Source: Octopus vulgaris
Taxonomy: Eukaryota
Assembly (NCBI GenBank): GCA_951406725.2
Contig: OX597825.1
Span: 18,104,001 to 18,168,000 of the forward strand
Reading direction: 5' to 3'
Length of the DNA stretch: 64,000 bases
A model generated the notes under the pieces. That model saw only the letters and a list, made by a program, of their open reading frames with translations, did not search any database and was not told the origin of the DNA. Below, piece by piece: positions 1-64,000 of this stretch; positions within the stretch are counted from its first letter, which is position 1, and the number at the start of each line of letters is the position of its first letter. A program made the translations under genes and the position numbers.

Positions 1-818
1 TAGAATTATGCTTTGAAGTATCTAACTCACTTTAAAAATACAATCAGTGTCATTTATATTTCCAACGTAAAAATGGAACGCTGATTATACGTAATAGAAT
101 ATTAGATTCACATGGTGAAACAAATTGTCTTACATATATATATAAAAATAACCTACACCAAACCTTCAGAATGCTCCTCGCTTTCATTCTGTATAGCGAT
201 ATCTAACGCATACCGAGTCAGCTACTCCTCACATTCCGCGCGCTCTCATCCGTTCTTCCGCTTTCCTGATATTTATATATGTGTATGCGGAACCAATGAT
301 TGATTGCGCTTGTGTTTGCGTGCGCATGAGCAAGTGTGTACGTGTATTAGTGCATGAGCAAGTGTGCGCATCAGCAAGTCTGTGCGTGTATGTCTGTGTG
401 TGCGTGTCCGTGTGTGTGCGTTCATGCGTATGATAGTGTGTTAGTGCTTTTACTTTATCCAGATCTGTTTGATAGCATTCAGCATGTTCGTTAATGTCAA
501 TGAAGAAGCATGACCATACACATGTAAATACAAAGAAGCCCACACACAGGAATGCATAAACGTATGTGTGGTTGTATAAATGTGTGTGTTTGTGTGTGTG
601 TGTGTGTGTATGTGTGTGTGTGTATTGCATTTTAGTTTCATGTCAGATAAATCTCCAGGCGTGCTCACCATGTGTTGGAAATAGCGTCTATTTTTAGATG
701 ACGGCAAAGTATGTTACGTTTAGTACATTCTTTTTCATCCGTCAAATAGAGGGTAAAGCTTAAACATGCAGTTACATGCATATGTGCTTATATACACACA
801 CATGTACGGACTCACACA

Positions 819-1179
819 TGTGGCTAGGTGATCAGAAGCATGCTTTCCAACAACATGGCTGGAGGTTATCTTCTACTATAGCCTCGGCCCGACCAAAGCT
901 GTGTGGCTGAATTTGGTCGACGGAAACTGAAAGACGCCCCTCATATATATGCATATATATATGTGTGTGTGTATTTGTGCCTGCGCTTTCCCCCCGCCCC
1001 ACAGCTTGACAACCGGTGCTGGTGTGTTTACATCCCCGTAAGAGACCGATAGAATAAGTACCAGGCTTTCAAAGCATAAGTATTGGGGACGATACATCCT
1101 ACTAAAAATTCTTCAAGGTGGTGCCCCAGCATGGTCGTTGTCAATTAATTGAATCATATAACAGAATAAAGACAAAAGA
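819..1179 (+). mobile_element. tRNA-derived SINE family A, diverged near-full copy
   Basis: Shares blocks with better copies (7083-7495, 10915-11309): tcttctactatagcctcgg, gacggaaactgaaaga, internal TA/TG microsatellite, gagaccgatagaataagtac, ggtgccccagcatgg. Confidence 0.85.
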
Positions 1180-1234
1180 TTGAGGTCGGTGTGTACTTCA
1201 AGACAGAAAGGGAAACGAATTAGAATATACTATA

Positions 1235-1399
1235 TACGACGGGCTTCTTTCAGTTTCTGTCTACCAAATCCACTCACAAAGCTTTGGTCGGCCCGTGGCT
1301 ATAGTAGAAGACGCTTGCCCAAGGTGCCACGCAGTGGGAATGAACCCGGAACCATGTGGTTGGTAAGCAAGCTACTTACAAATAGCCACTCCAGCGCCT
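1235..1399 (-). mobile_element. SINE family A, 5' half (tRNA head plus CORE-like start)
   Basis: Reverse complement reads ggcgctggagtggct...ggttccgggttcattcccactgcgtggcaccttgggcaagcgtcttctactatagc, with Pol III A/B-box-like motifs. Confidence 0.9.
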
Positions 1400-1614
1400 T
1401 GTATGCATAGATGCTGAGGAAACACACACCTACACACACACATCCACACACACGGATACATACATACACAACCACACACATACATACATAATAACACAAA
1501 TGTTCACGCATGCCTATGTTAGTAGTGTCAGTTTGCGTACGCCCGCGGGTAAGTGTTTGTGTGAGGTTACGGTCGCATCTGTAGGACGAAGTTAGATTTT
1601 CTTATTCATAAATT

Positions 1615-1795
1615 ACAGTTCAATCAACCAAACCGATTATATATTGTATACTAGTATTTTGTGTAAACTGCCCAGAAAAGATACGCAAGAAATTCGGTTT
1701 TCATGCGATTTGAATTGAGAATCAAGAGATTTGAAAAGTAATACTGCGATGCATTTGGTCAGGCAATTTACCATCTCTGCATCAGCGCCGCCGCC
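1615..1795 (-). mobile_element. SINE family B, highly degenerate
   Basis: Residual atttgaattgagaatc...aatactgcgatgcattt...gccgcc aligns loosely with the B copy at 6085-6307. Confidence 0.4.
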
Positions 1796-2790
1796 GCTGC
1801 CACCATATTCATAACAGTCAAAGTAAATAAAAGATAAATGATGTTGTTTAGAACACTCTTAGAATATCTGACGTAGTAATTATTTTCTTTTCCATAATTT
1901 AATGAATATTCTTTAGAAATATAATACGGACATTAATATATAGTATTTTATGCTACTTTTTTTTCTTGTAGTTTGTTTGTGATTTTGTCATTTTCCTCTC
2001 TTTTGTCGTTTTTTTTTTCGTATATTTATTTTTTTTTTTTCTCTTTTTTTCAGAATTCGAACAATGAATTGAAGATGAACAGAATCTTAGTTGAAAAGAA
2101 TCTATTCTGACAATCCATTGATAATCATGTTGAATGAAGATTACAATTAAAAACGTTGTATAAAAGCAAATGATACAGGGGGAATAAAGTGCAGAAACAA
2201 TAGAAGAATTAACAGGATACTCGCCAGCATAATAGTGTCAGAATAATGATAAATATTTGATTGAGACACTGTAGAATACAACACCAACGAGAAAAAAATG
2301 TAGCGGTAAAAAGTAAAAATATATTACGTTGGTAAAAATCCATAACACACTGGCACAAGCCACATTGAAACCAACTCAGACGAACATATATTTTCGCCAT
2401 GGTTTGCGAATATCAAATTGCTTTCGTGTAAGTCCTTCCGTAAGTCAATGTGTTTGAGTGCGCGTATTTGTGTACGTGTGTTCTTGAGTATTTGTGACTG
2501 TGTGATTAAATGTGTATGTGAGAATTCACTAAGCATCATAGCTTGTATGTAGGAGCGTATACGAGAGCAGTGTGATATTCCATTGCTGAGAGACTTATAT
2601 AACCTAAGGAACAACACTTCTACTGTACGTTGAGTAATATTTTCCTATAATAAGCTATATGTGAATACAAACACTGTGGGCGAAACTAGGCGGTTATAGT
2701 AACCATGGATAAAGACAGGGAAGAAAAGTAACTTCCGACATTTTTAAGATTATTTTAGCCATCAAGGTTAAGATATTGACGTGCACCGCA

Positions 2791-2791
2791 A

Positions 2792-2825
<34 letters not shown>

Positions 2826-3027
2826 ATGTATGTGAGTGTATACATACATATATACTTATATATATATATATATTTATGTGTGTGTATACATACATATATA
2901 CTTATATATATATATGTGTATATATATATATATGTATGTGTATACATATATATATTTATATATATATATATATATGTATATATAAACATATGTATGTATG
3001 TATACACACATGCATACATACATATAC

Positions 3028-3060
<33 letters not shown>

Positions 3061-3155
3061 TATATATATATATGTATATATATATATGCATAAATATATA
3101 TGCATATATATATGCATGTATGTATGTATGTATGTATGTATGTATGTATGTATGT
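2791..3155. repeat. compound (TA)n/(CA)n/(TATG)n microsatellite
   Basis: Visible directly. Confidence 0.95.
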
Positions 3156-3655
3156 GAGTGCTTTTATCAATGTCTCTGTTGGAAGAGATAGAGTGAGAGA
3201 GAAAGAGAGACAGAGGCAGAGAGAGAGAGAGACAAAGGCGCAAAAAGGGTTTTATTTCTGGTAACAAAAACTGCTACTCTCTGACATTAGCCGCATTGTG
3301 TCATTTACAAGTTTCGAATACGCCCAAGGCTTACGAGTGAAAGGTCCTACATTCTATACAAACACACATACGCAAACGCAAACGCACATACACACATGTA
3401 CGACTATGTGCACTTGAGTTGGTGTAAGTATATGAGAGACGGAATGGAGGAAAGAGAAAGAAACAGAGACGGAAAGAATCAGTGTGATCAAGCTGAAAAG
3501 ATGATGTAAGATCCCAACACCTGCAAGCGCCCGAGTGTCTATTATCCGCTGTAGATATGTCATCTATTTGACTTCATTGCATTGAAACTGCCATTCAAAA
3601 TGGATTGTATATTGCAGAAACACAATTCAACTTCCTATAATTCTAATACTTACAA

Positions 3656-4360
<705 letters not shown>

Positions 4361-4689
4361 TGCATCTTTTATTTTTTTCCTTAGCAAAATACTCCAAAAT
4401 AAATCAAATGAACAACGTTAATCCGTTTGTGATATTTTCATGGAAAAATGGACAAATATAGATAGAATTCAAAGCATGTGCCAGGATTCTAATTCCTTTT
4501 CACCATACGTATGACTCTGTCCCGAGCACTAACAAGGTATTTCTATTGTTGTTATTCTCGCTCTCCAGGAACTATGCGTCATACATGTAAACCTTATTAA
4601 ATGATTGATATACTGAGGAGGTGACAAGGACAAAGTTATAGAAGAGGAAACTGAGATAGAGGAGGGTGAACGGAAAGAGTCACAGATAA

Positions 4690-5300
4690 AAAAGTGAGGG
4701 AAGAAATGTAAAGGGGGGGGCAGAAAGAGGAAGGATGGGGGAGGGGATGGTGGAGGGGATGGAGGAAGATGAGATGAAGAAGAAGAAGAAGAAGAAGAAG
4801 AAGAAGAAGAAGAAGAAGAAGAAAAAGAAGAAGAAGAAGAAGAAGAGAAAAGAAAAGTAGAAGAAAAAGTGGAAGAAAACGAAAAAGAAGGAGAAGAAAA
4901 AGAAAAAGGAGGAGAAGGGCAAGAAGAAAAAGAAGAAGAAGAAGAAGAAGGAGAAGAAGAAAAGAAGAAGAAGAAGGAGAAGAAGAAAAGAAGAAGAAGA
5001 AGAAAAGAAGAAGAAGAAGAAGACGAAGAAAAAGAAGTATAAGAAGAAGAAGAAGAACAAGAACAACGCCAACAAGTTGATTATGAACGGAAGGAGGAGG
5101 AGATGGAGAAAGATGAGATGAAGTAGAAGAAAAAGAAGAGAAGAAGAAATGGAAGAAGGAGAAGAAGAAGAAGAAGAAGAAGAAGAAGAAGAAGAAGAAG
5201 AAGAAGAAGAAGAAGAAGAAGAAGAAGACGACGGAGAAGAACAAGAGCAAAAACAACAACGCCAACAATTTGATGACGATGAAGATGATGATGAAGACGA
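4690..5300. repeat. polypurine tract with (GAA)n arrays
   Basis: (GAA)n at about 4775-5055 and 5150-5228, nearly all purine on the + strand. Confidence 0.95.
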
Positions 5301-6084
5301 TACCCGTATTGAAAACGAAAGAAATTATTAGTTCTATAGAATTAAGCCTGGCAACTATTTTTTTCTTTGTCTTTGCTTTACTCAAAAAAGGTTGATTTGA
5401 TACTCTCTTACCACTTCTGATTTGCATACTCTCTACCACATCTACCCTGTGATTTTCGCCAAAAAAAATAGAAAGAAAGAAAAATTAACATAATCCAAGA
5501 ATATATATTCAGAATATGTTTTGTTGCATTTTAAGTCAATGGTATTATGTTAATTCCTGCGAGGCATTTCTTTAGCTACCATTCTGTGCATGAATTTTAT
5601 CTAAATCATTCATGTTGTTAAAAATAGCGCATTATACTTAATTTCTTTAAGAATAAGATGACATTGTTCTTTTAGAATATCAAAAAAAGTTAGTGCTTAA
5701 TAAAAATATCAGTACGTCTGACTTGAACAAGTTCCAGCAAACTTGGGTCATCTAAGTATTCGAGGAATCTTCACGAAAGTAATAGAGGATTCTTTTATAA
5801 TTGAGATATTACCGTCTCCAAAAGGGGTGAACATAAAGGATTCTGTTGTTCGACGTATACAATATTTGAGATATGGATAGGCTCCAACACGACGTGAAAA
5901 AGAATATACACTGGAACAGTTACAAGGACAACAAAAATATAGTTTATTTAATTCTGAAGGAAGATGACATATCATGTAATATATATTGGTGTATTATAAA
6001 GTACGAAAGATAGCAAAGGAGACTGAATGGGGAATTCTATGCCAAATATGCAACGCAGTTAAAAATAGTAAAAATGTTTCTTGT

Positions 6085-6307
6085 ATTTTATTTCTCACGT
6101 GGGGGTAAACACAGAGGAGACAAACAAAGACAAAGGGATTAAGTCGATTACATCGATCCCAGTGCGCAACTGGTACTTAATTTATCGACCCCGAAAAGAT
6201 GAACAGCAAAGTCGACCTCGGCGGAATTTGAACTTGGAACGTAACGACGGACGAAATACGGCTACGCATTTCGCCCGGCATGCTAACGTTTCGGCCAGCT
6301 CGCCGCC
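6085..6307 (-). mobile_element. tRNA-derived SINE family B, full copy, tail type 1
   Basis: Reverse complement: ggcggcgagctggccgaaacgttagc...aagttcaaattccgccgaggtcgac...catcttttcggggtcgataaattaagtaccag...; closely similar to 6559-6790 and 59787-60017. Confidence 0.92.
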
Positions 6308-6521
6308 TTATATTAGCACTAATAGGAAATTAATATCTTGCTGGAAGTAGATTAAGCCCTGAAATTAATTTGAATACACCTAATTAATAATTTAATATAT
6401 TCTTCTCGTTAATAATTTTGCTGCTTTATTTACAACGAGTAAACACAAGCCCTTCTAACACACTTCTACATTACATCTACTAAAGAAAAAACATAACTTC
6501 TCAAGAATATATATTTATAAT

Positions 6522-6918
6522 CGCAGGAGTCGTAACAAATTTGCTTCCCAACAATATGTATTTCCTTACTACCCACAATGGGCTAAACACAGAGGGGGCG
6601 GGGACAAACAAGGACAGACAAACGGATTAAGTCAATTATATCGACCCAGTGTGTAACTGGTACATATTTAATCGACCCCGAAAGGATGAAAGGCAAAGTC
6701 GACCTCGGCGTAATTTGAACTCAGAACGTAGCGGTAGACGAAATACTGCTAAGCATTTCGCCCGGCGTGCTAACGATTCTGCCAGCTCGCTTCCCAACAA
6801 TATGGGTTTCAGTTCAGTGGGATTGTGAAACATCTATGGCTAGTATCATCTACTGTATATGGACCAATCAAAGCCTTGTGGGTGGCTATAGTGAACGGAA
6901 GCTGAAAGAAGCCCGTCT
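6522..6918 (+). mobile_element. old SINE family A 5' half, split by a SINE B insertion
   Basis: cgcaggag...tttgcttcccaacaatatg continues after the insert as ...caaagccttgtgggtgg...acggaagctgaaagaagcccgtc. Confidence 0.7.
6559..6790 (-). mobile_element. SINE family B, full copy with 14-16 bp target-site duplication
   Basis: Flanked by the direct repeat gcttcccaacaatatg (6543-6558 and 6789-6804). Confidence 0.95.
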
Positions 6919-7082
6919 TCTGTCGGTTTTCTTTTCGGGGGTGGGCAGAGCTTCTAAATTACGGGTAGGCAAACAAGTTAACATTGGTTAGTAAGCGGTG
7001 GTGACGGACACAAACACAAAGGAGTACCTGCATATATATATATATATATACATATGTTTACATGTGTGCGTATATGTATATA

Positions 7083-7495
7083 GGCGTAGGAGTGGCGTTG
7101 TGGTAAGGAGCTTGCTTACCAATCACATGGTTCCAGGATCAGTCCCACTGCGTGGCATCTTGGGCAATTGGCTTCTACTATAGCCTCGGGCCGACCAAAG
7201 CCTTGTGAGTGTATTTGGTAGACGGAAACTGAAAAAGGCCCGTCGTTTATATGTATATATATGTATGTGTGTGTATATATGTTTGTGGGTCTATGTTTGC
7301 CCCCCCCCCCAACATCCCTTGGCAACCGATGCTGGTGTGTTTAAGAACCCGTAACTTAGCGGTTTGGCAAAAGACACCGACAGAATAAGTACTAAGCTTA
7401 CAAAGAAAGCTCCTGGGGTCGATTCGCTCGACTAAAAGGTGGTGCTGCAGCATGGCCACAGTCAAATGACTGAAAGAAGTAAAAGAATAAAAGAG
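7083..7495 (+). mobile_element. SINE family A, full-length (about 410 bp)
   Basis: A-box-like tggcgttgtgg, B-box-like ggatcagtcc, catcttgggcaa CORE-like motif, internal microsatellite, 3' tail gtaaaagaataaaagag. Confidence 0.93.
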
Positions 7496-7589
7496 TATAT
7501 ATATATATATATATATATATACATACAACCATGTCTGTATATAGACATTTTGGAACATATGTATATATCTCTATGCAGGTGCTCCTTTG

Positions 7590-7805
7590 ACTTTTTGAGT
7601 TTGTGTCCCTCATCTCTGCTTAATAACCAATGTTATTTTGTTCACCTACCCGTAATTTAGTGGTTTTGCCAAAAAGAAAAAAAAAAGGTAAGAAAGCCGG
7701 CAGAAGGAATATCAGGATTCAAAAGTAATATATTCGACTAAATCTTTGAATGCGGTGCCTCAGCTAGGCTGTCGTCTAGTCATTGAAACAAGTATAAGAT
7801 AAAAA
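7590..7805 (+). mobile_element. SINE family A, degenerate 3' half
   Basis: ttgtgtcccc...cccgtaatttagtggtttt...gcggtgcctcagc...tgaaacaagtataagataaaa. Confidence 0.65.
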
Positions 7806-9292
7806 TGAAGGGTGTTCATTCCATGTATAGTTTCCACACTCGTTTTTTCTCGAGGAAAGATACGATAATAAAAATCTAACAAGAAACGTAATTGTTTCCT
7901 TTTAGTAATTCCGAGCCGTCTCATTAATACCTCATAATATCATTCTTCTCTTACTTGAATCAAAAGATATAAGCAAATTCTTCTTATTGCAGACACAATA
8001 TTGCATCTAGCACAGACAAAATGAAACAAGATGTGGTATTTATAAACTCTTAAGACATTTACTTTCAACCCTACGATAACTAAACTAATTGCAAATTCAT
8101 GATACACTAAAAATAAAATTTATTTCTCGGGAGGTTTCGTCAATTTCTAAGCATCATTGTAAACATTTCGACACTTAGGATATATATCATTTGAATACCT
8201 GATTCCCAACAAGCATATTATATAGGAAGAGACGAAAGTAAATATATAGATAACTGAAATAAATTATCGATTTTATGATGAGATTCTATTTCAGAATGTA
8301 GGCTACGATTTCTTGCAGGTATGAAGAACAAAAGACTTTTTTTTTTTAAAAATAAGAATAAAGATACAAAGCAATTTATGTTGAAAATATCTCAAGAGTT
8401 ATGCGGCTTTCTAACTATGACTCAGATTTCGTTAAATCTCCTTAGAATGATATGTAAATATATAAAAAAGAAATGACAAATCTTCAATGATATTAAATTG
8501 AAATGAACTTCTTTGATGTATTTCCAAGAAAGTTTTACTTGTAGACTGCTCATTCTATGACTTCATCGAAATATAAGCATTGAGGTTTCATATTTTGTCA
8601 ATAAAACAAGATGTTTTATGTTGTCTTCAGCTCCGTATCACTGACATCTCGTTAGCTCAACGAAGCAAACTTTCAACGATGTCAGTAGTTAAGTACAATC
8701 CGTTTAAGACAATAGACCAGTGTAGTACTGATAGATGCCTTAGTTAACAAGCAGAGAAATCAACAATTCGGAGGTTAAGGAGTCTATATGGATGTGTTGC
8801 AATGCTCACATAGTGAACAGTGAACGTAACTAATTGTCTGAATCGAATCTGGTTCAATATTTTTCATATAACGAGATGTGTTCAATCACTCGTACCTAAT
8901 ATGTAACAATTCATCTTAATTTAACAGCATAAAGCTCTAATTAGGCACAAGTAAAAATTATGCATAAAATATCTTGACTCCATGGGGTCCACGAATATAA
9001 AAATTAGTTAATTTCATTTAAAAAATTTTAGGGAAATGAATACTGCAAAATAAACTTTATTTCCTCAGTTTATAATTGGAATAATTCAACAGTATTTCTA
9101 ATATTCAGGAAAAATTGTCTTTCTATATATATATATAATGATATATGTAAAAATGTATATATGGATACTTAAACATAAATTTGTAAATATACATGTATAC
9201 ACATATGTATACAGACACACGTCAGTATATATATTTTTAAATGTGTATTTATGTCCATGTATCGGCGTGTATGTGTGTGTGTATATGAGTGT

Positions 9293-9481
9293 GAGGGGAT
9301 GCTGAATTGTTCCTGACTTTGGGTAGAAGTAAATACATGAGAGTCAGTTTATTAGGATTCTATTCAACATATTTACCCCCTCGTATCAACACACAAACTG
9401 CAGCAGTCCTTCAGTTTATCTAAGCCCTGTAAATGAACTCGGAATGCTGGTCTTACAGCCAGGACTTTTGCGATACCCTTA
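9293..9481 (-). mobile_element. mariner-derived non-autonomous remnant (transposase C-terminus plus terminal repeat)
   Basis: Minus strand translates, with frameshifts, to LQGLDKLKDCCSLCVDTRG..YVE*, like the mariner C-terminal RWxKCVxLxGxYVE. The ends resemble each other as a degenerate inverted repeat. Confidence 0.6.
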
Positions 9482-9505
9482 CACCTTGGAACATCATGTC
9501 TGTAT

Positions 9506-9930
<425 letters not shown>

Positions 9931-10065
9931 TCTTTTTTTCTTCTTATTTTCATCCCCCAAAAGAAAAGCTCTACCTTGTAATTTGTCCCATCTGTGTGCA
10001 GCCCTGTGTGGCCAATAAAGAAACTTATCTATATATATATATACACACATATATATGTTTTATTA

Positions 10066-10360
10066 TTTTATTCTTTTACTCTTTCACTTGTTTCAGTCAT
10101 TTACCTTTGGCCCTACTCGAGTACCCACTTTAGTCGAAGAAATCGACACCAGGACATTCTCTCTAAGCCTAGGACTTGATATACCTGTCCCTTTTCCCGA
10201 ACCGCTAGATTACGGTGACGTAAATACACTAACATTGGTTGTCAAGCGATAATGTGGAGACAGACACAGACACTCAAATACATACACACACACACAAACG
10301 CACACATACATACATACATACATATATATATATATAGGACAGGTTTCTTTCAGTTTCCCT
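10066..10360 (-). mobile_element. SINE family A, 3' two-thirds, diverged
   Basis: acttgtttcagtcattt...tttagtcgaagaaatcgac...gacgtaaatacac...ggttgtcaagcgat...ttctttcagtttcc. Confidence 0.8.
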
Positions 10361-10390
10361 TTGTCAGTTTAACTCTACATTTTTTCTTTT

Positions 10391-10767
10391 ATTATTTCCA
10401 CCTTAGCGAAGTTAGAGGCATTGTTTTCAGTCGTGTTTGTTTGTTTGTTTACTTGTCCGTGGACAAGAAACCTGAAGAACCGCTAGATGGATTCTAATGA
10501 AACTTCTAGGAAGATTTGGCTGCATACCTGGCACGAACCGTTTAGATTTTGAAATTAATCTGTTACCGGAGAAAGATTTTGGATCATTTTCCCTGTGTTC
10601 TTTTATTTAGTTTTTGAGAGCGGTCGGATTCATTTTTAGTATTCTCGCTTGTGAGAGCAGTCGAGTCTATTTCAGATTTTCTCATTTTAAAAATCATCTT
10701 TGGCTAATCGTCGAGAGTACGTTGGTTCTGCCTTGGCAGAGATTTGTGATCTCTGAGTGCTCTTGTT
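10391..10767 (+). mobile_element. Helentron/HINE-like non-autonomous element, degenerate
   Basis: 5' ttatttccacc...ttgttttcagtcgtgtttgtttgtttgttt (a GTTT microsatellite near the 5' end); 3' gccttggcagagatttgtgatctctgagtgctcttgtt. This layout is recalled from HINE/DINE-type elements; T-rich flanks. Confidence 0.55.
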
Positions 10768-10914
10768 ATTATATATTTACGTTTTACTGGTGGTATCTGC
10801 ACGATAACCCTGAAGATACATTGGCTGCAGGATACCGATTTGGAAAAAACTATTGTACTTCGCATCAGTTATTCATCAAATCGATTCCCTAGCAGACTCA
10901 GAACCTTTATTATA

Positions 10915-11309
10915 TACTCTTTTACTTGCTTCAGTCATTTGACTGCGGCCATGCTGGAGCACCGCCTTTAATCGAGCAAATTGAACCCAGGACTTATTCT
11001 TTGTAAGCCCAGTACTTATTCTATTGGTCTCTTTTGCCGACCTGCTAAGTTACAGGGACTAAAACACACCAGCATCGGTTGTCAAACGATGTTGGTGGGA
11101 CAAACACAGACACAAACATATGCACACATACATATATAGACATATATACGCCGGGCTTCTTTCAGTTTCCGTCTACCAAATCCACTCACAAGGATTTGGT
11201 CAGCCCGCGGCTATAGTAGAAGATAACTGCCCAAGCTGCCACGCAGTGGGACTGAACCTATAAAGATGTGATTGGTAAGCAAGCTATTTACCCCACAGCC
11301 ACTCCTGCC
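10915..11309 (-). mobile_element. SINE family A, full-length
   Basis: Collinear with the reverse complement of 7083-7495 over its whole length. Confidence 0.93.
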
Positions 11310-11941
11310 ATTTTCCATTTCCTGCCATTCTAGATGCGATATCTCATGCTCTTTTCATTATTCAGTTATAGTACTTAAATTAAGAAATTGTGTTCAGTTG
11401 TTTGGAATGTCACAGTCCCCAGATTTTGAAGCACCCTGGGAATCAACTATTTCGCTTAGCATGTAACGACGGCAGTTGGTAGTCGTCACCTCGTCTCAGT
11501 ATGAAATGTCTGGTTTGCATATTACATGCATTTGCTGTACATATGTTACACATGAGCACAAGTTTGTGGTAATATTTTAAAGTCATCTTACAATGAAGAA
11601 TAACAATAGCTTAAGCTTTGGCAGTAGATAATGGTATCAAAAATAGAATATCTTGACAATAAATCTGTATTTCGAAATTTAGCGATACTTTGAAGAATGG
11701 GGGTATCAATGCCGACACAGAAGGAAATTGACTTGCAACGAGAGTTTAGCATCGAAGTAAGAAATAAAAATATTAATAGAAGCTTTCATACTCTAATTGC
11801 GAGCGACAATTTTCTTTCGACGAATAGCTTATATTATGCATAAAAGACGTAAAAATGATAAAAACAGCCAAAAATGTCGGATCCCACTAATGAGAAGGAC
11901 GCAGTTGACCTGTCAGTGCACACGCAATCGCACACACATGT

Positions 11942-12008
11942 ATGGTACTTAATTCGTCAACCCCATAATGATGAAAGGCTAACACTTACACGGTGGAATT
12001 TGAACTCA
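11942..12008 (-). mobile_element. SINE family B central fragment
   Basis: tggtacttaattcgtcaacccc...gatgaaaggc...ggtggaatttgaactca. Confidence 0.6.
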
Positions 12009-12081
12009 TACACACAAACACACGAACACTAGTACATAAATATATATATATATATGTATACATACACGTGTAAATATACAT

Positions 12082-12127
<46 letters not shown>

Positions 12128-12194
12128 ATACATACACATGTAAATATACATACATACACACATATATATATATATAATATATATATATGTATGT

Positions 12195-12415
12195 GTGTGT
12201 ATATGTTTGTGTCTGTGTTTGTCCCCCCCACCATCGCTTGACAACCGATGGTGGTGTATTTACGTCCCCGTCACTTAGCGGTTCGGTAAAAAGAGACCGA
12301 TAGAATAAGTACTGGGCTTACAAAGAATAAGTCCCGGGGTCGATTTGCTCGACTAAAGGCGCTGCTCCAGCATGGCCGCAGTCAAATGACTGAAACAAGT
12401 AAAAGAGTAAAAGAG
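12195..12415 (+). mobile_element. SINE family A, 3' half, young-looking
   Basis: gtttgtccccccaccatcgcttgacaaccgatg...gctccagcatggccgcagtcaaatgactgaaacaagtaaaagagtaaaagag, embedded in (TA)n. Confidence 0.92.
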
Positions 12416-12488
<73 letters not shown>

Positions 12489-13188
12489 CATACATGTAGA
12501 TACATGTATAAATGCCATTATTCATGCATATTTGTTGTATGTGTTGGAATGCATTAATCTACGCATGCGTATAATGCATATACAGGAAATGTTCTAGCTC
12601 TTGTTCCTGCGTTTACATAATGTTCTGGTTTTCTGTAATTATAGAAATATCCCACAGTGCGAGCAAACTTTTGAATCAAACGACTGTGAAAATGTGTTGT
12701 CTGTCATTAAAATTTATGTTTTTAGCATATCAGAACCCAGCCTCGAGGAGTCTGCGACAAAGCACTAAATCTGTCAGTTAACTCTATAATGGGGATTGAC
12801 TGCCGCGATTTTAATGTCATATTACGTAAAGAAATATAATATCTGCGTGCAGTGTATTAGTTAAGGAAGTGTTAAAATATTTAAAGCAGATAGCATTAAA
12901 ATCCGACTCCGAGAAGTTACGTGTAGTGTAAAAATAATTCATGGGTAACTTATACTCTCATATTTTTGTAGTAATTACGAGATATAGCTCTGTAGGTGTT
13001 ATGATTTAATCTGATCTTATCAGCAAGGCTTAGTCTCTTACGTGATTTTCCAAAGTGCACCAAGTGAATATATAAATGATATTCCTTTAATTAGTGTATA
13101 AAACAGATATACAAAGTTTAATGTAATAGTAGTGTCTAGGTCTGAGAAAGACGGCTCCACAAGTTCTAACTGAGCAATCTGCACATAG

Positions 13189-13587
13189 TCTTTACTCTTT
13201 TACTTGTTTCAGTCATTTGACTGCGGCCATGCTGGAGCACCGCCTTTAGTCGAGCAAATCGAGCCCGGGACTTATTCTTTGTAAGCCCAGTACTTATTAT
13301 ATCGGTCTCTTTTTTGCAAAAACGGTAGATAACGGGGACGTAAACACACCAGCATCGGTTGTGAAGCAATGCTAGGGGGACAAACACAGACACACAAACA
13401 CACACACACATATATATATATACATATATACCACAGTCTTCTTTCAGTTTCCGTCTACCAAATCAACTCACAAGGCATTGGTCGGCCCGGGGCTATAGCA
13501 GAAGACACTTGCCCAAGATGCCACGCAGTGGGACTGACCCGGGAACTATGTGGATGTTTAGCAAGCTACTTACCACACAGCCACTCT
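13189..13587 (-). mobile_element. SINE family A, full-length
   Basis: Collinear with 10915-11309. Confidence 0.93.
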
Positions 13588-13684
13588 TAGTTTATAATTA
13601 TCAAATGTGTGAGCTGCACAAAAGCCCACTCTTTCGATGTAACCGATGTTGCTTGAATAAATGCGTGGTGTGCCGCGCGTCATA

Positions 13685-13807
13685 TGGCGGAGAAGCGTAA
13701 GATGAAGTGTTTTGTTCAAGAACACAATACAATGCAACGCCACGCCCGGTCCTCGAACTAGCCACCGAGTATGCAATACCCATACCACTAGTCCAAGCAC
13801 GCTCACA
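13685..13807 (-). mobile_element. SINE family F head (tRNA-like plus CORE-like tgtgttcttgaacaaaacactt)
   Basis: Reverse complement has A-box tggactagtgg and B-box-like agttcgagga, followed by ttgtgttcttgaacaaaacacttcat. Confidence 0.6.
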
Positions 13808-14082
13808 TTTATAGCGCAATATTGTTCGTTAACCCGATGTTTTCTAAAAAAAGATTCCTAACTTGGACAATAGATTCCATGTTTTTTAATGACCTGTATC
13901 TTCACGTGGACATATTTATTATTTGAAGAGCTCTGAAATGGTGACGGTTGGTGGTCACTCGAGAAACTTGTTAAGATTTGGTTTCAAAATGTCAGGGCCA
14001 ACTCACATTTCACTCATATTTTCGGCTAAAATGAAGCTTTAAAGCTATCGCATTCACCTTCACCAGTTTATATACACATTGT

Positions 14083-14284
14083 TTATTCTTTTACATACTT
14101 CAGTCATTTGACTGCGGCCATGCTAGAGCCCAACCACCTTTAGTCGAACAAATCGATACAAGTACTCATTCTATCGTTTCTTTTGCCGAACCACTAATCT
14201 ACGGGGACATAAACACACCAGCATCGGTTGTCAAGCGATGGTGGGGGAAAACACATATACACAAAAATATATACATATGTATAC

Positions 14285-14318
<34 letters not shown>

Positions 14319-14458
14319 GACGGGATTCTTCCAGTTTCCGTCTACCAAATCCACTCACAAGGCTTTGGTTGGCCCGAGGCTATAGCAGAAAACACTTACC
14401 CAAGGTGCCTCGCAGTGGGACTGTAGTTGTGAAGCAAGCTTCTTGGCACACAGCCACA
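14083..14458 (-). mobile_element. SINE family A, near full-length with small deletions
   Basis: Collinear with the other A copies. Confidence 0.9.
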
Positions 14459-14461
14459 GGT

Positions 14462-14610
14462 AGATTCAGCGTGACACAGAACGACAAGGTTGGCCCTCTG
14501 GGGTACAGGTATTATTAGTTTTTGGAAGCCGAGTGGACAGGTGCAGCGTGAAACAGAGTATCATGCTCAATGATACATCGCGTCACTGGTAATCGAACTC
14601 AGGATCACGG
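14462..14610 (-). mobile_element. SINE family F fragment
   Basis: Reverse complement gagttcgattacc (B box)...ttgagcatgatactctgtttcacgctgc; related to 13685-13807. Confidence 0.55.
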
Positions 14611-14629
14611 AATCTGTACCACGCAGGGA

Positions 14630-14800
14630 AAAATGCTTAGCAGCATTTCGTCTGTCTTAATGTTTTGAGTTCTAACTCCACTCAGATAGACTTTCATCTC
14701 CGGGTCGATAAAATAAGTACTAGCTGAGAATGAGAGTCGATGCAATCAGCTTTTTTCCTCCCCGGAATGATTGGCTTTGTACCAAAATTTGAAACCAATA
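14630..14800 (+). mobile_element. SINE family B, tail type 2, 5'-truncated
   Basis: aaatgcttagcagcatttcgtctg...gggtcgataaaataagtac...ctttgtaccaaaatttgaaaccaata. Confidence 0.8.
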
Positions 14801-15361
14801 TTAATTGTCACTTTTAAGGAACCAGATATAAGCGTATGTGAGTGCATATTCTGTACCATTATATTTAACTCTTTAACCTCTGTGATATGAATGACATTTT
14901 CACGGAAGGTTATGCTTTTAAGTTTGAGTAATTTTGACGCCGTTTCTTGCATTTTGGCCCATTCCTAAAAAACTTCGAATATACACAAGGTCGCTTTATT
15001 ATAACGTTATGAGTACAATTTGTGTTTTTAATCTATTAACTTCTGAGTGTGCTAAATATTTATTCACAGATACATGTTGTTTTCCGTATGTTTCAATATG
15101 TACACAAACTTACATAATTAAAGATAACCACCCCACACACACACACACTACAAACATACAAACACCATGACATAAATATACACACACATTCTCACTGACA
15201 CTCATTATTTATGTCTGGATATAAGTAGGTATGTAGATAGGAATGTACATACGTGCGAATGTGTATGTACCTGAGTGTCAACGTTAAAGCTTCTGTTGGA
15301 GTGTGCGTGCGTGTGTCTATCTGTGTCTTGGTGCACGTGTATGAATTTATATATGCGTGTG

Positions 15362-15364
<3 letters not shown>

Positions 15365-15408
<44 letters not shown>

Positions 15409-15488
15409 CTGTAGGAATAAGGTGGCAGAAAAAAGTATTATACACTCACGAAAACAATGTTAATCGACTAATACACGCATGCTTATAA

Positions 15489-15523
<35 letters not shown>

Positions 15524-15600
15524 AACACACACACACCCGCACACACACACACACACGCACACACACACAAACACACACAAACACACATACATACACACAG
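15365..15600. repeat. (TA)n and (CA)n microsatellites
   Basis: Visible directly. Confidence 0.9.
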
Positions 15601-17789
15601 ACGACCGCTCTCTTTCGTTCTCTAACTTTCCCACCTTTTCTCCCGTACATGCATATTTATAAAGAGAGAGACAGACAGAAAGATTTTTTTTTATATTATT
15701 CTAAGTGAATGTGTATGGTCAGTTATTAGAGCAGTGAAAGTCTACAACAGATGGCGTTGATGTGTTTGTATAGTTTTATTTAAACACACTTGTTTTCCCT
15801 GTCTGTCTTGTTCTGTTTGACTTTACTTTGCAGTTAAAATTCACTCAATTTATTCGCTGTTGTTTTAGTCTTCGGAGAGAGACAAAGACACCTTAGCAAA
15901 TATAGGAATTATCAGCAGTATTTTTTTTCCTCTTATATGTATTTACAATTCAGTTTTTTTGTAAAGTTTGCTTTGTTTATTTTTATATCCGAATGTGATA
16001 TTGCATTGATGAGGAGAAATGAAAAAAGGGGAAAATAAAATTAACGTTAAACAATATATGAGCGGTTTTTATATGATTAGTGATATTAAAAGTACCTGGG
16101 GCATGAGTTTAGAATACAGTTATACAGTTATAACTACATATTCTTCCTCTCCGTTGTCCGCCTGAATACATAAACTGAAAATTCATAAACTCATAAAACA
16201 ATTTGTGTTTATTAAATACCAGTGATGTACACCAAAATTTTCCCTTCGTTCGTTTTCAATTAATCAGTGAACTAAGGTAGAGGAAGTCCCATGACTTGCT
16301 TCAAAATTTTCAACACCGAGTCAAGAAAGAGAGGATTTGGGCCTCAAACTGGAAACGTGCTACGGGCACTCTGAAGACAGAGGGGTTTGCTAAATACACT
16401 TACGGTTGACTAAGAATGTTTAACATGGTTATGAACGAGTCCTACAGCGTCCTTTCTGTTTACCATATTTTAATTGTAGTAGGATACATTTTCTCACGGA
16501 ACTGTGCATTAGAATTGAACCCCTAAACAATTATTTGCAAAGTTAACTCAATAACATTATCCGATTCTATGTTTTGTCCCATTCTTCAAGCACTGGGTGG
16601 TTAACTACAATATTTCTCTAATTTTCCGCTGAAAATGCTACAACATAGATGGTTGGCGATATAATTATGAAAACCTCGAATACCGTGTGCATAATTCTTC
16701 TATACACATGGATATCCTATATACGTGCATCTCAAGTGTACATAAACTATGTGTAATATATATATCAAGATTTAATTTTGCCTGCTGAATTAACAGTGAG
16801 TAAATTATTAGAGAACGGGATTGAAAGAATTTCAATTCTTTTATTGCGACTGAAACATGATATCTGTGTATCAATTACACGTGTCGAGCAAAGAAGAAAC
16901 ACGTAATCTTTATTAATTCTCTTTATTAACATTTAAGTAGAATTTTTACACCTGATTACGGAGGTTGACAATGGCGCATTTCATGTCCCACTAATATTTT
17001 TTTCGCTCTTCTTTATTGTATAATCTCCAACCAGTCCTGTTAGGTTAGCTGTTGTTAGTGACAAAGTTCGTAGTATGAGATTATTTTTGTCAGTTGGGAG
17101 TTTCAGCTAATTCTAAGCAAAACGCACGTTCTAGATAAATATATTTCTGGTGAGAGGTACATCTAGCAGAATTTAAACATCTTGAATTTAAACGTCTTGT
17201 CAACCAATATTGAATAAATTGGCTTTATTGTAATGGAAGGAGGCAGGGTCCTACTTTGTGACTTGTTTAAAATGGCGTAATAATTCGAAAGCCAATAATG
17301 CATTGAGAGCCATCATATTAAACAAATTTCAGCATTTGTATTAACGACTGATAAGTTTAGAATAAAACATGAGTGTGTATAAAAGTCAAAAGTTTATCAC
17401 AATCCAACTTACTCATTAGATTGTGCCTAATAATCTACACAATAGGATCTAATTGAAAACTCATGGAATATGAAGTAGGCTTATATTACTTGGAAAGCAT
17501 GCTCTTGTTGGCAGGTTACAATGAAAGTACATTCAGCTGATGTTTTGACTCCATTAGATTACTATACATGGCAATACTGGAAATGTATTGATTCACTCAA
17601 TTAACTTAATTAGCATAACGTTCAATACGCTTGTACACAGGATCATTTGCAGCCTGATATCATCACAATTACGTAACCAATGTGAATATATTAGGAATGC
17701 TGAGAAAGGGGTAGAATGTTTATGTTTATAATTTTACATGTTTGATACATGTCCATAGACATACACATCCATGCACATTCATATGCATG

Positions 17790-17852
<63 letters not shown>

Positions 17853-17854
17853 GT

Positions 17855-18135
17855 GTCGCAATGGCCCATTGGTTAGGGCAGCGGACACGCGGTCGTAGGA
17901 TCGCGGTTTCGATTCCCACACCAGGCGTTGTGAGTGTTTATTGAGCTAAAGCTCCACGAGGCTCCGGCAGGGGGTGGTGGCGATCCCTGCTATAGTCTTT
18001 CGCCACAACTTTCTCCCACGCTTTCTTCTGTTGGCCTGCTCGCCAATGGCGTCATTTAAATGGCTAAAACAATGCGAAACGCATTGTGACCAGCGATGTG
18101 TAGCAGCATCAGATAGCCTGGTCGGTCACGGTGAT
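17855..18135 (+). mobile_element. tRNA-derived SINE family C
   Basis: A box tggcccattgg, B box ggtttcgattcc; second copy at 38563-38870 (-); flanked by (TA)n. Confidence 0.9.
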
Positions 18136-18144
18136 ATATATATA

Positions 18145-18196
<52 letters not shown>

Positions 18197-18565
18197 AAGA
18201 GAGAGAGAAAGGAAAGATGTACATACGAGAACTGCTTGTAGGAGAAATGCAACAACTATACGAATACCCATATATTTTCCTTTGACCCTATTGTTCTCCG
18301 GGAATAATAAAAAAATATCATACATATAATTTAAAAGACTGAAACTACATTTACCAATGCTGCTTTGAACAGATATTCTAACAAAATTTAACAATTCGTT
18401 AAGGAATATAACTTTAACTCCATCCCCACACAATTTGGGATAGAGTTCTTTACCTGCCAAATAATTCAATAATTTTGTTAACACAAGCCGAGCAATTATA
18501 ATTCATCGTTTCTTTTTCACCAGTCCTTCAGAATAACATTTGGCATCAAGCCCCCTTATTTAGAA

Positions 18566-18935
18566 CTAGCAGTATCGCCCGGCGTTGCTCGGGTTTGTAA
18601 GGGAAATAACTATAAAGCATTTTTAGAGAGTTATAGCCAAAAAATGGGAAAAAAATGATGGTAAATTTTTTTTAGTTAAAAAGGTCGAGTTGCGTCCCCT
18701 AGACAGTCTGTGGTTTGTGTTTCTGATTCTCGACCCCATGTCGAATTTATCGATTTTTTTCAGAACTGGGGGAACTTTTCAAAATTTTCGCTGCGTTAGT
18801 TTTGAATTATGACATTGGGCTATGTGTGTGTCAAGTTTCATCAGAATCGGTTGAAAGCCGTGGTCAGGGTGAGGGTACAACCTAACAGACACAGAGGAAC
18901 ACACACAGACAAACTGCCGTTTATATAGAGAGAGA
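18566..18935 (-). mobile_element. non-autonomous Helitron
   Basis: Minus strand: 5'-TC at 18935-18934, subterminal hairpin cccgagcaacgccggg (18578-18593), CTAG-3' at 18569-18566, inserted between A and T with no TSD. Confidence 0.88.
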
Positions 18936-19239
18936 TAAAACGTTACCCCCCGGAGTCACTTTGAACACGGTTTAGTCGATGTATCCCATTCGATACCAAT
19001 TCCAAGGAAGAGCGACACTGTCCTGACCGACAATATTTATTGCTCTGAAACATCTTCTGTCTCTCAAAGGATTGTACTAAACACATGCAGTAGTCAAATT
19101 GAAGTCATCTGTAAAAAAACAGTCATGCATGTCATGTGGAAAATCAGGTTTAAAATGTTTAAGGCAATTAGCTCTGCCGTCTCTGAAATCCTGCGCCCCA
19201 GGATTCTGTCGTAGTTCTTATTGCTCTTCATTCTGCATA

Positions 19240-19452
19240 TTGGTTAAAAATTTTGGCAAAAGGACTGTAAATTCAGGAAGAGGGTCTATTCGATTACATC
19301 AAGCCCAGTCTTCAACCGGTACTCATTTTATCGACCAGGAAAGGATGAAGGGCAACGTCAACCTCTGCAGATTTGAATTCAGAACGTAGAAGACAGGCGA
19401 AATGCAGCTAAGCTGTTTTTACCTATCCAACTGACGATTCTGCCAGCTCACT
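19240..19452 (-). mobile_element. SINE family B, tail type 2, diverged
   Basis: ggtactcattttatcgaccaggaaaggatgaagggcaacgtc...atttgaattcagaacgta...acgattctgccagctc. Confidence 0.85.
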
Positions 19453-20519
19453 GATTTCTTCATTCTACATACTAACAATATTTCTCCTGTCACTCTTACT
19501 CAAACACGCCACACCATCTGTCTTCCTTCATTACCCACGTCAAAGAAACACTGCGTGCGTCTTACGAAATAATAGTAATACTCAATAAACCAACAACCAG
19601 AACTAGAACTATTCCGCGAAAAACTTCAGATGACATCTTACTTGTTGAATTTCATTATAATCATGGAAATACAATATTGATAAACTACATTGTAAATACG
19701 CGGGTTTGATTCCTAAGTCAAATATTGGTTAAATATGATACACACTTGAGAATTTCTCGCAGGTCACGCATGGCACCTATTCAAAGCATTTCAACACATT
19801 TGTGACTAAAGATGAAAACAAAGCTAAAAGTACCCAGAAGAATTATCAGCATATTATGTAAAAAATAGGGGCGTTAGAAAATGTTAATATTTGCACATCA
19901 TGCATAACGTTACGGTGACAAACGAAGTAGATATGGTGTTACCTAAGTGAGAAATTACATTTTTTCAATGTTTTTTTTTTATAAATTGGACAATGTTAGC
20001 GTAAGTTAATCATCTTCGGTGATGTCCAACTCTGCAGTAATTAGCACAAATATAGGATTAATTGACTGTTTAATTAAAAAGGATAGCAATTGTATATTGA
20101 TGTAATTACATATGAATTTGATTATAGCCTGCTATGATTTATTCTTTGCCAGTGAATTCTACAAAAAACAAACATTAGCAAGGTCAATATCGCCTAGCAC
20201 ACGGCAATATCTCGAATAATTAATGATGTTTCAGCTCATATATATATGTGTGTAGTGTCTCTCCTCATCTCTGCACTAATTGTTTTGCCTTAGTATTTAT
20301 AAAAAGAAGCTGCATCTTTGAAACTTTACATCTGTCGGCATCAACTTTGGAGAATATGAAGTTAAACAACATTATTAGTTTCGAAAGTAAGCGTCTCGTT
20401 ACGTCCAATACATAACCGGAGCTCCACCACCACATGTCAACTAATATATAATACACACGAACACATAGAAACACATATACAAACATGCACACATGCACAC
20501 ATTCATATATATGTGTGTT

Positions 20520-20649
20520 TCTATACATATATGTGTGTATATACATATACATGTATGTCTATATATCTATATCTACCTATCTATCTATCTATATATCTAT
20601 CTTTCTATCTATCTCTCTATTTATCTACCTATATATTTCTCTTTCTCTC

Positions 20650-20696
<47 letters not shown>

Positions 20697-21100
20697 CCAT
20701 GTACATATATATCAACATAAATACATACATATATGTAAGTGTGCACAAGCATATGTATGTATGTGCATGCCGTGTGAGTGTTAGTGTGTGTGTGTGTGTG
20801 TGTGTATAAGTCAGGATATAAGTTACAAATATCCACACACGTTTGTTTGTCAGCCTATGCGTTTTGTGCAGCTGTTTTGACGGAAGATAGAAAACAATCT
20901 GTCTCAAAACTTTATTGAAAAATCTTTTTTTTTTTGCAAAATTAAAAGCCACGAATTAATATTTCATGAGAGACATAAAACCGTAAGAAGGCGATATTAG
21001 ACATATTATATTGTTAACATCTTTGAAATATATTAGCTACTGTGTAAAACTAATACGCTAACTTCGCTTCTTTATCGATGTCTTCATATTCATCTCTTAC

Positions 21101-21150
<50 letters not shown>

Positions 21151-21504
21151 GAGAGAGAGACAGAGACAGAAATAGATAGATATAGATATAGATATATAGA
21201 TACATGATGCAAATATATATTCATACTCAATTGTATTAGCCACTATCGATTTAGTTTTCCATTAGACACGTACCGGATGTAGCACTATATTACTGATGTA
21301 AACATGATGAGGAACTATAGGCGTCGACTTATATCTATAGTGCAAACATCTCTAAATATTTGCACCGTATTTATCATAATTGTATTTATTTTCATTCCCA
21401 ACACATATAACAAAATAACAAACACATATATATATATATACATTCACACAAACATATACACACATATATATATATATAATTAAACCTATATATGCATATA
21501 TGTA

Positions 21505-21573
<69 letters not shown>

Positions 21574-21605
21574 GTGTGTGTGTATGTGTGTACGTATATG
21601 TGTAT
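20520..21605. repeat. cluster of (TATC)n, (TA)n, (TG)n and (GA)n microsatellites
   Basis: Arrays at about 20560-20805, 21105-21200 and 21425-21605. Confidence 0.85.
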
Positions 21606-22145
21606 GTCTGTTTGTAGACAACCATGAAAGCATTATCTAAAGGGCAAGAGTATATTTGTTACCGATGTACAATTATTCATAATGTTACTCAAATTATTCA
21701 TCTATTCAAAAATTAAAATGGAAAATGACATAAATATACTCAGCTGAAAAAAAATCCTAGTCAATTACAATAAATTACTATGTGTTGAAATAATTAGCTA
21801 ATGTAACTATTAAGTTATATCATTTATCTTGGACATTAATATAAATATTTTGATGTATTTTATTAAACATGGTGAGATACGCTGGGTGGAGAAGAGAAAT
21901 AACGAACTAGAAAGGGTAACGCGGTGGCCTAGATAACGTAGTGAGCAGTTAATAGTTGTAGATGATGGTATTTGTTCAGATCTCCTAATAACACCTTCGT
22001 ATAATGGCAATTTTAACCAAATGTGTATCGTATTTGGTTGGCATACACAAATGGGATCTCAATCATTTTTTGAATATGAAGATCTTTGACTCCTATTTTA
22101 GTGTGGTATAACATAGCTATTCGATAACCTATATATATATATATA

Positions 22146-22765
22146 TTCGGTCATCCCAGAAATAATGCGGTTTTTTCAATTGCATGAATTTAAAGTCGGA
22201 GGCGGAGAAGATAAGCTACCTGCATCAACTTGCTATAAAAGCAGGTAGTAATCTTACCTTGTACTTATTCTTAGTGCAAGTTGTGTGAAGAGTGCAGTTC
22301 GCTTTTAACAGTTATTCTTTCGAAGTTAGAATGAAAGTGACAAAAGAGCATATTCGGCATTATTTTATTCTATGAGTTCGACAAAGACAACAACGCAACG
22401 GATTGTGAGAGGAATATTAAAGCAGTATATGGTGTCAACAGTGGTTCCAAAAATTCTGAGATGGATGCAACAGCTTGGAAGACGATCCACGTCCTAGAAG
22501 ATCTGCAGAACTCGAGGATGTCCTCCTGCAAACCCTGATGGAAGAAAATCCCATCGTAACTGTTGAGGAACTAGCAGAGAGGGTTGGATTTGGTCATTCG
22601 ACACCTACTTGCCATCGAAAATGTAGTAAATTGGTGGAATGATTTCCTTACAAACTTGCCCAGTCTAATCGTGCGCAGTGAATTGCTGTCACGTCTCATG
22701 AATTAACCTTTTTTTGGACCGAATATTGACTGGTGACAAGAAATGGGTTTTCTTTGAAAATGCAA
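22146..22765 (+). mobile_element. mariner transposon, 5' portion; transposase pseudogene
   Basis: TA followed by TIR-like ttcggtcatcccagaaataatgcggtttttt. From ATG 22331: MKVTKEHIRH..LYEFDKDNNATDCERNIKAVYG..CQQWFQKF*..LEDDPRP..LMEENPIVTVEELAERVG..FLDRILTGDKKWVFFEN (HTH region plus first catalytic Asp), with stops and frameshifts; truncated at 3'. Confidence 0.9.
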
Positions 22766-24469
22766 ATTGAAATGTAAGAAGAAAATCAATGTTCAAATTA
22801 TATAGAATGGTAGAAATCACTTATATGAACTAATGGTATGTTACTGTCAATGATTACATCGATAAGTACGCTCTTTAACCTTGTTTACAAGGGGATTTTC
22901 AGAAATTAGAATATAAAAGAACACACTATTACAGAGTTGGCATAATCCTTTGCCTTTATCGTATGGGAATGAAATGGAGAGTATCAACCAATCTAAATTA
23001 AATTCTTTGTGATGATCTTTTAGATACCAAATTAATTTACTAAGCCCTGAACTGTTGCGTTTATTACTATCCCTAAATGTAGAGTAATGATTAGAAATTT
23101 TTTTAGATAACTGAGAAGAACTACCTATATAAAAAATACATCGGTACCGGAAGTAATTTTACACTGGTATATAGAGTTTTTAGTCTTAGAATTACTAGAC
23201 ATAAATTTAATTGTGTTGGAATTGACTTCAGAGACAATAATCTTGTTGTTAATATTACTAGGGGAATGGTTAGAATTAGCTGAAATAATCTTCGTATTTT
23301 CAGTAATTGGATTCTTATTATACATACTAATATTTTAACGACAAATATCTCACTCATAAATTTATGAAAACCCCGTAGAGTGTAAAATGATGCGCAGTTC
23401 TTAACAATATTTGCTTTGGAAACTGATTCGAAAGGTTTCTGTTAAGTAGAGACAGTCAGGATGACAGGCTAAACTGTAAACTAGCGCCTGCAGCAAAAGC
23501 TCCGAAATACTGTATAATTGATTTTATACATAGTTTCTAATTTTCCTTACGTTTCAAGTATACTTTTATTAGGCCCCCGAGAGGACTTCATTTTAACTAT
23601 CAATGAGTTTTTGATACTTGTGTTTCAACTTTATTGAGTATATAACAAATAATTAAGGCTGTTTAAGGACAACCGCCATCGATTTTATTGTAAAGATTTT
23701 AAATGTAACGCATGGTGGAAGGAAAAAAAGCTACGAAACGAAGAAATTAAAAAAAGAAAACACGATAAAAATGTCTCCGCCAGTTCTAGAAAGAGGACAA
23801 GTAATTCATAACGATATTATTGCCAATCATGTTACGTTATTGACAGATTGTCTTTGCAGTTGTTTTTCCTGATTTTTGTTTTCCACATTGCGTTTATCGT
23901 GTTTCCAGTTTGCATTAAATATCCATTTTTTTTCTTCTCCTTTTGCTTTTGTTGTTCTTGTTTTTTGTATATATTCTTTTAAGCTTATCTATTCGAATGT
24001 AATGCATTTATTTATTGGATAAATGACAGGTAGCTTTATTTCAAATTACACCTGATTGAGCAAGAAACGATGCTGCCAACTACTATTCATCATAGTGTTT
24101 AAGTAAAACAAAGTATAGGAAACTTCCATACGATTGTTGCCGTTATTGTTGTTATCGTTGTTGTTGTTGTTGATGGAGTATTAACAACCAAAAGATAAAA
24201 ACAAGGAAATAAATGAATAAATAAATACATGGATGCAATAGAACGAAATAATAATTAGAAAAACAAAAGAAAGGTAGGTAAAGTTATGTAATAAGCCATA
24301 TATTAAATTTCTGACAGAATGTCATGCACAATTTTGAAGTCAGAAGATAATATTTAGCGTCATAAATATCAATAACATGGAAAAGAATTGCTTCATACGT
24401 ACATTTATATATGTATGCGTGTCTGTGTGTTGCATATACCCTCGCCATATATATATGTTCATATATTTA

Positions 24470-24489
24470 TATGTGTATGTATATATGCG

Positions 24490-24554
<65 letters not shown>

Positions 24555-24717
24555 ATGTGTGTATATGTATATATATACATATACATATATATATATAGAG
24601 AGAGATAGATAGAGATAGATAGATAAATATATAGATATATAGGTATATATATGTATACATATGTGTATGACTACATATGCACACACATACACATATATAT
24701 ATATATATATTTGTATG

Positions 24718-24763
<46 letters not shown>

Positions 24764-24800
24764 AACACATCTATGTGTGTGTATGTGTGTGTGTGTGCAC
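24470..24800. repeat. compound (TA)n/(TG)n/(GATA)n microsatellite
   Basis: Visible directly. Confidence 0.92.
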
Positions 24801-25470
24801 GAATCATAATGTTTGCTTCGGAAACACGTGTTTCCGAGTTCCTTCATAATGCATATTCTATACAGGTTTCCTTTGTAACCTTTCGCTTCTCATGCGATTT
24901 TGTGTGTAAAAAGGAGGGAGAAAGCGATTATGTACTTATATATGAGTTTGTACGAGTACATACGTTTTTACTCGCTTCAACTTGTGTGCAAGTATATACC
25001 TGCATTTATAAACGCTCGGGACTTTCTTTTGTGCATTTGTGCCTGGATAAGTTTTTCACAGGTATGTTTTGTGTGTAGCAGAGTTACAATTTACAGAAGC
25101 TTGTCAGCTCTGATATATTTTTCATACTCTTTTTACCCTACCTAGGGTTTCAATTATTTTTCCCAATTGCTTCCACCTGTATTTACTGGTACATACTCTA
25201 GATGCAGCATTTTATTTAGGAATTAACAGTAACTTTCCGATACGAATTTCTTATTGTGAGTTTCTACAAATAGACCGATTTGAAATATAGAACACATTAT
25301 ATAAATAACACAGATTGTACGGAAGACAAGCCTTAGAAAACGTTATAAGTTCGTACTGTACAGTGATAGTACAATACAAAATCATTGAAATAGCATCAGA
25401 AGCAAGACGAATGCGGCTAGAACGCAATCCTGACGAAATATATAACACGATTCTACCATGTTATAAAAAA

Positions 25471-25832
25471 CTAGCAGTATCGCCCGGCGTTGCTCGGGTT
25501 TCTAAGGGAAATAACTATATAAGCATTTTAGAGAGTTATAGCCAAAAAATAGCAAAAAAATGCATTAAAAATCGTTGACTTATCGTAGACAGTTTTAGAG
25601 AGTTACTTCCCTTATATAATAGCGGAAAATGCATTAAAATGGAAAAAAATGATGGTAATTTTTTTTTTAATCGTAGACTCATCGTAGACGCGCGCTAATA
25701 CTCAGAAGGGCTCGATATGAATGACGACTATAAGATACCCGGTTTTGGTTAAACTGCACCGCAAAATGTGGGAGTAGTTAGGAATCTAAATCGTAGGAGA
25801 CAGACACACAACTTGACTTTTATATATAAAGA
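25471..25832 (-). mobile_element. non-autonomous Helitron
   Basis: Minus strand: 5'-TC (25832-25831)...hairpin cccgagcaacgccggg...CTAG-3' (25474-25471), A^T insertion; 3' end shared with 18566-18935. Confidence 0.88.
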
Positions 25833-26244
25833 TATAGCACCACAGTAAATTCTCAGACGAGAAAGAAAAACATCTGAATGGTGTTAAAAGTTGATAGAAA
25901 TAACGGACACATCATTCAAATTGCATCCTAATTACTTAGGAGAGTAAAAATACCTATGATAACATCCTCATTGTACAAAGGCTGTCGTCAGGAAATATGA
26001 ATTGACAGCATATTCAGGGATGAAATTCTGTGAATGACAGATCTGATTTTTCAGAATATACATTAAAAAAAAAAAAAAAATTGCATCTTCAGGTATCTTT
26101 TATGTCGATGCAATTAACCTGCAACTGAATAACCTTATTTTCGATTATTATTGCCATTAAGCAATAGAATGCATCTATTGTGTCAATGAAAGAAATCACT
26201 CTTTTCTTTCAATCTTACACATTTAAAGATAATGAAAACCTGTA

Positions 26245-26247
26245 ATG

Positions 26248-26308
<61 letters not shown>

Positions 26309-26362
26309 TAATAATAATAATATTAATAATAATAATAATAATGATGATGATACTAATAATGA

Positions 26363-26446
<84 letters not shown>

Positions 26447-26454
26447 TGATGATG

Positions 26455-26494
<40 letters not shown>

Positions 26495-26531
26495 TGGTGA
26501 TGATGATGATGATAATAATAATGATATTAAC

Positions 26532-26572
<41 letters not shown>

Positions 26573-26603
26573 TGATGATGATGATAATAATAATGATAAT
26601 AAC

Positions 26604-26647
<44 letters not shown>

Positions 26648-26684
26648 TGATGATGATGATGATGATAATAATAATGATAATAAC

Positions 26685-26745
<61 letters not shown>
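26245..26745. repeat. (AAT)n/(GAT)n compound array with higher-order unit
   Basis: Visible directly. Confidence 0.95.
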
Positions 26746-26748
<3 letters not shown>

Positions 26749-26963
26749 CATGTAGAGGCCTCTTATCTCTCGTATATCCCATGTATATGTAGTTTAATGA
26801 ATTGTCTTTCTTAATAATTCTTCAAAAATAATGCTTAATTCCTTTTCTAGTTAGATTTGAATTCAGTCAAAGGAAATAAATTTTCTATCCATTTATATTC
26901 AAAATACAATTTAGATCACAGGATCATGCAAATATATGTAATGCTTTAAGCTCATACAAGAAT

Positions 26964-26966
<3 letters not shown>

Positions 26967-27046
<80 letters not shown>

Positions 27047-27083
27047 TGATAGATAGATAGATAGATAGATACATAGATAGATT

Positions 27084-27174
<91 letters not shown>

Positions 27175-27240
27175 GGAATGATAGATATAGATACATAGAT
27201 AAATAAATAGATATATATAGATATATATAGATATATATAT
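26967..27240. repeat. (TA)n plus (GATA)n array
   Basis: Visible directly. Confidence 0.95.
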
Positions 27241-28002
27241 ACATACCTATATATGTATACATATACAAATATACATACAGGCATACATACACACATTCAT
27301 ACATAGATACACACAAAAACACACAGATATATATATATATGTGTGTATGTACTTATAGACGCGTCTTTTTTTAAAATAGCCTAGCTTTTGTGTTTACCTA
27401 ATTCGATAAAAATGTGAAATACACGAAAATGCTTGCTCGCTAATTCATCATTTATTGTTCATTAATGATAAAGCTAAACATTATTGTTATATTGCCTTAA
27501 TTGTACTTTTCCTTTCAAGAATCACCATATCATACATGTGTATATCTGTGTATACATGTGTATGTCTGTGTATGTATATCTGAAAGAGCTTATGTGTGTG
27601 TGTGCATGCGTATGTTTATATATTCCTGCATTTTTGTTGATAAAATCTATTTAAGCTTCTGACACCATCATTGTACTACTATCTTGTGAATAATGCTCTT
27701 TTTTTTTTAATACGGCATTAAATTTTATCAAAAGGAAAAAAAAAGGCAAATGCTGAAGGCTGCAAAAAGCTATTAGTTAATGACGCACTATGATTGCTTT
27801 GGGTGTTGTTGTTGTTGCATTTATTGTTTATGTTCTTGGTGTTGCTGCTGCTTTTGCTGTTGGTGTGCTTGTTGATTATGTTGATTGTTGTACTGATAAT
27901 TTTTCTATTACTTTTTCCCTATTTTACCCTGCTCTTTTCATCTAAAATGCAAAGTGATGATAAAGCTATGAACTTTAGCCAATACATTTGCAAAGCTCCT
28001 CT

Positions 28003-28180
28003 ATCATCATCATCATCATCATCATTATTATTATTATTATTGTTATTATTATTATTATTGATATAATAATTATTATTATTATTATTATTATTATTGTTAT
28101 TATTATTATTGTTATTATTGCTATTATTATTGCTAGTTATAACAGTCATAGCATCATTAATACCATCAGCAGCAGCAGCT

Positions 28181-28240
<60 letters not shown>

Positions 28241-28475
28241 ATGCAATCATAAATAATCATAATCATCATATTCTCGTTGTCGTTGTCATCCTTGAAACCA
28301 TCATCATCATCATCATCAACATCATCATCATCATCTTCATCATCAGCATAATCATTGTTGTCATCATTATCACCCGAACCCCACCTACACCACCCACCCC
28401 CACCACAACCACCATCATTACAACCACCACTACCACCACCACCACCACCATATCCACCACCATCACCATCACCAC
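28003..28475. repeat. trinucleotide mosaic (CAT)n/(TAT)n/(AGT)n/(CAC)n
   Basis: Visible directly. Confidence 0.92.
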
Positions 28476-29575
28476 CTGTACCTTCTTCCTCCTCGTCTTA
28501 ATCGCTATAGTTTTCAATCACATTTCCAGCTCCAAGCACTGCAATCGAAGTCACATTAAGATGGATATGCATCAGACAGCTTTAATACTAATAGGATCTA
28601 ATGCGCAACACTTTAATTGTATGTGCATAATAACATGATCAAATACATATGCACAAATAGCATACAAGTAACTGACATTCTCTCTTAGGCATATTTAGTT
28701 ATAGCTAAAGAAATGAATAAATTATGTATGTACGTACGTATGTATATCATCATTCAGTTTTAATTCAATATTTCTTGCCAATAGAGAATGAACTGGTTTC
28801 TAACCGTGATTCAAAACACCTTCACTGGAAATTCAACAACAAGTTATTTTTGTTCGTTTGTATGTATGTATTTATATATGTATGTATTTATGTATGCGCA
28901 GATTTGTAGGTTTTATATATCGATTCTCATGCATGTAGTTGCATATCTAGACATGCTCATATACATTCAAATGATAAATTTCTGGAAAGTTTTACAGATT
29001 TCTACAATTCTAGTGATGAATTTGATCTGTAGTCTTCGAATTAGCTTCCTCCCTTCTGATTTGGAGAATCCTAATTTCTCAAGATTGATATTTTGGCACC
29101 TCGTCTGCGTATTGTCTGCTTGTCATGAATAGTTTCCTATTGCCTGGTTATGAAAATGGAGTCTAAATTACCGATGACTTGCTTAATGCAATACAAAAAG
29201 TTGATTGACGAAGTGGTAACGTCGTTTTTATTTCTACGACGCTGTATTACTTTTTAGACATTGCCAGACCAGACAACTATGCCATTCATCGCTTCAGGGT
29301 CGATGATAAACGCAACGATAATAATGTTTTAGGGTGCACCGAATATATTATTGCGTTACAAGTAGATCATTGCAAAACAAAAATGGTTTTTTATTACGAT
29401 TTAAACAGGACTAGAGAAAAGATTACCGATTCCTTCGTAGGCCGTACGTGTAACCACAGGGACTGATGCAAGAAAAGTCCCTTTTTTTAACAAATGCACG
29501 TCGACAACATCAGGAAAACATGTACAAATAGGAAATGCTCCAAGATTACTATTCTCAGCAATTACAAGTGACATT

Positions 29576-29586
29576 TCTTCTTCTTC

Positions 29587-29669
<83 letters not shown>

Positions 29670-29762
29670 TTTATTAAGGCGGTGAGTTGACCAAATCGTT
29701 AGCATGCCGACCAAAATGCTTAGCGGCGTTTCGTCTGTCTTTACGTTCTGAGTCCAATGTCC

Positions 29763-29809
<47 letters not shown>

Positions 29810-30045
29810 GTTGTTGTTATAAACATCATCGCCATCATCAGCTTCAAGAGTAACAGTAGTAGTATCACTGTTATTATTTTATTAATATTAACGACATAAC
29901 ATTCCACCTAAATCGTCGAAGTCTCCGTCTCCTACTCATCATCATCCTCACCATCACCAGCACCATCACCATCATCACCATCGCGATCATCATTGTCATC
30001 ATCATCATCATACTCATTATCATCATCCGTATCAAACATTGTCAG

Positions 30046-30107
<62 letters not shown>

Positions 30108-30154
30108 TAATAATGATAATAATATTAATAATAATAATAATAATGATGATGATG

Positions 30155-30208
<54 letters not shown>

Positions 30209-30367
30209 GTGATGATGATGATGATGATGATGATGATAATAATAATAATAATAATAATAGTGATGATGATGATGATGATGATAATAATAATAATAATAAT
30301 AATAGTGATGATGATGATGATGATGAAGATGATGATGAAGATGATGATAATGATGATGATGATGATG

Positions 30368-30417
<50 letters not shown>

Positions 30418-30433
30418 GATGATGATGATGATC

Positions 30434-30486
<53 letters not shown>

Positions 30487-30508
30487 GAGGATGATGATGA
30501 TGATGATC

Positions 30509-30577
<69 letters not shown>
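29576..30577. repeat. (CTT)n, (TTA)n, (CAT)n and (AAT)n/(GAT)n arrays
   Basis: Visible directly; interrupted by a SINE head at 29678-29755. Confidence 0.92.
29678..29755 (+). mobile_element. SINE family B tRNA head only, inside (TTA)n
   Basis: ggcggtgagttgaccaaatcgttagcatgcc...aaatgcttagcggcgtttcgtctgtctttacgttctgagt. Confidence 0.85.
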
Positions 30578-31361
30578 TGATGATACGCACTTTTTAAACG
30601 CAAAAAAAAAAAAAAGACGTTCAGCGGCTGGAACGAAGCTGCAATCAATCAATATACAGACTTACTTTCACAATAATATCTCGTATAAATGCTCACAAAT
30701 TTTGAGCACTTTATTTGATATGAGCAAAAACATTCAGAAATTCATTATAAAAATCAAGAACCGACACTTTTCGACCACAAAACGAGGACAGTTTAACACC
30801 ATTTATAATTTTACACGTTACGATTCAACTCTTTGTTCGCCACAGTGTTGTCATTGAATTAACAATTTTCGCGAAGCACGACACGTTCACAACCTTAAAA
30901 TCACACTTTCCCCATAAATATAGAAGAATGTGTTGTAGTCAATAATATTAAGAGGTCACGCGGGGTGATCGCTGTATAGAAGCACATACATATTCACTTA
31001 AAGAAAATATGTAATTAGATTTTAAGATTTGCATGATGAACTAGGCATTTCGCTTGGATAACATTAACGGTAATTGACTTCTTTCGAACATGTAATACTG
31101 AAGCCAGAAATCAATTTCTCTCTCCACGGTCATCCTCTCTCTGTCTCTTTCTTCAGTCTCTGTTTTCTCTCTCTCTATTTCTCTCTGTCTTTCATTGAAT
31201 ATATTTCTACACACAAATATTTCTACACATATATGTATGTATGTATGTTGTATGTATATATGTATTATATAATCGTAATAATGATAATAAAAATAAAATA
31301 ATTATAATCAATAGTATAAAATATATAACATCTAGATGCATATATATGTGTGTATATATAA

Positions 31362-31433
<72 letters not shown>

Positions 31434-31440
31434 AAATATA

Positions 31441-31587
31441 TATAAAATTATATGTTACATTACTCGATAGTCAAGATAAAACTCTGAGTTTCAGACGCCG
31501 AAGTGGGAATCCACGCCGCCATCTCTTCGGTTATCTGGTTATCAAGTTTTATCTTGACTATCGAGTAACGTAACATATTATTTTATA
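31441..31587. repeat. 43-bp inverted repeat enclosing a hammerhead-like motif (putative Penelope-like terminal repeat)
   Basis: Arms 31441-31483 and 31545-31587 match with 2 mismatches around a 61-nt spacer; flanked by (TA)n. Confidence 0.85.
31474..31536 (-). ncRNA. type-I hammerhead-like motif, variant core
   Basis: Minus strand: agataa-CCGAAGA-[stem II with gtgg/ccac apex]-GAAA-ctcagag-TT-ttatct. Stem I agataa/ttatct, stem III actc/gagt, GUU site. Confidence 0.55.
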
Positions 31588-31674
31588 GAGAAATTTCCTC
31601 TATTTACACAATATTGAGGTCTCTTTCTTTCTTTTGTTATCTTACCGTTTTACCAATATATAAATATATATATA

Positions 31675-31782
<108 letters not shown>

Positions 31783-31904
31783 AAAAAATGAAGTTCGAAA
31801 ATGCTGCTATATTATACAATTTTTAATTTTTATATATACATTATAACATGTTTCAGTTCCTGAAATGAACCTTATCAAAAAAAGTTATATATAAAAAAAG
31901 ACAG

Positions 31905-31962
<58 letters not shown>

Positions 31963-32041
31963 AAATATTGAGTTCCTAGGGCTATAAAACGGTGGTGTAC
32001 CCCCTACTGTCACGTTCTTGTTAGGTTGACAGTATACAACC

Positions 32042-32145
<104 letters not shown>

Positions 32146-32934
32146 TATGTATGTATGTATCTATATATTTCTGTATATAAATGTATTGAGAGTGTTGTGA
32201 GAGAGGGAGAGAAACATAGAATAGAGTGAGAAGTGAGAACAGAGAATAAAGTGACTAGTTGAGTTTATCCTTGCAATCTGAATCCAAGATCTCCCCATAC
32301 TATTTTAAAATCTAAAATTAGTAAATACGACACATAACTAAAATATTATCAGCTAATCGTAATTGAACAATATATTTTTTTTTTCTTTTGAATTCTATTT
32401 GAAAGAGAACGGTGAGTGTACGAAAAATCCGATTGTCTCAATAAAGCACTTGCAATGTAGTTTGCAGAACATAGATATAAAACATACAATTGTGGGATAA
32501 TTGTGACGTTATAATATTTCAAACAAATAAGATCCGAATAACAGCGTATTAAAAGGACACTTTTATTAAGACACAAATAAATTACGTGATGGAAATTAAA
32601 GCTTCTTTGCTACTGAAGTGAGATTCGAATTTCGTCTTGTTTTCTGAGAGATTTCAATTTAAAATTCGTAATCGAAATCTAAATAATTACATCAGCCAAA
32701 TAATTTAAGCAGGAATTTACTTAAAAGTTTGTGAAATAAAAAATATTTTCTTTCTGACTAGATTAACGTAATGTCCATGCGATATTGGTCTTTAATAAGT
32801 TATAAATCTGCAATATCGTATAATGTTATATTGGACACAGATGTAGCACTCTTAAAATTATTTTTAAATGTATCATTGCACTGTTTGTACAATACTAAAA
32901 TTTCGTCAACAAAATCATATTCCTAACTATATAT

Positions 32935-33157
32935 ACATAGCCTCGGACCGACCAGCCACTCCTGTGCCTGCGTATATATATTAAAGTGAGTGTCTTTGCG
33001 GCAGTGATTGTCAAGCTACCACCACCAGCACCCCTACCACCACCACCATCGCTTAATAGCCGATGCTGGTGTGTTTACGTCCTCGTAAACTAGTCCTGGG
33101 ATCGATTTCTTCGACTAAAAGGCGGTGCTCCAGCATGGCCGAAGTCAAGTGACAGAA
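32935..33157 (-). mobile_element. SINE family A fragments in mixed orientation
   Basis: atagcctcggaccgacc; cagccactcctgtgcc; ccatcgctt...gatgctggtgtgtttacgtc...cgactaaaaggcggtgctccagcatggcc (this last piece is on +). Confidence 0.65.
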
Positions 33158-33843
33158 ACTCCTGCAGAAGGTATTTTGAGTGACGTCTATTTCTGTCCCT
33201 TCACTCTTCCCTTGACTCTCTTTCTCTCCCTCTCTCTCTTGCCTCCCTCCTCGCTTTCCGTCTCTAATACACCCCTTCGTGTTGCTTCTATCTGTTTGCC
33301 TTCCACAACTCTTTCCCTGATTTCGTAGCATCAGGTGGCTCGTGATCATTCACATCCCTCTCATCCATTTCCTTTAACGTCTCACCTTTGACTTGACCAG
33401 TCACGCTTCTGTCTGCTCCTCCACTTATTTCTTTAACGCAGTTTGCTTTCCTCATAGTTCGTTCTGACCTCCCATCTGGCCCTTTCTATTTTCGCTGTAT
33501 ATGCTTTATTAATTTATCTTATTTTCTTTTCTTCGCATAGCCACATTTTGTCGTTTTTGTTTTAGTCTTCGTCTTTAAGTTCGTTACCTATTCCCAGTGG
33601 TTCCTCACCGCTGGCGCCACCAAAAGTGGACAATGTCATCATTAAAGGCGAAAAATTGCTATAATCTTTTTGACGATGACTAATGAGGAATTAGCTACGT
33701 CTCGTATGATAATTTCCCGTTTGTTATGTTACTGTAAAATTTTTGGAACAATATATACTTACACATATACATACATACATACATACACACATTCATACAT
33801 ATAGGTATACAAAAAAACACACACAAGAAACACACACACAAAG

Positions 33844-33897
<54 letters not shown>

Positions 33898-33899
33898 AG

Positions 33900-34265
33900 A
33901 AGTGGCTGTGTGGTAAGTAGCTTGCTTAGGAACCACATGGTTCCAGGTTCAGTCCCACTGAGTTGCACTTTGGGCAAGTGCTGACCAAACCCTTGTGGGT
34001 GGATTTGGTAGACGGAACCCGTCGTATATATGTATATATACATGCATGTGTATTTATTAATTTGTGTCTATTGTTTGTCTCCCTCCACAACATCACTTGA
34101 CAACCGATGCTAGCGTGTTTACGTCCCCGTAACCTAGTGGTTCGGCAAAAGATACCGATAAAAGAAGTACTAGGCGTAAAAGAAATTTGTACTGGGATCG
34201 ATTTGCTCGACTAAATGCGGTGCACCAGCATGGCCACAGTCACATGACTGAAACAAGTAAAACAG
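33900..34265 (+). mobile_element. SINE family A, near full-length with internal deletions
   Basis: agtggctgtgtggtaagtagcttgc...ggttcagtcccactg...catgactgaaacaagtaaaa. Confidence 0.92.
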
Positions 34266-34659
34266 TTAATATATATATATATCATCGTGAGTACATACTT
34301 GAGAATTGAGTTTGTATGAGGAGAAAACGAAACCTTCTAATACCACAAACGAAACGCATTAGGGAACACATGTATAATATTTAATTTTAATAAAACCAAA
34401 AATATTATAATTCCATCGCATTGTCGTAGGAAATCGTTAACCATCTGCAAAGTAGAGGGAATTTGAAATACAATTAATTCGTGCATTTAAATTATGATTA
34501 AGCAGTGAAAGGTATTAGAGCTAAACCAATTCGTATTTTGGAATTTTAATTATTTTAATTGTTTTCAGCTAGGAACTTCAGAAAACATCAGAAGGATTAT
34601 CAGGCAATATCGAATACATATATGGTTGCATCAGCAAAGCTATGAGCCTATCGTTAAAC

Positions 34660-34870
34660 ACGCACAGACTCACACATGCACACACACACACACATACACA
34701 CAGACACACACACACATACAGACACACACACGCACATACGCACACAGACACACACAAACACACACACAGACACAGATACACACAGATACAGACACACACA
34801 CAGACACACACATACACACACACAGACACACAGAAACACACACAGACACACACAGACACACACACACAGG
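34660..34870. repeat. (CA)n/(CAGACA)n array
   Basis: Visible directly. Confidence 0.92.
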
Positions 34871-35875
34871 TATATGAATATATGTGTGTGTATTTCAATT
34901 ATATATCTAAGGGTGCGTGGGTGTGTGGTACCCAAATACATCAAGGTTTGTCATACTAAATAACGTTCTATTCATTTACATATTTATTGCTTAGAGTATA
35001 AAACGAATGAATATTTTATTAAGATTAAAACTGGAGAGAAACTGATGTAATCAAATGTTACGTATTATATACTGAAACTCTCTGATACTTCGATGTATCT
35101 CACATTAATTAAACGTTGCATATATTTCTGATAATTTGATGTGATAATAACAATCTAGACAACATCGTGAAAATTTATAATTTAGAACAGAAATAATCTT
35201 GAAGATCTGTTCCGTGGCAAAGTTTCATATTTTCTGTCATCTGTCTTTCAATTTCTAATTTCTAATGTTTCTTTGGCAGACAGCGCTTTTAGGGGAATTA
35301 TGCTTTCATCAAACGGCCACTTCACACAGAAATTGCTTTTAAACTGACACTTGAATGTTATGGTATTGAAAGCTTGCAGTAGTTAATGAAATTAAACGCA
35401 TATTCGTAATCATAGGTACACACTCGCCAATCGATATTTATTACAATATACATATACTGTATGTATGTATGTATGTATGTATGTATGTATGTATGTATGT
35501 ATGTATGTATGAATTTATGCATGTATGTATACTCACACACATACACAAATACATTTATATTAATATACTTCTGCGTGGCCATGCTTCAGTACAATATCCT
35601 GAGATTTCACTCGGTCAAAGCGACCTCAAAATGTTTCTGTATGTCAAAATGTTATTGTACATATATCACAATCACTTTAAGCACAGCAAAAATTACGCTA
35701 CAACCTAAACATAAGTACATACGCATAGCGTATGAGCGACTTCCATCTACATTATTCTAACCAGAATTATTCTCTAAGCCGAAGCTATCTTAATTATCTT
35801 TGTGTAAGATGCTTTGCTGTGTCACCACTAGGTTTGAAAGCTTGCTTCTTACCCAAACGGCGCTGTCTGAGTATA

Positions 35876-36707
35876 CGTGGTTTGGTCAATAAGTATCCGC
35901 ACTGTCACCATAGTAACGAAGCTAAAGAATGCAGAATGAAGCTGCTAGGTAAGATTGACCTTTAACTCTGCCTTGCATGCGCACTAATTTTCAACGTTTC
36001 AGCTCACTTCCGCAGTTTACAGCTGTGCTTGGAAGGAAGGTGTGTATCGTGTGATCGCCACATTGATCATGACAGAGAGAGTTGAGCAGAAAATCTGCGT
36101 CAAGCTTTGCAAAGTGCTTGGTGATGTCTGCTCAGTCTTTCAAAAGTTTTCCATCGTTCTCGACACAACGAAGGCTCTCTTGGACAACTGAAACCCGAGT
36201 GCCTATTTGTCAGTTGGAAGTAGGTTTGGCAGAAACTTCGCAGGCACGCATCTCATACTCAAATCTTCAGTGATAATGGACTGAACTGAACCATAACTAA
36301 TATGCACAGCCTCTGATAACTTATGGATGATGATTCGATGATTTCCCCAAACAGCGACAGGAACATATGCGACGTTTTTCTCAGTTTTGCTGCTTGAGGT
36401 TCTCTCGGAAAGTTCGACAATATTGACATTTTATCGACCATATTGGAAACGTTTGACCCACTCTTAAACTTGTGTACTTATCATACACTCCTCTCCATAC
36501 ATTTTCTGCAACTTTCCGTGCACACCTATAAATGCTACACACCTTCATTCCAAGCACTGCTGTACACAGTGGAAGTAAGCTAAAACGTTAAAACTTAGTG
36601 CGCATGCACAACAGTGACCTAGGAAAATATGTGCCAAGCGACTTCACTCTGCGAGCTTTAGATTTGTTACTATTTCAACAGTCCGGATACTTATTGATCA
36701 GACCACG
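35876..36707 (+). mobile_element. internally deleted mariner element with both TIRs, TA TSD and an internal inversion
   Basis: Left TIR cgtggtttggtcaataagtatccgcactgt; right TIR (reverse complement) cgtggtctgatcaataagtatccggactgt; TA on both sides. + strand encodes MTERVEQKICVKLCKVLGDVCS (from about 36069), and the continuation lies on the - strand (about 36527-36136). Confidence 0.92.
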
Positions 36708-37058
36708 TATAGACATACTCACACACACACAGACACCCACACACATACACACATATGTGTATGTGAGTGTGTATGTGTGCATGTGTCAGTGCCTGCGCGT
36801 TTGTGTGCATGTGTATAAGTATAGATCTACTTATGTATAAATTTTATTCTACTTTCATCTGGTTACGGTAACCTCCGATTAAATCAGACCTTACATTGTG
36901 CCACTACCATAGTGCGCTGATGGAAGTGATCGAGGATAGCATTAGATACGGCTGTGATTTGTTTGACGTTATGGCACCTCTAATCTCAAAACCACCACCA
37001 CGAATATTATTATTATTGTTATTATTATTATAATTATTATTATTATTATTATTATTAT

Positions 37059-37503
37059 TGAGTGAGAGAGCAGTTCATGCCATCAAAGTGACACTGGGGT
37101 AAAATATACGAGGCCCAATATACCCGTCTGATAAAGGTACACCAGGCACATGCATCACAACCATATGTGTGCGACATGGTGATCTCATATCAAGATAAAC
37201 AGCACATGACCTTGCAGGTGGGCCCAGTTAGAATTTTCTTCAGGTTGAGTAGCCCATCCTGCTCAAAAGGTCCCTGAATAAGGGTTGCTTTAGGATGTTG
37301 AACGAAACACCTATGTTTCCAGAGGTGAAGCATTCAAACTCCAAAGAATCCCTCTCAACACATGGCCATGATGCTCCCCCACTACTTCTGCTCGTGATCA
37401 GAGATGCACATATCGTCAGCCACTAAGGGAAATGCTCAACTGGTTAAGGTCAAACAACTGACAAGCAAATCTGTGGTTTTGAGCAGAATATTTGCTGTAG
37501 CCC
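37059..37503 (-). mobile_element. unclassified interspersed repeat (family D) embedded in (TTA)n
   Basis: Bounded by (TTA)n on both sides; 37294-37341 recurs at 60545-60592; strand inferred from the (AAT)n tail. Confidence 0.6.
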
Positions 37504-37520
37504 ATTATTATTATTATTAT

Positions 37521-37677
37521 TCTATGTTTGACTTCTGCTTTACATTTGTACAAGTTGGCTCCAAGTCTCACCCAGAGCTCTCAATAGACAACAAGCTGGA
37601 ATTTCATGTTGGTATTGTGCACAGGGTGCCATATATTTGGTTTTGTACTTAGTGTTGTACTAGTGAATGTTTAAGAA
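37521..37677 (-). mobile_element. short insert in (TTA)n, probable 3' end of an R4/Dong-like non-LTR retrotransposon
   Basis: Minus strand ends ...gctctgggtgagacttggagc...caaacatagaataataataat, a terminal stem-loop followed by (AAT)n. Classification is from recall. Confidence 0.45.
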
Positions 37678-37700
37678 TTATTATTATTAGTAATGGTAGT

Positions 37701-37788
<88 letters not shown>

Positions 37789-38562
37789 ACACTAGTAGAA
37801 GCAGCAGTGGCAACAGTAGCAGAAATAATAGTAATTGTAAATATAGTAGTAGTTATGTTCGTATTTAATTCCTTTTACTAGCAGTGCCATTATCATCATC
37901 ATCATCGTCGTCATCGTGAACAAAATTATAATCAAGAACGTTTTTTACCGTCAGCTGCTCTGATAGCAAGAACAGCAAAAACAGAATCCGCGAAGGCAGC
38001 AGCTGTTACGGCGTCCTGCATTTTATTAAAGAACTTGTATACGAAGATTTTTTTTCATCAATTTTTAAATTAACCAATATTTCGCTGACTTTAAAAATTC
38101 TAAAGACGATATCTTCAAAACATACATCTAACACTTATATATGCAGACGCATACGAGGGTGTAATCAAACACACAGAGACAGACTCTCTCCCCCTCTCTC
38201 TCTCTCTCTCTGTGTTTTCAGTACAGGCATATAATACATACTCATTCACTGCCACATACACACATACACACACAAACACTATCACACAAACACACACACA
38301 CACACATATATTTTAGATGTCTGGCTAAGCGGATATATTTAAGCGTGTAGCATATAGAAAACGGAACATACAGATCGACACGTCTACTAACACAAATATT
38401 GTATTGCAGACATACGCACATATATGCGGAATTGATGTTAAGATTTGAACGGAAGATCCTTGGAACTAGGATATACATCGTCTCCTTTTAGATCAGCAAG
38501 AAATTTAAAAGTGAAACTAAATAGTAACAGGCAAATAGGCATATATAAAACTATATATGCAT

Positions 38563-38870
38563 ATCACCATGATCAGCGTGACCGACCAGGCTATCAAATG
38601 TTGCTACACATCTCTGGTCACAATGCGCTTCGCATTGTTTTAGCCTTCAAATGACGCCGCCCCCGCCGGCTAAGCGAGCAGGCCGACAGAGGAAAGAGTG
38701 AGAGAAAGTTGTGGCGAAAGAGTGCAGCAGGGATCGCCACCATCCCTTGCCGGAGTCTCGTGGAGCTTTAGGTGTTTTCGCTCAATAAAACTCGCAACGC
38801 TTGGTCAGGGAATCGAAACCACGATCCTACGACCGCGAGTCCGCTGTTCTTACCATTTGGCCATTGCGCC
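38563..38870 (-). mobile_element. SINE family C, full copy
   Basis: Reverse complement ggcgcaatggccaaatggtaag...ggtttcgattccc; collinear with 17855-18135 and fills that copy's two small deletions. Confidence 0.92.
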
Positions 38871-38960
38871 TTCACATATATGCATGTATACACATATATA
38901 CATATATTTGTGTGCGTGTGCGTGTATGTATGAATGTATATATGTATGTGCATATATACG

Positions 38961-39021
<61 letters not shown>

Positions 39022-39040
39022 GTACATACATGCGTACGTA

Positions 39041-39085
39041 CATAAGATGATGACGAAACTGGTCGAAACTTCGAAGTCACTGTGA
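39041..39085 (+). ncRNA. degenerate type-I hammerhead-like motif
   Basis: aTGATGA-cgaaactggtc-GAAAC-ttcgaa-GTC: palindromic stem III (acttcgaagt) and GUC site; C3 is altered and stems I and II are weak. Confidence 0.4.
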
Positions 39086-39218
39086 AGAAGAATCATGCTG
39101 AATAATTAATTTGGTATTCTACAAAAGCATAGATTAAATCCTAAAATCAATGTAGACTTCTTCTTATAATTTTCAGATAAATATTAACATACGTATATTT
39201 ATATACGTGTGTCTGCGT

Positions 39219-39269
<51 letters not shown>

Positions 39270-40742
39270 TTAGTGTTTGTGTCTGCTTGTGCGTTAGGGT
39301 GTGTGTGCATGTGTGTATCAGTGTGTATGTTCGCATGTACATGTGTAGTGCTGGTGGAGGTTGGGGGCGTGTCTGTAAGTAAATGATACTTGTTGTCATT
39401 ATGTCAACCATGAGAAGATTTGTGCTCAGAACACAGCTAAGAAGGCGATAATTCTGTTAGCAAGAACAGTTTCTTTTTTGTTTTTTTACATATTCACCGT
39501 TCTCAGTGCTTATTGTCTGATCAGATGCATGTATTTTGCTAGCATTTTTGTTGCTCTTGTTCTTATTGCTGTCGTTGTCGTCGTCGTCGTCACTACTTCT
39601 TTAAAAGTGTTGTTTATTATCATTGATTTTGTCATTATTGTTAATATTGCGTCTTAGCTGTGTCTTTAGTGTTTTGGTTGTCTTTATAAATGATTTTGTT
39701 ATTGCTGTTGTGGGTTGGTTTTATTTCTCTTCTTTCTTGAGTAAATGTTAGAGTGACACACCACTTAGCTGAAAAGTGACAGAAATGATAGACAGATCAC
39801 GTTATAGACTGCTAAGATGCTGCATACATTATACCTGCCAGTATTATTGTATTTTTTATCTTTTGTGTTGTTCATGACGCCCAATCCGCTCCTACAGTTT
39901 GTTCTGTTGCAGCCGCTGTTGCTGCTGCCGCTTTGCTGCTGTTGTTGTAGTTACCGCCAACTTTTATATTATTTTATTAGTGTTATTCTTTGTAGTGGGT
40001 TTTCCTATTTTCTTGTTTCTTTCTACTGATTTAAAACTTACTTAATCCTAATTTCAGTTCTTAAGAGATTTGTCGCGTTTCCATTAATTTGTCTAATGTG
40101 TCAATATACTTTGCACTCACTGCTATTTTTTTTTTGTTTGCTTTTCTCTTGTAATCTGTTTTGTTTTGATTTATCCATCCGTTAGATTGATGTCCAAATT
40201 GATTTTGTTTTTCATGTTGTTCTCAATGTTCTCAGCGGTTAAGCTATATTTTCCTGATTGGCGTAGAATTTCTCATTTTCAAAGAAGATATCAATCTGTT
40301 GGGAAATAACTTCCCCTAATAATGTAGAAGGATTATTGCGGGCTGGCCAACTCATTTAGATTTTAATCATAACCAAGGTTGATTTCATGAAGATTGCAAA
40401 GGTTTACAGAGAACATTGCTCTGAGTATGAGCACACAGTTTCAAATCGCTTTTACCATGTTCATATAGTAACCAAAGATTTTTTTCGGTTGTGTTTTAAT
40501 ATATTTACATTGTTACAAACATGGAGTTGGTGCTGTATCGCGACGATGTGTTAACGAGGTAATGCCACCTGCGCCTTATCTTGAACACGTCTTCTACCAA
40601 CACAAAAGCATAGTACCTCGTGGGCAAGATTCATTTTTATTTTACTATAGCATTTTGTCAACATATGAGACATGTGGGCGAGAATGTCTTCTGCTATGCC
40701 GATTCTTCTTGAGAAATATGTTAAGACTAAAGTTAATTCAGA

Positions 40743-41000
40743 ATATTCTGTTGTGTCTGGGGAGAGTCATTTTCTTTTTGTGCATTATAATATAACACAC
40801 TCACCTTTATAACACACTCACCTGTATAACACACTCACCTTTTCAATAGTTTTGACTCTCAAAATTATTGAAAAGGTTGAAAGACGCAACGAAAATTTTA
40901 GGAAAATAAAAATAAGAATAATGTGGAAATTTTACCGTTGAGTGTTTTATATTATAAGGCACAAGAAAAAAAACTACTCTCCCCAGACACAACAGAATAT
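40743..41000. mobile_element. foldback MITE with about 60-bp TIRs
   Basis: atattctgttgtgtctggggagagt... pairs with ...actctccccagacacaacagaatat; inner 17-bp unit (tataacacactcacct) x3; central hairpin 40838-40876. Confidence 0.85.
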
Positions 41001-41354
41001 GCTTCAACACACGAACTCATATAAAAAATCTTGCAAACCAAATTCAAAAACGAAATAATTCAGAATAATTACACAATAATTCAAAGAGTACGCTCATTAC
41101 TGGAGCTGAGAGACACATACATCCATGAAGGATGAAAAGTCCGTAATAGATCTGAAATCCCGACGTTCCTTGAATGACGTTCTTGGTAATATCTGTTCTG
41201 TCACGTATAAAACATAACCCGCTTATCCTTATAACCATCATAAATAAATTTAAGCAGTGATTAGTACGTTGTAATCTCGTAGCCATTGGCAATATTTTTT
41301 GTGGTAGCAATATGTTTTATATTTATTTATTTTTTTTTTGCATTTAAATATTTT

Positions 41355-41815
41355 AGTCATGAGACTGGGGTCATGCTGGGTCACCGACTTAAAGGGTATT
41401 CATCGAACGACTCAGCTCTAGAACTATTTTCTTGTTTTAAATTTTTGTACTTATTCTATCAGTCTCTTACGTCGGGCCACAATATTGCTTCCAGGAAAAT
41501 AAAATAAAACAACATAAATGCCAACTGGTTGGTGGGGGGGACAAAGACAAAGACACACATAGAGGCACGAACACACACACAAACACACACACATACACAC
41601 GCAAACACAAACACTTACACACACATATGTACATACATATACATGAGGGAGTTCTTCCAGTTTCTGCCTATCAAATTAACCACAAGTTTTTTTCTCAGCC
41701 CCAAGATATAGTCGAAGGCACTTTCACAATGTTGTACACGTTTGTACTGAACCAGGAACCAAGTGGTTCGAAAACTGAGAAGCAAAATTTTTACATTTCA
41801 TCTACACTTGCGCCT
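41355..41815 (-). mobile_element. SINE family A, old degenerate full copy
   Basis: agtcatgagactggggtcatgctgg...gtacttattctatcagtctctt...gggggacaaagaca...ttcttccagtttctgcctatcaaatt...actgaaccaggaaccaagtggtt. Confidence 0.75.
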
Positions 41816-42494
41816 GCACACACAAACACCCTCACACAAAAATACAATCATGAGGTCACTGCGAACATGATGCCTGCTCGCAATATTTTATGCTGGCTCA
41901 GAAAAGTATATGAAATGTGTTTGATATCATCCTTACGAAGTCCTGCTTAAGAAAAATGTACTTAAGAAAAATGCGTATTCTATTTTATTTTTAGCATTGC
42001 CAAATACCTCTGTGAACCAACAATATTTTTTGCTATGTCGATGTAGGAAGCCACCACCATTTCTACAAATTACCATATGTATTACAGTCCACCATCAAGC
42101 TTTACATAATTATTTTCTATTAGTTTAAAAGCGAAAGTGCTAATTTTTGTGGCTTTTGATTAGCTGTTTTCAAAGTCTTGACATCAAATGGGTGCACGCC
42201 AAAACTCAAATAGCAGCAACTATTTATCAATTAAGACAATGTGTCATTAAAATTAATTATCTGGTATTTTGTTATGTTTCCTAATTGAGGTCAGTTTCTT
42301 TGGACGGATACTATTGTTAACAGATGTTTATGATTAACAATAGCTTTGACATTTGTAATTTGAGGAAAGAAACGTATTACTAGTATTTAAATCAAGACAA
42401 ATTCTGTTCTATTTATATTTACATCAGCCTGCTTAGAAAAAAAGGGCAAAATATGGCTGACTATGGATTGTGAACACGAAGGTAAATAATATAG

Positions 42495-42550
<56 letters not shown>

Positions 42551-42612
42551 TATACACATATATACATACATACATACATACACATATACATATATATATA
42601 TATATATATATG

Positions 42613-42644
<32 letters not shown>

Positions 42645-42681
42645 AAGATGTATATATATTATACACATATATACATACATA

Positions 42682-42870
42682 TTTGGCGAATTTTTCTCCG
42701 TTTTCACTTCCTTGGATCTTTCCTTTTCCTATGTTTCTAACGAAGAGCTCCGCTCGAAAGGTTAAATCCTTCTTCCTTCTTTCCTTTCCTAAACGCCCAA
42801 TAATACTATACTTGTTCTACGTCTTCGCATTGTTGTGTTTTCTCTTTGTGTTTTCATGTTTAGATTAACT
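42682..42870 (+). mobile_element. short pyrimidine-rich element between (TA)n tracts carrying a decayed hammerhead motif (Penelope-like terminus?)
   Basis: gttt-ctaacga-a-gagc-tcc-gctc-gaaag-gtt-aaat at 42733-42768; shares several motifs with 55550-55790. Confidence 0.55.
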
Positions 42871-43238
42871 ATATATATATACTATATATACACACATGAG
42901 GAGGTAAATTGATATGTGATTATGTCATACGATCCAGTGTACTCTACTGGATCAATATTACACTCAGAGTCGCTATTGCGTACGCGAATGTCTCATCCAT
43001 AGATAGTGAATAGTTAATTGGTCGCAAGCAAAGCATTTTAATAGCGTGAAGTATGAAGTAATTTAATTGTCTTGAAATTCTATTTAAACCCCTGTAATCA
43101 AAGTTTTACATTCTATTAGATTAATATATATGATTTGCATGCATTCATACTCCCTATCCATACAGCATATTGGATAGAGACAAACTCTTGTGATGCATAC
43201 ATAATTATTTATTCATTTAGTTAGTTATTCATACTTAC

Positions 43239-43285
<47 letters not shown>

Positions 43286-43317
43286 TACATAGATATATAC
43301 ATTTATAGATAAATATA

Positions 43318-43369
<52 letters not shown>

Positions 43370-44198
43370 CAGACACACATACACACCATACATACATACA
43401 TACATACACACTCATAGATATATATATATGTAGAGAGAGAGAGAGAGAGAAATAGACAGATAGCTCGATAGATAGAGAGGTAGGTATGTAGGTAGGTAGA
43501 TAGATAAATTGATACATGCAAAAATATATCTAACATTCTATATGAAATGTTTTCGCACTTCCTTTCTCTCTCTAGCTCACATTCTACCCATCTCCATTCT
43601 TTTGTTATATACATATATAGAGACATACATGGTGAGAGAAATAGTGAAGAAAGAAAGAGAAAGAGAGACAGATTGAAAGAGAAGCATATACTTCTGTGGG
43701 TGTACTGTTAGCCATGACTCACAAAAGTTATTCTGTAAGTGTATCTATATAAGTTTTCAACGAAACAATTTCGGTTGATGTTATGCAGGAAATACATACA
43801 TATACAGTTGTCAGATGTCGTAAAAGATAATTGCTGGATCGTGAAGGAAAAATAAATAACCCTTTGCATATGTAATATCTAAAAATTGCAAACCTTGTCA
43901 AGATCTATATATAATAATGGAAATTATATATTACGAATATTTCCATTCCATCATTTTACGAAGAATATGAAACAGTGGTAAAATATCATCAATCTCATGC
44001 ATATTATTTATCAAACTTCGAAGGATGTGTTTTTTTTGTTTTTGTTATTTTTGAATTCTACAAAATAAAAGAATCAGCAAAATAAAAAGAATTAGTCACC
44101 ACCAACTAAAAGTTGGTGGGTCATTTCTTGGTAAATAGTTTTTTTTACAAAAATATAACTTTCCCAACATTTTAATGAAAAATTAAAAAACCAGTACA

Positions 44199-44199
<1 letters not shown>

Positions 44200-44267
<68 letters not shown>

Positions 44268-44386
44268 GAACGATCTACTGAGTTTGGTTTAATGGCCTAC
44301 CAATGTATACTATGAGTTTCTTTGCCCTAGGAGTCGGGAAGACACTCGGCAAGAAATGCAAGCAAATTTGAAAGAAGAAAAAAAAA

Positions 44387-44437
<51 letters not shown>

Positions 44438-44464
44438 TTAATAATAATAATAATAATAATAATA

Positions 44465-44505
<41 letters not shown>

Positions 44506-44545
44506 AATAATAATAATAATAATGATAATAATAATAATGATAATA

Positions 44546-44600
<55 letters not shown>
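44200..44600. repeat. (AAT)n and (GAT)n arrays
   Basis: Visible directly; interrupted by a 120-bp insert. Confidence 0.93.
44267..44387 (+). mobile_element. 120-bp insert in (TAA)n, probable 3' end of an R4/Dong-like retrotransposon
   Basis: Terminal stem-loop ttgcc-ctag-gagt-cgggaagac-actc-ggcaa, then an A-rich end and (TAA)n on both sides. Confidence 0.45.
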
Positions 44601-44601
<1 letters not shown>

Positions 44602-44771
44602 ATGGTGGTGATAGATACAATGAGTACGAAAATATTTTGGCGCGTAACCTCTAAATCAATGGAGACAGAGATACGCCTAAAACTTGCATTAAATGACTGA
44701 ACAACTATTAAACAACGTTTTCTTCAATATTACTTTCATATGATGTGTATTTCCTTACAAATATATTATAC

Positions 44772-44821
<50 letters not shown>

Positions 44822-45540
44822 TTGATCAGTCATTGTTTTTATTCTATTGTAATGTATGGAATAGTAATTGATGCAAATATACTAACGTGGTCACGGCGTT
44901 TCTTAAACTATTATACGCTTGCTATAAATATATACGTAATATTCCCAGTATTCTCACGTATCATGCGCTAAATGCGATGAAAATAAATTTTAAAAACTAT
45001 ATCCCTATACAATTGGAATGTATTTCATTCGCAGTTAGTACGGATAAGCGACTGACCCTTTGTGTAATTTTCTTTATTTATTTCTTCCTGCCTTTCTACC
45101 TCTTTCTCTGTATATGGAAATTGGTGTATTTGTCAGAGGCGCACATAACAGTGCATAGGAATTATGAAAGAAAAGCTTCTGTTATTAAATAAGACTTTGA
45201 ATCTGATATGAGATAGAAATATACTGTTGGAGACAAATACATACATGGATGGATATCTATCTATTTCTCCATCCCTCTAGCCATCCCTCTCTCTCCCACC
45301 TCTCTTCCTCCCTCTCCCTCTCAGTCTCTCTCTTTCCCCTCTCTCCCTATATATATATATATATATATATATAGATATAGAAATAGATATATTGGAATAT
45401 AAATGTATATATGTATGGATTAGTAATAGGAATGCATATATAAGTGTGTATGCGTATGTGAATTAATAAATATCTGCACGTATGACACTCTTTACGTAAT
45501 TGCATATTTGGGGACGCGGTTGCATACAGAAATACATATG

Positions 45541-46940
<1,400 letters not shown>

Positions 46941-47598
46941 ATATGAGTGTTTGTGTGTGAGCGTGTCTGTGAATATATGTACCTATATCTATGTATGAGG
47001 CCTACAATATAACAAGATCTTAATGCTGGTCATAGAAAGAAGAATATGCTTCTTCCTGACAAATTAGCTGTCTGTAGATTTTCTATGGAACAATTCATAG
47101 AGTCGATCGCTTCACAAGATATATTTGTTCCAAGCGTTTAGTAGAAAACTCTATTTTTGCTACCATTCTTGTATTATCTCATCATATCAACTTACTTTTC
47201 CAATCTGTCTTTTATTTTTATCGTTTTCATCTTATTTTATTTTTATTTTATCTTTATTTCTGCCATTTCAGCGATATATATTTTTTATTTTTTTATCTTA
47301 AAGCAAAGAAGAGTCACATATTCGTGTGTACCTGCGCACGCGTGTGTATGTGTTTAGTTGTGTGTTCGGATGTGTGTGGGAGAGCGTGCGCGCGGTCGAT
47401 GAATTTATTTGGTGTAAAAAGGTCCAACCAAGTTTTATAAATGGCGTTACTTTTAACAATTATCTTCAAAAACAGTTTTTGCATTAGCAGAATGAGAAAT
47501 ATGAGATTCGTTCTAATGTTATATCCTAAAGCATCGTATTTCTTTTTACCATATACAAATAATACACACACGCACACGCATACACACATACAATTATG

Positions 47599-47630
<32 letters not shown>

Positions 47631-48084
47631 CCTGTATATATATATATATATATATCACTATATATATAATACATATACACACACGTACTTACTTGCTACG
47701 TACTCGTAACGAACATGAAAATGTACAGTTCCATTATTCATGCCAGTACAAAGGATTAATTTTATAAACGAAGAAAAGTTGTCTTCAACAGGAAAGATAT
47801 TGTTCACTGAGTTTGAATAGAGAGAGGGATATTTCTCCACAAGCGCTTGTTAATTTCCTACGCAGTATAAGCCGAAAATTTGCTATACGTTTTCGAAACC
47901 ATCTAGAAGTGGCAGAGAACTTTCATGCAGTTTCTTATAGAATTACAATTTGGTTATGTTATACCTCAAGATATGAAGAAATATCCTTCGGAACGTTTGA
48001 ATGAGCAGTAGACTTTTGGTATACTAGAGAACACAATTATACGAGTATTTCTCTCAAATTGCACGCTTTTCTCTTAATGTAAAA

Positions 48085-48560
48085 GTTGGCTGCAAGAAAG
48101 GCTTTGCTTCACAGTTGTGTGATTTACGGTTCAGTCCCGCTGCACAATACCTTGGGCTTGAGGAAGTGTCTGCTTCTATAGCCTCATACCGACCAAAATT
48201 TTATGACTGAATTTCGTAGTCGGAAACGGAAAGACACCAGTCGTATATAAACATATTTATTTATGTGTGTGTATGTATGTGTGTGTATACGAATGATTGT
48301 GTCTATGAATGTATGCGTGAATGTATGTGTGTACGCGCAGCTGTGTGTCTTTGTGTTTTTGCTGTGTTTATCCTCCCACTAGCCATTTCACAAACTCTCT
48401 TGTCTTAAGTCTTGGTAATCTAGCGTTTCTGTGAAAGAGAGCAATACTCTAAATACCAGATTTAAATGAATAAATGCCGTGGTCGATTTTTTTCAACGAA
48501 TTCAAGAGTTTGTTCTGGCATGACTGCAGTCCAACGACTAAAGCAAGTAAACATTAAAGC
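48085..48560 (+). mobile_element. SINE family A, old degenerate full copy
   Basis: ggttcagtcccgctgcacaataccttggg...cttctatagcctcataccgacca...cggaaacggaaaga...ggcatgactgcagtccaacgactaaagcaagtaaa. Confidence 0.75.
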
Positions 48561-48710
48561 TAACAGATATATTTGTTTTGAACATTTTTCTGATCGTCAC
48601 TGATCAAAGACACCGAACGCTTGACGATCAGATACATGACTGCAGTCATGCCGGAACAAACCCTTGAATTCATTGAAAAAAATCGACCTCAGAATTTATT
48701 CGTTTAAATC
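48459..48710. repeat. about 73-bp inverted duplication of a SINE tail with a nested inner hairpin
   Basis: 48459-48531 pairs with 48638-48710; inner 11-bp inverted repeat tctgatcgtca/tgacgatcaga. Confidence 0.85.
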
Positions 48711-48914
48711 GTTTTATACTGGTACTATCCAGAATAAAAAGTTACCTCGGGGTAAGCAACAAATACAACAGCTGTATGAGTGTACCAATTTGAATAGGAA
48801 TATCGATACTAAAAGATAATCCGATGCCCTAGTGTGAATGGTTACTTTTAAATGTTTATCTCTTTAGAGAGCAAAAATAGAGACGTGCAAATTGTGATGT
48901 AGAACCGGTTGATG

Positions 48915-49121
48915 TGTTTTAAATTTTGACAGGAGGACAGCAAACTCGAGAAGGTGGTAAGTCGATGAAATCAACACCAAAGCTCAATTGGGAGGTATTT
49001 CATTGATCCACGAAATAATGAAAGGCAACGTCGGCTTCAGTAATATTTAAACACAAAATGTAAAGGCGGACGAAATGCAAGTAAGCATTTTGTCCGGCGT
49101 GTTAACGATTCTGCCAGCTCG
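48915..49121 (-). mobile_element. SINE family B, tail type 2, diverged
   Basis: ggcggacgaaatgcaagtaagcattttgtccggcgtgttaacgattctgccagctcgc. Confidence 0.8.
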
Positions 49122-49273
49122 CACACCGGCCAGGGACTGATTGACATGCAGATGATTAGCATTGTGTGATTCAACAGGAACTGAACACATAATCAAACAT
49201 CTTGAGTGGACTGTGCCAAAATAGAAACGACACACATTAATAAGCGTACAACGATAATAATAACAGTCAGTAG

Positions 49274-49485
49274 TGGTTTCAAATTTGGCCACAAAGCCAG
49301 CAGTAATAATGGGTGGTCAAATGATTATATCGATATCCAGTGCTCAACTGGTACTTATTTTACCGACATCGAAAGATCGAAAGACGAAATCAGCCTTGGT
49401 TGTATTTGAACGCAGAATGTCATGAACAATAAAATGCCGCTATGTATTTCGTTCTGAGTGCTAACGATTCTGACATCTCGCCACC
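49274..49485 (-). mobile_element. SINE family B, tail type 2, diverged
   Basis: tggtttcaaatttggccacaaagccagc...aactggtacttattttaccgac...gctaacgattctgacatctcgccacc. Confidence 0.8.
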
Positions 49486-49486
49486 T

Positions 49487-49863
<377 letters not shown>

Positions 49864-50290
49864 TTGTACCTAGATGATTTCGTGCTGTGCTCTACCTATA
49901 ATAAACATCTAGAAACATGGTTACACAACTAGATGAAGTAATATAAGATCCGTGTAAGTCAGGTACTATAAACGACATTGTAGAGAAGAAAAATAAATTA
50001 AGAACAGCAGTGTCATGTTATGTAAACTAAGCACAGACTTTCTTTCACATACTTAGACGAATTAATCAAGTAGACGGAGTATAACGCGCACGAAAGAAGA
50101 AAGAAAAGTTTAGAAGGAATACGATAGACGCATCGCATTAATTCTTAAAGCAGAGCTATATATAAAGAAAACGGTAATAGCTTTCATTGTAGTGAATCTC
50201 CTAGTTTAAAGTGACAGTTATAACATTCTCCACTGGAGCAAAACTGGGGAGAAAATACAATGAAAGTAATGACAGCATTCAAAACTAAAA
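49864..50290 (+). pseudogene. decayed reverse-transcriptase fragment of an R4/Dong-like non-LTR retrotransposon
   Basis: LYLDDFVLCSTYNKHLETWL (YxDD motif), then, across frameshifts, FTYL..INQVDG, KEKFR..EYDRRIALILKAEL, SYNILHWS, KLGRK..MKVMTAF in the order expected for the RT-thumb region. Starts directly after (AAT)n. Confidence 0.6.
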
Positions 50291-50515
50291 AAGAAAGAAA
50301 CTGTGTTCTAACTGAATTCCAGGAAGCACACGATGTCGTTTACAAAAATCCCACATACTTCTCTCAAAGGTTGTCAACTCTAGAATTTAAGATTAGAGTT
50401 TATTAAGTATCAACGAGCAAGAAACTAAAGTATTCATTGATGTTGTTCCCTATATTTCCGATTAATAACAAGGATTTCTGCATTCCCTAGCTGGTTTTGA
50501 TAAAAAATGAATAAA

Positions 50516-50841
50516 GATATTGTTGTATTTCGGAGTGGTCATTTTGCCAGTTTAGCCAATAAAAACACACGCACTATATATTTGGTGTTACTTTGCTTCA
50601 GCGTTATTTATTTTTTACATTAATCTTAATCTTATTTCGGCCAGAGTTCTTTCGTCACACTCCTGTGACCGCATCAGTGGTCCTTTGCTTTATTCTTTCA
50701 TATTTGTGTGTCTCTCCTTACTAACGGTCAGCCATTTTGTAAAAGATAAATAACGCTGAAGCAAAGTAACACCAAATATATAGTGCATGTGTTTTTATTG
50801 GCTAAACTGGCAAAATGACCATTCCTAAATACAAGAATATC
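50516..50841. mobile_element. about 104-bp inverted repeat enclosing a hammerhead-like motif (putative Penelope-like inverted terminal repeat)
   Basis: Arms 50516-50619 and 50738-50841 pair with few mismatches. Confidence 0.85.
50638..50683 (-). ncRNA. minimal type-I hammerhead-like motif, variant core
   Basis: Minus strand: cca-CTGATGc-g-gtcac-aggagt-gtgac-GAAA-gaac-TC-tgg. Confidence 0.5.
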
Positions 50842-53281
50842 TGTTTCAACACACGATTTCACATCAAAACTCTTGCAAAACAAATATATGAATAAAAATA
50901 ATTAATCCAGTATATTCACGGCAACACGTTTCTCACCTGATATTTGTTTAGACTCTTAATTACAAAATTCAAAACCTAAAACAGCCGATTAAGAGACACA
51001 GGGATGGCACATAGAGCAACTAAGCTGAACATGTTCGGACAGAAGGCTAAAACATCAACGATATGGTTGAGAAACTTGTCACTACAAAAAATATACTGAA
51101 AGAAATATTTAAAAAGTACACACTATAACGAGGACAAAATGTCACTAATCTAGAAAATTTCATGGTACAATATAACATATTCCGACACCAAACTATGCAC
51201 GGGCTCCGAAAGACCCACTTGGAGACACAACAATGCAAAAATGTTGCCCTACATGCGTCTATGCGTTTTTCCGTCGATTTTAAAAGCCAGAGGGTGAAAG
51301 TTGTATGGAACACCAACATACATGTACTGACAAAATTACCCAAGAATGCGCTTGCATTAATAGCAAAAATAAGTTAAATTGAATTACGTTACGTCACAGT
51401 CCTGTGTTTAAATTGCATAGCCATTTTTACAAGAAGGATGAACAACCAAATATAAGTATAGACCTATATTCTTTCCATATAGAAGGAAGAGGAGGATCCG
51501 TAGACATTCTTAGAATATTCAGAAATAGTGTTTGGTATCTTTGAGTGATTCTTAAAACTTTAAACATAGTAAACTCAGAACAATTTTATCAACTACGAAT
51601 ACGCATATTTCCCATTAAACATTTTAATCTTAAAATATTTTGTTAATCACGAACAATGTTGTTTAACTTTTTTTTATCACAGAGAGGTCATGCGATGTAT
51701 TTCTGAATCTATGATTATTAAATGGAAGAATAATTATAATATCCGATCTCTACTGTCGATCGTTGATATCTTAATCCCGCCCAGAAATTATATAAATATA
51801 CCTCATAACAATATTTTATATACATTGTATACGTTTATTTTTATGAGATCTAACGAAAGCATAGTCAGAAATTCATAAAACTAGAACAGCTGGTCTTTGC
51901 AAGGTATCTTAGTCCAAAATCGGTCAGTCTCTATTTTGCCCCTTAATTCCTTAATTTTACTGACGTTTTTTTCCACATTTGACCATGCTTACTTATCTCC
52001 TTTCTTAATCTTCAAGGGGATGGCTGTAATTTACTACCATAGGTACATATAAATTTAATTCGCAATTCATACATAAAATACAGGTAGATTTTCCTAATTC
52101 TATTCCTCAAAATTTGTAGAAAAATGTATTGTCCCCATTTAACTTGACTTCTATAACTTTTTATCGACTGGAAAGTCTTTCTCTTTGTATGTATTGTCCT
52201 GAGATATTGTCATAGTACTTATCTTGCCAAAGAACATCTTTATATGCTTACTAAATTAAGTAACTCTACTGGAAGAAATATCAACAGGGACTCTTTGCTG
52301 TATTCAATTTCAGGTTTCCCACGAAGAGAAGATATCGATAAATTTGGTCCAATCCATTATCACAAGAAAAGCAGAAGAAGAATAGAAAGGAAAAAAGAAA
52401 ACACTTTCCGTTCTATTCGAGAAAAGGATTTTTTTCCAGGAAAAACATCGACAGGAATGAAGTCTAAAATTTATTGACACATAAGGAGGTTGACATAAAA
52501 AAAAACGATTTTATACGTGATGCAACAGGCTTGCTACAAGCAAATATGATGGAAAGGATATCCATAAAAAAGAAAATATGCCGCAGATATTAGATGGAAT
52601 TATAAAACAGTAAAATGAAAATAAAATAACAGGAAACAGCAATAATAGATCTTAAGAAATTCCTATAAATAAGCATTAACCAGGCTCGTCATTCTCTTGC
52701 GAGAAGGTATCAATCTGACTTTGTATGAGAGAAAATGCATAGAAAAAGCGAAATGACAGATAACCAACGCATTGATCTATATCTTTACAGTGTGGTTACT
52801 ATCAAGAATCATGAACACAAAAGTACTGTGAGGGCATGCATATCAGCGATAAATATCGGACTCGATTTCAAAGAGGTAGATGCGCCATTACCAAATTTGA
52901 CAGAAACAACCTCTCGAGCTTTACTAAGTAGAGGGCAAAACATACCAGAAAGGAAATTCCCTTCAAGGCTGATTTGAAATATAGTTTTCCAACAATCTAG
53001 ATTTTTATACTTATATACACAAAACTATTGATAAGGTTTATAACTGACATTTGTGCAAAATCACCCATAATCATATCAAATGTAAACCTAAATACAACTC
53101 AGTAGTGGAAAAAAGGTTTGTGCCAACGCATGCTGTTTGAATCGGCCTCATGCAGGTATTGTATCCGTTAACGATTATCTAGGTTCTAGATAGAGTAAAT
53201 GAGACTCTACTTCTTTGCATTGAGATGTCACACCCCAATATAGATGTACAACGAATCACGTTTTGGATTACAAGCATTTCA

Positions 53282-53339
<58 letters not shown>

Positions 53340-53460
53340 AAATATATTAATATATATATATACATGTACACATGACTACACACACACATATATATACATT
53401 ACATATGCATATATATATAGAGAGAGAGAGACGGACAGACATAGACAGAGAGGGATACGA

Positions 53461-53495
<35 letters not shown>

Positions 53496-53498
<3 letters not shown>

Positions 53499-53548
53499 CT
53501 TCCTGATGATTTCTTTTGAATGAAACAGTTCTAGTCCTGTAGAAGCTC
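53496..53548 (+). ncRNA. type-I hammerhead ribozyme motif with intact catalytic core
   Basis: gagcttc-CTGATGA-tttc-tttt-gaat-GAAAC-agttctagtcct-GTA-gaagctc: perfect 7-bp stem I, stem III acag/ctgt, GUA cleavage site after 53541; stem II short and weak. Confidence 0.8.
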
Positions 53549-53632
53549 CTTCTATATAATAAATTAATTTACTCTGCTATGTATTGAGTACCTTATTTAC
53601 TGTGGTTAACCCCGACTCAACCCGGGACCTAC
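53496..53632 (+). mobile_element. about 135-bp hammerhead-bearing element inserted in a (TA)n/(GA)n microsatellite
   Basis: Complex-sequence island bounded by microsatellite on both sides, beginning with the hammerhead. Confidence 0.55.
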
Positions 53633-55549
53633 ATATATATATATATATAAATATACGTATGTATATCTTGCTGGCATTGTACAGCACCACACCTGCAGTG
53701 GAAAATTGATTTTATCCCCGGTATAAATATCTCCATTATTATCTTTCAAACAGTAATAGATTTGGCCGGTCCTAAATTGTGTGTGTGTATACAAAAGGAA
53801 GTAAAATAATTTTTTGAGGTGTTTATCTTTCATAGTTATTACGTATCTATTACCATTCTACTGAGATTTATACCTGAAACCCATCCGCTTTCTGTACAAT
53901 AAAGATGAATATTTAATCATTATCAACAAGTTATTTCAGCTAAGACCGATATATATCACCGTACTACACAGTGTCGCACCACTTAGAAGTATGGAAAGGA
54001 TGGGTACCGTTTGGTGGATACTATTTTGAAAACAATACTTTTTTACTTTCAATATGAATTCAACTGAACTATGTAATAAGAAAGCTTACATAAAGATTTT
54101 GTATATATAACGTTACAACATTTCAAGCATTCATTTATATTTTCAAATATAGTTTTGTTGATCCAACTACTTTCCCTGCACGTATCTGGATTTCGTCTAT
54201 CATATGATGGCATTTAATTTTCTTTTTTCCCTGTTGCGTGTGTCATGGATGAATAAAATAATCTGATATTGAGAATTTGAAATTTTTGCAATCTTTCTGA
54301 ATTATGGAAACTTCTGATCTCTTGTTCCCATGGTAGTATTAGATGTAGCTGGGAGATTGAGAGATTCTTTAATAAGTGCTACGAATATAGTTTTCGTAAG
54401 AAAGCGCAGGAGAGATTTGCAAGACAATTTCTGTCGCATGAAAGAATCGCAAGTACGGAACATTTAGTATTAAAAACTTCACAAGATGGATTCTATCGCA
54501 GGGAAGCATCGCAAGATGTAATATTCAAGTGGAGTCAACCGACAATAGGCGTAAGAACGGGTAGTTAGTTACACCTGGGTACTCAGCTGATTTAATGACG
54601 GTTTCTCGTGATAAGGCCCTAAGGTGGGGTTACGTGAGACCTCTGAGCCCTAAACATATTAACAAGAACAGTGGGTGTGGAACAGGGACGATTGGATGGA
54701 AGATAGTTGCCACAATAGCTAAACAATTAATCTAGTAACTTCACACAATACGTTTTTACAAAGTAGACTGGAGAATCAGCTGTCTAACAAATATGATATT
54801 CAAACCATTCGTAGTAATGTTTCTGAAAAGACAGTGTTTACATAAAATTTCTCGTTTCATATTTCCAATAAATATGGGACATTATAACTAATCAGAAAAC
54901 GAAAGAAGAAATAGCAAAAATATATTCATTGTAACATGGGGAAAAAAAGTCGAAATATAAAATATTTTACCGGCAATTATTGTTACTATTTTCAATTGTG
55001 CAATTATTATCTAACTCACAGAGACGATATAGTAATTTTTCGTAATGTATTTTTAAACTGTATTGTAATCTGAATAAAACATTTGCTCCTCCTTGTTAAG
55101 AATTTGTTTAAAAAATCTAACAGAGCATCTCACGTGATGTCTGTTAATTATATTGCCTCATTCCTATACTCTTACGATAAAATTTACACCACATTGAAAA
55201 GTAAAATACGAATAAACAAAAATTTAATTTACATTAAAACGAAATGCTGAAAATAGATTTCAATTTTCGGTTCCGAGTCTTACATTGTATCTTGGTGTGT
55301 TTTCATCATAATTCTTCTTCATTTCTCTGCTTTTATTTTCATTAGGATAAAGGCACCCAAAGAATTAAGCATTATCTAAGGTATTGATTTTTTTCAGTTA
55401 AATTTGAAACACAGCTAGAAAAGAATAGGAAGATTTCGTATTTTCATTAGATTCATTCATTCAATACACACTTGATTCTGTATTAGTTAATGTGCGTGTG
55501 TATCTTAGGATATACATTCAAACACACGCATGCACTTCCATATATATGT

Positions 55550-55790
55550 AGCGAGAGTTTACGAAAAAAGCAAAAGGCGAAGACAGGTGGTGTACAAAAC
55601 AAACAGATGTATTAGTATAACGCTCAGGAATAGAAAAAAGTCTTTTACGTTTCGAGTCTACGCTCTTCTACAGAAAGGGACATAGAAGAAAACAAGGAGA
55701 AAAACAAATGCGTGTAGTGGCTAACGATCTATCATGGCGACTGACTTCGGACAGAAGCGTCGCGCACGGGAACGAAGAAGTAGGGGAGAT
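55550..55790 (-). mobile_element. short element with a hammerhead-like motif, related to 42682-42870
   Basis: Minus strand 55677-55642: cttt-CTGtAGA-a-gag-cgtaga-ctc-GAAAC-GTA-aaag; flanked by TA-rich repeats. Confidence 0.55.
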
Positions 55791-55792
55791 GT

Positions 55793-55840
<48 letters not shown>

Positions 55841-56344
55841 ATGTGTATTTATATATATATATATACATGAAGGTGTGTATATATGAAGGAAATGGGACGT
55901 GTATAATCACTACTTCTCTCGATGTATATTCTGTTAAACAGAATTAGTTTTCGTACGACTCAATGACTCGAGTTTTACACAATAAAAATTGCAGATTTTT
56001 CTCTGTTTCTTTTCGCAATGTAAGAGATACGAATGCAAAATATTGCCAACTGAGAGAGATCTATCTATTTCTCATATATAAATACATTTTAGGAATACAT
56101 TTTTTGATGGGCTACAATCTTATTTACCTGCATCATTATGCTCACAAATATACATTTGATAAATTAATGGAAGCATTGTATTTGTGAGTAGTTTTGTTTT
56201 CCTAAATAAATAGAGTTACGATCTTTTTGAACGTTATGTATGACTGTTTCCTTTTGAGATTTGATAGCCATTGTTTTTATCTTACTTTAGAGTCAAATTA
56301 CGCGTAATTTCATTTACAACTGTTAGTTCAGTTTCAATTTTGAG

Positions 56345-57397
56345 ATGGAGTACAAACACGGAAATTTTCGACATTTTAAGCTTTTTTGTTTCCGTAAATG
56401 CAAGAAAGCTGCTGAGGCTAACAAAGGGATATGTGAAGTTTATGGTGTTGATTGCTTAACAGAATGGAAATGTCAGAGACGGATTAAAGAAGTCCGATCT
56501 GGAGATTTTTCACTCAAAGATGACCAACGATTTGGTCGACCTACGAAAGTTGATTACGACTGAATCATAGCCATAACTGAATCTGATTGTCATATGTGCG
56601 GGAGATTGAAGTGAGGTTAAATGTATCACACACAACAACTGGAAATCACTTTAAATGTCTTGGACTCGTTAAGAAGCTCGATATTTGGGTTCCACATAAA
56701 TTGAAATAGATTCACTTAACATGAAGAATCAATATTTACGATAAGCAGCTCAAATATAATGAAATCGAACTCTTTTTTTAAACGAATCATTACTGGTGGT
56801 GACAAATGGAATGTCTACAATCACATCTATCGAAAACGATCAAAGTCCAAGCTTTATGAACCAGCACAAATCATATCGAAAGCTATATTGCATAAAATGA
56901 AATGGCCATGCTGTCAATTTGATGGGATTGTAAAGATGTTGTTTATTTTGAGATACTTCCAAGGAATCAAATGATCAATTCAATGTTTACTGTCAACCAC
57001 TAATGGAACTGAAGGAAGCAATTACATGAAAACCGCCAGAATTGACAAATCGTAAAGTAACCGTGTTCCATCATGACAAAGCTACACCAAATACGTCTTT
57101 GCTAATTTGTGAAAAATTATTGGAGCTAGGTTGGGAAGAGGTGTCACATCCAACATATAGCTCTAATGTAATAGTAGCACATTACAATTTATTTCGAAGT
57201 TTGCAAAATTCTTTGAAAGATAAAACATTTAATAATGATGTTAACCTGAAATCCCACTTCCGTTTTTGCCTGATAAGGACCAGAAGTTCTATGAGCGCAG
57301 AATCATGAAGTTGCTTAAAAGATGGCAAAAGGTTATCGAACAAAATGGAAAATATATAATTAATTAATGTTCATTAATTACTTTGTTGCCAACCGAG
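56345..57397 (+). mobile_element. mariner (DD34D-type) transposase pseudogene with right-TIR remnant
   Basis: MEYKHGNFRH..GDFSLKDDQRFGRP; WVPHKL (56686-56703); FFKRIITGGDKW; VFHHDKATP; HPTYSSNV..HYNLFRSLQNSL; KRWQKVIEQNGKYIIN* (stop 57365-57367). Many stops and frameshifts; first and third catalytic Asp altered; aattactttgttgccaaccgag followed by TA at 57398. Confidence 0.93.
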
Positions 57398-59786
57398 TAT
57401 ATTCAAGAAACATAACAGATAAGAGTTTACTATGTATACCTTGCTGGATAACATTATGATCGATGCTTTTGTCGTGAACAATATAAATAAGTTACATAAA
57501 ATAAGTGAAAGATGGTAAGTTACCAACTCGTTGTGACAAATATCATAGTTTCATCTTGCCAGCTTTGTGGTTCTCTCTATTGGAGTTGAATTTTCCGGCT
57601 TTGCTAAATGTTAGCCAGCATCTAAAATCTGTCAAAATGTTAGGCGGAAAAACTCACTGCATTACTTTGAAGATTGTCACGTCAACTGCATGTGCTCTGA
57701 ATGGTCGTTAACACCTTTTATGAGAACACCTTTATGCGTTAACACCTTTTATGAAAACTCTTTTCCTTTTATGGAGATGCACTATCGCGATACATAGATT
57801 TAGAAGGGAAAATTCTGAGAGCTATGGTTCAAATCTCAGCTGGGTCTCATTGCATAAGAATATCTAACTGCCATTAAGATTACACTCATCTTAACTCCCT
57901 CCTTAAATATGTCTCCATTGATTTTATATAGACTGATATTTGATAGATATATGGGTGCTGTGTCAGGTAGGGTCAATTTACTTTCCGATGCACCCTATAC
58001 TGTCCATTGGAACAAGCACTGTCGCTAAGATTTAAAGAAATGGCATGCATTAAAATTGTCTCTCCTCACTGACATATTTGGAAAGAACTAGATAAGATTC
58101 AATGACGTAGATAAATCCAATCGGTTCACTGGTTTTTGCCGATAAATATGTCCGGAAGGATTACACTCCTTGTTGGTCACTGAAATATATGGTATCGAAG
58201 CGAATGGAATGTTATAGATATGTACAAGCTTCGTGTATACTATCTTATTGATATTCAGTCACTGAAGATCACATTTCACCCAGTCGATATGTATCTTCAT
58301 GAGATACATTTACGAAAAGGAATTCTACGATCCCCCTTCGCTCTACTTTTGGCATTTTTACCATTAACAAATGCCTCAAGAATAATATTCATGTCATTTT
58401 CTGAAGACGCACGGAGGCACATATTTTTACGAAGAGCATGTTGCTTTATAAACCTCTCAGAGCTGGATAGTTACTTCCTTTTATCAAAATTATAAGGTAT
58501 AAATCTATAGTGAACCGTTGTGGTATTCGAACTCGGAAAGTACAATACGTGTGTATAATCGAAAAGCATCTTATCCGATGATATTAAGTGTCTTTCAATC
58601 CACCATACTCGATATCTTTCATAATATAATTGCTATATTTTTCTATAAACCACAATATATATTTTGTGTTAAAGCGGAAATTGGATATAGAAAAATTCAT
58701 TACACACACAAACACACACCTGTATGTATGTATAAAACATGTGTTTACCTCGTTGTTGATGGACATATATATATTAGTTAATAGGATTGGTATACGTCTT
58801 TCCTATGATCGAAATTATAGATACAAGGTGAAATAAGATTATGTTACGTTCTTTTTACGCTATTAAATAGGATTGATAACATATGAGTGAGTAATTGATA
58901 CATAAGCTGAAAGCACGTTCAGAGATGTTTTATATCCAGTTGTTCGGTGCTTAATTATCAGTTACTAAAATTATCATATGAACATTTTCCCGAATATACA
59001 GGAATGGAATTGATATCGTTCACCAGGCAGGCTATTAGCTAACCAACTGAAGTGGAGACTCTCCAAGTCGGAAATGAAACTGCTTTCTCCATTTTGACTT
59101 GGTAAATGCTTTAATTCTTGCTCCAAGTTGCATTCTGATGAAATAAACAGCAATTCCTTCCATTGACAGAAGGCGATATAGAGATAAACTGATAACCATT
59201 CGTGGATATTGATTGAATATTGTGAATAATATCATATATATTCATATACAAGTTTACAATATGGACACCCGAGTAGGATTAGAGTTCAGACAACGATAGG
59301 GAAAAAATCTAGAAGATTACACAGTCAATTTAGCGATTATTTTCAGTGTTTTGCATACTGAATGAGTAGTAGCAGAGTTTAGAATTATTGCCAAATAAGT
59401 GATTATATGGTTAGCTGCACATTTTACTATTCACTGACATAATCAAAAATACATATATGGTTTTATTGGACTTGAATCCAATTCAAAGAATCTAAACGAG
59501 GGTATTTTGTAAGCTGGGTTGGTTTCAATAGTTGAATCATTTTTCCCTTTCATTGCTAAAATATGAAAGGAAAAAAAAGCAAGGTTTCTTTCATGTTGAC
59601 GATTGCTAAAACGCCACTGAACGCTGTTATCAATCACCAACGCTTAAGGAAAAATCAACATTAACACTGTCTTTCTATTTATTCCGTTCAAATATCGTCA
59701 TCCTTGCCTTTACAGCATAAATAACATACAGAATCGATGTTTATAACATTAGGTGATGTAATATTTATTATTATTATTATTATTAT

Positions 59787-60017
59787 TGGCGAGCTGGCAG
59801 AACCGTTAGCACGCCGGGCGAAATGCGTAGCCGTATTTCGCCTGCCGTTACGTTCTGGGTTCAAATTCCGCCAAGGTCGACTCTACCTTTCATCCTTTCG
59901 GGGTCGATAAATTAAGTACTAGTTACGCACTGGGGTCGATATAATCGACTTACTTAATCCGTTTGTCTGTCCTTGTTTGTCCCCTCTGTTTAGCCCCTTG
60001 TGGGTAGTAAAGAAATA
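59787..60017 (+). mobile_element. SINE family B, full copy, tail type 1
   Basis: ggcgagctggcagaaccgttagc...gggttcaaattccgcc...cctttcatcctttcggggtcgataaattaagtac...tttagccccttgtgggtagtaaagaaata. Confidence 0.94.
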
Positions 60018-60047
60018 AATTCATCATTATTATTATCATCATCATCA

Positions 60048-60099
<52 letters not shown>

Positions 60100-60122
60100 T
60101 ACTACTACTACTACTACTACTA

Positions 60123-60257
60123 CAGAATTGTTAATACGCCAGATAGAATGCTTAGCGGTGTTTCTTCGGGCTTTAGGTTCTGAGTTCAAATTCCGCCGAT
60201 GTCGACTTTCTTCTACAAACTTTCGGTTCTATAAAATAAATACCGATTGAGCACTAG
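60123..60257 (+). mobile_element. SINE family B, diverged partial copy
   Basis: cagaattgttaatacgcc...aatgcttagcggtgtttc...ttctgagttcaaattccgccgatgtcgacttt. Confidence 0.8.
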
Positions 60258-60276
60258 CATTTATTTTAGTAGTAGT

Positions 60277-60346
<70 letters not shown>

Positions 60347-60544
60347 CAGTTAGCATCATAATTACTTTTGTTGGCCTCGAGGGCATCTATAGAGGAAATT
60401 AAAATTACACTTTGTAATGAGTGAGAGTGCTGGCATAAAAGAAAAGTAGAATGGATTGAGGGGACTATATATACTTATACGATCTATATTTAATATAAAC
60501 ATATTTTTATCCATGGCTGTAGCATGTAGAATCGTTAGCATGCT

Positions 60545-60648
60545 GATGTTGAACGAAACACCCATGATTCCAGAGGTGAATTATCCAAACCTCGGGTCAG
60601 TTAAGATGAGAAGCCACGAAAGCCACTGCCTGGTACTGCATCAGTGCA
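60545..60648 (-). mobile_element. fragment of family D next to (ATT)n
   Basis: 60545-60592 matches 37294-37341. Confidence 0.5.
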
Positions 60649-60788
60649 TATTATTATCATTATCATTATTATCATTATTATTATCATTATTATTATTATT
60701 ATTATTATCATTATTATTATTATTATTATCATTATTATTATTATTATTATCATTATTATCATTATTATCATTATTATTATCATTATTA

Positions 60789-60821
<33 letters not shown>

Positions 60822-60861
60822 GAATTAGTAGTAGTAGTAGTAGTAGTAGCAACAGCAACAA

Positions 60862-60910
<49 letters not shown>
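60648..60910. repeat. (ATT/ATC)n and (AGT)n arrays
   Basis: Visible directly; further (AGT)n arrays at 60268-60345 and 61930-62022. Confidence 0.92.
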
Positions 60911-61947
60911 TTTAATGGAAAGCAGCATTCATACCCATTTTTCTTTCTTAGCTCTATTCAGAAAGACGAAAAAACAAACTGGCTGATTGCTCTATAGAAA
61001 TATAATAATGAAAATCTAGCAAAAAGAGAACGAACTTAATTGAATGTCGAATATCAAATGTATTTCATTGTCAATTTGCTCCAGACATACTTCCATGTTT
61101 ATATCTTAACGGAAATATCATAAACATATACAGCTTACTATACACATGGTTCTGGGTGCAATGCAGTCTATGTCAATGGCTTAACATTTATATCTATAAG
61201 AACTGAAATTTTATTTTGTGTAGTTAAATAAATTTAAACGCCCGCATTGAATTCGAGTTGGGACTTTTCTCAACGGAATTGCATGTGTTTGAATTGATTG
61301 CATTCTGACTACGTAGACCCGAAATTTGATTTCAAGAACGATGTTTCAGTGTTGCTTTTGCTGTTTATATTGTTGTTGGTGATGATGTTTCGCATCGAAT
61401 TATGCATGTTTAAGAAAATTTACCTAAGAAAGTACATAAGAATTTTTTTCGTATCTCTTGCGAATGGCGAAGAAATGACTTTTAGACACGGATTGATTAG
61501 CCGTATGATTAATCAAACAATTGACTATTTAACGGGATAGATTGTTAACCAATTCAGAAATATATAATGAAGAAGTGACATAGAACCAGTGCGTGTGGTT
61601 ATTATTGGTATAATGACCGTCACGAGATACAGCAAAATATGATTCAATACATGACGTTGCATCAAGTATATTGCAAACCTAATACCGAAAATATCAGTAA
61701 TCAAACATCGTACATCATGGAATATAATATGCAATGTGTCCTTCGTTTCTTTAATAAGATATTTGATAAGAGAGTTGAATTGCTGCTGTTTGTGCAGCGT
61801 TGTTTCTGATTGGAAGTACTAATATATAGCTTTCTGGCTATACAGACGTGTATATACCTTTTGAAGTATATACCCAACGTATTGCATTCTAGGTTTCTTT
61901 CCTTTTTTCTAAGCTGCTGCATTCCAGAGTAGTAGTAGTAGTAGTAT

Positions 61948-62022
<75 letters not shown>

Positions 62023-62131
62023 CAATTTTCTCTTTGCGTATATCATGTATGTCGTCTTAGAATATTGTTAAAAGCATTAACAATAGAAAAAATTAATAAC
62101 CTGAAATTACAATACGTAAGTTAATTTTTAC

Positions 62132-62265
62132 TTCCGAAGTCGACTCCGCCTTTATTCATTTGAAGGTCGATAAAATAAGTTCCATGTTGAGCACTGGGGT
62201 CGATGTAATCGACTTACACTCTCCGAAAACCTTGTTGGCTTTCTACCAATATATGAAACCAATAT
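62132..62265 (+). mobile_element. SINE family B 3' part, tail type 2
   Basis: ttccgaagtcgactccgccttt...ggtcgataaaataagt...gcactggggtcgatgtaatcgactta...tgaaaccaata. Confidence 0.8.
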
Positions 62266-63339
62266 TTAACCTAATTCATTCAGTGGTTACTTTCTGTGCA
62301 GCTTGACACACACCGCTATGGTTTTCAAATGTAATAATTATCAATTAGAGATAGAGCAAAAAAAAATATATCGCACACTTATATGCTTTCTACACTTATA
62401 TAATTTCTATGCTATTATGTCCAGAAAAAGTATGAATTTTACTTATACTGCATTTTAGATTTTACGAAGAGTACGAAAGTATATAAAATTCCCTGTCGTG
62501 CAAGATCGTTCTTTGTTAGAAATATGTTAAACACGCATATAAGCATACAAACATACCTACATACATATATACATAATAAATACAACGTTAGATAAATAGA
62601 TAGAGAGAGAGACAGGCAGACCAACAGAGATACGTACAGACATATGTACATGTATACGCATGCATATATATATATGTATTAGAATACTGTCATTATGTTA
62701 TATTTATACAGATTTGAATAAATTCATTACGTCATTGACAGTGTGGTTTATAAGTCGACCTAACTAATGAACGGTGAAATTACTGTCTCGGATTTCTCTT
62801 CATATTTATGAATCGTCAAAGTTAATGGCTGGTAAATTATTCTTTTAATTTACGAATATGAATAGTAACACCAATGTAACAAATAAGTGTGGGTAATAAT
62901 AATAATAAAAAAAAGGTGAATTTAACATTTATGAAATAAAATCTCGCATATAAATGAGTGTCTATAAAGCATGTTTGTTAAACCATTTAATAAGTATTAA
63001 CTGAAAACTTAACATAATCATTCATCATAGCTGTAATTCTTATATGACAGTAATTAAACTGGGAAGAGAGAGATTGATATCAGACTTCTTAAAACACATC
63101 TAGGTTTGTATGTACTCTAATATGTTAAACAACACACATAGGTAACTAATTTGAAACCAATGATCAGAAGCATAACATGTTCTTGAATTCAATAAACTAC
63201 ATTACTCTACACCATGTTTTCCTTTGTTTAGCTTTTATAATATTGATTTTTTTTTCACTACACTTCAATATGTAGGATGACATTAAAAACATATAAATGC
63301 AATGTCTATACTTGTTTACACATGTACTTATTAGTTTAT

Positions 63340-63395
<56 letters not shown>

Positions 63396-64000
63396 TGTCT
63401 GTGTGTGTTTACAATGAAAAAAGAAGCGTATTGAAAGAAAATGAAAACATCTTTAGATGTTTTAATATTCTCTTGAGTGATATGCCAAATAAACACCGAA
63501 AAAAAAAGCACTATGCTATAATTTTTATTAACTTTCAACTAAACTTTTATTTTGCAATTCATATCAAACATGGATAATATTCGTGTTTTCTTTTTTTTTT
63601 ATATACAATAGAGAAAGCCAATACAGAAACTTTAAAATTATATAAAATATTGCTAAAGAAAACGTTTTATAGATTCCCTTACACTAAATTATATAACAAA
63701 ACAGAGTTTACGAATATCAACCTTGTAAGTAGAAGCTGTGGGTTTTTGAAAACCGGATGAATTGGAATATAATTATAAATTCTGCGAAAACAATATAAGT
63801 TTAAATGAAACTGGAGGACACTGTAATAACATAACATCAAAGATTGTTTTCTTTCTTCTCTATTTTCATACCCTCTTAGAAGAAAACACATCAAAATAAA
63901 TTTCGAATGGAGAATAATATTATACTTCATGAGGAAGTTATTTTAAGTTGACTGCCCTGTATTATCGATTTAGATAACTGAGCGAAAACGTGGTTTTATA

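Follow-up and report, generated by a model that had tools for sequence, protein, structure and literature searches.

Penelope-like elements (PLEs) carry hammerhead ribozymes whose role has been called unclear in the available text of a description of the Hydra clade (PMC8557442). Metazoan PLE hammerheads cleave poorly, and as dimers, according to the accessible parts of an original report and a review (PMC4209133; PMC6765202). In one PLE system that is active in vitro, cleavage is dispensable; the available part of that paper states that the hammerhead of Poseidon of Anolis cleaves only with protein, and that insertion from uncut RNA was demonstrated (PMC11167929). Rotifer PLE repeats have a putative TATA box with an initiator as well as palindromic inverted junctions, in a description whose accessible part makes no link to a ribozyme (PMC3846280). 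A literature search that covered mainly openly accessible papers yielded no report placing the start site of a PLE at the base of hammerhead stem I.

The hammerhead analyzed here lies in the window, that is, the whole 64,000-nt stretch of Octopus vulgaris DNA under study, where it forms part of a short insert in a microsatellite. The features of the locus are the following.

53461..53480, no strand: (AT)n tract, upstream part of the microsatellite target (from the sequence; the family is (AT)n-flanked at nearly every sampled locus)
53481..53496, + strand: (AG)n tract outside the element; G53496 is position -1, either a copied cap G or a base of the tract, and gives a seventh stem I pair
53497..53632, + strand: 136-nt insert of hammerhead and tail, lacking promoter, ORF and inverted partner; its 3' edge is ambiguous to 53636
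53497-53548, + strand: type I hammerhead (descriptor search, folding); the 119 cores compared differ mostly at N7 (53507) and in loop II (53514, 53516)
53497-53502/53542-53547, + strand: stem I of the element, 6 bp
53503-53509, + strand: core CTGATGA, read from the sequence
53510-53521, + strand: stem II region, with U·U at 53510/53521 and stem II proper at 53511-53513/53518-53520
53522-53526, + strand: GAAAC, with the core strand at 53522-53525
53525-53528/53537-53540, + strand: stem III, 4 bp with an 8-nt loop
53539-53541, + strand: GTA, read from the sequence, with the predicted cut after A53541
53538..53556, + strand: competing 8-bp hairpin predicted by folding, which rivals stem I and covers the cleavage site
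53553..53568, + strand: AT-rich stretch at which tail-less (inverted) copies end (64 inverted copies; contigs), the putative second RT start
53569..53632, + strand: optional tail, which in full elements is the start of the 5' UTR leading to the ORF (L162-L180)
53633..53648, no strand: (AT)n tract, downstream part of the target; a target-site duplication is not discernible within the repeat

The insert has CUGANGA, GAAA, an NUH triplet and three helices, and its ends lie in stem I, as expected of a type I hammerhead. An earlier sequence-only reading of this DNA had reported an intact core with a predicted cut after A53541, and every piece was found where it had been placed. Its description of stem III as two changes short of a perfect palindrome was accurate too, and the dimer-type character that it ascribed to this stem is borne out by a predicted duplex of -12.8 kcal/mol versus -1.4 for the monomer hairpin. 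Two further points need qualification. The usual G10.1-C11.1 pair is indeed replaced by U and U, which are fixed in 117/119 and 119/119 cores, but the U·U is a trait of the clade rather than damage, since 14 of 26 published Hydra rows in the available part of the source have a U after the first core strand and a U before GAA (PMC8557442). Similarly, a 7-bp stem I (53496-53502/53542-53548) can pair at this locus, but the seventh pair is not the element's own: where this copy has G53496, long copies read T, or C or A if they belong to older subfamilies, and the stem I of the element is therefore 6 bp. Stem II has only 3 bp and a folding energy of about +0.7 kcal/mol when taken alone.

A descriptor search of the window gave a single hammerhead-sized match, in addition to a minus-strand match with a 46-nt insert in stem II; a looser descriptor gave at least one match in 2 of 60 simulated windows. 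Nothing in the window reached the Rfam gathering threshold, and the 50 weak Rfam matches around the feature (E up to 10) include no hammerhead family. Chance is excluded because the 47-nt core has 1,075 exact copies in the 2.8-Gb genome and its reversed control has none. The earlier interpretation as a whole is only partly supported: it missed that the insert is a retrotransposon fragment with more than 1,000 identical copies. That number also means that the core is conserved through recent copying and not by selection on the window locus.

The last 31 nt of the insert, within the tail, have 1,987 exact copies in the genome (reversed control, 0), and the best 40 full-length matches are 99-100% identical. 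Copies of the family are embedded in (AT)n tracts, in keeping with the (TA)n insertion of the Hydra clade; in many of them an inverted partner without the last 65-75 nt is placed head to head. The family is also present in contigs from runs of three organisms. In contigs of presumed RNA runs, hammerhead and tail are 50-200x deeper than the ORF, a ratio that mirrors copy number, and contigs show no molecule ends. Frequent changes among the 119 cores affect N7 (27) and loop II (52 and 16), and the changes that distinguish subfamilies spare core and stems; compensatory pair changes were found in none of the 119, the copies being too young. Nine inverted copies (L071, L075, L078, L079, L088, L090, L098, L100 and L106) have recurrent deletions or substitutions of 1-2 nt at most 4 nt downstream of the cleavage site, either a subfamily variant or RT error. 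Two identical truncated copies with the same flank, 8 kb apart (L108 and L109; G000:C1, 57.30 Mb), are a local duplication or an assembly duplicate.

Against this background the window locus alone is ordinary, one of thousands of passive inserts. Its copy is solo, without the tandem 150-400 nt units, each with a hammerhead, of a non-LTR retrozyme. An (AG)n junction like that of the window occurs in only 4 copies genome-wide, too few for reiterative (AG)n addition to be common in the family. No insert-free allele of the locus was visible in contigs of public runs. We propose that the window copy is a promoterless passive passenger, for which cleavage would require host transcription through it on the + strand.

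The parent of these inserts became apparent from widely spaced inverted pairs, which flank an RT and GIY-YIG frame, and from a tandem copy, which revealed the 5' UTR and the start of the ORF. The order of the full element is TATA box, hammerhead, tail, 5' UTR, RT/GIY-YIG ORF and a 2.4-kb repeat-rich 3' UTR, followed again by TATA box, hammerhead and tail. One intact element, L236, with a unit of ~4.8 kb, is laid out as follows.

L236, 1046: promoter motif
L236, 1089: hammerhead
L236, 1272-3410: ORF (713 aa)
L236, 3411-5830: 3' UTR (2.4 kb), after which promoter motif, hammerhead and tail come again

L183 and L239, two copies with an ORF, have a 5' repeat to which the window insert is identical at 135 of 136 positions; for the 5' repeat of L236 the figure is 133 of 136. 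Beyond the end of the tail, the parent element goes on with ATAT; its ORF begins 183 nt below the base of stem I. As in EN+ PLEs, a single ORF combines RT and GIY-YIG (YRDD and YIG motifs in L236), and the element has pseudo-LTRs, an inverted 5' copy and an optional tail, which at ~65-75 nt exceeds the 30-40 nt usual for PLEs. The L236 protein carries the motifs RWR (38), DKT (116), CxCX5C (567), CxxC (667) and CxH (695), has one Cys in the GIY-YIG spacer and lacks both CX2-5CxxC and CCHH, which agrees with the Hydra-clade definition in the accessible part of its source (PMC8557442) and led us to drop a Neptune-clade reading of the ORF. The shortness that is a tendency of the clade rather than a strict criterion (generally <3 kb) is not shared by the ~4.8-kb unit. 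HTH_animal, GIY-YIG and RVT_1 families occur in 24-99% of the members of the Atlas clusters nearest to the ORF protein; the ORF had no significant match in Pfam or among PDB sequences, and a single-sequence AlphaFold model (mean pLDDT 34) was not used. Judged by its sequence, the element is a young, very abundant and new family of Hydra-clade Penelope-like retrotransposons.

Several copies of the element deserve mention in their own right. The 3' UTR of L236 is made up mostly of degenerate microsatellite-like (AT/GT/AC) sequence, which differs from copy to copy, and the element may spread microsatellites. Five near-full-length copies (L166, L174, L178, L182 and L187) lose the frame at similar positions around codon 500. 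At L181 (1988-8356; G000:C5, ~37.48 Mb), ~20 tandem repeats of a 333-nt unit make up an array; every unit comprises promoter, hammerhead, tail, 5' UTR and the opening codons of the ORF, and stem III is here nearer by one change to the perfect palindrome. With its tandem units this array conforms to the definition of non-LTR retrozymes, and it is a retrozyme-like array that was formed from the element by one internal deletion.

The ends of the copies were mapped by measuring the distance over which each follows a long copy, in a sample from contig C1 that comprised the first 90 among the 1,987 tail matches. Counted from the 3' end, 14 copies end at 40-76 nt (2 of them have an internal indel and do contain the hammerhead), none at 77-102 nt, 26 at 103-132 nt, 33 at 134-136 nt and 17 beyond. 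On inspection, 2 of the 33 continue into the upstream sequence of an older subfamily, leaving 31. Stem I begins at position 136 (A53497). In 24 of 64 inverted copies, too, the end lies at 134-136; a cluster of their ends at position 87 was discarded as an artefact of small deletions near the cut site. A TATAAA-type motif is present 29 nt upstream in 35 of the 42 copies classed as having parent upstream sequence (28 nt in 1, truncated or mutated in 6), and the 29-nt spacing is kept though the spacer sequence varies between subfamilies.

The junctions add a further trace. Genome-wide, 49 joins to (AT)n run via one extra base, which is G in 37, C in 7, A in 4 and T in 1 (p 2e-13 versus 0.25), and in 35 of the 37 G cases a single G directly follows the (AT)n. 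The search pattern covers one phase of the (AT)n join only, with 9 blunt or TA joins counted apart, and the first 30 loci were left out of the G counts, as the query had biased them towards an upstream G. Five copies jump from within the ORF to the start of stem I, four of them with a G before it. Untemplated 5' G residues of LINE-1 and SVA insertions have been interpreted as cap copying in the available part of the respective paper (PMC4859970). The pile-up of ends, the TATA spacing, the extra G and the jumps from ORF to stem I together suggest A53497 as the transcription start. The RNA of the element thus likely starts at the first base of stem I, and the extra G is likely a copied cap.

A second hammerhead family, unrelated in sequence, older and with a palindromic stem III (17 loci, L219-L235), was searched for without a TATA term, by a pattern that had been designed from TATA-constrained hits. 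In 7 of the 17 loci, TATAAA lies 29 nt above a 5-bp stem I (34 before the core); it lies 37 nt before the core in one locus and is a variant in another. Three loci that stop at the base of the stem have a G at the junction. No ORF was found within 1.5 kb of the loci of this family. A genome-wide test of the TATA spacing was weak, with 318 matches at the expected spacing versus 184 and 268 at two others (reversed controls 85-89). At all three spacings, hammerhead-core patterns are 2-3.6x commoner than reversed controls, an excess pointing to many more hammerhead-bearing repeat families. Further families are seen at L197, L199, L211 and L216, where a TATA motif precedes the core by 36-37 nt, and L211 adjoins a PLE-like RT fragment (E 7e-9). 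In published Hydra consensus sequences, as far as they are given in the available text, a TATA-like motif was seen by eye ~30-33 nt above stem I in only 2 of 6 (PMC8557442).

Together, our data suggest a model in which the hammerhead belongs to a young Hydra-clade PLE and the 136-nt copy is a short cDNA, primed from (AT)n at an internal site of the RNA and run to the capped 5' end, likely the first base of stem I. We regard this model as probable. RNA polymerase II would start at A53497, 29 nt below the TATA box. RT would start either at the end of the tail, which shares ATAT with the target and would be the main site, or ~65-75 nt further upstream, in the AT-rich stretch at 53553-53568; on the 5' repeat it would then reach the cap after 136 or ~65 nt. 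Loose (AT)n ends are seen at 53561-53568 in contigs of public runs. Joining of the cDNA to the target would give the window copy, an integrated strong-stop-like cDNA, annealing to a partner cDNA from the other strand (for example at AGCT) would give head-to-head copies, and a jump to another RNA end would give internally deleted copies. Most templates would be uncut, the ribozyme being mostly off through a hairpin over the cleavage site; a minority of RNAs would be cut, probably with help from the element protein or from dimer formation. A cut in the 5' repeat would cost the RNA its 45-nt capped leader.

This masking of the cleavage site in the parent is a prediction of nearest-neighbour folding at 37 °C, which takes no account of tertiary contacts. 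The pair probability of the masking hairpin is 0.78-0.996 in 13 promoter-bearing copies and, depending on flank length, 0.002-0.67 in the window copy. The full hammerhead fold makes up at most 0.04% of the predicted ensemble in the same 13 copies and ~0 in 37 copies with an inverted partner. It reaches 3-5% in six solo copies with a G at -1 (a seventh, L008, is near 0) and 1.7-5.5% in the window copy, whose stem I has a pair probability of 0.31-0.99, again by flank length. Solo copies with a G before stem I are thus the best predicted folders, and the window copy owes its place among them to G53496 and the (AG)n flank, by which stem I is favoured.

Twelve copies begin at the cleavage site beside (AT)n; 11 of these starts are ambiguous because TA is shared with the target, and a control TA site has 4 starts versus 11 (p 0.06). 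At L249 (G000:C2, 62.516 Mb), two head-to-head copies both stop precisely at the cut, one on either side of a short (AT)n spacer. L258 (C30, 13.753 Mb), which also has head-to-head copies and an (AT)n spacer, and L165 end at the cut as well, ambiguous by one or two bases. The (AT)n spacers of L249 and L258 are possibly untemplated additions. A head-to-tail join of cut end to start, as in rolling-circle products, was found in none of 262 loci. The cut-site copies hint at occasional cleavage in vivo but do not prove it.

A different reading of the pile-up would make the base of stem I a structural hot spot and not an RNA 5' end, with longer cDNAs annealing at AGCT or snapping back on stem I, which would also template the extra G. 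Half of the sampled ends at 136 (13/26) join as perfect palindromes at AGCT, a form that could arise from longer cDNAs too, and 3 more have AG microhomology; the base beside the 3' arm of stem I is C, so that a one-base snap-back gives G, and the genome-wide TATA test is weak. Snap-back should, however, often yield at least two templated bases, where nearly all G cases have a single G. Moreover, other palindromes in the piece have produced no perfect fold-backs in the 90 sampled copies, and the TATA spacing holds despite the variable spacer and recurs in the second family, all of which makes a hot spot improbable. A splice acceptor formed by the YAG before the core, with short copies stemming from spliced RNA, finds some encouragement in the pyrimidine-rich tract and TAG that precede the core in long copies, and a precedent in Penelope of D. 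virilis, where an intron ends at helix I according to the accessible part of the report (PMC4209133). But the AG that splicing would remove is kept in most copies (26/33 end at 136), and the junctions show no common upstream exon. We have rejected this reading, which the retention of AG largely refutes, and hardly any credence is left for it.

The same model of short cDNAs run to the cap has to be weighed against two opposite views of the ribozyme itself. The hammerhead could be catalytically dead or irrelevant in vivo, and serve only as a fold for the element protein. This view, which we consider unlikely, draws on the absence of ends near the cut site among the 90 tail-anchored copies, on the unstable stem II and the predicted masking of the site, on the poor cleavage by metazoan PLE hammerheads (PMC4209133, available part) and on Poseidon of Anolis, whose core mutants, in the accessible text, have no insertion effect in vitro, with no RNA-seq ends at the site (PMC11167929). 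It is at odds with the exact ends of both copies at L249, with those of L258 and L165 within one or two ambiguous bases, and with subfamily changes that spare core and stems. At the other extreme, the RNA of this one locus in particular could cleave itself efficiently and so process a host pre-mRNA of the + strand. The sequence-only reading had suggested such a cut of a host transcript, and the window copy does rank among the best predicted folders. The suggestion is unsupported by our analysis: the copy has no promoter and is identical to hundreds of recent inserts, its full fold amounts to at most ~5% of the predicted ensemble, and no host exon was recognized, as none of the 150 frames tested passed the Pfam cut-off for a host protein (of 204 candidates in the window; short exons would be missed). 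The only two Pfam passes, fragments of a Mos1 transposase HTH (PF17906) at 22341-22535 (+) and 56327-56560 (+), are mariner remnants. A host-processing role is therefore very improbable.

The interest of the locus lies in the family-wide record to which it belongs. This record speaks for TATA-driven transcription from a ribozyme's first base, cap copying, a masking hairpin and rare cleavage. The young family is a natural record of RT start and stop points, it offers genomic traces of in vivo cleavage, and it shows a retrozyme array arising from its parent element. If our reading holds, transcription start is fixed at the first base of the ribozyme, and one mechanism covers solo, head-to-head and internally deleted copies. 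A wider reading is tentative, and we would not yet lean towards it: the PLE hammerhead, here and in related families, might form the first nucleotides of a TATA-driven capped RNA, with the thousands of 136-nt inserts as integrated strong-stop cDNAs that record the cap G and, more rarely, cleavage in vivo. The hammerhead might then be a switch, gated by a hairpin, that decaps the mRNA of the element itself, and gain of the G might turn solo inserts into better ribozymes than their parent.

Retroviral minus-strand strong-stop DNA is a short cDNA whose synthesis runs from an internal, tRNA-primed site to the RNA 5' end, after which a template jump takes place. Here, in contrast, the short cDNA itself would be integrated, and priming would be by target DNA instead of tRNA.

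Among described PLEs, the closest are the EN+ elements of the Hydra clade, including Hydra-1_Obim, which in the available text share RWR, DKT, the CxCX5C linker, CxxC and CxH, the lack of CCHH, a C-terminal GIY-YIG, (TA)n targeting and a canonical hammerhead whose stem II often has U·U at its base (Craig et al. 2021, PMC8557442). The octopus element differs from them in its 4.8-kb unit with a 2.4-kb repeat-rich 3' UTR (published units are generally <3 kb) and in a loop III of 8 nt versus 1-3 nt in 26 published rows, and it is, judged by eye, a different family from Hydra-1_Obim; the start site at stem I that we infer is absent from the accessible part of that description (PMC8557442). With Poseidon of Anolis carolinensis it shares an optional tail delimited by two internal RT starts, AT-rich targets, extension of both target strands, a mainly uncut RNA template and a protein-assisted hammerhead, as far as that system is described in the available text (Frangieh et al. 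2024, PMC11167929). The ORF of Poseidon, in contrast, begins inside stem II and not 183 nt below the base of stem I, and its RT start is not homologous to the target, whereas the main start here shares ATAT (PMC11167929).

Penelope of Drosophila virilis, in the accessible parts of two reports, likewise has a promoter in the upstream repeat, a hammerhead near the RNA 5' end and little variation in a young family (PMC2377424; PMC4209133). Its promoter, however, is TATA-less and internal, with a start 46 nt before an intron (PMC2377424) that precedes helix I, whereas the octopus element has an upstream TATA box that is lost by short copies. Non-LTR retrozymes resemble the insert as short non-coding mobile units with a type I hammerhead that are related to PLE repeats, again according to the available text (PMC7229834; bioRxiv 10.64898/2026.07.22.740005). 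Unlike them, the window copy is a single unit in a microsatellite, and the tandem form of the family is found in the array of 20 units of 333 nt at L181. Finally, full-length LINE-1 and SVA insertions, in the part of the report available, have the same extra G at the 5' junction, read there too as a copied cap (PMC4859970).
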